This document shows, in pieces, positions 1 to 64,000 of a DNA stretch of 64,000 nt. The notes under the pieces are model-generated. The model was not told where the DNA came from. It ran no database searches and saw nothing but the letters and a program-made list of their open reading frames with translations. The translations under genes and the position numbers were made by a program. This stretch comes from Ascidiella aspersa (Eukaryota): NCBI GenBank assembly GCA_963924565.1, contig OZ004614.1, positions 23,808,001 to 23,872,000 on the forward strand, given 5' to 3'. Every line of letters begins with the position of its first letter. The first letter of the stretch is position 1.

Positions 1-117
1 TTCAATAGTAGTATTTAACCTATGTGTGTTGGCTTGTGTGTCTGTGTGCTCTTGCAAGTTTGTGCTTGATGTGTAGGCTATAGGTTTTTGTGTTTATTCC
101 CAAGTGTGTAAATGCTG

Positions 118-270
118 NNNNNNNNNNNNNNNNNNNNNNNNNNNNNNNNNNNNNNNNNNNNNNNNNNNNNNNNNNNNNNNNNNNNNNNNNNNNNNNNNNN
201 NNNNNNNNNNNNNNNNNNNNNNNNNNNNNNNNNNNNNNNNNNNNNNNNNNNNNNNNNNNNNNNNNNNNNN
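118..270. other. Assembly gap (N run) next to TG-rich low-complexity sequence
   Basis: Run of n characters; ORFs spanning it are artefacts. Confidence 0.99.
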
Positions 271-1612
271 TAGTATACAACTAATAAAATAAGTTATAAA
301 TATCTGCTTGCATGTTAACCCCCAAATGCATTTTGTGACAAGTCCGCACAAAAATTGTTGGCCAGACTTTTCGTTATCCCATAGCCCTTTGGACCGCAAC
401 AAGTGGTGACATCGCGCATTTAAAGGTTTGGAGACAAACAACTAATACACAAAACGTTGTTTAAAATAACGCTCAGTGATCTAATCGTGGCAAACGGCAA
501 ACCATGTTTTAGGGCTCCCTATAAAGTGGGTACTTTAAATTATCGGAACCTGCATTACAACACGAGCTCTCATTAACAGCAGTTGTGAAAAAACACTAAT
601 GATGTTTGCGGCAATGCTACATAAAGGGGTTCTACACTCAGGTAAACGGATTCCTTCCAAAGTTTGCGTGCCATGTAACAGTACATTAAAATGACTTCAA
701 GTGCTGTAACATTCGCATATAATATCCGCAGTAATTCTACCACTTGGTCTAGTGCTTATTTAGTCATTATTAGTCGTCACTGATGTCGACTAATGACTGA
801 TAAATGTCCAAACCAGAGCGCTGGGTACCTAATTAAAAGTTTGATTATGGATTAACCTAGAATTAGGGATGAAGTTCGGAGTGGTTTGAAGGTAGTTAAA
901 AAGCTTGCTAAAGTCCTATGCTGGCAATTAGGGTCTTAGTTTGGCCGACTTGGGTCTTATTTGATCGTTTATAGATCTTATTCCGGCGGATTTAAGTTTA
1001 GGTCTGTGGTAAGTCTTATTCACAAAATTCAGATCGTATTCAAAGTTTTGCCTAATTACAAACTAGAAATCGTCTGTAATGTCATTCATTTCGGTCTTGT
1101 TACTTGAGTCCTTTTATTCTTCATCCCAAAAACAAACACACAAATCCTTCAAACGTGTTTTCGCAGCTAACCGTGAAGCATTATTTTCGTAAAATTGGGT
1201 TATTCATCCTACGTTTTGCACATAAAACAACTTGCTTGCCCTCTATTGCCGTTTTGGTATATTTTAGTTAAGGTATTGCTCATAATCGGACGATTTTACC
1301 AGTTTTAATCGCTTAACGTGTAAATTTTACGACAAGGACTTGACTTGGAATTGACTTGCTTTAATTATGACTTGACTGGGACTTGACATGTTTTCCGTTT
1401 AAAAATACTTGACTTAGACTTGAGTTATTTAACAAATAACTTGACTTTGGTCATTTCAAAATGATTTGTCTACAACACTGTAGGCATAACAGTGCATTTT
1501 TCCGTTAATTTGAAAGATTTTCCTTCGAACCCAACCCCATTTTAAACAGGTGTCAAAAGTGACCTGAAACCTTCACCAGATTAATTAAAAGCATGATGAC
1601 CTGGCTGCTTAC

Positions 1613-4021
1613 CTCCTTTGCGATGTCGGATCTTCCGGACACAGTGATCCTAGTGATCCTCCTAAACTTCTCCAGGGAGCTGCAGTCCCTGGTGGCACTA
1701 CAGGAGCTCCGGTAGCCCAGGGTGATGAAGAAGGGTCGGTTCTGTGTGAGTGAACCGGTGCTGTGCATTCTGTCCAGCGACCTTCGGTACAACAAGTCAA
1801 TTGACTGAATTGATAAATGAAATTGGTGAAAAAACTTCTGCCTTAGAGGCCTTAGCTACAACCTAGTGCTAGTGGGTAGCCGTTGTGATGACTCAAGTCA
1901 CTGTTTTGTGATAATGCACTTCAGTCACTGTTTTCAAATGATTCGACTAGAGTCTTTCGGACAAAATGACTTGACTTGACTTAAGTCTTATTTACAAATG
2001 ACTTGACTTGGATTTCAAAACGACTTATTTCCAACCCTGCTGTGCAGATACATTAGCTACAAACTAGCGCTTCCTCGAGACATTTTGCTGTAAAGGGAAA
2101 TTTAAGCCATTATTTGCAATTCGACGCAGCAATTCCTACCTAATAATAAGTAAATAAGATAATAAGTGAACAGCTTAGGGTAACTGAAACACTCTTAACG
2201 CCAAACCAAATTCTAGCCTAATAATATGAAAATTCGATAGTTTTGAATGTTTAAATTTAGCCCATTTTGCTTGTTTGACCATGCTAATGATAATTTTTTG
2301 TTCAAAATTTCGGTTGCTGTGTTGGAATAAAATGTTAATTATCGCCGTAAGTTTAGATCTTGATTAAACCTTGGTAACATATAAATAAATTGCAACTTAA
2401 ATTGTTATTTTCTAATGCTAGAATTAAAAATTAATTATTTACAAATTATTTTCTTTGGACCCATTGTTGTGTGGGTGGCGCAGTGCTAGTTTACCAACGC
2501 TAGAAAACTTTTTTTTGCTATATTTACCGTCCGATCGGTTCTGTTTGTGTGATGGGGGAAGGCCCTTGATAGAGACGCGGAAAATACGGTTTCGGTGGTT
2601 CCCCTTCTCCTGCGCTCTAAAAAATGACAACGGTTTGTCAATTAAAGAAATTTGCCTCGACGCATTCAGTATATATTTTTGTAACACGACGTAACAACTG
2701 TAAGAGCGTTTCTTAAACTGGTAAATGCTTCACCACCAGTTGAATGAAATTTCCTAAAGAAACACAGCATTAACCCTGTCCAACATATACATATATGCAA
2801 TTCTTGGCGAGCAATTCATTGAACGCAAATATCCGTACTTAAAAAAGTTACAAGTCAATACGGATAAAGCCTTTTTCTCAAACTTTTTCAGCTTGCGGCG
2901 CATGTATTATCACACGATAACTATATTACTTATTTACTCTTTTATAACTTATAACTAAAAATATACCGTAATATTATCCGTTATTTAATGTATTATGAAT
3001 ATTTCAGTATCCCATTGCATGCATGCTTATACGTAGTTGTAATTTTAGCGGGAAGTAAATACCCAAAATGTTCTTATATTTTCAAAATGTTTAAACTATT
3101 ATGTTCAAATGTGTGAAATTAAATTCTTTTTTAACCAGGCCATCCCACCATTTGCTTGAGTATATGTAAACTAAAATTTCAATTGGTTGGTTGAACGATA
3201 ACCTCACGTTTTTAAAGGTTTTTTGTTTAGATACGCCGTTATGACTAAACTCTGTGGCGTTATCTCTGAGAATTTTCATGCATTCCGGCAAGTAAATGAT
3301 TGTTCTTTCACCCCTGCTTATTCCTAACCCGTGGAGAATGAATCTGAAAGCCGATAGGTTCGTGGAATTTCAACGAATAAATAAATATGTAAGTCATTCA
3401 TCAAACGCCACAAATAATCCAATATACTTCTGTACGAGCTTTGGTAGTTATTCTACGGTGAACTGCAACCCCCAGTCACTATCTTAGGTTTTTTGAAAAC
3501 ATTCACAAAATGTTACCACTTTCTGTTCAGGATTTGCAACTCATTCTATACATTTTTCTACAATCTCTAGCCATTATTCTCCTAAACAAAACAGAAAAAA
3601 CAAGCCGGAAACACACAGTATATGTTCCACCCACCTGAAAGGCCGCCTTCTTGTCCAATCTCTTCAACAAGGCGAGCAAATCTTCGAGCGCAAAAAACTC
3701 CGCTTCGGCCCTCGCTCGCTGCCGGTCGGCGGCGCTAGAGAGCAAGCGCTCCTGGCACGGCGCCAGCGGATTGCGCAAGAAGTCCAGGATCAAACGGAAG
3801 GTGGCGCCGTCGCGGTCCAGGAACATCCGGCCCTGGGAGTCGCGCGTGAACGGCGCCGCGTCCGCCGGGACTTCCCCGTTGGCCGTGTAGGCCCGTACGG
3901 CCGCGGCAAGACGTGATTTGGGTTGCTGTGTAAGGGTGGCCATCGTGCTTGTGTAAAGTGTTCCGCCAATGTTCAGCTCAACTATGTTTTGGCTGCTGCT
4001 GCCGGCGTCCTGCGCTGCCAT
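1613..4021 (-). CDS. KCTD8/12/16-like BTB(T1)+H1 protein, 3'-partial; exons 4021-3635 and 1804-1613
   Basis: Exon 1 has a T1/BTB domain (IVELNIGGTLYTST...RDSQGRMFLDRDGATFRLILDFLR...AEAEFFAL). Exon 2 has the H1 motif FITLGYRSSC...EKFRRITRITVSGRSDIAKE. GT-AG sites, both phase 0 (387 and 192 nt). Remaining exons not found before the gap. Confidence 0.88.
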
Positions 4022-6408
4022 GGCTACGGAAGAGGATTCCGCTTCCTTTTTTTTCTTCTTCTTCTTTTGGATGGAGTAGCTGGCGATCCTTGGACTTTTG
4101 GAAACGAGTTTGGGAGTTTAAATTTCTTAAAGTTCGTCTGTTGATTTACGTTGATTTGGACTTCAAGCTTGCGCTGATTTCCTTATCCGTGCTTTTTTCT
4201 TGATTGCAACTTATTAATTTATTGAGTTTTCTATATTTTTGTCACTATATGGAATGCCTGCGTCCAAAGAAATGAAATGTTTTTTCAGATCGATGAAGCC
4301 ATGTTTGATTCTCAATTAATTTGTTATTAAAGGGCTATACTTAAAATATGTCCGATAATATCGGAATGGAGCCGATACCCGATATCCGATTCTAAGTTTT
4401 CCATCGGCACTTATCCGATACTAGGGTGTTATCAGCGCCGAACTAATACTAAACTGACATAGATATTTCAGCCATTTTTTATAGTTAAAAAATTGCTTTG
4501 AACATTTCAATTCCATCAATATTGCTTATTGGGCCAAAGTAACGACGTCGCTGTTTATTAAATGAGACAGCTGTATTGATTTTTCAAAATATCGGGAAAC
4601 GGTAACGGAATAAAATAGGGTTTGAGCATCTCTACTTATAATTGACGCCCCAGGTTATTAAACTCAAAGGCTCTTTTTTAAAACAGTGATTGACAGAAAA
4701 CCAGTAGCAAACGGTTTTAGTCCTTTTGAAGACAAATGTTCACAAAATAGCTCCCGCATTAACGCACCGAAACCCAACGGTGAATAATGCTCAGAGCCAA
4801 CTTGTATATTTCAAGTTTTATATATTCGACTAATGCATTCTCGTAAAACAATTGCACCGTAAAATATCTACAAACAAACTCAGTTATGAGAATTATACTA
4901 GCTCGAACGCTTTTATTATGTAATACTGTATATTCTACACGTATAAATTTCCATTACGAAGACAGCTAACCCAAATGAAAAACGCAACTTTGGTTTGAAC
5001 TATCACACGAAAACTTAAAAAAATTTCTTTCTTCAAAAATTCTTCTCAAACCTAAAACGACTCAGTTGTTTGCCTGGTTGCAGTCAAAGATTTGTTTAGT
5101 TATTACAACTTAATGTTAATAAGCCTGTAAGCCAGGCAAGCTCATTTTTTGTGTCGTCCATTATTTTTCCTAATTGTTTATAGTCCTGCATGCTTACTGG
5201 AATAAGCTAAAAGTTAAAGAAAGAAAGAAAGAAACACCAATCTAGCCTTCAAAATCAATCTTATATTAATTTGAATACGAAAACAGGTAACGCAACTTTG
5301 GTTAAAAAAAAAATTTGAATTTGAATTAAAAAAAATATCGCAAAATTTAATAAACTATCCAACTGTTCCTAATCTTTCTACACTTCCGGACCGGCAAAAA
5401 TACACAAATCATTTTACGGACCGGCAGCAATAGTTTTCGAAAAACGATTCTCCTATAATTCAGCAGCTATTTAGGGCGCGTTATTTATAGACGACGCTGA
5501 CAAAGTCATATAGGTTATTTGAAAAATTACTAAGGTAGTCTACTTTAAGGCAATATTAGTACCAAATTCGGAGGTATTAAAACAAATTTTGGCTTTGGTC
5601 TAGAACTCTCACATTTTCGTCCAGTGGTTTAAAATTAAAATGTTAACGATATTTGGGTTAGGGTGCGAGTTAGCCTTGGGTAATATTCTTATATTGTTAT
5701 TATTCCATATATATTTTTTCAATTTTGACAACTATAGTTTCTTTACTGTAATAAAAGGTGGTAGGATTCTAGAGCAGCGCCCTTATTATTTTAGCATTGA
5801 AAACAAGTCATTTTAAAATTACTTAAGTCCCAGTCAAGTCATTTGTAAAAAAACTTGCCGAAGTAAAATCTCAACACTGTCTAATGTGCTTAAACTGCAA
5901 TTTGGCATAAAAACTGCAATTTGGTCTGAATTGCATTTTAGCGATATTTACCGAAAACTACTAATTGCGCTTACTTAAAAAAAACTGAAATCGCGTGAAC
6001 TACCAATCACACTGAGCTACCAGACAACCTAAAAATAATCAAGGTTTCCTAATTTCTTTCCTTTTCCTGTGGCGCACCGGGCAACCTTCTATGACGCCAT
6101 AGTGCGGTTTAACAAACTGACGGGTGCGTTTAATTTTAAATCTAATAACCTGTCAGGGGTAATTTTGGATTTCACACCATGAGTGAACGCCGTTCAATTG
6201 TATTGATCGACAATGCATATCGTTTTTTAATTACTTGGTTAAGAGGTGTGGATTCACGAAATTGCCTTCCGCTGCCTATGTTTATTTCCTTTTTACCTGT
6301 TGGATTACAAGTCCTCAATAATTGCATCTTTTTTTCATGGTGCTTTAAAGCAGTTTTTACTCGGCCTTTTTTGAAAAATCTGCCCAGAAGGTTAAGTGAT
6401 TTAAAATT

Positions 6409-7087
6409 CAGTGTTGTAAACAAGTCATTATGAAATGACTTAAGTACCAGTTAAGCCATTTAAAGAATAACTTAAGTCCAAGTCAAGATTTTACAATAAA
6501 TACCAAGTCAAGTCCCAGTCCAAGTCATCGGTTGCCCAAGTCAAGTCCAAGTAAAGACATTATGAGAGGAAGTCAACTGCAAGCTATATCATTTACAAAA
6601 AATAAAATTAAACAACTCTCTCGATTATGAGCAACGACTAAAAATAACAATAACGCGATACCTCCAGCAAAATGTTTTACATCCATAAATTAAGATAAAT
6701 TCCAATTTATTGAAAATTATTAAATAAAAACACTTAATTTAAAGGTATTTGCAAAATAACGTGAGGCCAAATCAGGTCATTTGCAACAAGTAGCAAGCCA
6801 AGGCCCGGTCAAAATCATTAGTCACGCAAATCAATTTCAAATAGAGTATCAAAAATTAATATTAAACTTTTGAAATAGTAAACACGTTCCATTTTGACCA
6901 ACATTTCGAAAACCAAACACGAAATAACTAAAAAAATAGCAAGATTTAATACATTTTATAATTGTCCCAAATATCCAAATAATTTTACGAAATGTTATTA
7001 ATTAAATCATTTTAACATACGCTTGATGTGTAAATGACTCAAGTCTAAGTCAAGTCGTTTGTCTAAATGACTTAAGCTATACAACAG
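6409..7087 (-). mobile_element. (ACTTG)n-rich hAT-type MITE copy; other copies at about 1170-1480, 1885-2040, 7500-8003, 11963-12390, 45290-45740
   Basis: Terminus CAGTGTTGTAAACAAGTC and internal CAAGT arrays shared with the intact copies at 21434 and 29013. Confidence 0.7.
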
Positions 7088-10000
7088 TATTAAACACACG
7101 TTGGCCTTGGTATACTTGAAAATATAGCCACCCTATTATAGCGCCGAATCAAAATGCGTATTTACAGCACTGACACAAGACGATTTGTTGTCAACATCCC
7201 AATGTGTTGGCGATATTGCGAAAAAACAACCTGTGTTTCTTGGAAAAGGGAGATTTGGAAAGGGCAAACAGCGAACATTATTGTTTACATGTAAAATGGT
7301 GCATCTTCACGGAATGGAAAACCATTTGGCGGCCTAGGTTTCTCCTTGTCAATCACTATTCCACTGACGCGTATATTGACAATAAAAATGAAAGTTTAGA
7401 AACCTGAGTAACTGGAATGTATATTTCGCCTATTCTAAAATCGTTAGTTCCTTATTCAATATGAATGTCATTGTAGCTAAGATGAATAAAGCAAGTAACC
7501 TTGGACTGTTTACAGCCAAATGACTTGACTTAAGTGCACTTAGGTTACTATTTAAGTTACTATATATTTTTTGACTTGACTTGACTTAAGTCTTTTGGGC
7601 TAATGGCTTAACTTGACTGAAGTCATTGGGACAATTGACTTGGGTTAAATTAATTGTTTTCATTAAGTGTTATTTATAAAATTGCGTTATTTATCCTAAT
7701 CTTTGCACGTAAAACAATTTGCTTGTTATATGTTGCGTTTACGTTATTATTTACTTGAGTAATTGCTGATAATCGGAAGGTTTTGCCAGTTTTCATAATT
7801 TACTGTTTTATTTTTGTGACAAGGGGTTGACTTGGAGTTAACTTACTCTAGCTATGACTTGACTGGGACTTGACTTCGGCAACCGATGACTTGGACTGGG
7901 ACTTGACTTGGTATTTATTCTAAAAAACTTGACTTGGGCTTAAGTTATTTTAAGAATGGCTTGACTGAGGCTAATAATTTCAAAAATGGTTTGTTTACAA
8001 CACTTATTTACATGTTAGCTTAAACACAGTTGGTAAATGATGTCTATCCTAGCTAATTCCACTCGCCAAAGAGAACCTATAAAAAACTTTCACGATTTCA
8101 CAAGAGGGGGGCTGCTTACTTTCTACATCCAATGCTTAAAATTGTATTTACACTAAAGACAAAAACGACGTTACCCAAATGGCGTTCTTCCTACATCAAC
8201 CAGACGTTAAGCAAAACTACATCAACATTAACATAGACATAAATGCACTTTAAAATATTTTCTAGAAGCCGTAAGAGACCTTCTTTTTACTCTTAGCAAA
8301 TTTACAGCACTTTTCGCAAAACTGGAGCAGTAAAACTACGAGCCAAAAGCGACGTTACACAAATTCGCAAAAAGCGGTCAAAAAGGCCGAAATTCCCGTG
8401 AAAAGAACCACAGCCGACCGCCCGAACGACTAAAGCTGTATATCAACAGAATCATCGGGGCATGTTTCCAGCAACTTCCTATACAGTCGGCTCGATTCTG
8501 TAGCAAACGCGGCGCGCGGCACGCGGCACACCTATGCGAGCCCTGCTCTCTGCAACCGTGTGTAAAGCGCGTGCGGGCTCCACTTCCCCCAAAAGTCGAT
8601 TCTACACGGGCGGATGTTGCGTGTGCGCGGCCCAAGCGCAGCTTAATAGTTTATACGGTTCAAGCTGATTTACCGTCGCGTGTATAAGCTACTATAAACG
8701 CGCAAACCCTATGCTTGTTTGCCGGGCACTTTTGAACTCTGTGACACACTCTATTTTGAACTGGATAGTTTACACAGTTAGCCAAGTCGACAATTTAGAG
8801 CCATATGGTGATAATTCTTACCTTAATTTTAATCCTATTTAAGTTATTATATGTTTGTTCATCCTAATTTTAGATTTAAACAATGTAAAATTGTTTAATT
8901 ATTCGTATTCTAATTCTAATATAACTTGTTAGTTTATAGTTGTTTTCGATCTTACTAAAATGCCACTTTGTCAAATGGCGTTTTCAGTTATTTTTTCAAA
9001 CAAGTGCTCAACCATGCAATTGAGTTATACTGATAAAAAACGCCATTTATGGCGTACGAATATTTGCCTTTCACAATTTGAAAAAGTAAATGCGATTACA
9101 TCTAAATTGATATGCAAATGTTAAAATTTATAGTTCAGATTTTAATTTAGTTTATAGTTCTCGCAAATTGAGCAATTATCATCTAATTTCCATGGTCCAA
9201 CTTTAATCTATTGTTAAAATATTTTTGCAGGTACGTCGTTCTTTTTCACCAGGCTATGACCCTTTTAACCAGGCAAATCCGGCATTTCCTTAAATGTGTT
9301 GAAACTAAAAAGCGGTTGCACATTTGTGCGCGACACAGAGCGATAACCTCAGGTTTCCTGTATGGTTCTTGCTTTAGACATCCCTTTATGACGTAACATT
9401 GTGACGTCATCTCTGAACATTTTCACGCGTCCGGCAAAAAACCTATTTTACCTTCACTCCGGTCTTTACTCTTATTAGAAGTGCCGGGTTTTTCGAACTG
9501 TGTGCAAAACGCAAAGGACGTTTTGGACAAAAATAGATTTATTGTTAAACTTGTAAAGAAATTGACATAAATACATGTCGCGATTTAAAGGCGAAACAAG
9601 CCATTACAATTGCCTTTATCTTCGATTTTGCTCGAAAACAGAGGACATATAGGCTACTGCTCGTGTACAACCCTGTTTCTTTAATTGTTTTGAATTTTTG
9701 GGATCATTATTCGCGGCCCACAAACAATCTGAGTTTGACACATAACAAGGAAATTTGTACATACCGACATCTAGAAACTACATTTAAAAGTAGCCTACTG
9801 CCGTTTTTGAAAGATAAAATTTAACAACAAACCATAAACAAGTCATTATAATAATTACTATATAAACAGAAGTCAAAATCCTGGAAATAAAAACGCACCT
9901 TATACACAAAACTATACCTACAAATATCTAAATACTTAGCTATTCGCACATTAAAATACGAGCTTACGCGTCACGAATACTTGACGACATTTAAAGAGGA

Positions 10001-10224
10001 GAAAATACGCCAGTCGCCCATGTGCTTAAAATATAGTAGAGAGGGATTACTTTACCGGGCTATTATCGGCCGAGACACAAACACTAATGAGACTCTGGCG
10101 CCAACTCCCCGGCTTTAGTTTACCTAATGTACAACGATGTTTATTTGAATTAAGATAAACTGACAATGCATTTGCTGGCGAAATACATTTATTTATGTAC
10201 ATTATTTTATAAGATATTAAAGGT

Positions 10225-10386
10225 TAAACTAAGTACAAAACTTAATGAACCGAAAATCAGTTTGTTTGAATGTTATCATATGATAAGTTAAGATACTGAT
10301 TATGCTTTTAATAGCGAAATATATTTATCATATTATAACATCCAAACAAACTGATTTTCAGTTTACTAAGTTCTATACTTAGTTTA
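10225..10386 (+). mobile_element. Palindromic insertion with a central degenerate minimal hammerhead motif (10291-10330)
   Basis: Imperfect inverted arms of about 60 bp. Centre reads AGATA-CTGATTA-T-GCT(tttaat)AGC-GAAA-TATATT-TATC. Confidence 0.65.
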
Positions 10387-11056
10387 TTATTTATCATTGA
10401 TGAGCAACCAAAATCGTTTGTTTTCACCATTCGGATTCAGGCAGATTCTGTTATTCGAAAGAAAAATCTGTTTATAAAACCTTGTGATAATGCCTGGCCC
10501 GAATCGCAAGCTACGATAAAGTATTCTGCTGTAATACACCAACGCCGTAAAGAATGCCAGATCGCCGCGAAAACCAGAAGTTGTCGTCGAACTTTGCAAA
10601 ATCAATTCCTGCGCTAACGAGGGCTTCTTATTAGCTATACAGGTTCTATAAACCAACCACCAAAATCTAGGAAATTTTCTTCAATGCTAGGAAACCTTTC
10701 TTTAATAAGTGTAAATTGTGTCCCTTTTGCTGTTTCATTAAATACGGCCCTATTCTCTTTCTGTCACCAAATATCATGTTCGTTTTTTATTGTTTTCTTC
10801 TCAAAAGTCATAGCGCATTTTCTAACTCTGCCTTTGCTGTCAATATTTGTTTGACATACTGCGATCCATAGACGTGACACGACGCATACCTCGACCAGCT
10901 AAATAAACTGCATTTGTGCGTTCGGCAGAGCGTCGTTATGCATTACACGAGAAAGGGAAATTCCGTAATGCAAAGCAAGAGAAAAAGATTTTTCTCACGC
11001 GCAGGAAAACCTATAACTCCACAGCGCTGCTTTGCGGAAAAACAATTTAACAATGC

Positions 11057-11480
11057 CAGAGGTTCTTAAACTGTGATCAGAGACACCCGTGTGTGTCATT
11101 TCAATCTTCCAATGGCGTTGCACCATGATTCCGTTTTGCATCTAAACTTAAACGCAGTAAAAATGCTTACAGATAGTGTTATTTCCCGATAGTTGCATTC
11201 GATCGAATTCTAGTAGTTCATTACAATTGGGTACAAGGTCCTTTTTACCATAATTAAAATAAATAACTGCAATTGTTTCCTGCTTCACACGATTAGACCT
11301 AACGCCACTCATATTTGCGCACAAGTTCGCTTACGACGCAAAGATTTTTTTAAGATCACCTGTCTTGTGACGTCGTTATGACTGAACTCTGTGTCCACGA
11401 CCCTGAATATTTTATGGGTGCGTCAAAAGTTCAACAGCTTTTTGGAAGAAGTCGCAAGGAAAAAGATTTGAGAACCGCTG
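11057..11480. mobile_element. Degenerate hAT-type MITE
   Basis: Ends CAGAGGTTCTTAAACTG ... TTTGAGAACCGCTG resemble the TIRs of the 61979 element. Confidence 0.5.
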
Positions 11481-12765
11481 ATCTACATTAAATGACGACA
11501 AACATGTTTTGCTTAATAAGAGGCAACGACTATTATTCAGCTATAAGAGCAAGCTGGAACGGCCTGAAAGCGTGTACTTGTTTAACAAGTTCAGCAGGTA
11601 AACATAGCGGTAAAGTTACGAACCATCGACAAAACATAACACAGCAGGTTTTTTTAAGGTTTGGTTTGGGTGACCGCTAAGTAGTTTTAAGAGACCGCAA
11701 GTGTTTCATTTTAATACCAAAAAATAGACATATTTGCTTAAACGAATTATTTATTAGGCTACTGGCAGTGCACAATCACAGAACAAATTTTTCAGGTTCT
11801 TTCTCATGCAACAAAACAGATTCGCAATCCCCAAATTTTGGAACACTGTGTCTATGTCCAAATTTTGGGAAACCGCTGGAGAAATTTTTTCACAGGCGGG
11901 TTCAAATGTTTATATTTAATTAAAATTTAAAATGTGTGTTGTTTGCTTTTGGGGCAAATATGCAGTGTTGCAATGACCTAATTCAATTACTTAATGACTT
12001 GACTTATGTTGTTTGGTAAAATGCCTTGACCTAATTTTAATCTTTCGGGAAAATGACTTGACTTTGGCCTAGAAAGCGTTGAGCCAGATTGCTTGGGTTG
12101 AAAATAATTGTTTTTAATAAACATTCTTAAATAAAATTGGGTTAATTATCCAAATTTTTTGCATGTAAAACAATGAGCTTGCTATATGTTGTATTTTTTT
12201 CTAGTTGGGAAAGTGCTTATAATCGGAGGAGTATACAAATTTTAATAGTTTGTCGTTTTTCTTTGTACGACAAGGAATTTTGTCCCGCTCTAATAACGAC
12301 TTGACTGGGCAACTGGTGACTTGGACTGGGACTTGACTTGTCATGTTGTAAAAAGACTTGCATTGGACTTAGTTACAAATTACTTGACTGGGTTTTATAA
12401 TTGATGCTTTAGTTTACTTCTCAGTCGCAATAACTGGAAAAGATACAAGTTCGTATCACTACGTCTTAATCAAGATTATATCAATCTGTCGTCTTTTTTT
12501 TTGATTCATTATCAAGCTACGTTACAGATCCGTGCATATCGTGCATCCCAAAATTGCAGTGGTGTAGTAAAACGAAAATATGTCGCTGGAAAGCTGTTTG
12601 TAGTTTTTGGCTTTAACTGATTTGTTTGCATTATTTGATGTCAATACTCTTGTTATTTTTGTCTCTGACCTCTGCAGGTGTTTACAAATTTTATACGCGA
12701 TCTTATATCTATATTTTAGACATTTTAACTAAACTGTCTTTGGCATTTTATACATGTTTGCTTTT

Positions 12766-12806
12766 TGTACAGAAACTGATGATGGCGAAATTTATATTTC
12801 TGTACA
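12766..12806 (+). ncRNA. Minimal hammerhead remnant with stem II deleted
   Basis: TGTACAGAAA-CTGATGA-TGGC-GAAA-TTTATA-TTTCTGTACA: a perfect 10-bp stem I around both core boxes. Confidence 0.55.
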
Positions 12807-12942
12807 GTGTTAAGAAATGATTTTATGTTTTATACCAGTGTTCATAAACAGTCTTAAAACGATAAACTCTTCATGTTAAGTTTATGTACAGCTTGTCGCT
12901 CGACAGTTGTCCATATTGTTTAGCAATTAACTGCTTTGTGCA

Positions 12943-14503
12943 TCAGTTAACTGCTTTGTACATGAGGGATGCCTCTGTATGAATAGGTGAGAGGTTCAAT
13001 AGGGGCTTTTTCCCGTCTTTTGATCCACGTAGTCGCCATATCGCATCACCTTTAGTGTGGAAAATCCGGTTGCCGTAAGGTGGCGCTGCGCATAACGCGA
13101 AGCTACAACCGAGGCCACATAATCGCATTCGCTGCGAGTTGCAGCTTGTATGCATGCCGCTCCAAAAAATGAAAATAGACCCGAATTGAGGAATTTTTTA
13201 CCAGTCGCGCCCATTATTAGCCAGTAGATCTTTTTCGCTTTTAACTCCTTGAAGACATCCGCTGTGAAATAAATATTATACACTCGAACATTGTAAATAT
13301 GTCATCTAAAGATATCTGATAACATTCTATTCCTATTTCCTCAAACAAGCAAAATAAATGAAATGAAAACGTTCAAAGGTAGTTTGTTTCCGATTATTAA
13401 GCTGGAAAGTTCAGTTACTTGAAGTTTTTAATCTACCGTTGTTTGATAAATTTGCCTTTTTTCATTTTATGAATAACTACGTTGGAACGCAAATCATGGT
13501 TAAAGTTCCTATGCTAATTTGTGTAAATGGCGCCGTATTTGTCTAATTCTAAATAGAGGAATCAGGTGGCACTGTATAAAGACAAATTGTATTGTATTCT
13601 CGACAAGCTTTCACACAACCGTGCTTCATTAGGTCAAAGTAAACCAGATTTATATGGTCTACAAACGTCACATTTCTACTTTGACCTAATGAAGCACGGT
13701 TGTGCGAAAGCTTGTCGAGAATACAATACAAATTGTCTTTATACAGTGCCACCTGATTCCGCTATGTTAATTTGATATCGGATCGTCATTGATACCACCC
13801 TAATGTCGGACGAGTCCCGATACTACCACTTGGCATAGGTATCGTCCCCGACACGATATTATCAAACGTCCCGAGTGTCATTCGAGATAAATTATACTGC
13901 AGCACAACTCTATTACCAATGTTTGGACTGTTTACCATTTCTTAAGATGTTATTACTATTTAAATCTAAACATCAATTTTGTCAAAAATAGTACATTCTA
14001 AACATTTGTTTCTCAATGAAGGCAATTCTTCTTGTTTACTTTGGTAGAACTTTTACACTTTCATCAATAGAATAACGCTACATACCTGACATGAATCGAA
14101 CAAACTCATTCATAGACTTTGCCTCTTCGTTCAAGTCTTCACATTCGCTTTGGTATTCCATAAGTGCCGTCCCACTTTGTAGAACTGTATTTATTTCAAA
14201 GGCAACGGGCTCTCCTGTTTCTTTGATAAAAACGCCAAAAGAAAAACCTTCTCCAATATGCTTTTCAATTCGCTTTTTATCTATTTTGAAACCCATTTCG
14301 GGGTTTACCCGGAAAATCTGTCTCATCGGGTTTTGGCCGCTAAAATTTTTTTCAAAGAAATCTTCGACGGTATTTGAGTCTTCCTCGTTAATGATTCTGC
14401 AAACACAGTCGGAAATCTTGATGCCTGAATGTACCCCTCTTTGAAATCGCATCAAATTGCACGAAAGTCGACCGTGTAGGTTTTCAATGAAAGGTAGCCG
14501 CAT
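12943..14503 (-). CDS. Insect-type AANAT-like (dopamine N-acetyltransferase family) GNAT; exons 14503-14086 and 13261-12943, frameshift at about 13008-13014
   Basis: RIINEEDSNTVEDFFEKNFSGQNPM (cf. FF.DEPL), SFGV..ETGEPVAF, SRYAQR..GFSTLKVMRYGDYVD. The family C-terminus KPLLNLSPIHTEASLMYK is in the -1 frame. Phase-1 GT-AG intron 14085-13262; possible 5'UTR donor near 14719. Confidence 0.75.
13552..13766. mobile_element. Near-perfect palindrome in the AANAT-like intron; each arm carries a hammerhead with core CTAATGA
   Basis: Arms of about 85 bp around a spacer of about 35 bp; TTTGAC-CTAATGA-A-GCAC-GGTT-GTGC-GAAA-GCTT-GTCGAG; same family as 51343. Confidence 0.85.
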
Positions 14504-17242
14504 GATGCCTTCGTAATTTTCAACTACAAATCTAAAAGTAAATAGACAAAATAAAGCAATATAGATGCCAACGAAGATTATTTTCTGCATTAAATCCTTA
14601 AATTTTCTACTTACTTGTGATTATTTAAGCTCATTTAGAATAAAATTAAACCCGAATAGCAAGGGGGGAAATTCTGATTTATTTCATGCAGTAAAATAGC
14701 GTTAATATACAGTACTCACTTTGTCAGACAGCGCCTCGCCCAAACAAGAACTCCGGTTTAACGGTAATAACATAGCACGTCTAACTTTAAGACTCAGAAA
14801 ATGGTAAAGAGAGAGAGAGACAAAGGGACTACTGAAAACACATCTTATAAAGACTAAAACAAGAAACATATCAAGAGAACGGTTGACCGGTTTACATAGA
14901 AGAGGGAAGAGGAGCGAGAGGAGGCGAAGAGGAGCGAGAGGAGCGAAGCGAGTGAAGAAAACGCCGGAAACAAGTCGAAAAAAACATTCGGTCTAAACCG
15001 CGTGGTTGGGTTCTGTACCGGAAAATGGTTTATGAAGCAACGGACGCACGGTTTAATAATGGGATAAAGCGTGTCAGGTTACAGGAAACTCGTAATGCTT
15101 AACCGAATACTTAACAAATTGAGTCTAAACACAATTAATAATTAGGCTATATTACTTTGTAGGCTAAACGCTACACGTTTTTCGAACAGAAGTCAACTAA
15201 ACTCATTTGTGCTCTCTTTGAGCGACAAACTTAACTCCAGATGCATAATTGCGCACCAATTCCTTCAAAAACAGCTCGATTCTTTAAACCCCAAAACTTT
15301 TACGTCATTGCGTAAATTGCGACGCCATAACTGAAACGGTTTTATGCGCCCTCTACCAAACCACTGCATTCATTTGGCCTTTTTTGTCGGATTCCCAAGG
15401 TTCGTATGACTTTTAGAGAATTTAAAAACACATTATGCTATAATACACAACATTAAAGTGTTGATGTATATTGTATTTAGATTATTTACTATTAAAATAA
15501 GTAAGTATATTTTCTAAATGCTAAAAATGTGAGTTATCTTTTAATATCAAGCGTTTTAATATTTCCCTGGTTTGTGATTGTTTTTCTTACAAATAAATTT
15601 CAACAAAAAGTATAGTTAGTGCATATAACACATTTATAAAATTCCAAAAAAATCGAGCTTTAGTACAAATTTTGGCCAAATTTTAACATTCGTCGAGTGT
15701 AAGGTGTCAAACTTCTTGTTTCCCACATTTGATAAGTGATGCTTTAATTTACTTCTCAGTCACATCATCTGAAGATTATACAAGATCGATGTAAAACGTC
15801 AATTCATTTGAAAACCGTGACATGAGTGCACTTAAGTCATTACAACGCTAATAAAAGCAAATTCGATATCCTATTTTTTGTTTCAAAAATTGTCATTAAT
15901 CTTAATCTTAACAAAATCTAATCAAAAACACGGCAAATTCATTGCTGGACGAGAGCCGACGACTGCCTAAGTATTCTACACGTTCCTTGTATACAACTGT
16001 AGTAAAGGATCATGTCGCTAAATATACCCGCCCTTATAACTTCTTGAACTCTAGACAGAGTCACTTTACTCAGTTTAATACTCGTTGAGTATATTCACAA
16101 ATGTCAGTACACAGGATAACGCAACACGGTGATTCAAGCCGCTGGATAAGACTGCACACAATCGAACAGCAGAAAATAGAATCAATCCAAAACGCCAATC
16201 CACTAGCCTGGGCGTTGGTCAGTGGTTAGTGGGCCATGGTCACGTGGGTTGTGATGTCATACTGGGTTAAGTAGGGAATTAATGCTTAATAAGGCTATAC
16301 TTGACTTCATTTCATTCAAAGTATAAAAACTTTATACGTAAATGCAAAGCCCTGTGCATTTCAAAAAGAGTATATAAACTATAAACAAAACAAAAACGTT
16401 TGAAAACTTACGTAAGGTTTGAATTTAAAATGTATGCCAAACTATATGCCGACTTGTGAACCTATATAGTAGCCTATATAGTAACATTTAAAAAAACTTT
16501 ACTCAATTTAAACAAATATAAAAACAAAACAATTTAAACTTTTCTTAAAGCCGGTTACCACTGAAACGCCTTGGAATGTAATTTGATTGGCGGCAAAATT
16601 TTCTGAGTACACGTGTGTTGAATCAACTTCAAAAAAAAAGTTTGCTTTTAGAATAGCAAGCGCTAAGAGCGTGTAGCCTTGATTCAAGGAAACATGAGTT
16701 TAGGCTAATTTTAGTTGCGACGCATTGCAGGTGAAATACCGCAATATTATGAAGTCAGATTTCTGTTATGTTAGGATTATGACTGCGCAACCTGTTGTGC
16801 GTATTTAGACAGAGGTTTAGGTGCGGTGGAGGTTATTTTATCAGGTTGCATATTATAAAGTTTAAAAGCTGCGATAGTTTCAATGGAAGTTGCGAGCATT
16901 TGGTTCGTTTTATTTTAACCATAAATGTTTTTTCTGGCAAAGATGTTTATTACAAGCGCCAACACTTTGTTACCTACTAGGATTATCTACCTTAAAAGCA
17001 ATAATCTTACAGCTTGACAAATATCTATACATATGAATAAAAATACAACCAGAAAACAAAGCGCTAGAAAAACAGCGCAAGTTTATTGCCTTGAAGGCGA
17101 TTAGGTGATCGAATCGTTGGGCTTTTTAAAAATCTTTGCCAAACGACCATTTATATTGGATACAATGCCAAGCAGCAGTGTTGTATTTGCTTCATTTCGT
17201 TATCTGGGAAGCCCAACAGTTTTGCATATATCACAATTCATT

Positions 17243-19557
17243 ATGATCACAAATCATTATGATTTGTTATATCGCAATTTATTATGCCTCGACTATTCTG
17301 TGGAATATTTCGACAACTTGCCTGAACGTATTTATTTTCTCGAAGATTCTTCGCGGGAACTGGAATGTGATGACCCTGGAATAAAGACTGAAGAAGTGGA
17401 ACTCGGTTCCGTTGAAGGTAAGATAGTTTTCAGGGATGTTTAAAACTTTATTGTTATTCCAAACGTTAAAAGGAACCACTAAGGGAAAACTAAAGTTTTA
17501 ATAGAGTATAGCCTAATGGACGTTTGTGGCTTCGATAACCACTAGGGTTGTCCGACAATACCGTATCGCAATGGTTCTCAACCGCCGCTCCGCGGACCGG
17601 TGCCGGTCCGCGTCAACTTTCCTGCCGGTCCGCCAAATATATTACAATCTTAAATCTCAACTACAAGATGCAAGATGCTGAAAGCTTGTCCATCAAATTT
17701 AGAACTTCGCCGGCTTCGTAATTTGCTGCATTGTGACGCAACATAGAGTTAAAGGTCTACTTTGAACTTTATCGTACGACTCAATGCAAGTGTTGTGCCC
17801 AACTGTTTAAAAGTAGGCTACAGATCGTTTAAGTCTTCAAATTTAGGACCACTTGTATTTGAAAAACTTTAATAGAACCACGTATAAGACGTATGATATC
17901 AAAGAGACAGCAGCAAATTTCTCATTACATTGAAGTTTTCGTTATTTGCTTTTAAGTTGCATACTTTCGTCATATTTGCATTTTGGGTTGATTTTGATTT
18001 TTGAAGGTCCACCGGTCCGCAAAATTTGTTTTGAAATTTTACCGGTCCGTAAGATAAAAAGGTTGAGAACCACTGCCGTATCTGATCCGATACTCGATAC
18101 CACGTGGTAGTATCACTACTCTTCCGCGCTTTGTTGGTATCGATACCGATCCGATAACAAATTAATATGAAATTTTGACACAATAACCAAGAAAAAAATG
18201 ACTTTAGCCATTCCAATTTTATCTTTTTTTACTTCTCTGTGACCATTCGTGACGTCATTTGGCATCGGATGATACATAGCGATATTTTTGGCCCAAATTA
18301 TCGTGCATTGGTATCAGAATGAAATGTAAAGTATCCCTGAAACATTTCCAGTTTTAATTATTTAAATCATTTTTTTATGGCGCAATAACACGCAGACAAA
18401 TATTTAAAAACATATTTTTTAGTTTTGAGGGTCTTTCAATTTGCGGCCTGTGGGTTTAGTATTTGTAATTTTTATACGGAACGTTAAAATGTATCGAATG
18501 ACAACCGTTACATAACTATTTCCGGTTGTCTTCATATTTCGACATTAATTACGAGTCCCTAGCGCCATTCTAATTACTATACTTTTGAACACAGCTCAAA
18601 CAAATCATGGATGTTAATAATACTTTTTGATCTATCTTCAGGATCTTCAGGATCTTCAGGATCTTCAGGATGAAAGAAATTAGCTGCAGAAGAGAGAAAT
18701 CCAAATTGGATTCCAATCAATCGGTGAGCTTGTGAGAAACGTAGAGAGCAACTTCCGCGATGTTTCGAGCCACAATTAAAACCGCTCCACTTAAACCGCC
18801 TTTCAATAAGATATTCCATTGGTTATAAAACTTATTTTGTCGTTTTATGCGTGCTGCAACGCCTTAAAAGGTACCTTGTAACAATGATAAATATATGACG
18901 CAATGCTGTAAAAGTCGAAGTCTTTTCAAAAAATAACAAGTAGAGTCCCATTCCCAGTCATTATTAGAACAAGTAAACTTCCATGTCAAATCACTCATAT
19001 AAAACTAGAACGACAAAATAATAAAATTAAAAGAAAACTTATGTATTGATAAATATTAGTTCAGTTTCACTTATTAGGCCTATTTCTATGCAGTAATTAA
19101 AGAAGTAAACTTGACACATAACACTAAATTTAATTATTTTTTGTTCTCTTAGGCGAGGAATATCATCAAGTGGGCAAAGAGATGAACACCAACACAACAC
19201 GGAACTACTACTTTTATTGGTCGCCAACAATCACAGAAGGTCAGTATTAATTGCATGTTTTTGTTATAAATCGTATGTTTGCATAAGATACCGATGTGTG
19301 CCATATTTTTCTTCTCTTAATAATACACCGTAGTTTTGGCATTCCAAGTAAAAAACCTTTGGAACTTAATCTTGCTTATCGCTATGACGACAACAAACCT
19401 TACATAGCGCTTTTTTTTTACAGAATTTTTCGCTCAATCAATTGCATCAAGCCTTGACCCTAACAAATCGATACCAGCACATCGAAATGGACACCAGCAC
19501 AAGAACCAGCACACTTTCCAGCTTCACATAAATCCAAGTGACGTAGAATATTTTTAG
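17243..19557 (+). CDS. Candidate orphan protein of about 130 aa; exons 17243-17417, 19153-19239, 19424-19557
   Basis: Strong GT-AG sites with consistent phase 1, an 87-nt symmetric middle exon, and an open frame to TAG; no recognisable domain. Confidence 0.4.
17569..18075. mobile_element. hAT-type MITE nested in an older CCGATA-rich repeat (about 17543-18340)
   Basis: TIRs CAATGGTTCTCAACC / GGTTGAGAACCACTG; TSD CCGTATCG / CCGTATCT. Confidence 0.85.
18633..18672. repeat. 9-bp tandem repeat (ATCTTCAGG)x4
   Basis: Directly visible. Confidence 0.9.
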
Positions 19558-20619
19558 TGGCTGTAGCGAGCTCGTCAGCTTCGATTGAGTGTGTTTATTT
19601 TTCAGGCCCGAAATTTTCGATATAAAACCAGGTTATTTACCTGGAATATCACGAGGCCTGCTTTTTCTGCCAAAACGTTGGTGGCTTTTGTACCATGACG
19701 TTGATATTTACGTCACGTAATGACGTATTCGGCACGTCGAAACGTCGGTGGCTATTTTTTCGCCCTTTTACAAATAACATGACGTAGACGCTTACGTCAC
19801 TTTTTAAATCGGTGCAATTTAGCAATGACGTGTTCGGCACGTCAAGTCGACGGATTTTTGTAACATTAGGAGAAGTTTCGTGGCTGTAATGTAACGGACG
19901 TTATGCGGTTTAATTCTCGCGAAATCGCATGCTTTTAGCGAAGTGTTTTTTTGTGTGTTTTATTGTACTGACCACTTAATCGAAGCTGACACCGGTAGTA
20001 TAGACAGAGTTTGCTCAAAATTGGGGTTCAATAAGTTTAGTAACTCACATTTTACTAACTAAAACTAATCTGCGCAGTTTATTTTTTGTCGTAAAGGTTT
20101 GGGTTTAATGCGTTTATAAAATGACATTTTCTTCAATTGCCACTTACTTTTGTAGTTTATTTTATAAAAGGTTAAGAACGCTATGCTACAGCCATTTTAT
20201 TTATTGTTATTTTATGGTTAGCGTTTTTAGTTTTGGTTCAGGATTTAAAACTTTAGGTTTAGGATTTCGAATCGCTTATCAGTTCAGGGGGGTCTGCCTT
20301 TCTAATCGCTGGTTAGTCATTTTCTTTTACCCGCCTTTCCATTAATTTAGTGTAGTGCGCCACTAAATTAATGCAGTGCAATAACCGCACTGTTTTTGTT
20401 ACTCGAACTAATGGTTAAATCCTGAAACGGTTTTACCTGAACCAAAACTAAAACATGTGTGTTACCCGATGAGACGAGACGATCAATCCTGTGCAAAAGG
20501 TGGGTTTGCGTGTGTTCGTTCGCAAACGTCGCGTCGTATTCGCTTTACGCTTTTCGCATTTGCGCGCATAAAGATAAACTTGCGCCTAAAGTAAGCAAGT
20601 AGGGAAAAGCCAAGACGCC

Positions 20620-21362
20620 ATGAAGTCCACAAGCCAAGTAAAGAGAAGAAGACTTCGCAAGAAGAAGATTTAAACCATTAAACAAAGTGAGTGAGTTGTG
20701 CCGCTTCAAAACAAACGCACTCTTCTATACGATTCTTTTTTGCAGAAAGACTGCTCCCTACCGCCACCCAACGGATCTCCACCTCTACCCCATTTAAAGC
20801 AACACGTGGACATCCGGTATGTTGTATTTATAACTTATAGCACCGTTTAAAACAAGATAGATTTTAGAGATAAACTGCACTTATTTATTGCTTGAAACTA
20901 GAGGTTGACAGATATATCGGCTTATGCTATTATACCCATATATTTGCCAATATTATACTATAACAATATATTATATGATTTCCAAAAAAAAAAACAGATT
21001 TTCTAAATTTTAAATGTTAAATTTGCGAAAATATTTTTGTTTTACTCACTTGGTGTGAAGCGAGGCAATAAAATAGTTGAAGTGTTTTTCTTTTTTCGTT
21101 TTCGGGTACTGGGTAACGGTTTGCAAAAACATAAAAATCGGTTACCGGTCGAAAACAAAAACCAATAATATCGGTCGATTCTCTATATTTCAAACAAAAA
21201 AGTTTACATCACCCATAATATTTATACATACTTATGCTTTCCACGTGCTTCATATGTCATAAATAAATAATTTGTATACAGAGCGCCTGGTCAGCTGAAG
21301 GGAGCGACACATGCGGCTACCAACAGGAAAGCACAATTGCACTAATGGATCCCAAACCCTAG
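20620..21362 (+). other. Probable spliced transcript with a 17-aa basic sORF (20620-20673, MKSTSQVKRRRLRKKKI) followed by non-coding exons 20746-20816 and 21282-21362
   Basis: GACGCCATG context; donors GTGAGT, GTATGT, GTGATT; acceptors TTTTGCAG and TATACAG; CpG-rich sequence upstream. Confidence 0.45.
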
Positions 21363-21433
21363 GTGATTATACCTTTTATAGTTTTGTAGATAAAGGAAGG
21401 TGCTAGTAAAGTCGCTAGTCGTGTTCCATATGT

Positions 21434-21670
21434 CAGTGTTGTAAACAAGTCATTTCAAAATTCCCAGTCAAATTATTTAACTCTTGTTCCAGTCATGTCA
21501 CTATCAAAATTGCTAAACTCGTTCTAGTATGATCAAAATTTAACTAAAAAACAACTAAAACGCTCCGTTTTATTTCCAAGCATTGGATAAATGACCTATT
21601 TTTATAAAAAATGCTTATTGAAAACACTAATTCCAACCAAAGTCATTTGAACTTATTCATTACAACACTG
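21434..21670. mobile_element. Short copy of the ACTTG-family hAT MITE
   Basis: TIR CAGTGTTGTA / TACAACACTG; TSD CCATATGT / CTATATGT. Confidence 0.85.
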
Positions 21671-24600
21671 CTATATGTACAACAGTAGTGTTTGGCCTCG
21701 TATAAGGTAAGTTTGTATTGTCTTGTCTTGTCTTATATTGTCATGCGAAAACTAGAAAAGGTGTCAGTTGTTAAGAGCTAGTCAGTCGGCTGTCTAGAAA
21801 CTTGCTTATTACAAAGCTTTGATTGACAGCATCACTAACCTTTGCAATTCATTGCAGGTACTTAACAAATGTTTTCCTTTCAGGTTTAACGTTGCTTTTT
21901 TACAGAGCGTAGGTCTGTAAGTATTTTAAAATAAGTAGGATTTTGGTAAAAAACAGTAAACTGATTTTTGGGATTCCGCCATTAACGGAAACGGTAGGTA
22001 TGGAACGGTATGTATTGCAACGAAAATGTAATTGACTATATATATAGAATCAAAGGTTTTTTTAATTTAACAAACGCTTTGTTTTTAGAACGGCCGACGG
22101 GTTTTGCTGCATCTTTACCAAGTTGAACGCTGAACCATGGATATACATGAAAACAATAAAATAAAATAAACAAAATACGCGAGTCGTTTTTTCGTTGCGA
22201 TGTATGTTGTGTAAAATAAGCTTCCGTGAAAGTAACAGCTCAATCCAGACCACATAGTGCCTGTTGTGTTAACTTTACTAAATGCAACTGTGTTTTGACT
22301 TCAAGAACCTAATTCTATTGGCGAATTTTAGGACTACTATGTTTGATAATGATTGCAAGTTAAGTTCAAGCTGTGTTAAAAGGTAAGGGTTGATTGTGAA
22401 GTAGGTCTAATCACATCCTACTCAAATTTTAACGGAAATTTACCGGCTTCGTCGTGTACCTAGTGCATCAATTCAATCCCACAAAACTATTTTAAAAAAA
22501 ATTAAAAGTCCAAGAGTCATCGTTGCCCAAGTGCAAGTGGGCAATTTGTTGAACACCAGGGCATTGGACAAATGTGAAACAAACAAATGCACTAGACGCT
22601 AGCAAAGTCGAACGCCTCACGTAAGGATGAATAAATAATCAAATGGTGGTGAAACAGTGTCACAATAACAGACTTAAGTGGCCCATGGTCGTCTTGGTCA
22701 ATGGTTATTCCAAGGTCCAAAGGTACTCCGAATTTTAAAACACGGAAAACATTTTTGACGTAACTAAATGCTTAGAAGCATGATAAACTTTTTTGTGCAA
22801 GCAATTGGACTTCAAATTAAAGCAAACATTCCTTAGTACTCATTTCTGTACTAATATGTATATATAGCTGAAAAAAAAACTCTATGGTAGCATTTAATAA
22901 CTTAAGGTACAATAAACAAAAGCAACATAACTAACGTGAGTAAAGTTTGCTTAAATTCAGTGTAAAGTTATATTTATAAATGTGGACTGTCGATGTGTTA
23001 AAAAGAGTCTATAGTGTTAAGTCATCAGCATTGTGGTAAGTGGATAAAGGAATACAAGATTAGCTGCGGTGGTCCGCGATAACACTACCACATAAAATAA
23101 TAAAACCAAAACCAAAATCCCGAATGTTATTTAATACCATGCAAAATCATCTAATTAATACTGGTATAAACTTCCACTATGCCACTTAAGCATAAACGGT
23201 GAAGTTTGGGAGACAAAATGGATATAACAACAAAACCGAACATTTGCGAGAAAACGAACTGTTATTAAACATACAATGTAACGATGATGTAAAGCAGCCT
23301 TGTCAGAGTTGCCGACATTAAATAATTCGTTTTGACCACATATGGATTTCAAAAAGGGCAGCAGGGTTGAAGAAATAACAGAATTCCGATAAGAAAGAGA
23401 CTCTTTGAGATGAATGAACTATTCCTGGTTTTAATATTTTGTGTAAGTCTCCTAATGAACCAAAAGGAAACACGCATCTAGAAACTTCACCGTGCAATAT
23501 CTCCGAAAGTGAAAAAGATATTGATCAGAACGTTTTAGAAAAGTAGTAATGTAAACCAACACCTATGGTAATTGTTATGAGTTATTAGGTGCTGTTTCTA
23601 AAAACCAAGCATTGTCATTAAATTAATAAAAAAAATATAAAAGAGTCCCGCAATTTGACAACTACTGCACTAAACCTTGATGCGCCATACATAAATTACC
23701 TTCATTCTTGTTTGACCATTTTATGATCCACACTGGTGAGGCCATACCACCAAAAATATTTTAAAAATTGCTAATTTGCGCCGCGTAACATTGTAACTCT
23801 GTACAATATGCAATTTTTACGTTTTTCAACTGTCCGCTGTTTGCACACATACGTGACTGATTTCTGTTGTAGCCATTGCATAATGCGCAACACTTTTGAT
23901 ACGTTTAATAAATTGAGCTTCGTTCGAACGTTAGGCTACGGCTTATCTTCTGCTATGTTTACTTCCGAAAACAAAAAGTTGAACTTATTTCAATGGCTTA
24001 AATGTTCGTCGTCCCTTCATAGCTTTTACGAACGAGACTGTTGAATATCGAAAACAACGCTGACTGCCACACATTAAATCACTTTTGAACAGAAGGATAA
24101 CTTAAGACTGTATATTTCAACAGGGAAGACATGACCGTGCTATCTGAACTCCACTAAATCGAAACTAAACAAACTGTCATTGCAGCATTTCAAGGTGCAT
24201 ACTGCCAGGTCGCTTATAGATTTATTGTACATTCACATAATTCAGCATAGTTCGATTCTATTAAAATGGCTTACAGCGCAGTAAAACGCGTCTCGCAAGC
24301 AAGGCATGCATTTGTTCACTGTTGTTTTTTAACCAGCGGCCGCGTGACACTATATAGCTAAGTCGAAATGCCGGCTGGATTTGCCAGAACGGCAATGAAA
24401 GCAAAAGAGTATAGGTAAAATATTTAACACTTTACCAGGCGAACACTATATAATTACAAGCACAAACAGGCATGTGTCGTTTCTCTACACGACTTAGAAA
24501 CAAAGTCCGCGACGCCTACGACAAGAGCGCTTTTGTTAGCTTATCAGACATCTCCGTCAGTAAGTTTTGGAGTAGCCACTTTTCTGTTTTAATTACATAT

Positions 24601-24930
24601 TGATTTGTAGAATTTATGCCATTTGTCATGAGGGTGGTTTGAAAAGTAAAAAAAGCTTCACCAAAATGAACGTTTAAATTTTATTACGAAAGGAGCATTT
24701 CAATTGGGTTTACCCAATTGAGGAAAGTAATTCATGCTTAGGCTATCAACAATGGTAGTTTCGTTAACTTCATAAATCACACAAGTCCGTTGTGCTTTTC
24801 TCAATACAAACTTGCCAACGCGAGTTTAGTGGCCGTTTGAATTACACCACAAACTAGATGATATAAGGCATTAATAGCTCGACAAATACAACTTTTATGA
24901 CATCATAAAAGACGCTGTGTAGACACTAAT

Positions 24931-25037
24931 ATACCGAACGCCATTGCAGATATGTATGTAAGCCGTAATCGTTGGTCAAAAATCAGCTTCAGAAGGGCTA
25001 GATTTTAGTTGTAAACACATATGTGTGTTCATGTTTC
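24931..25037 (+). mobile_element. 5'-truncated copy of the tRNA-headed SINE
   Basis: 14-bp TSD GTGTAGACACTAAT; 3' part and ACACATATGTGTGTTCATGTTTC tail match the copies at 46217 and 53034. Confidence 0.8.
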
Positions 25038-25776
25038 GTGTAGACACTAATTAAGAATGATAAACACCATTTTTTATCTCTTCACTTTATCTATAGCTTT
25101 ACTGCGTTCTATACTTAAAATGTTGGAAGACCTTATGCAAGTTTGGTTTGCTGTAACAAAGATTTGACAAACAGCAGGTAATACAAACAAAAATCACAAG
25201 AACGAAGGTCGATCTTAGAAGACAAAACTGAAGCTATTAGGCTAATTAATTCAATATACAGTAGAAATAGGGCCGATGTAGATTCCCTAGTGTTAGGATA
25301 AAGAAAGCACAAAGACACAGAATATACCATAGAAATTACAAGTGGAGATAATTAAAAAAATCATTACAAAGATTTAACTGACAGTGGCATTCCGTTGTGC
25401 TTGCTATTTCGAACAAAGTAAATAAATTCATCTTGTGTCGGATTGCCAAACGTCGTCACAATGCTATCAATGAAATCTTTTGTAAAACAATAATTTTAAA
25501 ACTATGAGCACGCACGAAAGAGATACAAAAAATGGGTTTAAAAATGTGAAACAACTTTAATGGAAAAAAACAGTGCTGTAGTTCAGTATAAAGCAGATTT
25601 AAGAGTTTTAAGTAAAAAGGGTGAAAATAAAGTCCATTACAATTTTGGAAATACATTTTATTTAGATTTTTAAAGCTTTTTTTGGTGCTTTGGATAATAC
25701 TACGCCAAAATAAAATCTTTTGAAAAACACGAAGGTCAAAAGCCTAATAAATTAACGAGGAAAATATGTGTGGAAC

Positions 25777-28700
25777 TTACAAAGCCGTTGTGAGCGATTG
25801 TTCGCCTTTAGACGAAGCATCACCATCGTAATTAGCTTCGTATTCCAAGTTGTTTTCCACCTTTTGGGGCTTTCCTACGCCTATCGCACACTTCTTTTCT
25901 TCATCTCCCACTTGAGCCCCGCTCTCGTATTTGTCGTAAGGCACTCCGCACCAAAGTAAGCGCCGAGTTTCAGCGGGAATCCATTTGAAAACCACGTGGT
26001 CGAAGATTGGAATGGTGACACCACGTGGAAGTTTGCTCGGCTGCTGGTAACCTGTCGCGAAATATAGTAAAGCAAATTTAGGATTAACTGCTTAGCTAAC
26101 TTCATATAGCATCCAAATTATATAACCAATATGATAAATATAAACCTAAAAATGTCAATAATTTCAGAAAATTTGAGAGTTTACAGAACAACTGATGAAG
26201 AGAATGTCGAACAATGTATAATTAAAGTAACCATTACCAGTGAAAAACGTGACAATGTGTCCAACAACAAGTGCAACACAGAATCCAATGATGCCATACA
26301 TAAGATAAGAAACAGAATACAATTCACTAATTGGAGGTCTGTAAGGGGTTGAAGATGTTGTGCTTTGCAAGAAGTCTGCAAAACAACAAGATTGGACTGC
26401 TTCAGCATTTAGATATTTGCTTAATGTAAAACGACAATATTAGGCTTCGGTATTGAATTTTTCGTTTAAAATGCCGATTTAATAATTGTTAGTAAATAAT
26501 GAAGTATCATATGGTAATTAATGCGTTGGGGTGCAGCCACCAGATGGCAACAAGCATTACAGAGTATGTTGACTGTTCATTAAATAGCGAATGATTTACA
26601 AATGTTCTGCTATAAGTTTAACACCAGTTGGGTCAGTTGTCAACCTGTTGTCAGCGTAGAAGAGGTCACGGTTGCCGTTGAATTGGGAACGACGCATTGT
26701 TCTGTGCTTAAGGCAAGCGCCCTAAGGAAGTGTGCAGCGGGAGGGTAAATGGTGCTGCCGATGTAAATCCACATTCCCACCGAAAAACCGCTTAAAGTCC
26801 CGGCTAATGCTCCCTGAAAAACATTCGGCTTTTAAATTTAAACCAGGGCTGCGAAGTCAGTTAAGAACAACGTGATTCCGAATCGGATTGCAGTCATAAG
26901 AGCGAGATAAGAACCACATCAACGTCGGATTAAAACAAGTTCGGAATAAGGCAAAAATGCGGCTAATACCTGAAAGTCGTAGTACCGTCTATATTGGAAT
27001 AAGTTCTAAACAATTTGGAATAAGACCTAAATGGTAAATTCCGGCCTAAAAAACACTTCAACTAATCCCAAAACCCAACCTTAGGTACATCACAAAGTCC
27101 CGGCTAATGCTCCCTGAAAAACATTCAACTATATTAAGGTTATACTATAGGGCTGCGAAGCCCCTCGACAGCGGAGTAGACATTAATGTCCAGTACCCTC
27201 GATTCCCACAAAATAAATCAAGTTGTTCGAGCTCCGAGACCGGCTGTAAATTGTAACCGTGCATTCCACCTTATTCCACCTATCAAGTAATCAGAATGGG
27301 TTGGTATACAGCCATCAATTTGTATGGATGTTGCATGATGACTGATCCAGTCACAAACTTAGGTAGAAAATATACTACCCTTTGCTATTTCACTTCTATG
27401 TTTTACAATACATGGCCTTAGCGGTTCTGAACTTGCTACTGTAATTTTAGTGACCCGAGTCTCGAGTCCTGTGTCAGCCTATGGTTCATTATAATCAAGG
27501 AATGCATTTTGCAAATAATGACCATGTAACGCGCATGGTGTCTGTAACCGTATATAAATCATGAATTATCATTTACTCTTTAAACTTCTTTTTTCTCTTA
27601 TTCAACAACTTGCTGCTTTTCCAATTATATAAACATATGTTATACACATCGGCGACTTACCCAAGAATTGCACCAGGGAAAGGCCCATCCCATTGTAAAG
27701 AGGGCCAAAATTGGTCCGGATGAAGTACCGCTGAGACTTAACGCTGCGTTTAAGACTCCGCCGAGATTCGAACCCAAGGCTGCCATACCCAGGCAGCAAG
27801 CGCCGAAGAACACCACCAGAATCTAAATCCATAACTGTGTTTTCATTGGACAGCAAAAACTGTACAAGACAAATTTGGCTTTAAAACCAGTTTGGGGGTT
27901 CGTTGCTAATGTAAAAGTAAGACAGCAAGTTGTAAAAGGGCTATCATCAAAATTTCGTAACCTTTTATTTGCGGCAAACTAAAAACAGTGATTTTGTTTT
28001 TGTTTTTTATAGCAAGCTGTAAAATAGTGATCACCGATGATATTGCTGAGCGATAATATAACAGCAAAACTTTGCGACCCAAGTGTGTTCGTTAAATGTT
28101 TCGTAAGAAAAAAAATATATATATATAAGAAATATTGTGGCTGAGCAATACTGCTGTAAAAGAACATGACAAGAATTTTAAGAAAAAAGATGTGTGATAT
28201 TTTGAACAGCTGATTTCAGATTCTTGGTGTTATCGTATTAATCAGCGACAGTAATAATAAAACACGAGCTTTCTTTAAGGCATATACTTGACACAAAACC
28301 ACCGATGAAAGGGTAAAATACCTTTGAAACCAGGACTGACATCTTTTGCGATAAATTCTTGTGCGGTTTGATGAAGTCGTCCAACACGACAGCGGCCAAT
28401 GCGTTTATGCCAGACGAAACAGTGCTGTAAAGGTATTGTAAAAACCTTGTTTTTTATAATGACTTACCTAACTCACTGTAAGCATTCGTTGTATGCTTTG
28501 TGCTATTCAGTGATCCATTAGTACCACAAAGCTTTACTTAAAGCTCATTGTCGCTTGTCTTCAAATTTCAAAACATACCTTGCAGCTGATGAAACGAGTT
28601 TTTCTCTATGTTTACTACCCAGTTTAATTGGTAGTGAAGCGCATCGCAAAGGTTTTGTGTCGAATATTAACAGTTTACAAAATAAAAATAAGAGTTTACT

Positions 28701-31700
28701 TTTAACAATTTATTGACTTCCGCTAGGCATTGTAAAGCTTAAGTAACGTTTCAAAGCGCTTTTTTAACAACTATTATAGTTTTGATTGACGCTAACGTGT
28801 AGAACTTTAATTTAATTAAAAGATCCAATTGCAAATAAATCAATCCAATGTTTGTTATTTCTCGAGGTGAGGTCGTGCATTTAAACCAGGGGTCGGAAAC
28901 CTTCTCCACTTAGCGGAATATTTTGGGTTGTATTTCCGTGAGAGCCGTATTAAAACTTTCAACAATTGTTTAGATTGGCGAAATAGTAATTTGAAATGGG
29001 CAGTTTAAAAAGCAGTGTTGTAATGATATAAGTCAATGACTTGACTTAAGTGCACTTAAGTCACTGTTTTTAAATGACTTGACTTGACTTAAGTAATTTG
29101 GACAAATGACTTGGGTTAAAATAAATTGTTTTAATTAAGCAATTACTTATAAAATTGCGCTATTCAGCCCAATCTTTGCACATAAAAGAATTTGCTTGTT
29201 ATATGCTGCCTTTATGTTATTTTTGACTTGAGTTGCTCATAATCGGAGGAGTTGTCCGGTTTTCATAATTTAAAGTTTTATTTTTTTGACAAGGGCTGGA
29301 CTTGAAGTTGACTTGCTCTAATTATGACTTGACTGGGACTTGACTTGGGCAACCGATGACTTGGACAGGGATTTGACTTGTTGTTTATTCAAAAAGACTT
29401 GACTTGTACTTTCAAAATGACTTGTTTACAACACCGTTGAAAAGATAACATAGTAAGCGCGAAAAAGTTATTTAATTTTACAAAACTTTGATCACAGAAT
29501 GTCATGGCACGAAAAAGGCCTTTCTTCAAATCGGTTAACAGCTACGAAAAGAAAAGCACGGAAAAAGTTGGTAATACACTAGTTTTAAATTACAAGAAAT
29601 ATAGGTTGAAAGGGGCCGCTTCCAGTTTTTTTTTAGTCATGGTGAGAAATGATAAAGTTTATTCTTTGAGCAAGATTACGTCATCAAAAGAGCCATATAT
29701 GGCTCGTGAGCCATACCTGATTTAAAAAATAGGGTTAAATCTGAAGACTGATTTGACCTTAGAGTTCCGCTGAAAGCACTGCACAAATAGACTCCAGGCA
29801 GCCCGGGCGTGGAGTAGAGGATGTCCATGACGAAGTATGGCATGAGTTGGTCGGTGGCTGACACCCAGCCCGCAGAGAAAGGGTCGCAGTCGGCGTAATA
29901 GGCGAACATTACAAGGCCACAAAGGCCTGCCAACATCATTATAATAGTCTTTCCTAATGCGCCCAGGTAAACCGCCCTATGATAAACATGTAAAGCTTTG
30001 CTGCTATGCAAATAATAATACTATATCGGTATATAGAATTAATTCTCAATGGACTTGCACACCCAAATTCTTTCTTTCTCAAAATCTGTTAAATAGGCAT
30101 GGCATGGCACGGATTTCAAAATAGTTTTATACCTGATTTATAGCAACAACTATTTTAAAACATAAAACCAAGAGTAACTTTGATTTATATATATGTTGTT
30201 AGGCTTCCACACCCAAATTCAATTAATTTCTCAAAATCTGTTAAATAGGCATGGCATGGCACGGATTTCAAAATAGTTTTATACCTGATTTATAGCAACA
30301 ACTATTTTAAAACATAAAACCAAGAGTAACTTTGATTTATATATATGTTGTTAGGCTTCCACACCCAAATTCGATTAATTTCTCAAAATCTGTTAAATAT
30401 GCATGGCATGGATTTCAAAATAGTATTACACCTCATTTACAGCAAAAACTATTTTAAAACATAAAACCAAGAGTAACTTTTGATTTATATATATGTTGTT
30501 AGAAACACAAAAAATCCAAAATGATCATTCTTACGCTTTTGCGTGTTTTTCTGTCTTGCAAGAAAGATATCGTTGCACATATGTGTAGGAGGTCCCATCG
30601 CCGGACACTGTGCCCATCGTGCCTCCACATATGATCAACCAGAAGGTGTGTCGGTAACGGGGATCGAACTCGAAACTTCCAAAGAACATTCGGCGAGTTT
30701 ATTTCACATAAACAGTAAAATTTATTTTTTACATAAACTCAAAAAAAAAATTTTTTTTTCAGTTTATCTCACATAAACAGTAAAATTTTTAAACTCACTG
30801 TACAAAGTCGATTCTTGCGTGTTGTTCAGCGATGGCCCACACATTACTTATCCCTCCCAACTTTATGCAGCCTTGTATGATCACAGCAACGAACCCTAAG
30901 CACATCACTATGCACTGGAAGACATCAGTCCATATGACCGCCTTCAAACCGCCCAATGTAGTGTAGAACGTGCAAACAACACAAGTAACTACAACTGATG
31001 TCCAAGTATCAAGACCAGTTACTGGAAAAATATTAAAAAAAACGCTCCCTTAGGGATACGAGCATAACTTATTTTAATTGTAAGTCAGTTAAACTGGTGC
31101 TTTGAATTATGACTTTGGAGACATACTCAACACAAAAAAATGTAGTTTTGGGGTACATGGTCTGGTAACCACTGGATTCGCCCCTGCAACTGGTAACGCT
31201 ATGTTGAGCAATTATATTGAGTCAATTAGATTAACTCTGAGGAATTTGGCTGAACCAGAGGAACCAGATCTGGTAAAAAAAAGATGTGACTTAAGTGCAC
31301 TTAAGCCAAGCAATTAACTTAAATCATTCCAACACGGCAAAAGACAAATCTAAGGCTCGCCTCAAGGTGAAAAGCTACTTGTTTAATATTCGTTTCAAAA
31401 TTTAGCGTAGTTACCTGCATTAAGTGCCAAGGATGGCGCGTAAATGACGATTCCCATGTAGAGGAAATGTTGTATGGTGAATATCGCGGCCGCCATGATC
31501 CGAACCGCTTTGTTGAAGCGAATCTCCAAATACTAGAAGGTAAAGAAGTGCGTGAGTGCGTGAGTGCGTGAGTGCGTGAGTGCGTGAGTGCGTGAGTGCG
31601 TGAGTGCGTGAGTGCGTGAGTGCGTGAGTGCGTGAGTGCGTGAGTGATTGTGTTAACTTACCTCGTAACTGCTGTTGATTCGATTTTTATAGAACAGCGG

Positions 31701-32356
31701 AACGTAGATTTCAGCAACAGCTATTGCCGTCAAGTTATCCGAGACCATGTACCAAGCAAACATTGTCCCAAATATGTAGAATTCTGACGGAATTCCGATT
31801 ACTGAAATTCAACACAGAATATTTCCTTGTGTGGGATACCTCATAACCTTGCAAATGAATTTAAAGTTTACGGCTATACTTCAATACCTTGCACACGGCT
31901 CTACATTTGTTTTCGTGACAAAATGACAGCCGTTACTTCCAACTGTAACCATACTTTAATGTAAGTAAAACGTATTGAAAATATCTACTCCCATATATTT
32001 CGAGTATTTCCTTATTTCTTTTCCGCATAGAGACAAGACACTACTTCTAAGGACTTTTCTGCATGGGCTTTGACATTCTTACTACGTTTACTACAACCTT
32101 CAACAATTATGCTCAAAACTATACTTAAGCAAATAACGTGTAGCCTACCAGTTATTGCGGATAAAAAGCTTGCAGTGATGGAAAGAGAAACAGGGATGGC
32201 GTGCATCTTTCTTCCAGCCCTCAAGTAATCATCACTACTAGCTTCTTTCTTGCGAGATTTGTAGGCAAAGTAGGCTCCGATGGAAGCGGATACAAGGAAG
32301 AGTCCTCCGAACACAACGTAATCCAAAGCTCTCAATGATCGCTGGACTTCCTCCAT
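25777..32356 (-). CDS. SLC5A5/8/12-like Na+/solute symporter, paralog A, 631 aa; exons 32356-32149, 31801-31662, 31532-31415, 31021-30799, 30675-30535, 29976-29758, 28424-28322, 27822-27661, 26813-26645, 26375-26238, 26051-25777
   Basis: SSF motifs [62 protein letters not shown]; C-terminal class I PDZ motif TAL. All 11 exon lengths equal those of paralog B (1896 nt in total). Confidence 0.93.
29013..29436. mobile_element. Full-length ACTTG-family hAT MITE nested in another MITE (about 28887-29718)
   Basis: TIR CAGTGTTGTAA / TTACAACACCG; TSD TTAAAAAG / TTGAAAAG; absent from the homologous intron of paralog B. Confidence 0.85.
30056..30502. repeat. Tandem repeat of about 150 bp, 3 copies, in intron 5 of paralog A
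   Basis: CACACCCAAATTC...TTGTTAG unit occurs three times; single copy in paralog B. Confidence 0.9.
31547..31646. repeat. (GAGTGCGT)n octamer repeat
   Basis: About 12 perfect units; degenerate CACT/CACG counterpart at 36850-36900 in paralog B. Confidence 0.95.
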
Positions 32357-32800
32357 TTTAAATTATTTGGTATACCTATGATTTAACTGTCTCTTTGGTG
32401 CCTAAACCCAAAAAATTAATCAAAAAACAGCGAAATAATAGTACTATATATAAATAAAAATGCAGACTTCCAAATTATTGCACAAAAAACTGTCACAAAG
32501 CTTTACAATACACCAACTTTTTGCTCGTTTAAGCCATCGACTTAAAATACATATCAGTTATGTATATACTGTCATTTTTACTGGCTCTACTTTTCTTATG
32601 AAACTAAAACAAATAATCATAAAGCAGTGAAATTATGATAATATATAAATTTACAAAAGCAAAATTGTGTCTTTCAGGTGACCTAACATTTGTTAACACT
32701 CACAAACGTCATAAAGTTAATGATCTAGATTCAAGATAACAGTGAGAAATCAACATGTTATAAGCAGATCCCTTCTTTTTGCCTGTTTAAGCCATTTTTA

Positions 32801-33408
32801 AGTTTTTTGCCTTTCGCTATTGCACCATTTCTCGTTTTTGCGCGCGCATAATAGCGCGACGCATCGCATAGGAACAATCACCAATTAGGCGTGGTAGTGC
32901 GCGCCTTCCACGTAAATAATACAATTAGCTTCTAGCCTTTAGGGCCAATTTACTTCCTATGTAAAGCCTTTGTTTTTCGGTGCATGGTGCAGTCGGCACC
33001 AACATTACCTAACATTTCATTTTTCGTCCCTACTGTTTTGCTTTGCACCGTGCGAAAATTGTACGTTCGCTATTGTTCTTTGTCGACGCAAGCAATATTA
33101 GAAAAAGTGCCGAGTATTGCAGAGCTTGATTTCTACCAAAGTTTTCAAGTTTTTTTTTTTTTTTTTTTTTTTTTTTTGTCTGGCGTATATTGGGTCTTCG
33201 TGTTGATGCTGTTGCCGACTGCACCATACACCGAAAAACAAGAGCTTTAAATAGCAACTAAATGGGCCCAAAGGCTAGAAGCTAATTGCATTATTTACGT
33301 GGAAGGCGCGCACTACTGCGCCTAATTGGTGATTGTTCCTATGCGATGCGTCGCGCCATTATGCGCGCGCAAAAATAGAAATGGAGCAATAGCGAAAGGC
33401 AAAAAACT
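32801..33408. mobile_element. Foldback-type non-autonomous DNA element with TIRs of about 210 bp, flanked by TA
   Basis: AGTTTTTTGCCTTTCGCTATTGC... / ...GCAATAGCGAAAGGCAAAAAACT. Confidence 0.85.
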
Positions 33409-33504
33409 TACAGCCATCGTTATAAATAAATGTTGTTACCGGGCTTGGTAATAATAATAATAATAATAATAATAAATGAATAGAAATCCTTTGGTAATTG
33501 TAAT

Positions 33505-33560
33505 TGTTAATCAACGTTTCAGCAACCTACAGCACTAACATCGCCTTCTTCAGACTGAAT
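33505..33560 (-). ncRNA. Degenerate minimal hammerhead motif; duplicated copy at 34888-34943
   Basis: CTGAAGA-A-GGCGAT...GTTGCY-GAAA-CGTT; stem I is poor. Confidence 0.5.
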
Positions 33561-34376
33561 TACGCCAAATTTCTTTTAAAGCAGCCCTACATTTGTTTGA
33601 ATCGTAATTTACTGTTAAATGCCATAGTATACATCCAAAACGAACGAACAGAGGGTTACGAGTTGAAAAGAATATTAGCTGATTAATAGTTCCACTATTA
33701 CGCGTCATACTTAACCAAAGAATAAGAAGCTAAAAACTATTTCCTTTTTGGCTAGTTACCTCTCCAAAGTAAAACGATTCATTGGAACGATATTCTATTT
33801 GCTTCTATTTTACCAGGAATCCCTAAAGGGCAATTCTTTTCATCCGACATTTCAACTACAAATCAAGCAAAATGCATTCAATTTTAGATTTGATGGAAAG
33901 CGCGAGATCAAACGACAAACTAGGCGTGTCAAGTTTGGGTTTATATCAGCACTAAGCTAATATTTGCGCAAAGTATTTTGCTTTGTTGTTATACGTGCTA
34001 ACTAATTAAATTCATCTTGTGTAGGATTGCGAAACTTCGTCGCAATGTTAACATTCAAATAATTAGCGAAACATTATTATTGAAATTATAAGCACACGAA
34101 AGAGATCTGAAACCATTTTGAATTAGTTGCTATTCCTGTGAATTTTACTGGCTCTACTTTTCTTACTAAATTAAAACAAATGATCGCAAAGCAGTGAAAT
34201 TATGATAATATATATATTTGTAAAAGCAAAATTGTGTATTTCAAGTGACCTAACATTTGTTAACACTCACAAACGTCATAAAGTTAATGATCTAGATTGA
34301 AGACAACAGTGAGAAATCAATGTGTTATAAGCAGATCTCGTACCTTAAAATAGACCAGCTTTATGTCTTTTTAAGC

Positions 34377-34806
34377 CAGGGGTGTCCAACAAGCGGCACG
34401 CGTGCCAAATAAAAACTGGCACCCAAGCCCCCCTAAATTACTTAATTTGCTATTCAGCCAATTGTAAAAAAAAATACCTCATTTTTTATACAGTAAATTG
34501 CCATTGTTTATGCACAATAAAAACAATCGCTGCAATCACGACAAGTGACAATTACTTCTAATACTATAACATTATATTGTAGTGGAGGCTAGCATTCACA
34601 TAACTATAAAGTTTGATGTGAAGAAACAAAGAGTCAGCTCACCGACGGACATTTAGATGCAGTAATGCGCACTGCTAACTACACGTTTTTATTATTTGAA
34701 CAAAACGCTTTTATTATTAGAAAGAATTATATTACTAAACTTTGGCACGGGAAAAAGTTATAGGATAAAAATTGGCACGCCGGCATGTTTGAGTTGGACA
34801 CCCCTG
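34377..34806. mobile_element. hAT-type MITE
   Basis: 14-bp TIR CAGGGGTGTCCAAC / GTTGGACACCCCTG with subterminal GGCACG repeats; TSD not clear. Confidence 0.8.
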
Positions 34807-35956
34807 GTTTCAGAGATCGATATACTTTAATAAATAAATGTTGCTACCAGGCAATAATAAAAAACACATCCTTTGGTAATTGTAATTGTTGACAAACGTT
34901 TCGGCAACCTATAGTATTAAAATCGCCTTCTTCAGTCTGAATGACGCCGAACGCTCATATACGGGTGAAAATTTATTTTAAAGCAAAGAAACTTTCCTTA
35001 CATTTGTTTAAATCGCACTTTACTGTTAAATGCCATAGCATAGGGCCTACATCAAAACGGACGAACAGGGAGTTATGATTCAAAAAAAATATTAGCTAAA
35101 ATTAATAGTTCCACTAATACGCGTGATACTTAACCGAAGAATGAGAAGCAACAAAACTATTTCTTATTTGCCTGGTCCTCTTCATACTAAAACGATCCAT
35201 TGAAACGATGTTCTATTTGCTCATATTTTACAAGGAGTTCCTAAAAGGCAATGCTTTAATTCCGACATTTCAAATACAAATAAAGCATAAAGCAAAATGC
35301 ATTCCACTTACATTTAAGGGGAAATGCAGGATCAAACGCCAAACTAGGCGTCAGACAACACAGGTCAGGTTTGAGTTTATATCGGGTTTAAGCCAATATT
35401 TGCGGAAAGTCTTTTGCTTTGTAGTTATACGACTGATGATGGTCTGTGGTTAAGGTCGTAGAAAAGCAATATTTGTCATAAAATCTGAGCAACTTAGATG
35501 CATTTTGACTAGGTTGTGTTTAGTGCAGGAGAGAATTTAGCAAATGCCGACTTTGTAACTTCGCATATATATTGACATTTCACGTTTAATCTGTGGATAA
35601 GTTTTATATGTTAGAAGTCGAACTACTAGTTTGTAGTTTATATTTCAGCCAGGTTTTGTAGTTTTAAATATTTAGAGTTTTCCACCCTTGACGTGGTTTT
35701 TGGGAAAATATTATTTTATCAATCTAATATAGCTGAGACTTTCAATACTTTACATTTTACTCCCATTCAGATTCCCGATATGTTACACAAGGATAACCAC
35801 AATCTTATTCATTTTGCAGAAGGTTTGGTCACCTGTAAAACATTATTTTGTGTTTTTGATTATACTTATAAATTAATTCACTGCTTTGTGCTTACTTTTT
35901 AATTTCGTAAGCACCAAAGAGACAGTTAAAACCATAAGTATAGGATCGAATTTAAA

Positions 35957-38900
35957 ATGGAGGAAGTCCAGCGATCATTGAGAGCTTTGGATTACGTTGT
36001 GTTCGGAGGACTCTTCCTTGTTTCCGCTTCCATTGGAGCCTACTTTGCCTACAAGTCTCGTAACAAATCTGCTAGTAGTGATGATTACTTGAGGGCTGGA
36101 AGAAAGATGCACGCCATCCCTGTTTCTCTTTCCATAACTGCTACCGCTTTGTCCGCAATAACTGGTATACGTTATTTACCTAATTATATATCAAAATGGT
36201 TTAAAGTTTTAGTAAAACGAGGTAAGAATATCAAAGCCCATGCAGAAGAGTCCTTAGAATCAGTGCCTTACCTTTATGTTGAAAATGAATAAAGAGATAT
36301 TCGAAATGTATGGGCTTTGATATTTTTACTACGTCTTACTTATATTTAAGTGCATAGGTAGGTCTAGTTACAGTTGGTAGTAACGGCAGTCTATTCGTCA
36401 CAAAAATAAGTGTCGTGTGCAAGGAAATGAAATAGGAAATAAAACCGTAATATTAGAATTGATTTGCAGGATTCATTTTGCACACTTTTAAGTATTTTCA
36501 CCTTAACATAAGTTTGCGTTTGCTTTTTCGCATGATATACGTTAATAAAAACCGCGGTAAAATTGCTTCAGATTAAGGTTATACACGCTTCATCAGTTAT
36601 AACTAATTAGGGAATCACAAAAACAGGATTTATGTTTCCCTTAGTAGGGCATCTGTTATCAGGTAGTCCACACAAGGCAGTATTCTGTGTTGAATTTCAG
36701 TTATCGGAATTCCGTCAGAATTCTACATATTCGGCACAATGTTTGCTTGGTACAATATCACGGCTGGCCTGGCAGCAATTGCTATTTCCGAAATCTACGT
36801 TCCACTGTTCTATAGAAATCGAATCAACAGCAGCTACGAGGTAAGTTCCCTCACTCACTCACTTCACGCCTTCACGCACTCACGCACTCACGGCACTCAC
36901 GGTTCCTTTCTTGGTCATGTCCTGTCGCTCTTGGATCTAACCCGTTTATCTTTTAGTATTTGGAAATTCGCTTCAACAAAGCGACTCGGATCATGGCCGC
37001 CACGATATTCACCATACAAAACTTCGTCAACATGGGAATCGTCATTTACGCGCCATCCTTGGCTCTTAATGCAGGTAAGCACGCCTATTTTTTTATGATT
37101 GTCTTAACTTGCAGTGTTGCAATGACTTAGCTTATGTGCACCTAATCACTGTTTTCAAATGACTTTGTTTGGACTTAAGCGTTGGCAAAAGTAAGTCGGA
37201 ACGTTCCGAAATGTGTTCGGTAACACAATTGCTGTCGGAACAGCGTTCCTATAAGATTGTTTTAGGTACGCCATAACGGTAAACAAAGTGTTCCCTTATA
37301 CCAAACTCATGGATTTTTCACTATAATGGTGTATGTTTCAAACCTCATAATCTAAAGAACAAATTCGAGTTTAACTGACTCATTTTTTATTTTAAAACTT
37401 CGTCTAAGGGTTTTATTTTAATACTTGTCTGTTTGTCCAGTAACTGGTCTTGATATATGGGTTTCGGTTGTTCTTACCTGTGCTGTTTGCACGTTCTACA
37501 CTACATTGGGCGGTTTGAAGGCGGTCATATGGACTGATGTCTTCCAGTGCATAGTGATGTGCCTAGGGTTCGTTGCTGTGATCATACAAGGCTGCATAAA
37601 GTTGGGAGGGATGAGTAATGTGTGGGCCATCGCTGAACAACACGGAAGAATAGACTTTGTACAGTGAGTTTAAAAATTTTACTGTTTATGTGAGATAAAC
37701 TGAAAAAAATTTTTTTTTGAGTTTATGTCAAAATAAATTTTACTGTTTATGTGAAATAAACTCGCTGAATGTTCTTTGGAAGTTTCGAGTTTGATCCCCG
37801 TTACCGACACACCTTCTGGTTGATGATATGCGGAGGCACGATGGGCACAGTGTCCGGCGGTGGAATCTCATACACTTCTGTGCAACGAATTCTCTCTTGC
37901 AAGACAGAGAAACACGCAAAAGCGTAAGAATTGTCATCTTGGGTTTTTTGTGTTTCCAAAAACATATATTTATATAATGTGAAATGCGAATCAAAGTTAC
38001 TCTCGGTTTTTATGTTTTATAATAGTTCCTATAAATTGGATTATCAAACTATTTTGAAATGCATGCCAAACATATTTACCTTATTTAAAAAAAATCAATA
38101 TAATGTTATTCAGAACAAAATTCCAAATATATAGTAAAGTGGGGTTCTCTTTAAAGTATTGGATATAATAAACCATCTTAGGGTGTGCAATTACTTAATA
38201 TTTAATATTTTATATTTGCATAGCAGCAACGCTTTACATTTTTATTATAGGGCGGTTTACATGGGTGCTTTTGGAAGGACTATTTTATTACTGTTGGCAG
38301 GCCTCGCTGGCCTTGTAATGTTCGCTTATTACGTCGACTGCGACCCTTATTCTGCGGGCTGGGTGTCATCCACCGACCAACTCATGCCATACTTCGTCAT
38401 GGACATTCTCTACTCCACGCCCGGGCTGCCTGGAGTATATTTGTGCAGTGCTTTCAGTGGAACTCTAAGGTTAAGTCAGTCTTCAGGTTTATACATATTG
38501 TAATATGCACGAACTCAGGAAATAACGACCATCGGATTTAATTATTTACAGTTAGATATTTTAATTAAATTCAAGTAGTACACTTTGGCGTCAGTCCAGA
38601 CTTATATAGTTTGAAAAACTTTTGAATTGTTGCGAAACCGTTACAATGCTCAGCTGAGTGAATAAATTGTTGAAAGTGAACTCTGTACACTATAGTCAAC
38701 ACATAACCATGTCGATGCGCTTCGTATAGTCTGGTTAGTAAAAATTGAGAATCAACTAGACCAGGGTGGTCCAACTTCTTTTCATCGCGGGCCAAAAACA
38801 AGGTTTTTTTTATCTTGCGGGCCAATGTTGTTTTTAAATTGCAAATCTTAGGCATATTGCTGGCAAATTATACATAGTTCATGGCATATACTAACTTTAT

Positions 38901-41900
38901 GAATATATACCTGTTTAGTTACGGTAGTTATGAAATAATTTCAACACCAAAAAATTAAAAAAACAAAAATTGAAGTGATATTGCCAGGTCAGTTCGCAGG
39001 CCAAAAAAGCTGAACTCAGTTGGACCACGCTGAACAAGACAGTTAACATTGGAATTCAAACACAAAAGGCATTGTGGCGCAACTGTTAAATCGTTTTATC
39101 AGCTGGCACGAAATTTAAAGACACAAACAACAATGAACTGCAAGTAAAGCTTTGTTGTGCTAATGGATCACTGAATATAGCACAAAGCATACAACTAATG
39201 CTTACAGTGAGTTAGGTATAATACAATGTAAATGTCAACGGTAAGTCAACAAGGTTTTTATAATACCTTTGCAGCACTGTCTCGTCTGGCATAAACGCAT
39301 TGGCCGCAGTCGTGTTGGACGACTTCATCAAACCGCACAAGAATTTATCGCAAAAGATGTCAGTCCTGGTTTCAAAGGTATTTTCCTCCTTTCCTCTATG
39401 CTTTTTTGTCAACTATATGCTTTAAATAAAGCTCGTTTTTTAAGATTACTGTCATTGACCAACACGACTCTATGCGATGACAGCATATTGAATTCAGCTC
39501 TTTTTAATTAAGATTCTTGTCACGTTCTTTTTTAAAGCAATGATTCTCAACCAATGGGTAGAGACTCAAAATTGTGTCGCCGTTTGATTTTACTGGTTTG
39601 GCGACCTCAGTGATTTTATATGCTTAGATTTACTGAGATTAGTTCTCAGCTAGACAAGATTCATAATTAGGGCGATTATTTTTCAACCTTAAATGAAAAA
39701 TTTTAACAAATTTTGACCTAAAAATTTTTATTTTGATAAAATTTTGATCTATTAGAAATGCATTGATTTAAACAACGCTTTGTTGTTGAAGGACTGAAAT
39801 AAAGTCTTGTCGTCGTCAACGGCAAATACTGTTCAATACTTTTGTCCAAATCAAAGATGAACAACTTTATCAAGCAAAAACGTATTGCTTTAACGAATAA
39901 ATAATACAGTTAAAATGTTGTTGGGTATAACTCGAAACTTATTTTTTTGGTAACATTTTAACTTAACGACAGTTTCAAACAGCTGAACACCATTTAACAA
40001 CTTGCTGCCTTACTATACTTTTGGCAGTTTGGGGCTTGATTCTCACCTCAAAACAGTTTAAAGGGCATGTTTGTCTTGTACAGTATATGTAGTCCACTGA
40101 AACACAGTTATGATTGTAGATTCTGGTGCTGTTTTTCGGCGTCTGCGGTTTGGCTATGGCAGCCTTGGGTTCGAATCTCGGCGGAGTCCTAAACGCAACG
40201 TTAAGCCTCAGCGGTACTTCATCCGGACCAATTTTGGCCCTCTTCACAATGGGATGGGCCTTTCCCTGGTGCAATTCTTGGGTAAGGGTCGCCGATGCGC
40301 ATAACTTATATTTAAATAATTTGGAAAAGTGACAAGACGTGAAAAAAGAAAAAACAAAAGTTTGAAACAAGATAATTCATGAGTTTTATTCGTTTAAAGA
40401 CAACATTCCCCATCCGCATTACATTTTGTTCATTACTGGCAAAATAAATTCCTTGCTTATAATAAAACAACAGGTTGATTGTATTCAAGTAGACTGGCTT
40501 ACAAACTCGGGACAGGGACTCAAGTAAGCTTACTGTGGGCTACGAGTCCTTATGCTTTTGTTTACACAGTAACAAGTTTTAAACCGCTAAGTCACGCACC
40601 GTAAAAGAGGAATAGCAACGGAACCTATATTTCCTACCCAAGTATTGTGACTGGGTCAGTTGTTTATACGTCCTAGTTTGGCACCAGATTTTACCACTGT
40701 TTGGGGTTATGGGTAGTGGGTGGGGCTATAAAATGGGTTAGGGTTATAATTATTAGGGAGGTTAGTGATGTACCTAGGGTTGGGTTTGGGGGTTAGTTGA
40801 AGTGTTTTTTAGGCCTGATTTTACTATTTAGGTCTTATTTCAAATTGTTTAGAGCTTATTCCAATATAGACGCTACTACGACTTTTAGGTATTAGCCCTT
40901 ATTCCAAACTTGTTTTAATTCGACGTTGATGTGGTTCTTATCTCGCTCTTTTGACTGCAATCCGATTCGGAATCACGTTGTTCTTAACTGACTTCGCAGC
41001 CCTGGTTTAAATTTAAAAGTCGAATGTTTTTCAGGGAGCATTAGCCGGGACTTTAAGCGGTTTTTCGGTGGGAATGTGGATTTACATCGGCAGCACCATT
41101 TACCCTCCCCCTGCACACTTCCTTAGGATTCTTCCGCTAAGCACAGAGCAATGCGTCGTTCCTAATTTAACGACGACTGTGACGTCTTCTACGCTGACAA
41201 CAGGTTGACGTTCGAATTGTTTGTTTAGTTACAGTGTGATTCGCATCTAGCTGACCTAGTTTTAAACTTACAGGACTACATTTGTAAATCATTTGTTATT
41301 TAAAAAACTGTTAACACCCTAGGATGTTCGTTGTTTTGGTTTACTCCAACACATTTATTAATATACGATAGTTCATTACTTACTAAAAATTATCGTCGGC
41401 TTTCTATATGAAAAATACCATGTATTGTTGCTTTGCATTACGTAAATATCGAAATGCAAAAACAGTCAAATCTTGTTGTTTTGCAGACATTTTACAAAGC
41501 ACAACATCTTCAACCCCTTACAGACCTCCAATTAGTGAATTGTATTCTGTTTCTTATGTCATGTATAGCATCATTGGCTTCTGTATTACTCTTGTTGTTG
41601 GACACATTGTATCGTTTTTAACGGGTAATTATTTCTTATTACAATTATACATTCTACGGTATCCTCTCATTTAGCCTTTCCGCAAAAAACTCAATTTTTT
41701 TGCAATTATTGACATTGTTAGGTTAATGTTTAACATATTGGTGTATAAACTATTGCTGCCAGGCTTAATATATAACCGATTGTTGCTCATCCAACAGTAT
41801 TATATAATCAATCGACGTTTCGACGTCTTCATCAGGATAATGACAAATTTTGTTATTTGTCGCTTTATAAGGGATCTGTTTTACATGATACGTCAGTATC

Positions 41901-42405
41901 CTGATGAAGACGTTCTATATAGGACGTCGAAACGTCGATTGATTATATAATACTGCTGGATGAGCAACACTCGATAATATATTGGTGTGTAGTGTGCATG
42001 CAAATAAAAGTTAACTGAGCAGTTAATCCTAAATTCAATCGCTTTAGAGTTCATTCTACTTGATATTTATAACTCTTTAACAATAAACGGTTTTGCCTTC
42101 ACAATATTTTTTACTGTTATTTCACGACAGGTTTCCAGCAACCGAGCAAACTTCCACGTGGTGTCACCATTCCCTTCTTCGACCACGTGGTTTTCAAATG
42201 GATTCCCGCCAAAACTCGGCGCTTCCTTTGGTGCGGAGTTCCTTACGACAAATATGAGAGCGAGGCTCAATTTGCAGATGAAGGAAAGAAGGGTGAGATT
42301 GACCTAGGAAAGTCCACTAAGGTGGAAAACAACTTGGGGTACGAAGCTGATTACGATGATGATGCTTCGTCCTATGGTGGACCGTCGTTCACAACAGCTT
42401 TATAA
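35957..42405 (+). CDS. SLC5A5/8/12-like Na+/solute symporter, paralog B, 631 aa; exons 35957-36164, 36701-36840, 36957-37074, 37441-37663, 37783-37923, 38251-38469, 39275-39377, 40120-40281, 41035-41203, 41487-41624, 42131-42405
   Basis: Same motifs and exon lengths as paralog A; GT-AG introns; intact frame. Confidence 0.93.
38762..39032. mobile_element. hAT-type MITE
   Basis: TIR CAGGGTGGTCCAAC / GTTGGACCACGCTG; TSD AACTAGAC / AACAAGAC. Confidence 0.85.
41892..41944 (+). ncRNA. Minimal type-I hammerhead ribozyme inside palindromic insertion 41745-41988
   Basis: GTCAGTATC-CTGATGA-A-GACGT(tctatatagg)ACGTC-GAAA-CGTC^GATTGAT: intact core, palindromic ACGU stem III, GUC cleavage triplet ending at 41936. 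Confidence 0.8.
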
Positions 42406-43870
42406 ATTCTAAACCTATATTCCAACTTTATTTTTGGGCTTAATTATCTACATAAGTTCCAACTGATCTTGAAACGTGTGCAAAATTACAATTCGAACAA
42501 ACTGGATAATGCTTTTCAAGTTTCCAACCGTTCCAAATCATATGTCCATAATAATTTAAAAAATATATCTGCTGAACCTTTCAAAATAACATTCCTAACA
42601 TAAAACCTTCGAAAACCCGTAAAAGACTCGTGGTTTCTATCAAAAACACATCTTTAGTCACGGCAAAAATTAGTGCACGCGCTATCTTGCTAAAAACGCG
42701 TTTTTTTGTTGTGTCTGTCTTCTGTGCGTAAGATTTGCGTCAAGTCTGGTCGGTGGAAACTCGACAGCAAACGCAGCGTTCCATCTCATTAGTCTTGATC
42801 AGTGTGCTATAAAGCTTTTAACTGGTGGGCATTCAGTCTTATTATGTTCGTAAATAATGATCCAAAGTTTTTATTTATAAAATTGGTAATGTACATTTTA
42901 TGTTTTAATTTACCAATTGTTACTAAATATTTTAAATCCACATGATGTGTACCGTAATTGCAGTTCTGTTTTGTTTAAAAAAAGTTGTTTGAGATTTTTA
43001 AAATCGTTTTACTTTTTTCTATCGCTTTCGTGTGCTTATAATTTAGATATTATTTTTTTGACAGTTATTTCAAAGTAAACATTGTGACGAATGTTGGTGA
43101 TCATTGCAGATGTCCGACGCGAGATGTACTAAATTATTTAGCACAACAAGTTGTCGAAATACTAAGCTCAACAGAATACGCCTTTTAGTCAAGTCATTGT
43201 TATGATTTATGTCCATATCGTCGCCTGTAGTTTTTATGTTATTTTGTGACTGTGTACATTCTTCAGGTTAGAATAAACATTTACAAGGTTGTGTGTGTAA
43301 GGATTTACGCGACCCTGAAGAAAAACTCAAATTTGCATCGCGGCCCACTATTTGCAGACTCAACCAGTGTCAAATTATATAGGCTGCAGTTTGATAAAAG
43401 TAAACATTTTCACGTCCTAAAGTATGCTAACTTGGGAGAAGCAAAAATAAGCAAAAAAAAGTATATTAAACGTTAGTTTGCTGGAGTTTTTCACCTACTA
43501 ACGTCTATTTACAACATCACTTAATTATTATTGCAACACTTCTGTACATCTGCTTTGGGACTACTTGCTTTATTTTTGATTAACATCATGAAGTTTTTCG
43601 TTGCTCACCATGTTTGTTTGCTCAAAATTAAATCAATAAAATAAAAAAATATTAATAATAAAAGTCAGACGGTTTATTAGCGAAAAGTACTATGTCATTA
43701 CAGAAACAAGAAAATATATCCTCAACGAAATTGTACATTTTGTTCATAGACATCAAATATCCGCACAAAAATTCCCCCGGGTAATCACCTTGTAAGTTCT
43801 CGCGCGAAGAATTTTGTTGATTTTCTAAAAAGTCTTTCAACAACGAAAACTTACACGTACAACTGACATC

Positions 43871-46800
43871 ATGAATAGTATCGTTCATAAGTCTGAAAAC
43901 TTTATTGAAATCATTCAGTTAAGTGTTTCTTCAAAGGTAAAGCAATTGGATCCCGAAAAAATTGAAAGGGCTTTTGAATGGGCCCAATACTTTGAAAAGG
44001 TGTGTTAATAATAATGGCGCTCTTTCACTATTGTACGTAAAAATTAATAAAAAAAAAAAAAAAAAACTTTTTTCAAATGCCGCATACCACAACACATATT
44101 GTTTGGGTTAGGGTACGGGTTAGCGTTTGGTTGAGGGTGGGTCAAGTTATTATTAACAATAAACATAATATTACTTGACCCACCCTCACCCAAACGCTAA
44201 CCCTAACCTAAACAATATGCGTTGTGGTATGCGGTATTATTTTGTTTTGTTTTTTGCATAACTTTTCATGTACATAAGTGAAAGAGCGCCATAATAATTT
44301 ATTTTTACTCCTAGAATGTGTTTCAACAACAGAATTTTGCCCTTCAACAGATCACATAATACCGACGATAAAGTTCTATAATTTAAAAAAGGTTTATTCG
44401 AATTGAGATAAACTTATGATGCCATTCATTTATATGACAAAATGCATACTTATATTAAAATTTATACACCTTGCTGACTGATTTGTGTTTAAAGCAGTGC
44501 GCTTCTTAAGCTATGATTTATTTTTACTTGTCCAAGTTTATACTTTTTCGACGCCAGTAGAAATCTTACCTCATTTTCGTCCGTGTTTTTTATTGCTTGC
44601 TATTATATTTATTCTCCCATATTAAGTTCTTCCTTAAAATTTCACTTTTGACAACTTGTTTTGTGACTCTAACAAATGTGGCAGGATTCTAGACGAAAAA
44701 AACAGCTTTATTTTAACATTTATAGTTTTAAACTTAAGCGTGAAATAGTCTAATTGAGATGTTTCATGTTTTTGTTGTTTCATGGAGGTCTACATCTTAT
44801 CTACCAATTTAAGGAATTTGGGCTGTATGCCAGATAGGAATAATTTTGCAGCTTAAAATTGCGTGGCTGTAATAACATTTCTGCCTATATGGGCTGTTGG
44901 CAGCAACCCTAAGGGTTGGTTGTAATATTAAATTTAGTTTCCCAGAATTTAGCCCTCTGATTTAGCCCTTGGGGGCCACAGAAGTACCTAATTAGTTTAG
45001 TAAATACCCTCTTTTATATACTTAAAGGCCTTGTTCATTCTGGTTTAACATAAAATGTTGGTACAACCACAGGTCCATGAGAAATTTAAAAGCAACCCTG
45101 CCATGCTCCAACAGTTGGATGAAAAGTTGAAATCTCTTGTTTTGGACAAGAAACTTAATTTGGGTAGTTTGTCTTTCGGTTTTGATTCTTTGGAAAAAGC
45201 TTCCTCACTTTTATACCAGGTAATAAACCAATTTTAGCAATAAATAAGGTAATGCTTAACTTAATGGCATTAATTTATTGTTTTAAAATGGCTTGAATGG
45301 ACCTAAATATTTTGGGTAGAATGACTTACTTCATTTTATTATTGGTAAAAATTATTTTACTTGACCTTTGAGAAATTTAGCAATTGATTTCAATTAAGAT
45401 TAAGTGTTTTAATATAATCTTATTTTGGCAGAATCTGAGTAATTACTTCTTTTGTTTTAGTAAACCTATTTAGCTTGCAACCTGTCTTTGTTTTGGTCAA
45501 GTAAAATAATGCTAGAGGTGGAATCATGAATTAATTTTTTGCGTTGAAAAAAACAAATTGTTAATTACTTGCCTTATTATGGCAAAAAAATCTTAACCAA
45601 CTCTTAAAAGCTTTTTCTCTTTTTTTTATTTTTTCTAAAAAAGTTCGCTATTTCTTGGTAGGAATTGAAGTTATTGCTTTGCTCGTAAAAGTCCACAACA
45701 GAAACGTCTTGAAATTAGACTTGCATTGGATAGGTAAGGTATTCACTTGGGCTTGACTTAAACTTGGGGTATTTTTTTACAAATTACTGAACATGGACTT
45801 TTCAACACTGAATTTAATATAAATATGAGAAACAATTGGTAAATACCAGAAGCGCTCAATCCCCAATTTCTGGTGGTTTGTGAAAAAACATTAATGAACC
45901 TTAAAACAGGGATTACTAATTTTATACATGGATTTATCAATAATAGTAGCTTGAATTTGCCTTGCCAACGCAACCTGAACTCCTATTATTATCCTAATTG
46001 TTTATTATTTGTACATAAAAATGGGTACTTTTAATAGATGTACATTTACTTTCATAGAATTTTCTGTCAAACACTTACTTTCCACCAAATCATCTGCCTT
46101 TATTGTATAAAAAGGCTTTCCGAGACATGTCAGGAGATCCTGTTGATAATATGACTTTTATACAGGTTTGTTTGTGTATTGTCTTTCATGATATGTTTAT
46201 TATAATGTCAATATCATTAGTATACCGAAAGCAGACTCTTCACCGAATCTGTAGATCAATGATGCAAGCAGGACAGACTAGAAAAACAACTGGCCTGCAG
46301 TGAGGTTCGAACTCACGACCTCCGGTCAAGCCGGGACCGTCGCTCTACCAACTGAGCTATGCAGGCTCAGAAGGGAGCGAGTCGACACACATATGTGTGT
46401 TCATGTTTCAATGTCAATATCACTGTTTTAAAGCGACAATAAGTGTAACCGTTTTTGTTTTTAGGATATGGTCAGTTTGGTAGAGGAGCGTGCAGCATTA
46501 ACCATTCTCTCTAATGTGCAAGGTAAGACCATAACAATTTTATAGTTTTATATTTTGACCAATTAAATGCCAGAACATGTGTATAAAACTGTAAGAAAAT
46601 TTCGTAATTTAATTTTTGTTTTGTTCATTTCATTTTAAATCAACATAATTAGTTTTTGAATGATTTAATTTAAAATATGTGCATTAGGAACTGTGCTTTA
46701 ATTGCTTGCTGGTTTATTTAGAAACCTGTGAACGATCTCCTTTGAGCAATTTCAATAGAAGGCTGAGTCCAGCTACAAAAACAGCGGCAAGTTTATTTCG

Positions 46801-47015
46801 GTTAAACATCGAAACAGCTACTGCAACTGAACGCAGCGAAACAAAGTAAGATTTTTCTCCAAAGCAACTTAATCAAACTTTTACAAACAGAAAAGTGCCT
46901 AAAATAAGAAAAGCACAATGTTTGGAATTTTATTCTAAAGTTAGGAATTTATTATAAGTACTTCGACTTCACCAGGACTTTTTATATGCATCACTTAATA
47001 ATGTTGTTAAACTAA
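43871..47015 (+). CDS. FANCF: FANCF-like protein; exons 43871-43999, 45073-45219, 46058-46165, 46465-46522, 46722-46845; 3' end uncertain (46976-47015 or further)
   Basis: MNSIVHKSENFIEIIQLSVSSKVKQLDPEKIERAFEWAQYFEKVHEKF matches the FANCF N-terminus as recalled (MESLLQHLDRFSELLAVS...WDPATVRRALQWARYLRHIHRRF). Phase-consistent GT-AG introns. Confidence 0.75.
44014..44292. mobile_element. Palindromic element with telomere-like GGGTTAGGG / CCCTAACC motifs
   Basis: Ends ATGGCGCTCTTTCACT / AGTGAAAGAGCGCCAT, with arms pairing along most of the length. Confidence 0.8.
46217..46409 (-). mobile_element. tRNA-headed SINE with inverted body and forward tail
   Basis: A box TAGCTCAGTTGGTAGAGC and B box GAGTTCGAACC; 13-bp TSD AATGTCAATATCA; fragment at 57379-57450. 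Confidence 0.85.
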
Positions 47016-47043
47016 ATTGAAGACACTTGTATTCTGACATCTG

Positions 47044-50000
47044 TTATGTTGATGAAAATGATGCTGGTCTGATTTTCATGCTTGATTTTCTCAATGAATA
47101 CCAGACGCCTTTCCAAGGTCCCCAAATCATACCATTGTCAAATCCATATTCAGTGTCTTCACTTCTGTTAAAAGATTGTATGGTTTATAACACTACTGTA
47201 TTTAGGGACAACTATATATGTAATTATATGGCAGGAGTTTGAAAGCATCATACATTTTTAGATTTAGAATCAATAGAAAAGCCCATACAGAGATAGGTAG
47301 CGTTTTTTATTTTACTTGTTCATTTTCAATAATAATATATTTTGTTATTTATGAAAATAAATTAAAAGTTATATAAAACACTCAAAAAAATGCTGCCCAC
47401 TCGTATATAGACTTTATTTATTCTGTGTCTAACAGCACCTTATGCTATTATGTTCTAAATGCCCTTTGTTTTGTGATTTCGGGAGACAGAATTACAGTTC
47501 GATTAAAATAGTAACAATAACAAGAAATGGAATGACCACTTCCAGACAGAAAAAGAATATTTTGAAGCTTTGTTGTATATATCAGTACTGTTGTTTAGAG
47601 TTATGGTATTTGTAATGCAGAAATGGATATTGGTATTTTTTAAATAAAAATATATAAGAATGTTTAACAATTAAAACTAAAAGTCCATTATTTCTTTACA
47701 TGTACCTGTAATAACCATCCTGGTAGATCTTTCCGTTGAGATTAACAGCAGAACAGCTGTTGTACCACCAACCACCACTTCCTTGCAGGGCACAGTTGCC
47801 TTTATTTAGTTAAGACCAAAAAGTATGAGTTAAATTGAGCATATCTAATGGTTTGTATAGATATATATTAAAAATGACACAGTGTATTCCTGGCTATCTT
47901 TAATACCGTTTTTTTTTTTTTTGACTCAAAATATGTTTTATTAAAGTTAAACCATGTGCTGAATTAAATTGTTTAGCTGACACAGCCTGCTGGTTGTAAG
48001 TTGCTCAGGTCTCGTCTGGTATATGTTGTAGTTTTTTGTGTTTGGAATTGTAATGTATTTAAAGTGTGTCGTACATAAATACCAATATGCACAAATGTGC
48101 AAGGCTACGTATTTTGTAATTATTTGGTTATGGCTATAGTGTTTTTATGGGGAAATTGTGCGTTTTTGTAAAAGGTATACAGTTTACACTTTGAGAGCTG
48201 AAGCTATAAAATTTTTATGTGCTCTACCTCGAAAGTATTTTGAATTGCTCAAATGAAAACTACTGAACAATTTAGTGTGACAGATGTAACTTAATTTAAC
48301 ACGTGCAAAGGCAACCTAGAAAAATACTAGTATGGAGCTAAAGCCGGAGCCATTGCATATATGTATTTGGAGGATGGGAGCTGAAGCCAATGGTTAAGTG
48401 TTTAATGGCTTCGCACCTAGAGCTGTAGTTAGAGCTAATGCTGTTTTACTGGAGCTAGAGCCTTGGTTATGTTTTTGGTGCCTCAGGAGCTGAAGCCGAT
48501 GCCATTATATGTGAGATTAATCTGTGGCTCCAACGCTGTTTTTACAGTGACTCCCCAGCCATGGTCAACACCCACCTTCAATATACATGTCGTTGTCATG
48601 ATCTGCAGTTGAGAAGGGCATGCCGTTGTGCTTTGTGATAAGCACGTCGTCCTCTTTGCCGAAGTTGTGCCCAGCAAAACCGTCCCCTATCGATCCCTTG
48701 GGGTCCGCTTGGTAGCCGCTTATGGTCAGTGTGTAGTCCGTGCTTTCCGAGCCGACGCCGAAATGGGTGTAAAGCGCGTATCTGCGAAAGTGTACGCGTG
48801 TAAAGGAACATTGATGCACTAAACATTGTTCTAGGTGGAAGTTAGGAGTTGTACACACGTTCATATTAAAACGTTAATGGACCGAAGAGGTCCTATGCAA
48901 ATCAGTATGCTGATTAGCGAAATTGTACGACTGTAAATAGAGCCTTACGCTCGTACGGACTAGATAATACCATAAACGTAGTTTGACGTGGAAGTTAGGA
49001 ATTGCACACACCTTTGTATTGAAGCGGTAACGGGTGAAAGCGGGCCCGTAGAAATAAATATGCTGTTTAGCATCTGCGAAAGTAGGTACGCATGTAAAAG
49101 GCTGCGTTACGCAGTTATCGGTGAAATAATTTGCTTGTCGAAGTTTCATGTGGTAGTTTAGAAGTTGTTACTCGCACGTACATACCGCAACTTGAACGGC
49201 TGAAACGGACCTATACAAATTAATATGCTGTTCAGCATCTTCAAAAGTGTACGGACGTTAAGACGACATGACACGCTGGAGTCAGATAATGTAGATGCTG
49301 GTAGTTTAACACACGATCGTATCGGGGTTGTTATGGACGAAAGCGTCTTCATACACACGTTCGTATTGGAACGTTAACGGACGAAAGCGGGCGCATAGAA
49401 ATCAGTAAGCTGTTTAGCATCTTTCAAAGCTGACAGACCTATAGTTTACGCACATAGCGGCGAAACAATTTTCTGAACGAAGTTTCATGTGGAAGTTTAG
49501 AAGTTGTTGTATCACTATCGGCCTTACAAAAATTTAACCTAAAAAAATTGAGGGCCGAATTTTTCCAGGGCCTTTGGCTAAAGCCTTAGTAGCTTAATGG
49601 TTAATCCGGCCCTGGTACCTCGACTGTAACGGACGTAGGTGGACCTATGTCTTGAAAAACGAAACGAAAAAATTTGCAAATCGCTTCTACCAACCTTTCG
49701 ACTCCCTTCCAGTCCTCCAAGTCCACTCTGAGGTGTTGGTGCTTATGTGTGGTCATCAGGTGCAAGTTCTCATTTCCCACCCAGTAGTTGTTCTCCCCTC
49801 TACGCGCGCAATCAACCTCGCCAAAGCCAAACTTGTACGATTGCCAGTCGCGGTTGAAATCGATGTCATTGCTCACGTGCGTGTGCACGTAAGTCCACCC
49901 GCCGCCGTCGGTCTGCATTAAAACGAGAAGCGGCATCGATTTGGTGACGTTAAAAATTAGATTTCCTCTTTTTTTCTAGGTGAAGCGCGACTGCTGATCT

Positions 50001-53000
50001 TAATTACAGTATAAAACTTGCGAAAGAATAATAGTATGTTTATCGGAGGTGAAGGAGATTATTTACGTTTATTTTAGACGTGAAAGGAAACAAAGTCCAA
50101 ATTCCAAGTATTTACTTGTCATTGATTTAAATCAGTTTTAAGCCAAGGCTTTAGGATCAAATTAAATGCTGTGCACTCTGTTAAAAAATTATTCCATTTC
50201 TAGCACTATTTCCTCGTTGCTGTAAAACAGATGACAAGCAAACGTTTGTACTCAAAATCGACAATAGGTGTCCTAATATTTCCAGAATGTCATTGGTTAG
50301 ATTTTTAGAACATTTTATTTAAATTGTCTGAAGTTGAAGTGAAATCGTTTGTTCAAAAGACTTTGGTCAATTCAAGTCGCAAAGAATGACTGAAGTCTTT
50401 ACAACATTGTAAAGTTTCCGGAAAAGTATCTTGAAATAATTCGGCCTTTTTCAGCTAACGGCATCCCTTATAAGGTTATATAGTTTGAGGCACCTTTTGT
50501 TGAATTTTAGTTAAGTATATTGCCAAAATAGTCGCAATACACTGAGTAAAACAACACACATCTACTGAAAGCTGATTCAAGAATAATTTTAATTATCTAT
50601 TGGCTCCCTCGAGCATTAGAAGCGGCACCCCACCCCGGTTGTGAACCGCTGACATACCTATACTGAGTAGTGGCCTAAATGTGAGGTGTGGCTATTATTG
50701 TTTCCGATTAGACATCTGGATATTCAAATCTGTTTAACTTGAACGACCCGGTTGATTAAAGTAACCGACTTAGATGCACAATTCATCACTCTAATTTTGG
50801 CGGAACTCAGTTAAACTTTATAAGCGTTTATTTGGCCTTTACCTCTTGGTCGCAAAAGAGCAACATCGATTTGGTGGATCTGGGAATGGTCACGTGATAC
50901 ACACCGCTGGTCCGACCGCCTGCTGCGTAAATTTCCGCACAATCTGAAAAATAGTGAAAATTCGGAAATATTCACTGCGATGGCATCCTCCCTAATATCA
51001 TGCATTGTTTTGCCTTAAAGTTTACCTGCCTTTCTGCTCTTGGTTTCTTTACCGAATTGTTTTGAAGTGCGTGTGATTCTTAGATTTTTACCTTTATTAA
51101 AATTATTTATAAAATCAGAATTAGCAGTGAATTAAAGTTTGCACTTTTGACGAATTATAAAGAAACCAGATTCTTAGCAAGATAACTAGTTGTTATAGTG
51201 CCACTATAGAGATCACTTGGATTGTTTACTGGACTGCTGAATGCATATAGCATTTAACACGTGCGTTACGCTTGGTTGATTTGTTGTTCTACTTGCGGTA
51301 GCTTGCATAGCGTGCTAGTTTTGCAAAAACTTTTCACTTATACTTTGACCTGATGAAGCACGGTTGTGCGAAAGCTTGCCGAGAATGCAGCTGTTTACAA
51401 AAATTAGGTCTATATGTAAGTTACATCTCACGCTTTGTATTTTGGGTATAGACTCAACGTCACCACAGTTAATTGAAGAACATATAGATTAGCGAATATA
51501 CTGTTAACAACATTTGTTAGCTGAAAGCACTCTCCAAAAGCGAAATAACATTGTCTAGCGGACGATCGCAAATCTCAACCCTGAAATTGGAACTGCTCTA
51601 TACTTTCGTGATATGTAGTTTTCGTTTTTTAGGGTCAAAGTTACCGCGAACGGACGTTAAAACTGTTCTTATCCGACAATTCGACAACTTAATTAAATAT
51701 TGTATGTGAGAGAGTTTTTAATGTTCCATTGTGCTGTAGGGTTGTTTCTCTACGTAGCCGTAGCACTGCATATGTGATAGTGGAAATCACCTTGACCCTT
51801 GCAAGATAAATGTCGACCTTAATTCCTGATCAGAAACAGCAAAATACTCTAGCAAAGCTAGTAATTTAGGTCAGACACTTTTTAGAGATGTTAAAAGATA
51901 TAGCCAGCACGCATATATAATTATATTTCGCCAGCACAGGCATCGTCAGTATATCTTAATATATATAAGAATATATATTGTATTATATATATATATATCT
52001 TTTAACATCTATAAAAAGTGTCTTAACTTAAGTACTAGCTTTGCTAGAGTATTCTACTATTGCATGTAACTATTAACTAATTCCACAATGCAAAAAGAGC
52101 TATAGTTGGGATCATAGCCCGAACCAACCTGTTCCGGTTATAACGTGAGGACAGGGCTCTGGTGCCTTGCTCCCCACCGAGCATTTATTCCTCAGCTGTT
52201 CGCTGCGGGCTGCAACCTGTTCCTGCATTTCCTCAACTCGAATTACGGATTGTTGAAGCTCTTCCACACTGGATAAAACATTTTTAAGTGTTGCTTTTTG
52301 CCAAACCTTAGTGAAAATTGCCCTGGCGCCTGTTCAGGCTTGGATAACTATTTATATTAAAATAAGCTTGATAAAATTGTCGTTCAAGTTAACGTTTTAT
52401 CGTGATGTAGTTTATATTAGCTATTTTTCTGTTAACAAACTAGATTTAGCAGTAATTTAAGGCATGGCTTCGCATACTTTTCAGTCTGCGACCCCTTTCA
52501 CATTACTAAAATACTCCCCGACAGTTTAAAACATAACATTTTCCGATCTCCACTTTGGCACGCATTTGCCGAAGTAATGTGCATTTAAAGGGTTTCGTTT
52601 GCATTAAGTTCGCCATTAGCATGTCAAACCAGAAAAATTAGTAATTTAGAGATTGAACACTTTGTATAAAAAAAAACGGATGTACTCACGACACCTTGAA
52701 CTCGATTAGCGTACCCAAGTTTGGGAAGCTCTGATTTAAGGTATTTTTAGGCATTATGTCGCGAACAAATAATTCACCACAGCCCGTAGTTTGGCGAATT
52801 CTGTGATATTCGTTCCAACCAACCTGTCAGCATTTTCGTTTTTGATGCGAACAAGTTGTTCCCTCCGTTGTTGCAGCTCAGTTAAAAGATCCTGCTGGCG
52901 GGAAATCTTGTCTGCGTGAAATATAAGGCTTTGTTGTCCGACATTAAAATGTGACGCTTGTTGATAATTCAGTAAGTGAGTAAGTCGGTCTAGCTCGGTG

Positions 53001-54999
53001 TAGCCTTAATCAAGCATTACTCCACTCAGACTTAGGCCAGTTGTTTTTCTGGCTTGCACTGCTTGCATCATAGATCGACATATTCGGCGAGTCTGCGAAG
53101 GCTTTTCGGTGTACTATTGATACGGAAGCCGTAATCGTTGGTCATAAAGCAACTTCCGAGGGGCTAGATCACAGATGTTATTAAACACATATGTTTGTGT
53201 GTGTCTTTATCCACTCAGACTTGGACAACTAGATAATTTTAGTTTTCTAATTCATTGAATTAGAGCAAAATGCGGCTAATTCTAATTCTAATCTAATTTA
53301 TGAATTGCTTGTGTGCTCTAATTCTAGTTCTAATCTAATTCGTATTTTTCCAAAACTGCTACTTTGTCCAACGGCATTTTTAGTCACTCAGTTGAAACAC
53401 AGACTTTCAATTAAAACTCTTTGGTTGGAACGACTTGTATGTAAATTTTACAGTCTAAAAAGCATAAAAATTAGCACACCCATATTTACCATTCACATTC
53501 TTATAAGAATACTTTGCGATTAAATTAAATTGGTTGTATGTGATTCTAGTTCAAATTCTAGGTGAAATTTGTTTTTTTTAGGAATTCGGTAATTCTAATT
53601 CTAATCTAATTTGAAAAATTAAAATGCTCTAATTTTAATTCTAATCTAATTTTAAAAAGCTAAAATAAATCTAGTTGTCCAAGTCTGACTCCACTACTTA
53701 ACCCAGTATGGCGTCGGCTAGTGGTATTGGCGTTTTGGATTAATTCAATTTTATGCTATTCGATTGGATGCGGTCTTATATTGCGGCTCTAATTACCGTG
53801 TTTCGTTATCGTGTGTAATAGGATTTGTTATATACTTAACGAGCAATATTGAAGAAAGTGACTCTGTCTAGAGTACAAGAGGTTAAGGACAGGTATCTCT
53901 AGACGCCTGCTCCTTGGAGGCAGGTGCATAACAAGGAACCTGTAGAAGACTTAGGTACCGTCGGGCCGCCTCACTTACCCGTAGCAACACATTCTAAACG
54001 CTGTCACGTAGCAAGTCTTGAAGATTATCCGGATAAATATATGAAAAGTCGGCACGTTTTATAAAAATCTTTGTTATAGAAGAGCCATATAGAATTGTTA
54101 CAACAAGGCTATCAAGCAAAATTTTGACTAATTTTTTTTTCTGCATGACAGGTGTAAAAAGAAACGTGTAGACTAAGGCAGCCGTCGGCCCTAGCCTTAC
54201 GGGCCAGCGCCAGTATCAGCACAACCTAAACGCTAATAATACTAAAAGTCTTTGCCCACACGAAACAACAACAATAACCTACTGTTAATTTGCGTCCTTC
54301 GCCCGTTCTGGTGCGCTCTATGCTCGACCAGAAATCCGCGAACTGCGTTCACTCGTTCGCACAGCGCCTTGGTGCTTGTGTAAATTGCCAGCTTGTCGCG
54401 TTTGAACAGCGCCTCGTTTCTCTCCAGTTCGGCCGCCATCTTACAAGGCGAGGGGCAGGACAGGGGTGGTGAGTGCCCCCCTCCAACCTGTTACAGTTCA
54501 CCCAACGTAAGGGGCTCGATTTTCACCCCGAAAACGCGGTTTTGTTATGCGAGGCTACTAAATGGAAGCCTCGGGTGATTTTGATTATATACTTTCGAAA
54601 GATTATGAAAGTAAGAAGGTTAAGAGAATTAGGATTCCATTAAACACGTATTTTGTTATGTAACAATCAATTTTTATACTCGTTTTTACATTAAAAGTGT
54701 ACTATTGAAGTCCACAACAGCACATTAGCATCACACGTTTTTATTTTAAAACAACTGTATTTTTTTACCTCACTTTTTTGTACTAAAGTATTTTACTGCC
54801 TTAAACTGTTCATAAGCATTAAAATTAGATTTTTTCTTTCTTTTTCTGATGTCAACCAAAAAATCGCCATGATTTCTCGGCCAACTCAACAAAAACCACA
54901 ATCTCATTTATAATAAAACGCATTTTTTACCCAAAATAGACTTACTTTTATTGAAGTGACGCTGAGCAAATACCAAAACGCCGCTGCAGCAATCTTCAT
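47044..54999 (-). CDS. Fibrinogen-chain-like secreted protein (gamma-like); exons 54999-54946, 54487-54283, 52911-52824, 52268-52129, 50943-50843, 49912-49695, 48781-48576, 47799-47706, 47164-47044
   Basis: Signal peptide [19 protein letters not shown], coiled coil, then [14 protein letters not shown]...TDGGGWT...[14 protein letters not shown]...GGWWYNSC...[27 protein letters not shown]. All phases consistent. Confidence 0.9.
48780..49510. repeat. Degenerate tandem repeat of about 160 bp, 4-5 units
   Basis: Recurring GTGGAAGTTAGGA...ACACACG...ATGCTGTTTAGCATCT...AAAG. Confidence 0.7.
51343..51383 (+). ncRNA. Minimal type-I hammerhead with intact core
   Basis: CTTTGAC-CTGATGA-A-GCAC-GGTT-GTGC-GAAA-GCTT-GCCGAG; palindromic AGCU stem III. 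Confidence 0.75.
51843..52053 (-). mobile_element. Palindromic insertion containing a hammerhead (51955-51911)
   Basis: Inverted arms of about 60 bp; minus strand reads GATATA-CTGACGA-T-GCC(tgtgct)GGC-GAAA-TATAATTATA^TATGC. Confidence 0.75.
53034..53209 (+). mobile_element. SINE body and tail inserted into the TIR of a MITE
   Basis: 13-bp TSD TCCACTCAGACTT at 53021-53033 and 53210-53222. Confidence 0.85.
53216..53687. mobile_element. hAT-type MITE rich in TTCTAA repeats
   Basis: 19-bp TIR CAGACTTGGACAACTAGAT; TSD ACTCCACT at 53019-53026 and 53688-53695. Confidence 0.9.
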
Positions 55000-55876
55000 A
55001 TTCCGATCAAGCGTTTTATTCAGCAAACCGTCCCTCAAGCCGCACTTTACCGCCTGTGTGTATCTTGCGCTCGCCAATAACCTTACCCCGGTCGCCACGG
55101 AGCCTATCACCTTATCAGCAGAGTTCGTCAAACAACGTGTTTGCTTGTCCTCGGACCACTTGACAATATCGTTTTTGTTGCACTGGTTTTCCTTCTGCAG
55201 ATTTCTGTGGCTTTTTGAAAGCATGCTGGCCCTATTTTGTTTGGGCAAAATTTCTTTTTGTTTATCGAACACCCGTTTGCCAAATCAGCAAGGCCTACAA
55301 GGATATATAATTTAAGAAATCCGATGTGATAATCATGTGCAGACCTTATGGTTTGGCCAGTGCGACTTTCGAAGTGACTGTTCCTATAGTTAAATATGTG
55401 TGATTTAATTTCAAGTTTGTGTGTCTCGGCACGACTTTAAGGGTTAGATCATAGTTTAACACACATGTCTGTAAGTTTGAAGCCTATAATAGCTCTTTTA
55501 ACGGTAAATCAGTGTTTCAGAACTTTTTGCGGCCGCTGAATTTCTAAACGTAAACTATTGCCAACATTTCGACACTTTGTTTTTCACAGTCGATATTGGT
55601 GTTCTAATTTTTATTTAAATGCTGCATATATTCTTCAATCTTCAGTTTTTTAGCGGAAAAAAGTTAGAGACTTTACACGTTGGTGAAGGTAAGCAAGAAC
55701 GCCCCGGAACGGCGTTCTTGTAAAAAAAGTTCTTGCATTTACGCCATATCGGTAAAAAAAATGTTTTTTTTTCTCCCGCCATCTCTTTGAATGTTTTTAA
55801 CATAAGATTTCAGTTGCATATTTGTACACGACATCGAACGATTACCTCAGGTTCCCCAGGGTTACTTGTTTTAAAG

Positions 55877-56212
55877 CAGGAGTTCTTCAATTGTGGTCCA
55901 TGAACCCGTTTGGGGTACGTGAACTAGTTTCACGGGTCTATGAAGTCCTAATTAAAATATTAGTGTATATTAGTGAAGATAATCATTTATTTAAAGAAAA
56001 CTGTTTAATTAAAAAAACTGTTTTGCATTGACTGTATTTATACTCCATTTCACTTTCACATTTTTTGAACCGAAATCAACAGATTGTAAAGTCTATTTGT
56101 ATTGTGACGTCAATTTGTGACGTCATCTTTTAATAACTTGCCTACCGTGTTCCAGACGTAGCAAAAAAAATATTAGGGGTTACGCGGTGAAAATTAAAGT
56201 TTAAGAACCCTG
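55877..56212. mobile_element. hAT-type MITE related to the 61979 copy
   Basis: CAGGAGTTCTTCAATTGTGGTCCATG ... TTTAAGAACCCTG. Confidence 0.65.
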
Positions 56213-57051
56213 TTTTAGACGTTTCGTTATGACGTAACTTTGTGACGAAATCTCTGAAATTTTTTAAGCGTTACGTTATGAAAATATTCTACTCTCACTC
56301 CTGCATTAACGCAATGGCATCAGTCGCGTGCTATCGGTTATAGATGAGACCGCGTGAACTTCTGCATTTGGCTAACCAAGAAAATCACAGGGTGACCCAC
56401 TTTCAGGTGACGATCCGTATAGGTAAAAGCACTGACGTAAGTTGATCGGGGCATCAATGGTGCACTGTTTAATGCTTGGAAGGTTGCCATGTGTAATGGT
56501 TGGGCAAAAACGGTAGCATGTTGACATACCCATTAAGCCAAACTTTAAATGAATTCATCAATTGTTCAGTTATCTATATAGGCCTTAAATATATAGGACT
56601 TGTACATGTAGAAGCAGAATAGCTGCATTATTTTTCAATCGAGACTATTGTTTAACGACGTCGTATAGGCATTGCAATTATCCAGCACGTGCATGTTTTA
56701 CTAACACATTCTAACAATTGACTTTTTGGTATTTTTCTCAATCAAACCAACTCGTTTTTAGTTTATAAATTTCAAGAGTGGACAAGATTGTTTTTATTTG
56801 TTTTTTTATTGTTTTTATTAATTTTTTTCTTACCCTGTCTTATTCCTAATTTTATGAAGTCATGTTATGATGAAATTTTGCGACAACTTGGCTAAAAATT
56901 TTGATGAGTAATCCGAAAAACAACTTGTGAAGCAACTGCTTAACTATAACAAAAAATAAATCATTCGTTTTATTTTAACGTTGACGAAAGTTTATTCTTG
57001 TGCGACACTTGTCAAATTTAGTTGGTAAAGATGGCGTCTCATGTTGGCTTG

Positions 57052-60000
57052 TTATGAAAAGTTGCTGGGTCGTATTTTCATCTTTGTTCCTTTGATACGG
57101 ACTTTTCCTCTATTCAACGTCGGCCAAGAAATCCCGGTTTTGTGCAGATTTCCTGCAAATTAATTGAAACAATGTTCACAAAACTCAGATTGACCAGACC
57201 TACGCCACTTAGGTAGCGCCTTTCCAAGGGAGTAATACGTTTTGGTTTATTGTTCTAATTTCACCCGGTTTCTTTCTCACTTACACAAGTAATTTTGCTC
57301 AGATAGATTTATTATAAATGTTTCACACTAGTATTATTGCGTAGGCTACGTTCAGCGATTTTTTATTCACACTGCAGGAACGGTCCCGGCTTGACCGGAG
57401 GTCGTGAGTTCGAACCTCACTGCTGGCTAGTTGTTTTGGTAGCCTGACCAACTCCATAGTTATTAACAATTAAACTCTGTTTTTTGCAATTTCTTGCCTC
57501 TTCGTCTGTCCCAGTTCCATCTTCCGTTCAGGTTCGCTTCTCCATCGCACGTGTTATGCCACCAACCACCCGACCTGCGAAGACCTACTGACAAAAGAGA
57601 TTTGCTGTTTTTTGGCTGAGTTTGTTCTTTTTCAGTTTGTGCGTGTTAGAGTGGATGGAAACGATTTTCACCAGGGCCAAATTTTAAAACTGATAAGGCC
57701 GCAAACTGTTAATTAAATTGTAAATGTAAAATGGCATATATAGTTGAATATTTTACAACCACGTATTGTGAGTGGTATGACACGCCTATTGAGTTTGTTG
57801 CTGAATATTACCCTTTTTAGTTATGTAAATGGGTTAAATAGAGGCTGCGGAGTCCCGAGTCCGGCGTACGCATGCGCAATACAAAATTTTGAAACTGATA
57901 ATGCCACACAATTTTAAAAGTGGAATAGCATATTGTGGAATACTTTTCAATCAAGCATTGCGGGTGGATGAAATATATGACATCTATTCAGTATAGATTG
58001 CTGAATATCTACCTTTTTTAGTTAAATAAATGGATTCAATACACTACTGGCACCGGAGTCCGACGTGCGCATGCGCAATACCAATTTTTTAAAGGTAGAA
58101 ACGCATATATGGTCGAATATTTTCCAATCACGTATTTTGAATGGATGAATTGGATGACACGCCTATACCAGGAAAAATATTTCACCACTCCCTTAAAAAT
58201 TAACCCCTTACCTTCACAGTCGTCAACCTTGTCTCGAGTCGCAAACCTTAGGTGGCCAGATGACCCCTGAGCCCCAAATGGGTCCCCTATTTCACCCCCT
58301 GGGTCAGCTACGAAGTCCCCGATCAAATCGAGTCGGTAGAAATCGCGTTTTCCTCCAACGCGAAACTCTCTGTTAAAATAAACAATAATTAAAGCTCCAC
58401 TAGGAGTCTAGAGATGTTGTTAGAAGGATAAGTGGTGAAAAAATGCCAGCGCTGCAATTGCTCTTTGGTAAGACATTGGGTGCTTCTTATTTATGTTTGA
58501 AGATTTTAAACGCTGCTCTGTTCTCGTTAAACGTAACAATTTTTGAAGTCGTAGGCCAAATATCCAGAAACAGAGCTTTACCTTCTTCATGTCACCTGCT
58601 CCCTAGTGTAGACATGCTGTCTGAGGCTAGGGTTCGCAAAAAAAACAAATAAAAAATGGATAAAAACTATGAGTATATTTGCATGTTTTTGATGGCCAAT
58701 GTTGATCATGATCATGTTTCTTTTGAGATAAAGAAATCCGGTTTCGTTGTTTTCTAGTTCGACTGATAAACTGTTAATATCATTTTTTGATATAGAAGAC
58801 TAAGCCTGAGCGAATTAAAGCATGTCGAGTTTTTATATGAATGCCACAAGTGGAAGATATAATTATTTTAATAGTTATTTCCCTGTGGTCTTACGATTGC
58901 ATCCGCTTCTAACCAGCTTAATCCGGTAGTAAGCGTACTGTAATTATCACCTGCAGTTAAGGTTGTTTTATACATTTCAGCGCGACCAACACAAATCCTA
59001 ACGCGACTCTTTTACAAAAAAACATGTGAACTTAAAAGACAGCATCACGCTGTGCGGGTTCTGGATTTTGTTTAAGGAACAATAAAGTGTTGAAGACATG
59101 ATATGGCATGAAATTGCGTCAAAACGCGATGTCGTAACACAAGTACCTTAAAGAAACCTGTTTTCCTCAGTCAAAGTCGAAACTCGAAAATATTGTTTTT
59201 TAAGGAATGTACAGTTTACAGTAATTGCGATTTTACAATACTCTGTGCACTAATGCAAGACATAAATATAAAAAATAATACGTCGCCATATACAGATTTT
59301 AATATTTTCGCGGCCCATAGTAAACGGTTTGGGACGCGATCTGCTATTTGCGACCCGCCCTGCTCTAACTCACCGGTATGTGATAGTTCTTGTTTGGTTA
59401 CTTGGCGAATCCAGTTCGATTTTGAGGTGCTGGTTTCCTTGTTGAGTCAATCTGAATTAAAAATGTGGTCGTGAAATTCAACAATTAGCTTATCTTAATC
59501 AGAACTAACAGTTAGTTAAGTGTTTTTGGCTATCCTGTACCCACTCATAAACATATTATTGATTGGAGGTTGTAGTAAGACGTTTTGAAACGTTCAGAAT
59601 GCTACCTACTTCTGTATGGGCTTCGATATTTTTTCTATGTGTTATTAATACTGTAAATGAAACGTAAGTGGAAAAGAGTTGTGCCGCAGTAATTGAGCTG
59701 TTGGAAGTTTTTTTTTCCAGGTTTGTAAAGTTGACTCATTTTCGAGCTGTTAGATTTAAAAAAACAAACATTTGCTTGTATTAGCGCCATGAGAAATGTG
59801 AACGTGGTCCAGGAAACACATGCAACTGTAAAAATTACGGGGTTTCAAGGACTAACTTTGAAAAACATTCCATTTTTTAAAGACTTAACTTGCAAAAATT
59901 CCTCTTTAAGCCGCACTTACGCAAATTTTCGCGGTTTATCATATCACTGCAAAAACAAAGTAATAAAATAAAGCGCACCCGTAAATGCTGGTGTGGTACA

Positions 60001-62953
60001 AATATGTTTACACAGGATATGTTTTGTGTAACACTTTTAACTATATTACAATCAACGTACAGCACGTGGCTTAATTTCATTTCTTTAAACTAAATTGTTT
60101 AAAACGAAGATTACGCGACACCCAACGGGTAATTTAAGTAAATAATTATTAAACAAATCAATTTAGGCAACACTTTACTAAAGCAGGTAAAATTGTCAAG
60201 AAGCACTCGCAGAAATCGTAAAGAAAACATGAGGTTTTCCCAAGCAGAAACAAACGCGGTTCTACCTGTGTATGAGTTCGTTCCCTGCCCACATTTCCCC
60301 CACACTGTCGCATCTCCACTGCCCGAATCCTTCCCGGTAAGCTTTCCACGGCATTTCGAAGCTTAAAGTGCCGTCGAATCTACGCTGGATAACCGTCCAA
60401 CCTCCACCTTCGTCTTCCATGTCGCATAAAACCTTTATCAAATTATATAAGCGGTTAATGTTGAACGCTTCACAGCCATTTGGCTCCCAGGAAACTTAGA
60501 ATTTTTTCGTTGCTTTATAATTCGGGGTATAAAAATAATTTTGCGGCAGTTATATATGCGTTTAATGTTAAGTGCTTCGCAACGTTCTCGGTTCCCGGCA
60601 TACTTACTAGCATTTTCGCTTTGTAGTTTTAACCGTGATGTGGCTGTATAAAGCTGGGTATAAAAATATTTTTGGTTTTCGTTTATGAGGGTCGGCATAT
60701 AATTCGCCAGAGATGGCGCCATAAATTAACGCCGTGAAACAAAAATACTTTTAAAACCAGTCGTTTCGATCAAAAACCTGCTTGAATATTAAACCGAAGT
60801 TTACTTATTTGCAGGAATAATGCGAAAAGCTTTTTTTTAATTAATTGCTTTATATTAAAAAAAATTATTTAAAAAAATGAAATGCCAATATCTCAATTTA
60901 GGCCTATTGGACTGCCCAAAATTTGAATGTATATCACCAAGGGGTTACCAGACTCCAGTTAAGTAGCACCTGGCAAGGTAATACAACACACGTCAACACT
61001 ACACAATGTTCGATTTCGCACACAAATAATTATAAAACGAAGCTTTCCCAAAACGAAAATTAAAAAAAATCGTAAACACCACACTGTGTCTCGGAAAAAT
61101 CCACCTGGTTTAACTTCGGGGAGTTAAATATAGATTTAGGATTTTAGGCAAATATTATTTTTGAAACCTTTTTATATACGCCTGGTTTGAAAATACGCTC
61201 AAGATAAATTAAACGACAAGATAAACTTACTCTGACCGGCGTTGCAATGCCTTCTGGCTTCGCGACATAAACGCCGCTTCTCCTAGCACCGGCCCTGTAA
61301 ATTGCCGCGCAATCCCTTCCCGACAGGACCGGTAGAGTGCATCGGGGGATGTCCCTTTTTCGCTGGAAACCGCCCTCGCAGCCGCTTGCGGCGGCAGAGA
61401 CTCGGTCCTTTAGATAGTATGGCTTAGATAATAATTGAATATAAATACTTGCATTGATTTATTTATTTAGTTGACCATTGGTAATTAGTGCTTAAAATGT
61501 AAATTAAAATTTTCTACACTTGTTATATCTACGATTTAGCCTTATTTCAGCAATGCTACATCAGGCCCTCAAAGACTTGCTTAAATCAGTTGGCCTACCA
61601 ATAATTCATACAAGTACGGCTTGTCTGTACGGCTTTACGAGACAAGTACGGCTTGTCTGTACGGCTTTACGAGACAAGTACGGCTTAACTAGATGCATGT
61701 AAATCTCACATGCAACTGTTGAGTCTGTGCTTTGGTGTTCCGTACAGTTTCCTCGACCGCTACGATGGCCGAAGTTCGTTTGAGCAGAGAACGTTTGTCG
61801 GCCTCCTGACGAAGTGTAAGCACTCTCGTCACGTTGTTCAGTTCACTTAATGAATCTAGAGAAACGAATCAAACGTGTTTCCGTTGTCTTGGTATTTCGA
61901 ATGACGTGCTCCTATACACTGGCAGTAGATCCGATAAATTTGTATGGTTCTTGTCCAGCTCACTTGATGATTCTATAGCAGGGGTTCTTAAACTTTTTGT
62001 ACCACGGACCCCTAAAAATTGTTTGTACTTCTCATGGACCACAGTAGGCCAAAAAAATTAAAAAATTACGTCATAAATTTACGTCACAATACAAATAGAC
62101 TTCATAAATGCTGATTCCGGTCCTTAAATGTGGACTAATATTTTAATTAGGTCTTTATGGACCCCCTAAAACTAGTTCACGAACCCCCAAGGGGTCCATG
62201 GACCCCAGTTTAAGAACCCCTGTTCTATAGAAAGAAACAACCGATTTTGGGTTGTTTGGGTATTTCGAATCATGCTACTATCGCTTTACGTTAACAATTA
62301 GATCAGACAAATAAGTATGGCTTTAAGCTGACCTAACGTTCTTTAAAGCCGGTTTTATTACAAATGCCTTTATTTTAATAACCGCGATTCTTTTATGCGC
62401 CTAACGTCCATATCGTTTAAATTAAAATTTTGCCAATTTGAACCAACGACACGTTATTAAAAAAATATGCACAAAATCAGTGTTTTTCCGATTACTTGCT
62501 TTACGACGTCACGCTATGACTTAACTTTTTACGTCGTTTCTTAAAAAACAATTCTACCGGCGGTCGTGGGAAAAATAAAGACTGTTAAATTGTTCATGCG
62601 GAATAGCTGAAAGTGTTTGCACCCTCATTTTGAACTGGCCACCAACCTAACCGAATTTTTTACGAATCGCTTGTTTATTAATTCTACTCGAACCGTAACC
62701 GTAACCGAAAAAAAAATCGAACCAAATTGGAGTTAATTCAATAAAACAACGTAAAAACTTGCGACTCACGCAGCACGCTGATCATGTGCCGGTGCCCGTT
62801 CCGCTCCGCTGCTTCCAGGCTTCTAATCTCGCTCTGTTGTTCGGCGTTCGAAGATCGGATGAGCGCGCGCAAATCTTCCGTCTCTTGGTGCGCTCTTGTT
62901 TGTACGGCAGCCATCTTGCCTCGCAACACGCAGCCGTTCGGACACAGGCGTCC
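57052..62953 (-). CDS. Fibrinogen-chain-like protein (beta-like), 5'-partial; exons 62953-62770, 61855-61710, 61407-61231, 60432-60266, 59451-59374, 58369-58212, 57587-57498, 57152-57052
   Basis: GRLCPNGCVL, coiled coil, CTLPVLSGRDCAAIY, VLCDMEDEGGGWTVIQRRFDG, GGWWHNTC, KMKIRP. Signal-peptide exon not located. Confidence 0.88.
61612..61686. repeat. 32-bp tandem repeat, about 2.3 copies
   Basis: AAGTACGGCTTGTCTGTACGGCTTTACGAGAC. Confidence 0.9.
61979..62222. mobile_element. Young hAT-type MITE
   Basis: Perfect 16-bp TIR CAGGGGTTCTTAAACT; perfect 8-bp TSD TTCTATAG. Confidence 0.95.
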
Positions 62954-64000
62954 CTGTTCGCAGAGATGTGTAAAATTATCACAGAGTTAAACTGTAAAAT
63001 TAAAAAGACGGAGCCAAAATGTAAAACTAAGAGACTCGCCTATTGGCATATTGGCATATCGATGCCTATCCAATGCCTGATCAATATAAGAGTTTTACCA
63101 GCCATGGTTGAGAGTTGGGTTTTGAAAAGTATTTGGAAAATCCTATGCCGAACATTTAGAGGAAAATTAAAGCAAATCTAACCCTTACCGATCAAACAGT
63201 GTGGCCAGAAACCCCTCAACAACCACGCCTTAAACTTGTAAAACCAACAGTGTTTACTAACTGTTGAACATTATGGTTGAAGTGGAAGGTTATAGTTAGA
63301 CGTAGTGATTTTTTGAAAAAAAATCAGGGTTTGGTTTGGAAAAGTCTTTGGAAAAAACATGTTTTTTTTTTCCAAAAGTCTCTGAATGTTAACCATGGCA
63401 TTTAAATTGATTAGTTTTCGAAATATATTCAAACCACTTTAAGCCATCCGGTTTGAAGTCCTATACACGACTTTCTCAGTAATTTTAAAATAAATGCCAA
63501 AGCCTTAATTTTCGATAAAATCGACATCTTGTTGTTTTCAAACGTTTCGGCAATACCTCGTGCTATGATTCAGTGTAAAACAGTAAACGGTCGAATTTAT
63601 GTGTATAACAAACATGTGTACTAATGCAACTATAGAATTGCAACAAAGTCTTCGATTCCATAAAAGTATTTTAATTGATTCAAGTATAGAACAGTCTTTC
63701 CTAAACCCTATGTTTTTTAAAAAATACTTTAGATTTATTTTATGCCCAGCTTAAGGTACCATTAATTTTAGGGTACTATTGCAATTGTGTTGACGATGTC
63801 ATCTATTCTGCCTTGATTTTGAGTTGTATTTGAAAAATGTAGAACGATCCAAATTTAAGTCTTTATAAACCTATAAGTTTTCTTTAAATGTAAAATGAAA
63901 TAATCTTCAATACAAAATCAGTTGCCCAAATAACTGATAAAAGATTCATGCAAATGTTAGATAAAAGTATGAATCTTTTATCTATTATTTGGGCCACTCT

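Follow-up and report, generated by a model that had tools for sequence, protein, structure and literature searches.

The paralogs and the insert in the last coding intron

The window, meaning the whole stretch of 64,000 nucleotides of Ascidiella aspersa DNA that was analysed, contains two divergent paralogs of a sodium:solute symporter (SLC5-type) gene, with paralog A on the minus strand and paralog B on the plus strand. Paralog B (35957..42405) has 11 coding exons, and eight near-identical splice solutions give an open frame of ~630 aa. Among the five exons scanned, exon 4 alone matched the Pfam SSF family PF00474 (E 9e-11). Considering that the open frame has 11 coding exons, the 506-nt intron at 41625..42130 is coding intron 10, the last of the gene, and it holds an insert at 41745-41983. 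The initial annotation stated that the insert is missing from the 186-bp intron of paralog A, and we confirmed this, as that intron (26052..26237, minus strand) has a single copy of the target, with the empty site at ~26116-26135. The site is also empty in a third paralog, C, on contig C1, which in this intron is more similar to B than A is (93% versus 82%) and shares with B ~70 further bases that are missing in A. Accordingly, as neither A nor the closer paralog C has the insertion, it postdates both paralog splits.

The tracts 37480-37930 and 40770-41205 of the window are near-identical to paralog A, introns included, and adjoin tracts of ~80% similarity, a pattern in the alignment that probably reflects gene conversion between the inverted paralogs. 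Further symporter paralogs lie at G000:C1:10930658-10933901 (L132) and on G000:C8 near 4.1 and 5.0 Mb, and the C1 copy carries a short duplication in the exon preceding this intron and may be damaged. Elsewhere in the window, an Rfam tRNA match (54 bits) was found at 46292-46366 on the minus strand, with a partial copy at 57380-57449.

The insert is flanked by direct repeats at 41735-41747 and 41979-41991, which differ by one mismatch and are spaced by 244 bases. The last three bases of the left copy are common to the element end, and the first five of the right copy are common to the tail-less arm described below. The initial annotation had described an insert of about 245 bp between direct repeats; the repeats and their spacing hold, and the duplication is probably 13 bases rather than 10. 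In paralog C, the single target copy continues ...GGTGTATAG, so that the target runs three bases further, and we therefore read the duplication as ~13 bases with one later mismatch.

Two arms lie head to head within these repeats. The tailed arm (41745..41853, minus strand) is the 5'-truncated 3' end of a Penelope-like element, ending at ~+103 from the hammerhead core, and its tail (41745..41766, minus strand) corresponds to the first codons of the element ORF (MPG..SLF in the tandem copies), based on L129 and L130, where the sequence passes from the tail into the ORF. This arm, which holds the full end of the element, is the antisense arm of the host gene. The tail-less arm (41847..41983, plus strand) covers element positions ~-52 to +81 and stops just 5' of the ORF start codon. 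The two meet at a short near-palindrome (41846..41856), and the stretches 41767-41827 and 41923-41983 are 93% complementary over 61 nt.

Both arms carry a hammerhead motif. On the sense strand of the intron, the initial annotation had noted an intact core, a long stem II, ACGU and a GUC triplet, and the coordinates bear this out. The motif (41898..41939, plus strand) is a minimal type I hammerhead with a three-pair stem I, the core CTGATGA at 41901-41907, an extra A at 41908, an eight-pair stem II at 41909-41928, GAAA at 41929-41932 and CGTC at 41933-41936; palindromic ACGU replaces stem III, and GUC at 41934-41936 places the predicted cleavage after 41936. The sense arm differs at five of 128 positions from its own subfamily majority. 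The minus-strand motif (41814..41838, core from 41835) has the stem II collapsed to GACGTC, as had been described, and we attribute the collapse to a deletion that removed 14 bases from between two GACGT repeats. In the genome, the collapsed arm matches a single place, this copy itself, so the deletion is private and a subfamily with a collapsed stem II was rejected. An Rfam scan of the window (E <= 1) gave no hammerhead among its eight matches.

The parent element and its hammerhead

Both arms of the insert are 3' ends, truncated on their 5' side, of a Penelope/Poseidon-type retrotransposon (RT + GIY-YIG). The initial annotation's reading called for related genomic copies, and these are present, with 197 exact matches of a 16-base hammerhead tag in the genome itself and 0 in the control. 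The tail has 232 exact genome matches, which are also shared with a sister family, and a DNA search of the genome gave 85 matches from the best 40 of 493 candidates. The sister family has an almost identical tail and different hammerhead flanks. Many longer copies have the same end preceded upstream by a GIY-YIG domain and then RT motifs. Pfam matches in these copies were in the expected order, with GIY-YIG at E 0.003-0.005 and RVT_1 at E 0.004 to 7e-5, all under the curated cut-offs. In L032/L129 and L130, RT motifs and then GVVY-YIG stand upstream of the same end, with broken frames in these copies. L130 is a tandem array with three units at a spacing of 2553 bases, and its tail continues directly into the ORF that follows, the layout of a pseudo-LTR; consequently, the tail is made up of the first codons of that ORF.

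By inspection of the translations of L032 and L033, no zinc-finger-like or cysteine-rich linker lies between the RT and the endonuclease. Such a zinc-finger-like motif is present in Neptune and Nematis according to PMC8557442, and the missing linker points to placing the parent in the Penelope/Poseidon clade, as far as these translated copies can indicate. Among the loci fetched there was no intact full-length parent, their frames being broken. A PDB sequence search with a related RT-endonuclease frame and a Pfam search with the L017 fragment each returned 0 matches, and a search for longer proteins returned one unnamed tick protein (34% identical). Our literature search on Penelope, ascidians and hammerheads found no paper, so the parent family may be unnamed.

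At least five further Penelope families carry the same minimal hammerhead (L043-L050, L141-L160). In the window, the minus-strand segments 33499-33565 and 34881-34947, in a duplicated stretch between paralogs A and B, are older ends of another Penelope family (like L048) that also carry a hammerhead. A 213-base palindrome at 13553-13765 has arms matching 51327-51389, with the CTGATGA...GAAA motif at 51350, and belongs to a different family.

In ten sequences from six families, the core columns (CUGANGA, GAAA, UH) are invariant except N in 10/10, and ACGT is invariant. At the same time, eight of 11 stem pairs change on both sides, and 90% of the cells are paired versus 21-48% in slid controls; the shuffle control for this covariation was lenient, as the six families are related. 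Considering that the core and ACGT are kept while stem pairs change on both sides, the hammerhead is real in the parent elements. It resembles the minimal type I hammerheads of metazoan Penelope-like pseudo-LTRs described by Cervera and De la Pena 2014 (PMC4209133) in its long helix II with an extra base before it, G-C closing pair, palindromic ACGU for helix III and opposite-strand motifs 100-700 bases apart. On the other hand, helix I has three pairs here and 4-5 there, and activity here is a prediction from the sequence. The hammerheads of that study were inactive as monomers and weak as dimers, and by analogy the present motif is predicted to need a partner for cleavage, via the palindromic ACGU.

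Folding predictions place the copy in a very stable hairpin. The fold of the insert has z = -15.8, with 0 of 200 shuffles equally stable, and the probability that the seven bases of the core are unpaired is 0.00 in the predicted folds of both the insert and the entire intron. The three pairs of stem I are disfavoured in the monomer fold (pair probability <=0.01). In the predicted intron RNA, arm pairing covers the whole core and displaces the base of stem II, and the prediction contained neither an ACGU partner nor an opening of the hairpin. When two hammerheads were cofolded freely, the result was an extended duplex and not the active dimer. The earlier suggestion that arm pairing keeps the ribozyme off thus agrees with the folding models, in which the core is predicted to be buried.

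Head-to-head insertions in the family and their origin

We scored 108 loci of the family, with 13 refetched or segmental-duplicate-like loci, eight loci of other families and the tandem array removed. The top BLAST hits, together with the first 100 among the 197 tag matches, supplied these loci; for this reason contigs C1-C5 dominate the survey, and pairs whose tailed arms are very short would have escaped it. Head-to-head pairs were found at 40 of the 108 loci, comprising 36 tailed/tail-less pairs (this insert included), four tail-less/tail-less pairs and no tailed/tailed pair. The expected number of two-tail pairs was 8.1, and 0 of 100000 permutations gave none. One locus that appeared to have two tails has in fact one tailed and one tail-less outer end, with a 13-base duplication. 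Three loci (L009, L082 and L085 on G000:C2) have a flank in common, representing one insertion copied together with its surroundings; in two of the three the centre is inverted and the other flank is foreign. As these loci are not independent, we recounted after removing L009 and L085 and obtained 35, three and 0 among 38 pairs. As read from such flanks and centres, these loci show that recombination, both inversion and ectopic exchange, can reshape the hairpins after insertion.

The ends of the pairs are regular in several respects. A duplication of at least 10 bases, with one mismatch allowed, flanks 32 of the 36 tailed/tail-less pairs, and in 30 of these 32 it measures 11-16 bases, 13 being the commonest length in the family; the allowed mismatch makes the lengths lean high. 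Mismatched flanks used as a control gave a median of eight and a maximum of 13, and four of the 36 pairs are without a clear duplication. Bases shared with the target at the outer junction average 2.6 at the tailed end (2.1 in the flank null, p 0.004) and 3.4 at the tail-less end (2.3 in the flank null, p 7e-8), a small excess that AT-rich sequence inflates. CA stands at the tail junction in 17 of 32 targets versus an 18% background. Within an insertion, the two arms disagree at 25 of 270 subfamily-marking positions (9%) versus 37% between insertions, and at the other positions they differ as much as unrelated arms do (4.8% versus 5.1%). Accordingly, one kind of RNA gave rise to both arms, which have since diverged independently. 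The data did not support two different RNA templates per insertion, as the most discordant pair, L009 (5/11), is a later recombinant.

From these data, we consider that the insert is very probably the dead stump of a Penelope/Poseidon-type element, in which two hammerhead-bearing 3' ends were laid head to head in one two-strand insertion event at a staggered cut. The arms are identical in kind to the ends of RT + GIY-YIG copies, the target is duplicated, the paralog sites are empty, and one arm is tailed and one tail-less. In the mechanism that we propose, the element endonuclease would nick both strands ~13 bases apart, and reverse transcription of the element RNA would be primed by each 3' end with the help of a few matching bases, in one case at the tail site and in the other ~25 bases upstream, just before the start codon. 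Both copies would halt early and then be joined at their 5' ends. The hammerhead would be cargo from the parent pseudo-LTR, where it is expected to cleave only with a partner via the palindromic ACGU. The priming steps of this model are drawn from the end points of the copies, and two-strand priming would fit the 36 tailed/tail-less pairs among 40 and the 0 two-tailed pairs.

The term twin priming comes from the L1 literature, and in our search on twin priming in Penelope elements nothing was on topic by title or the start of the abstract. In a more specific version of the model, the enzyme would act as a dimer, nick both strands at positions 11-15 bases apart and always combine one tail-site and one tail-less priming, each over 2-5 matching bases; we give this version an even chance. 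If it is true, the strict one-tail rule (0 of 40 two-tailed) would amount to evidence from the genome that twin priming is carried out by an asymmetric complex, and would define exact in vitro substrates.

According to PMC11167929, the Anolis protein cuts and extends both strands in vitro from two start sites, which fits the two-nick proposal, though initiation there took place at RNA sites without homology to the cut DNA. This Poseidon of Anolis (PAc) is similar to the present family in having two 3' end classes that match two internal starts, AT-rich targets and extension of both strands. It differs in that the ORF of the present family begins downstream rather than upstream of the cleavage site, at a distance of ~45 bases, and that the element ends have a few bases in common with the target. 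Inverted 5'-truncated copies with a one-sided tail are described in PMC8557442, PMC3846280 and PMC8969392, and opposite-strand hammerhead pairs in PMC4209133; how Penelope-like elements make inverted ends is called unresolved in PMC8557442. Pen2, Pen2a and Pen3a of Adineta vaga (PMC3846280; PMC8557442, Fig. 2 legend) are alike in their inverted ends, one-sided tail of early ORF codons and target duplication. Compared with these rotifer examples, both arms are here so short that only the tail is coding, the duplications are longer (11-16 bases versus 8-10), and the tail is shorter (~25 bases versus 30-40).

In a different, rather unlikely origin, the first cDNA snaps back at a short palindrome and is recopied, or an antisense RNA primes itself, as preferred in PMC3846280. 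The near-palindromic joint of this insert and the mostly equal subfamily alleles of the arms would suit such folding back, as would L162, where both arms share the same odd ORF-to-pLTR junction. However, folding back from the tailed cDNA requires the tailed arm to reach further 5', and among the 36 tailed/tail-less pairs the tail-less arm reaches further in 26 and the tailed arm in nine, with one tie, so that this version is disfavoured. Later flipping of the loop would shift the counts toward half, not below it, and the counts bear on the tailed-cDNA version, not on self-priming of antisense RNA. The tailed arm of this insert also has a deletion that is missing in the other arm, though it may postdate the insertion.

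In L162 (G000:C1:34704500-34705050), both arms link the start of the ORF to the base that follows the hammerhead cleavage site, through an 11-base near-repeat similar in sequence to that site. The junction occurs at one place only and may have arisen by a template jump or, with lower probability, via a 130-base circle. A second in-cis ORF half-site leading to such a circle was set aside, with 2/11 matches, both of them L162 arms, and the half-site is missing in the one other family for which 20 stretches yielded the start of the ORF.

The initial annotation had also proposed a discrete mobile unit that arrived after the gene duplication. There was indeed one insertion with target duplication into a site empty in A and C, but the insert is not a self-moving unit; it is a Penelope-like 3' end copied twice, and the centres differ among insertions. 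It is thus very improbable that a non-autonomous palindromic mini-element or retrozyme moved as a unit of ~245 bases. Short two-arm structures of about this size, with clean duplications, are numerous in the genome, as such a unit would leave; against this, the 5' end points form 39 different combinations in the 40 insertions, with the only combination found twice having a common flank as well, arm lengths grade from tens to >700 bases and reach into the ORF, the collapsed arm matched once in the genome, and the loci scored included no short tandem array of a retrozyme unit. The non-LTR retrozymes of bioRxiv 10.64898/2026.07.22.740005 are similarly short, non-coding, hammerhead-bearing and pLTR-derived, whereas the insert is inverted rather than tandem and is without a fixed repeat unit. 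A fixed unit copied as such, whether non-LTR retrozyme or MITE-like, was not observed here.

The ribozyme copy in its host gene

In the host pre-mRNA, the antisense arm would be made first, with predicted pairing over the core, and the insert would be spliced out with the intron. On these models, the ribozyme copy is probably silent in its host intron. The claim that this is the best-preserved hammerhead carries no functional weight, as the core is intact in 58 of the 103 arms spanning the motif; all eight stem II pairs are kept in six of the 103, the sense arm among them.

Contigs of runs X1 and X2 each cross one insert junction. Four X8 reads that skip the insert were considered as an empty B allele and rejected, as they carry the letters of paralog C (contig C1). 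At 95% likeness, no insert-skipping joint was listed in X8, X2, X4 or X5, with a thin X8 depth of ~3 in the unique part versus 4-7 in the flanks. As to expression, no RNA data set was listed as containing the sequence. In X9, 96% of the aligned reads continue into other sequence and the exon reads carry the letters of another paralog, so X9 is uninformative on B. One RNA run, a weak test, gave no pile-up of read ends as a sign of cleavage, and in such weak tests the reads gave no sign of cleavage, paralog B expression or an empty B allele.

Co-option of the ribozyme by the host to control paralog B, shut by arm pairing, is the least credible reading of all: the intact sense-strand motif, among the six with a full stem II, and the presence of the insertion in X1 and X2 and apparently in X8 would agree with it, but with one arm antisense the other had to be sense, an intact core is common, the sense arm has drifted at five of 128 positions, neither an ACGU partner nor hairpin opening is predicted, and both paralogs lack the insert. 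Nothing points to a regulatory role.

In summary, the insert is an ordinary footprint of a known kind, which the initial annotation described correctly, and its effect on the host gene is probably none at all. It is one of some hundreds of such footprints, and their tail counts, duplication lengths and junction matches narrow the models for inverted ends. For annotators, our study is a caution that such hairpins are retrotransposon ends, and not MITEs, miRNA precursors or host ribozymes.
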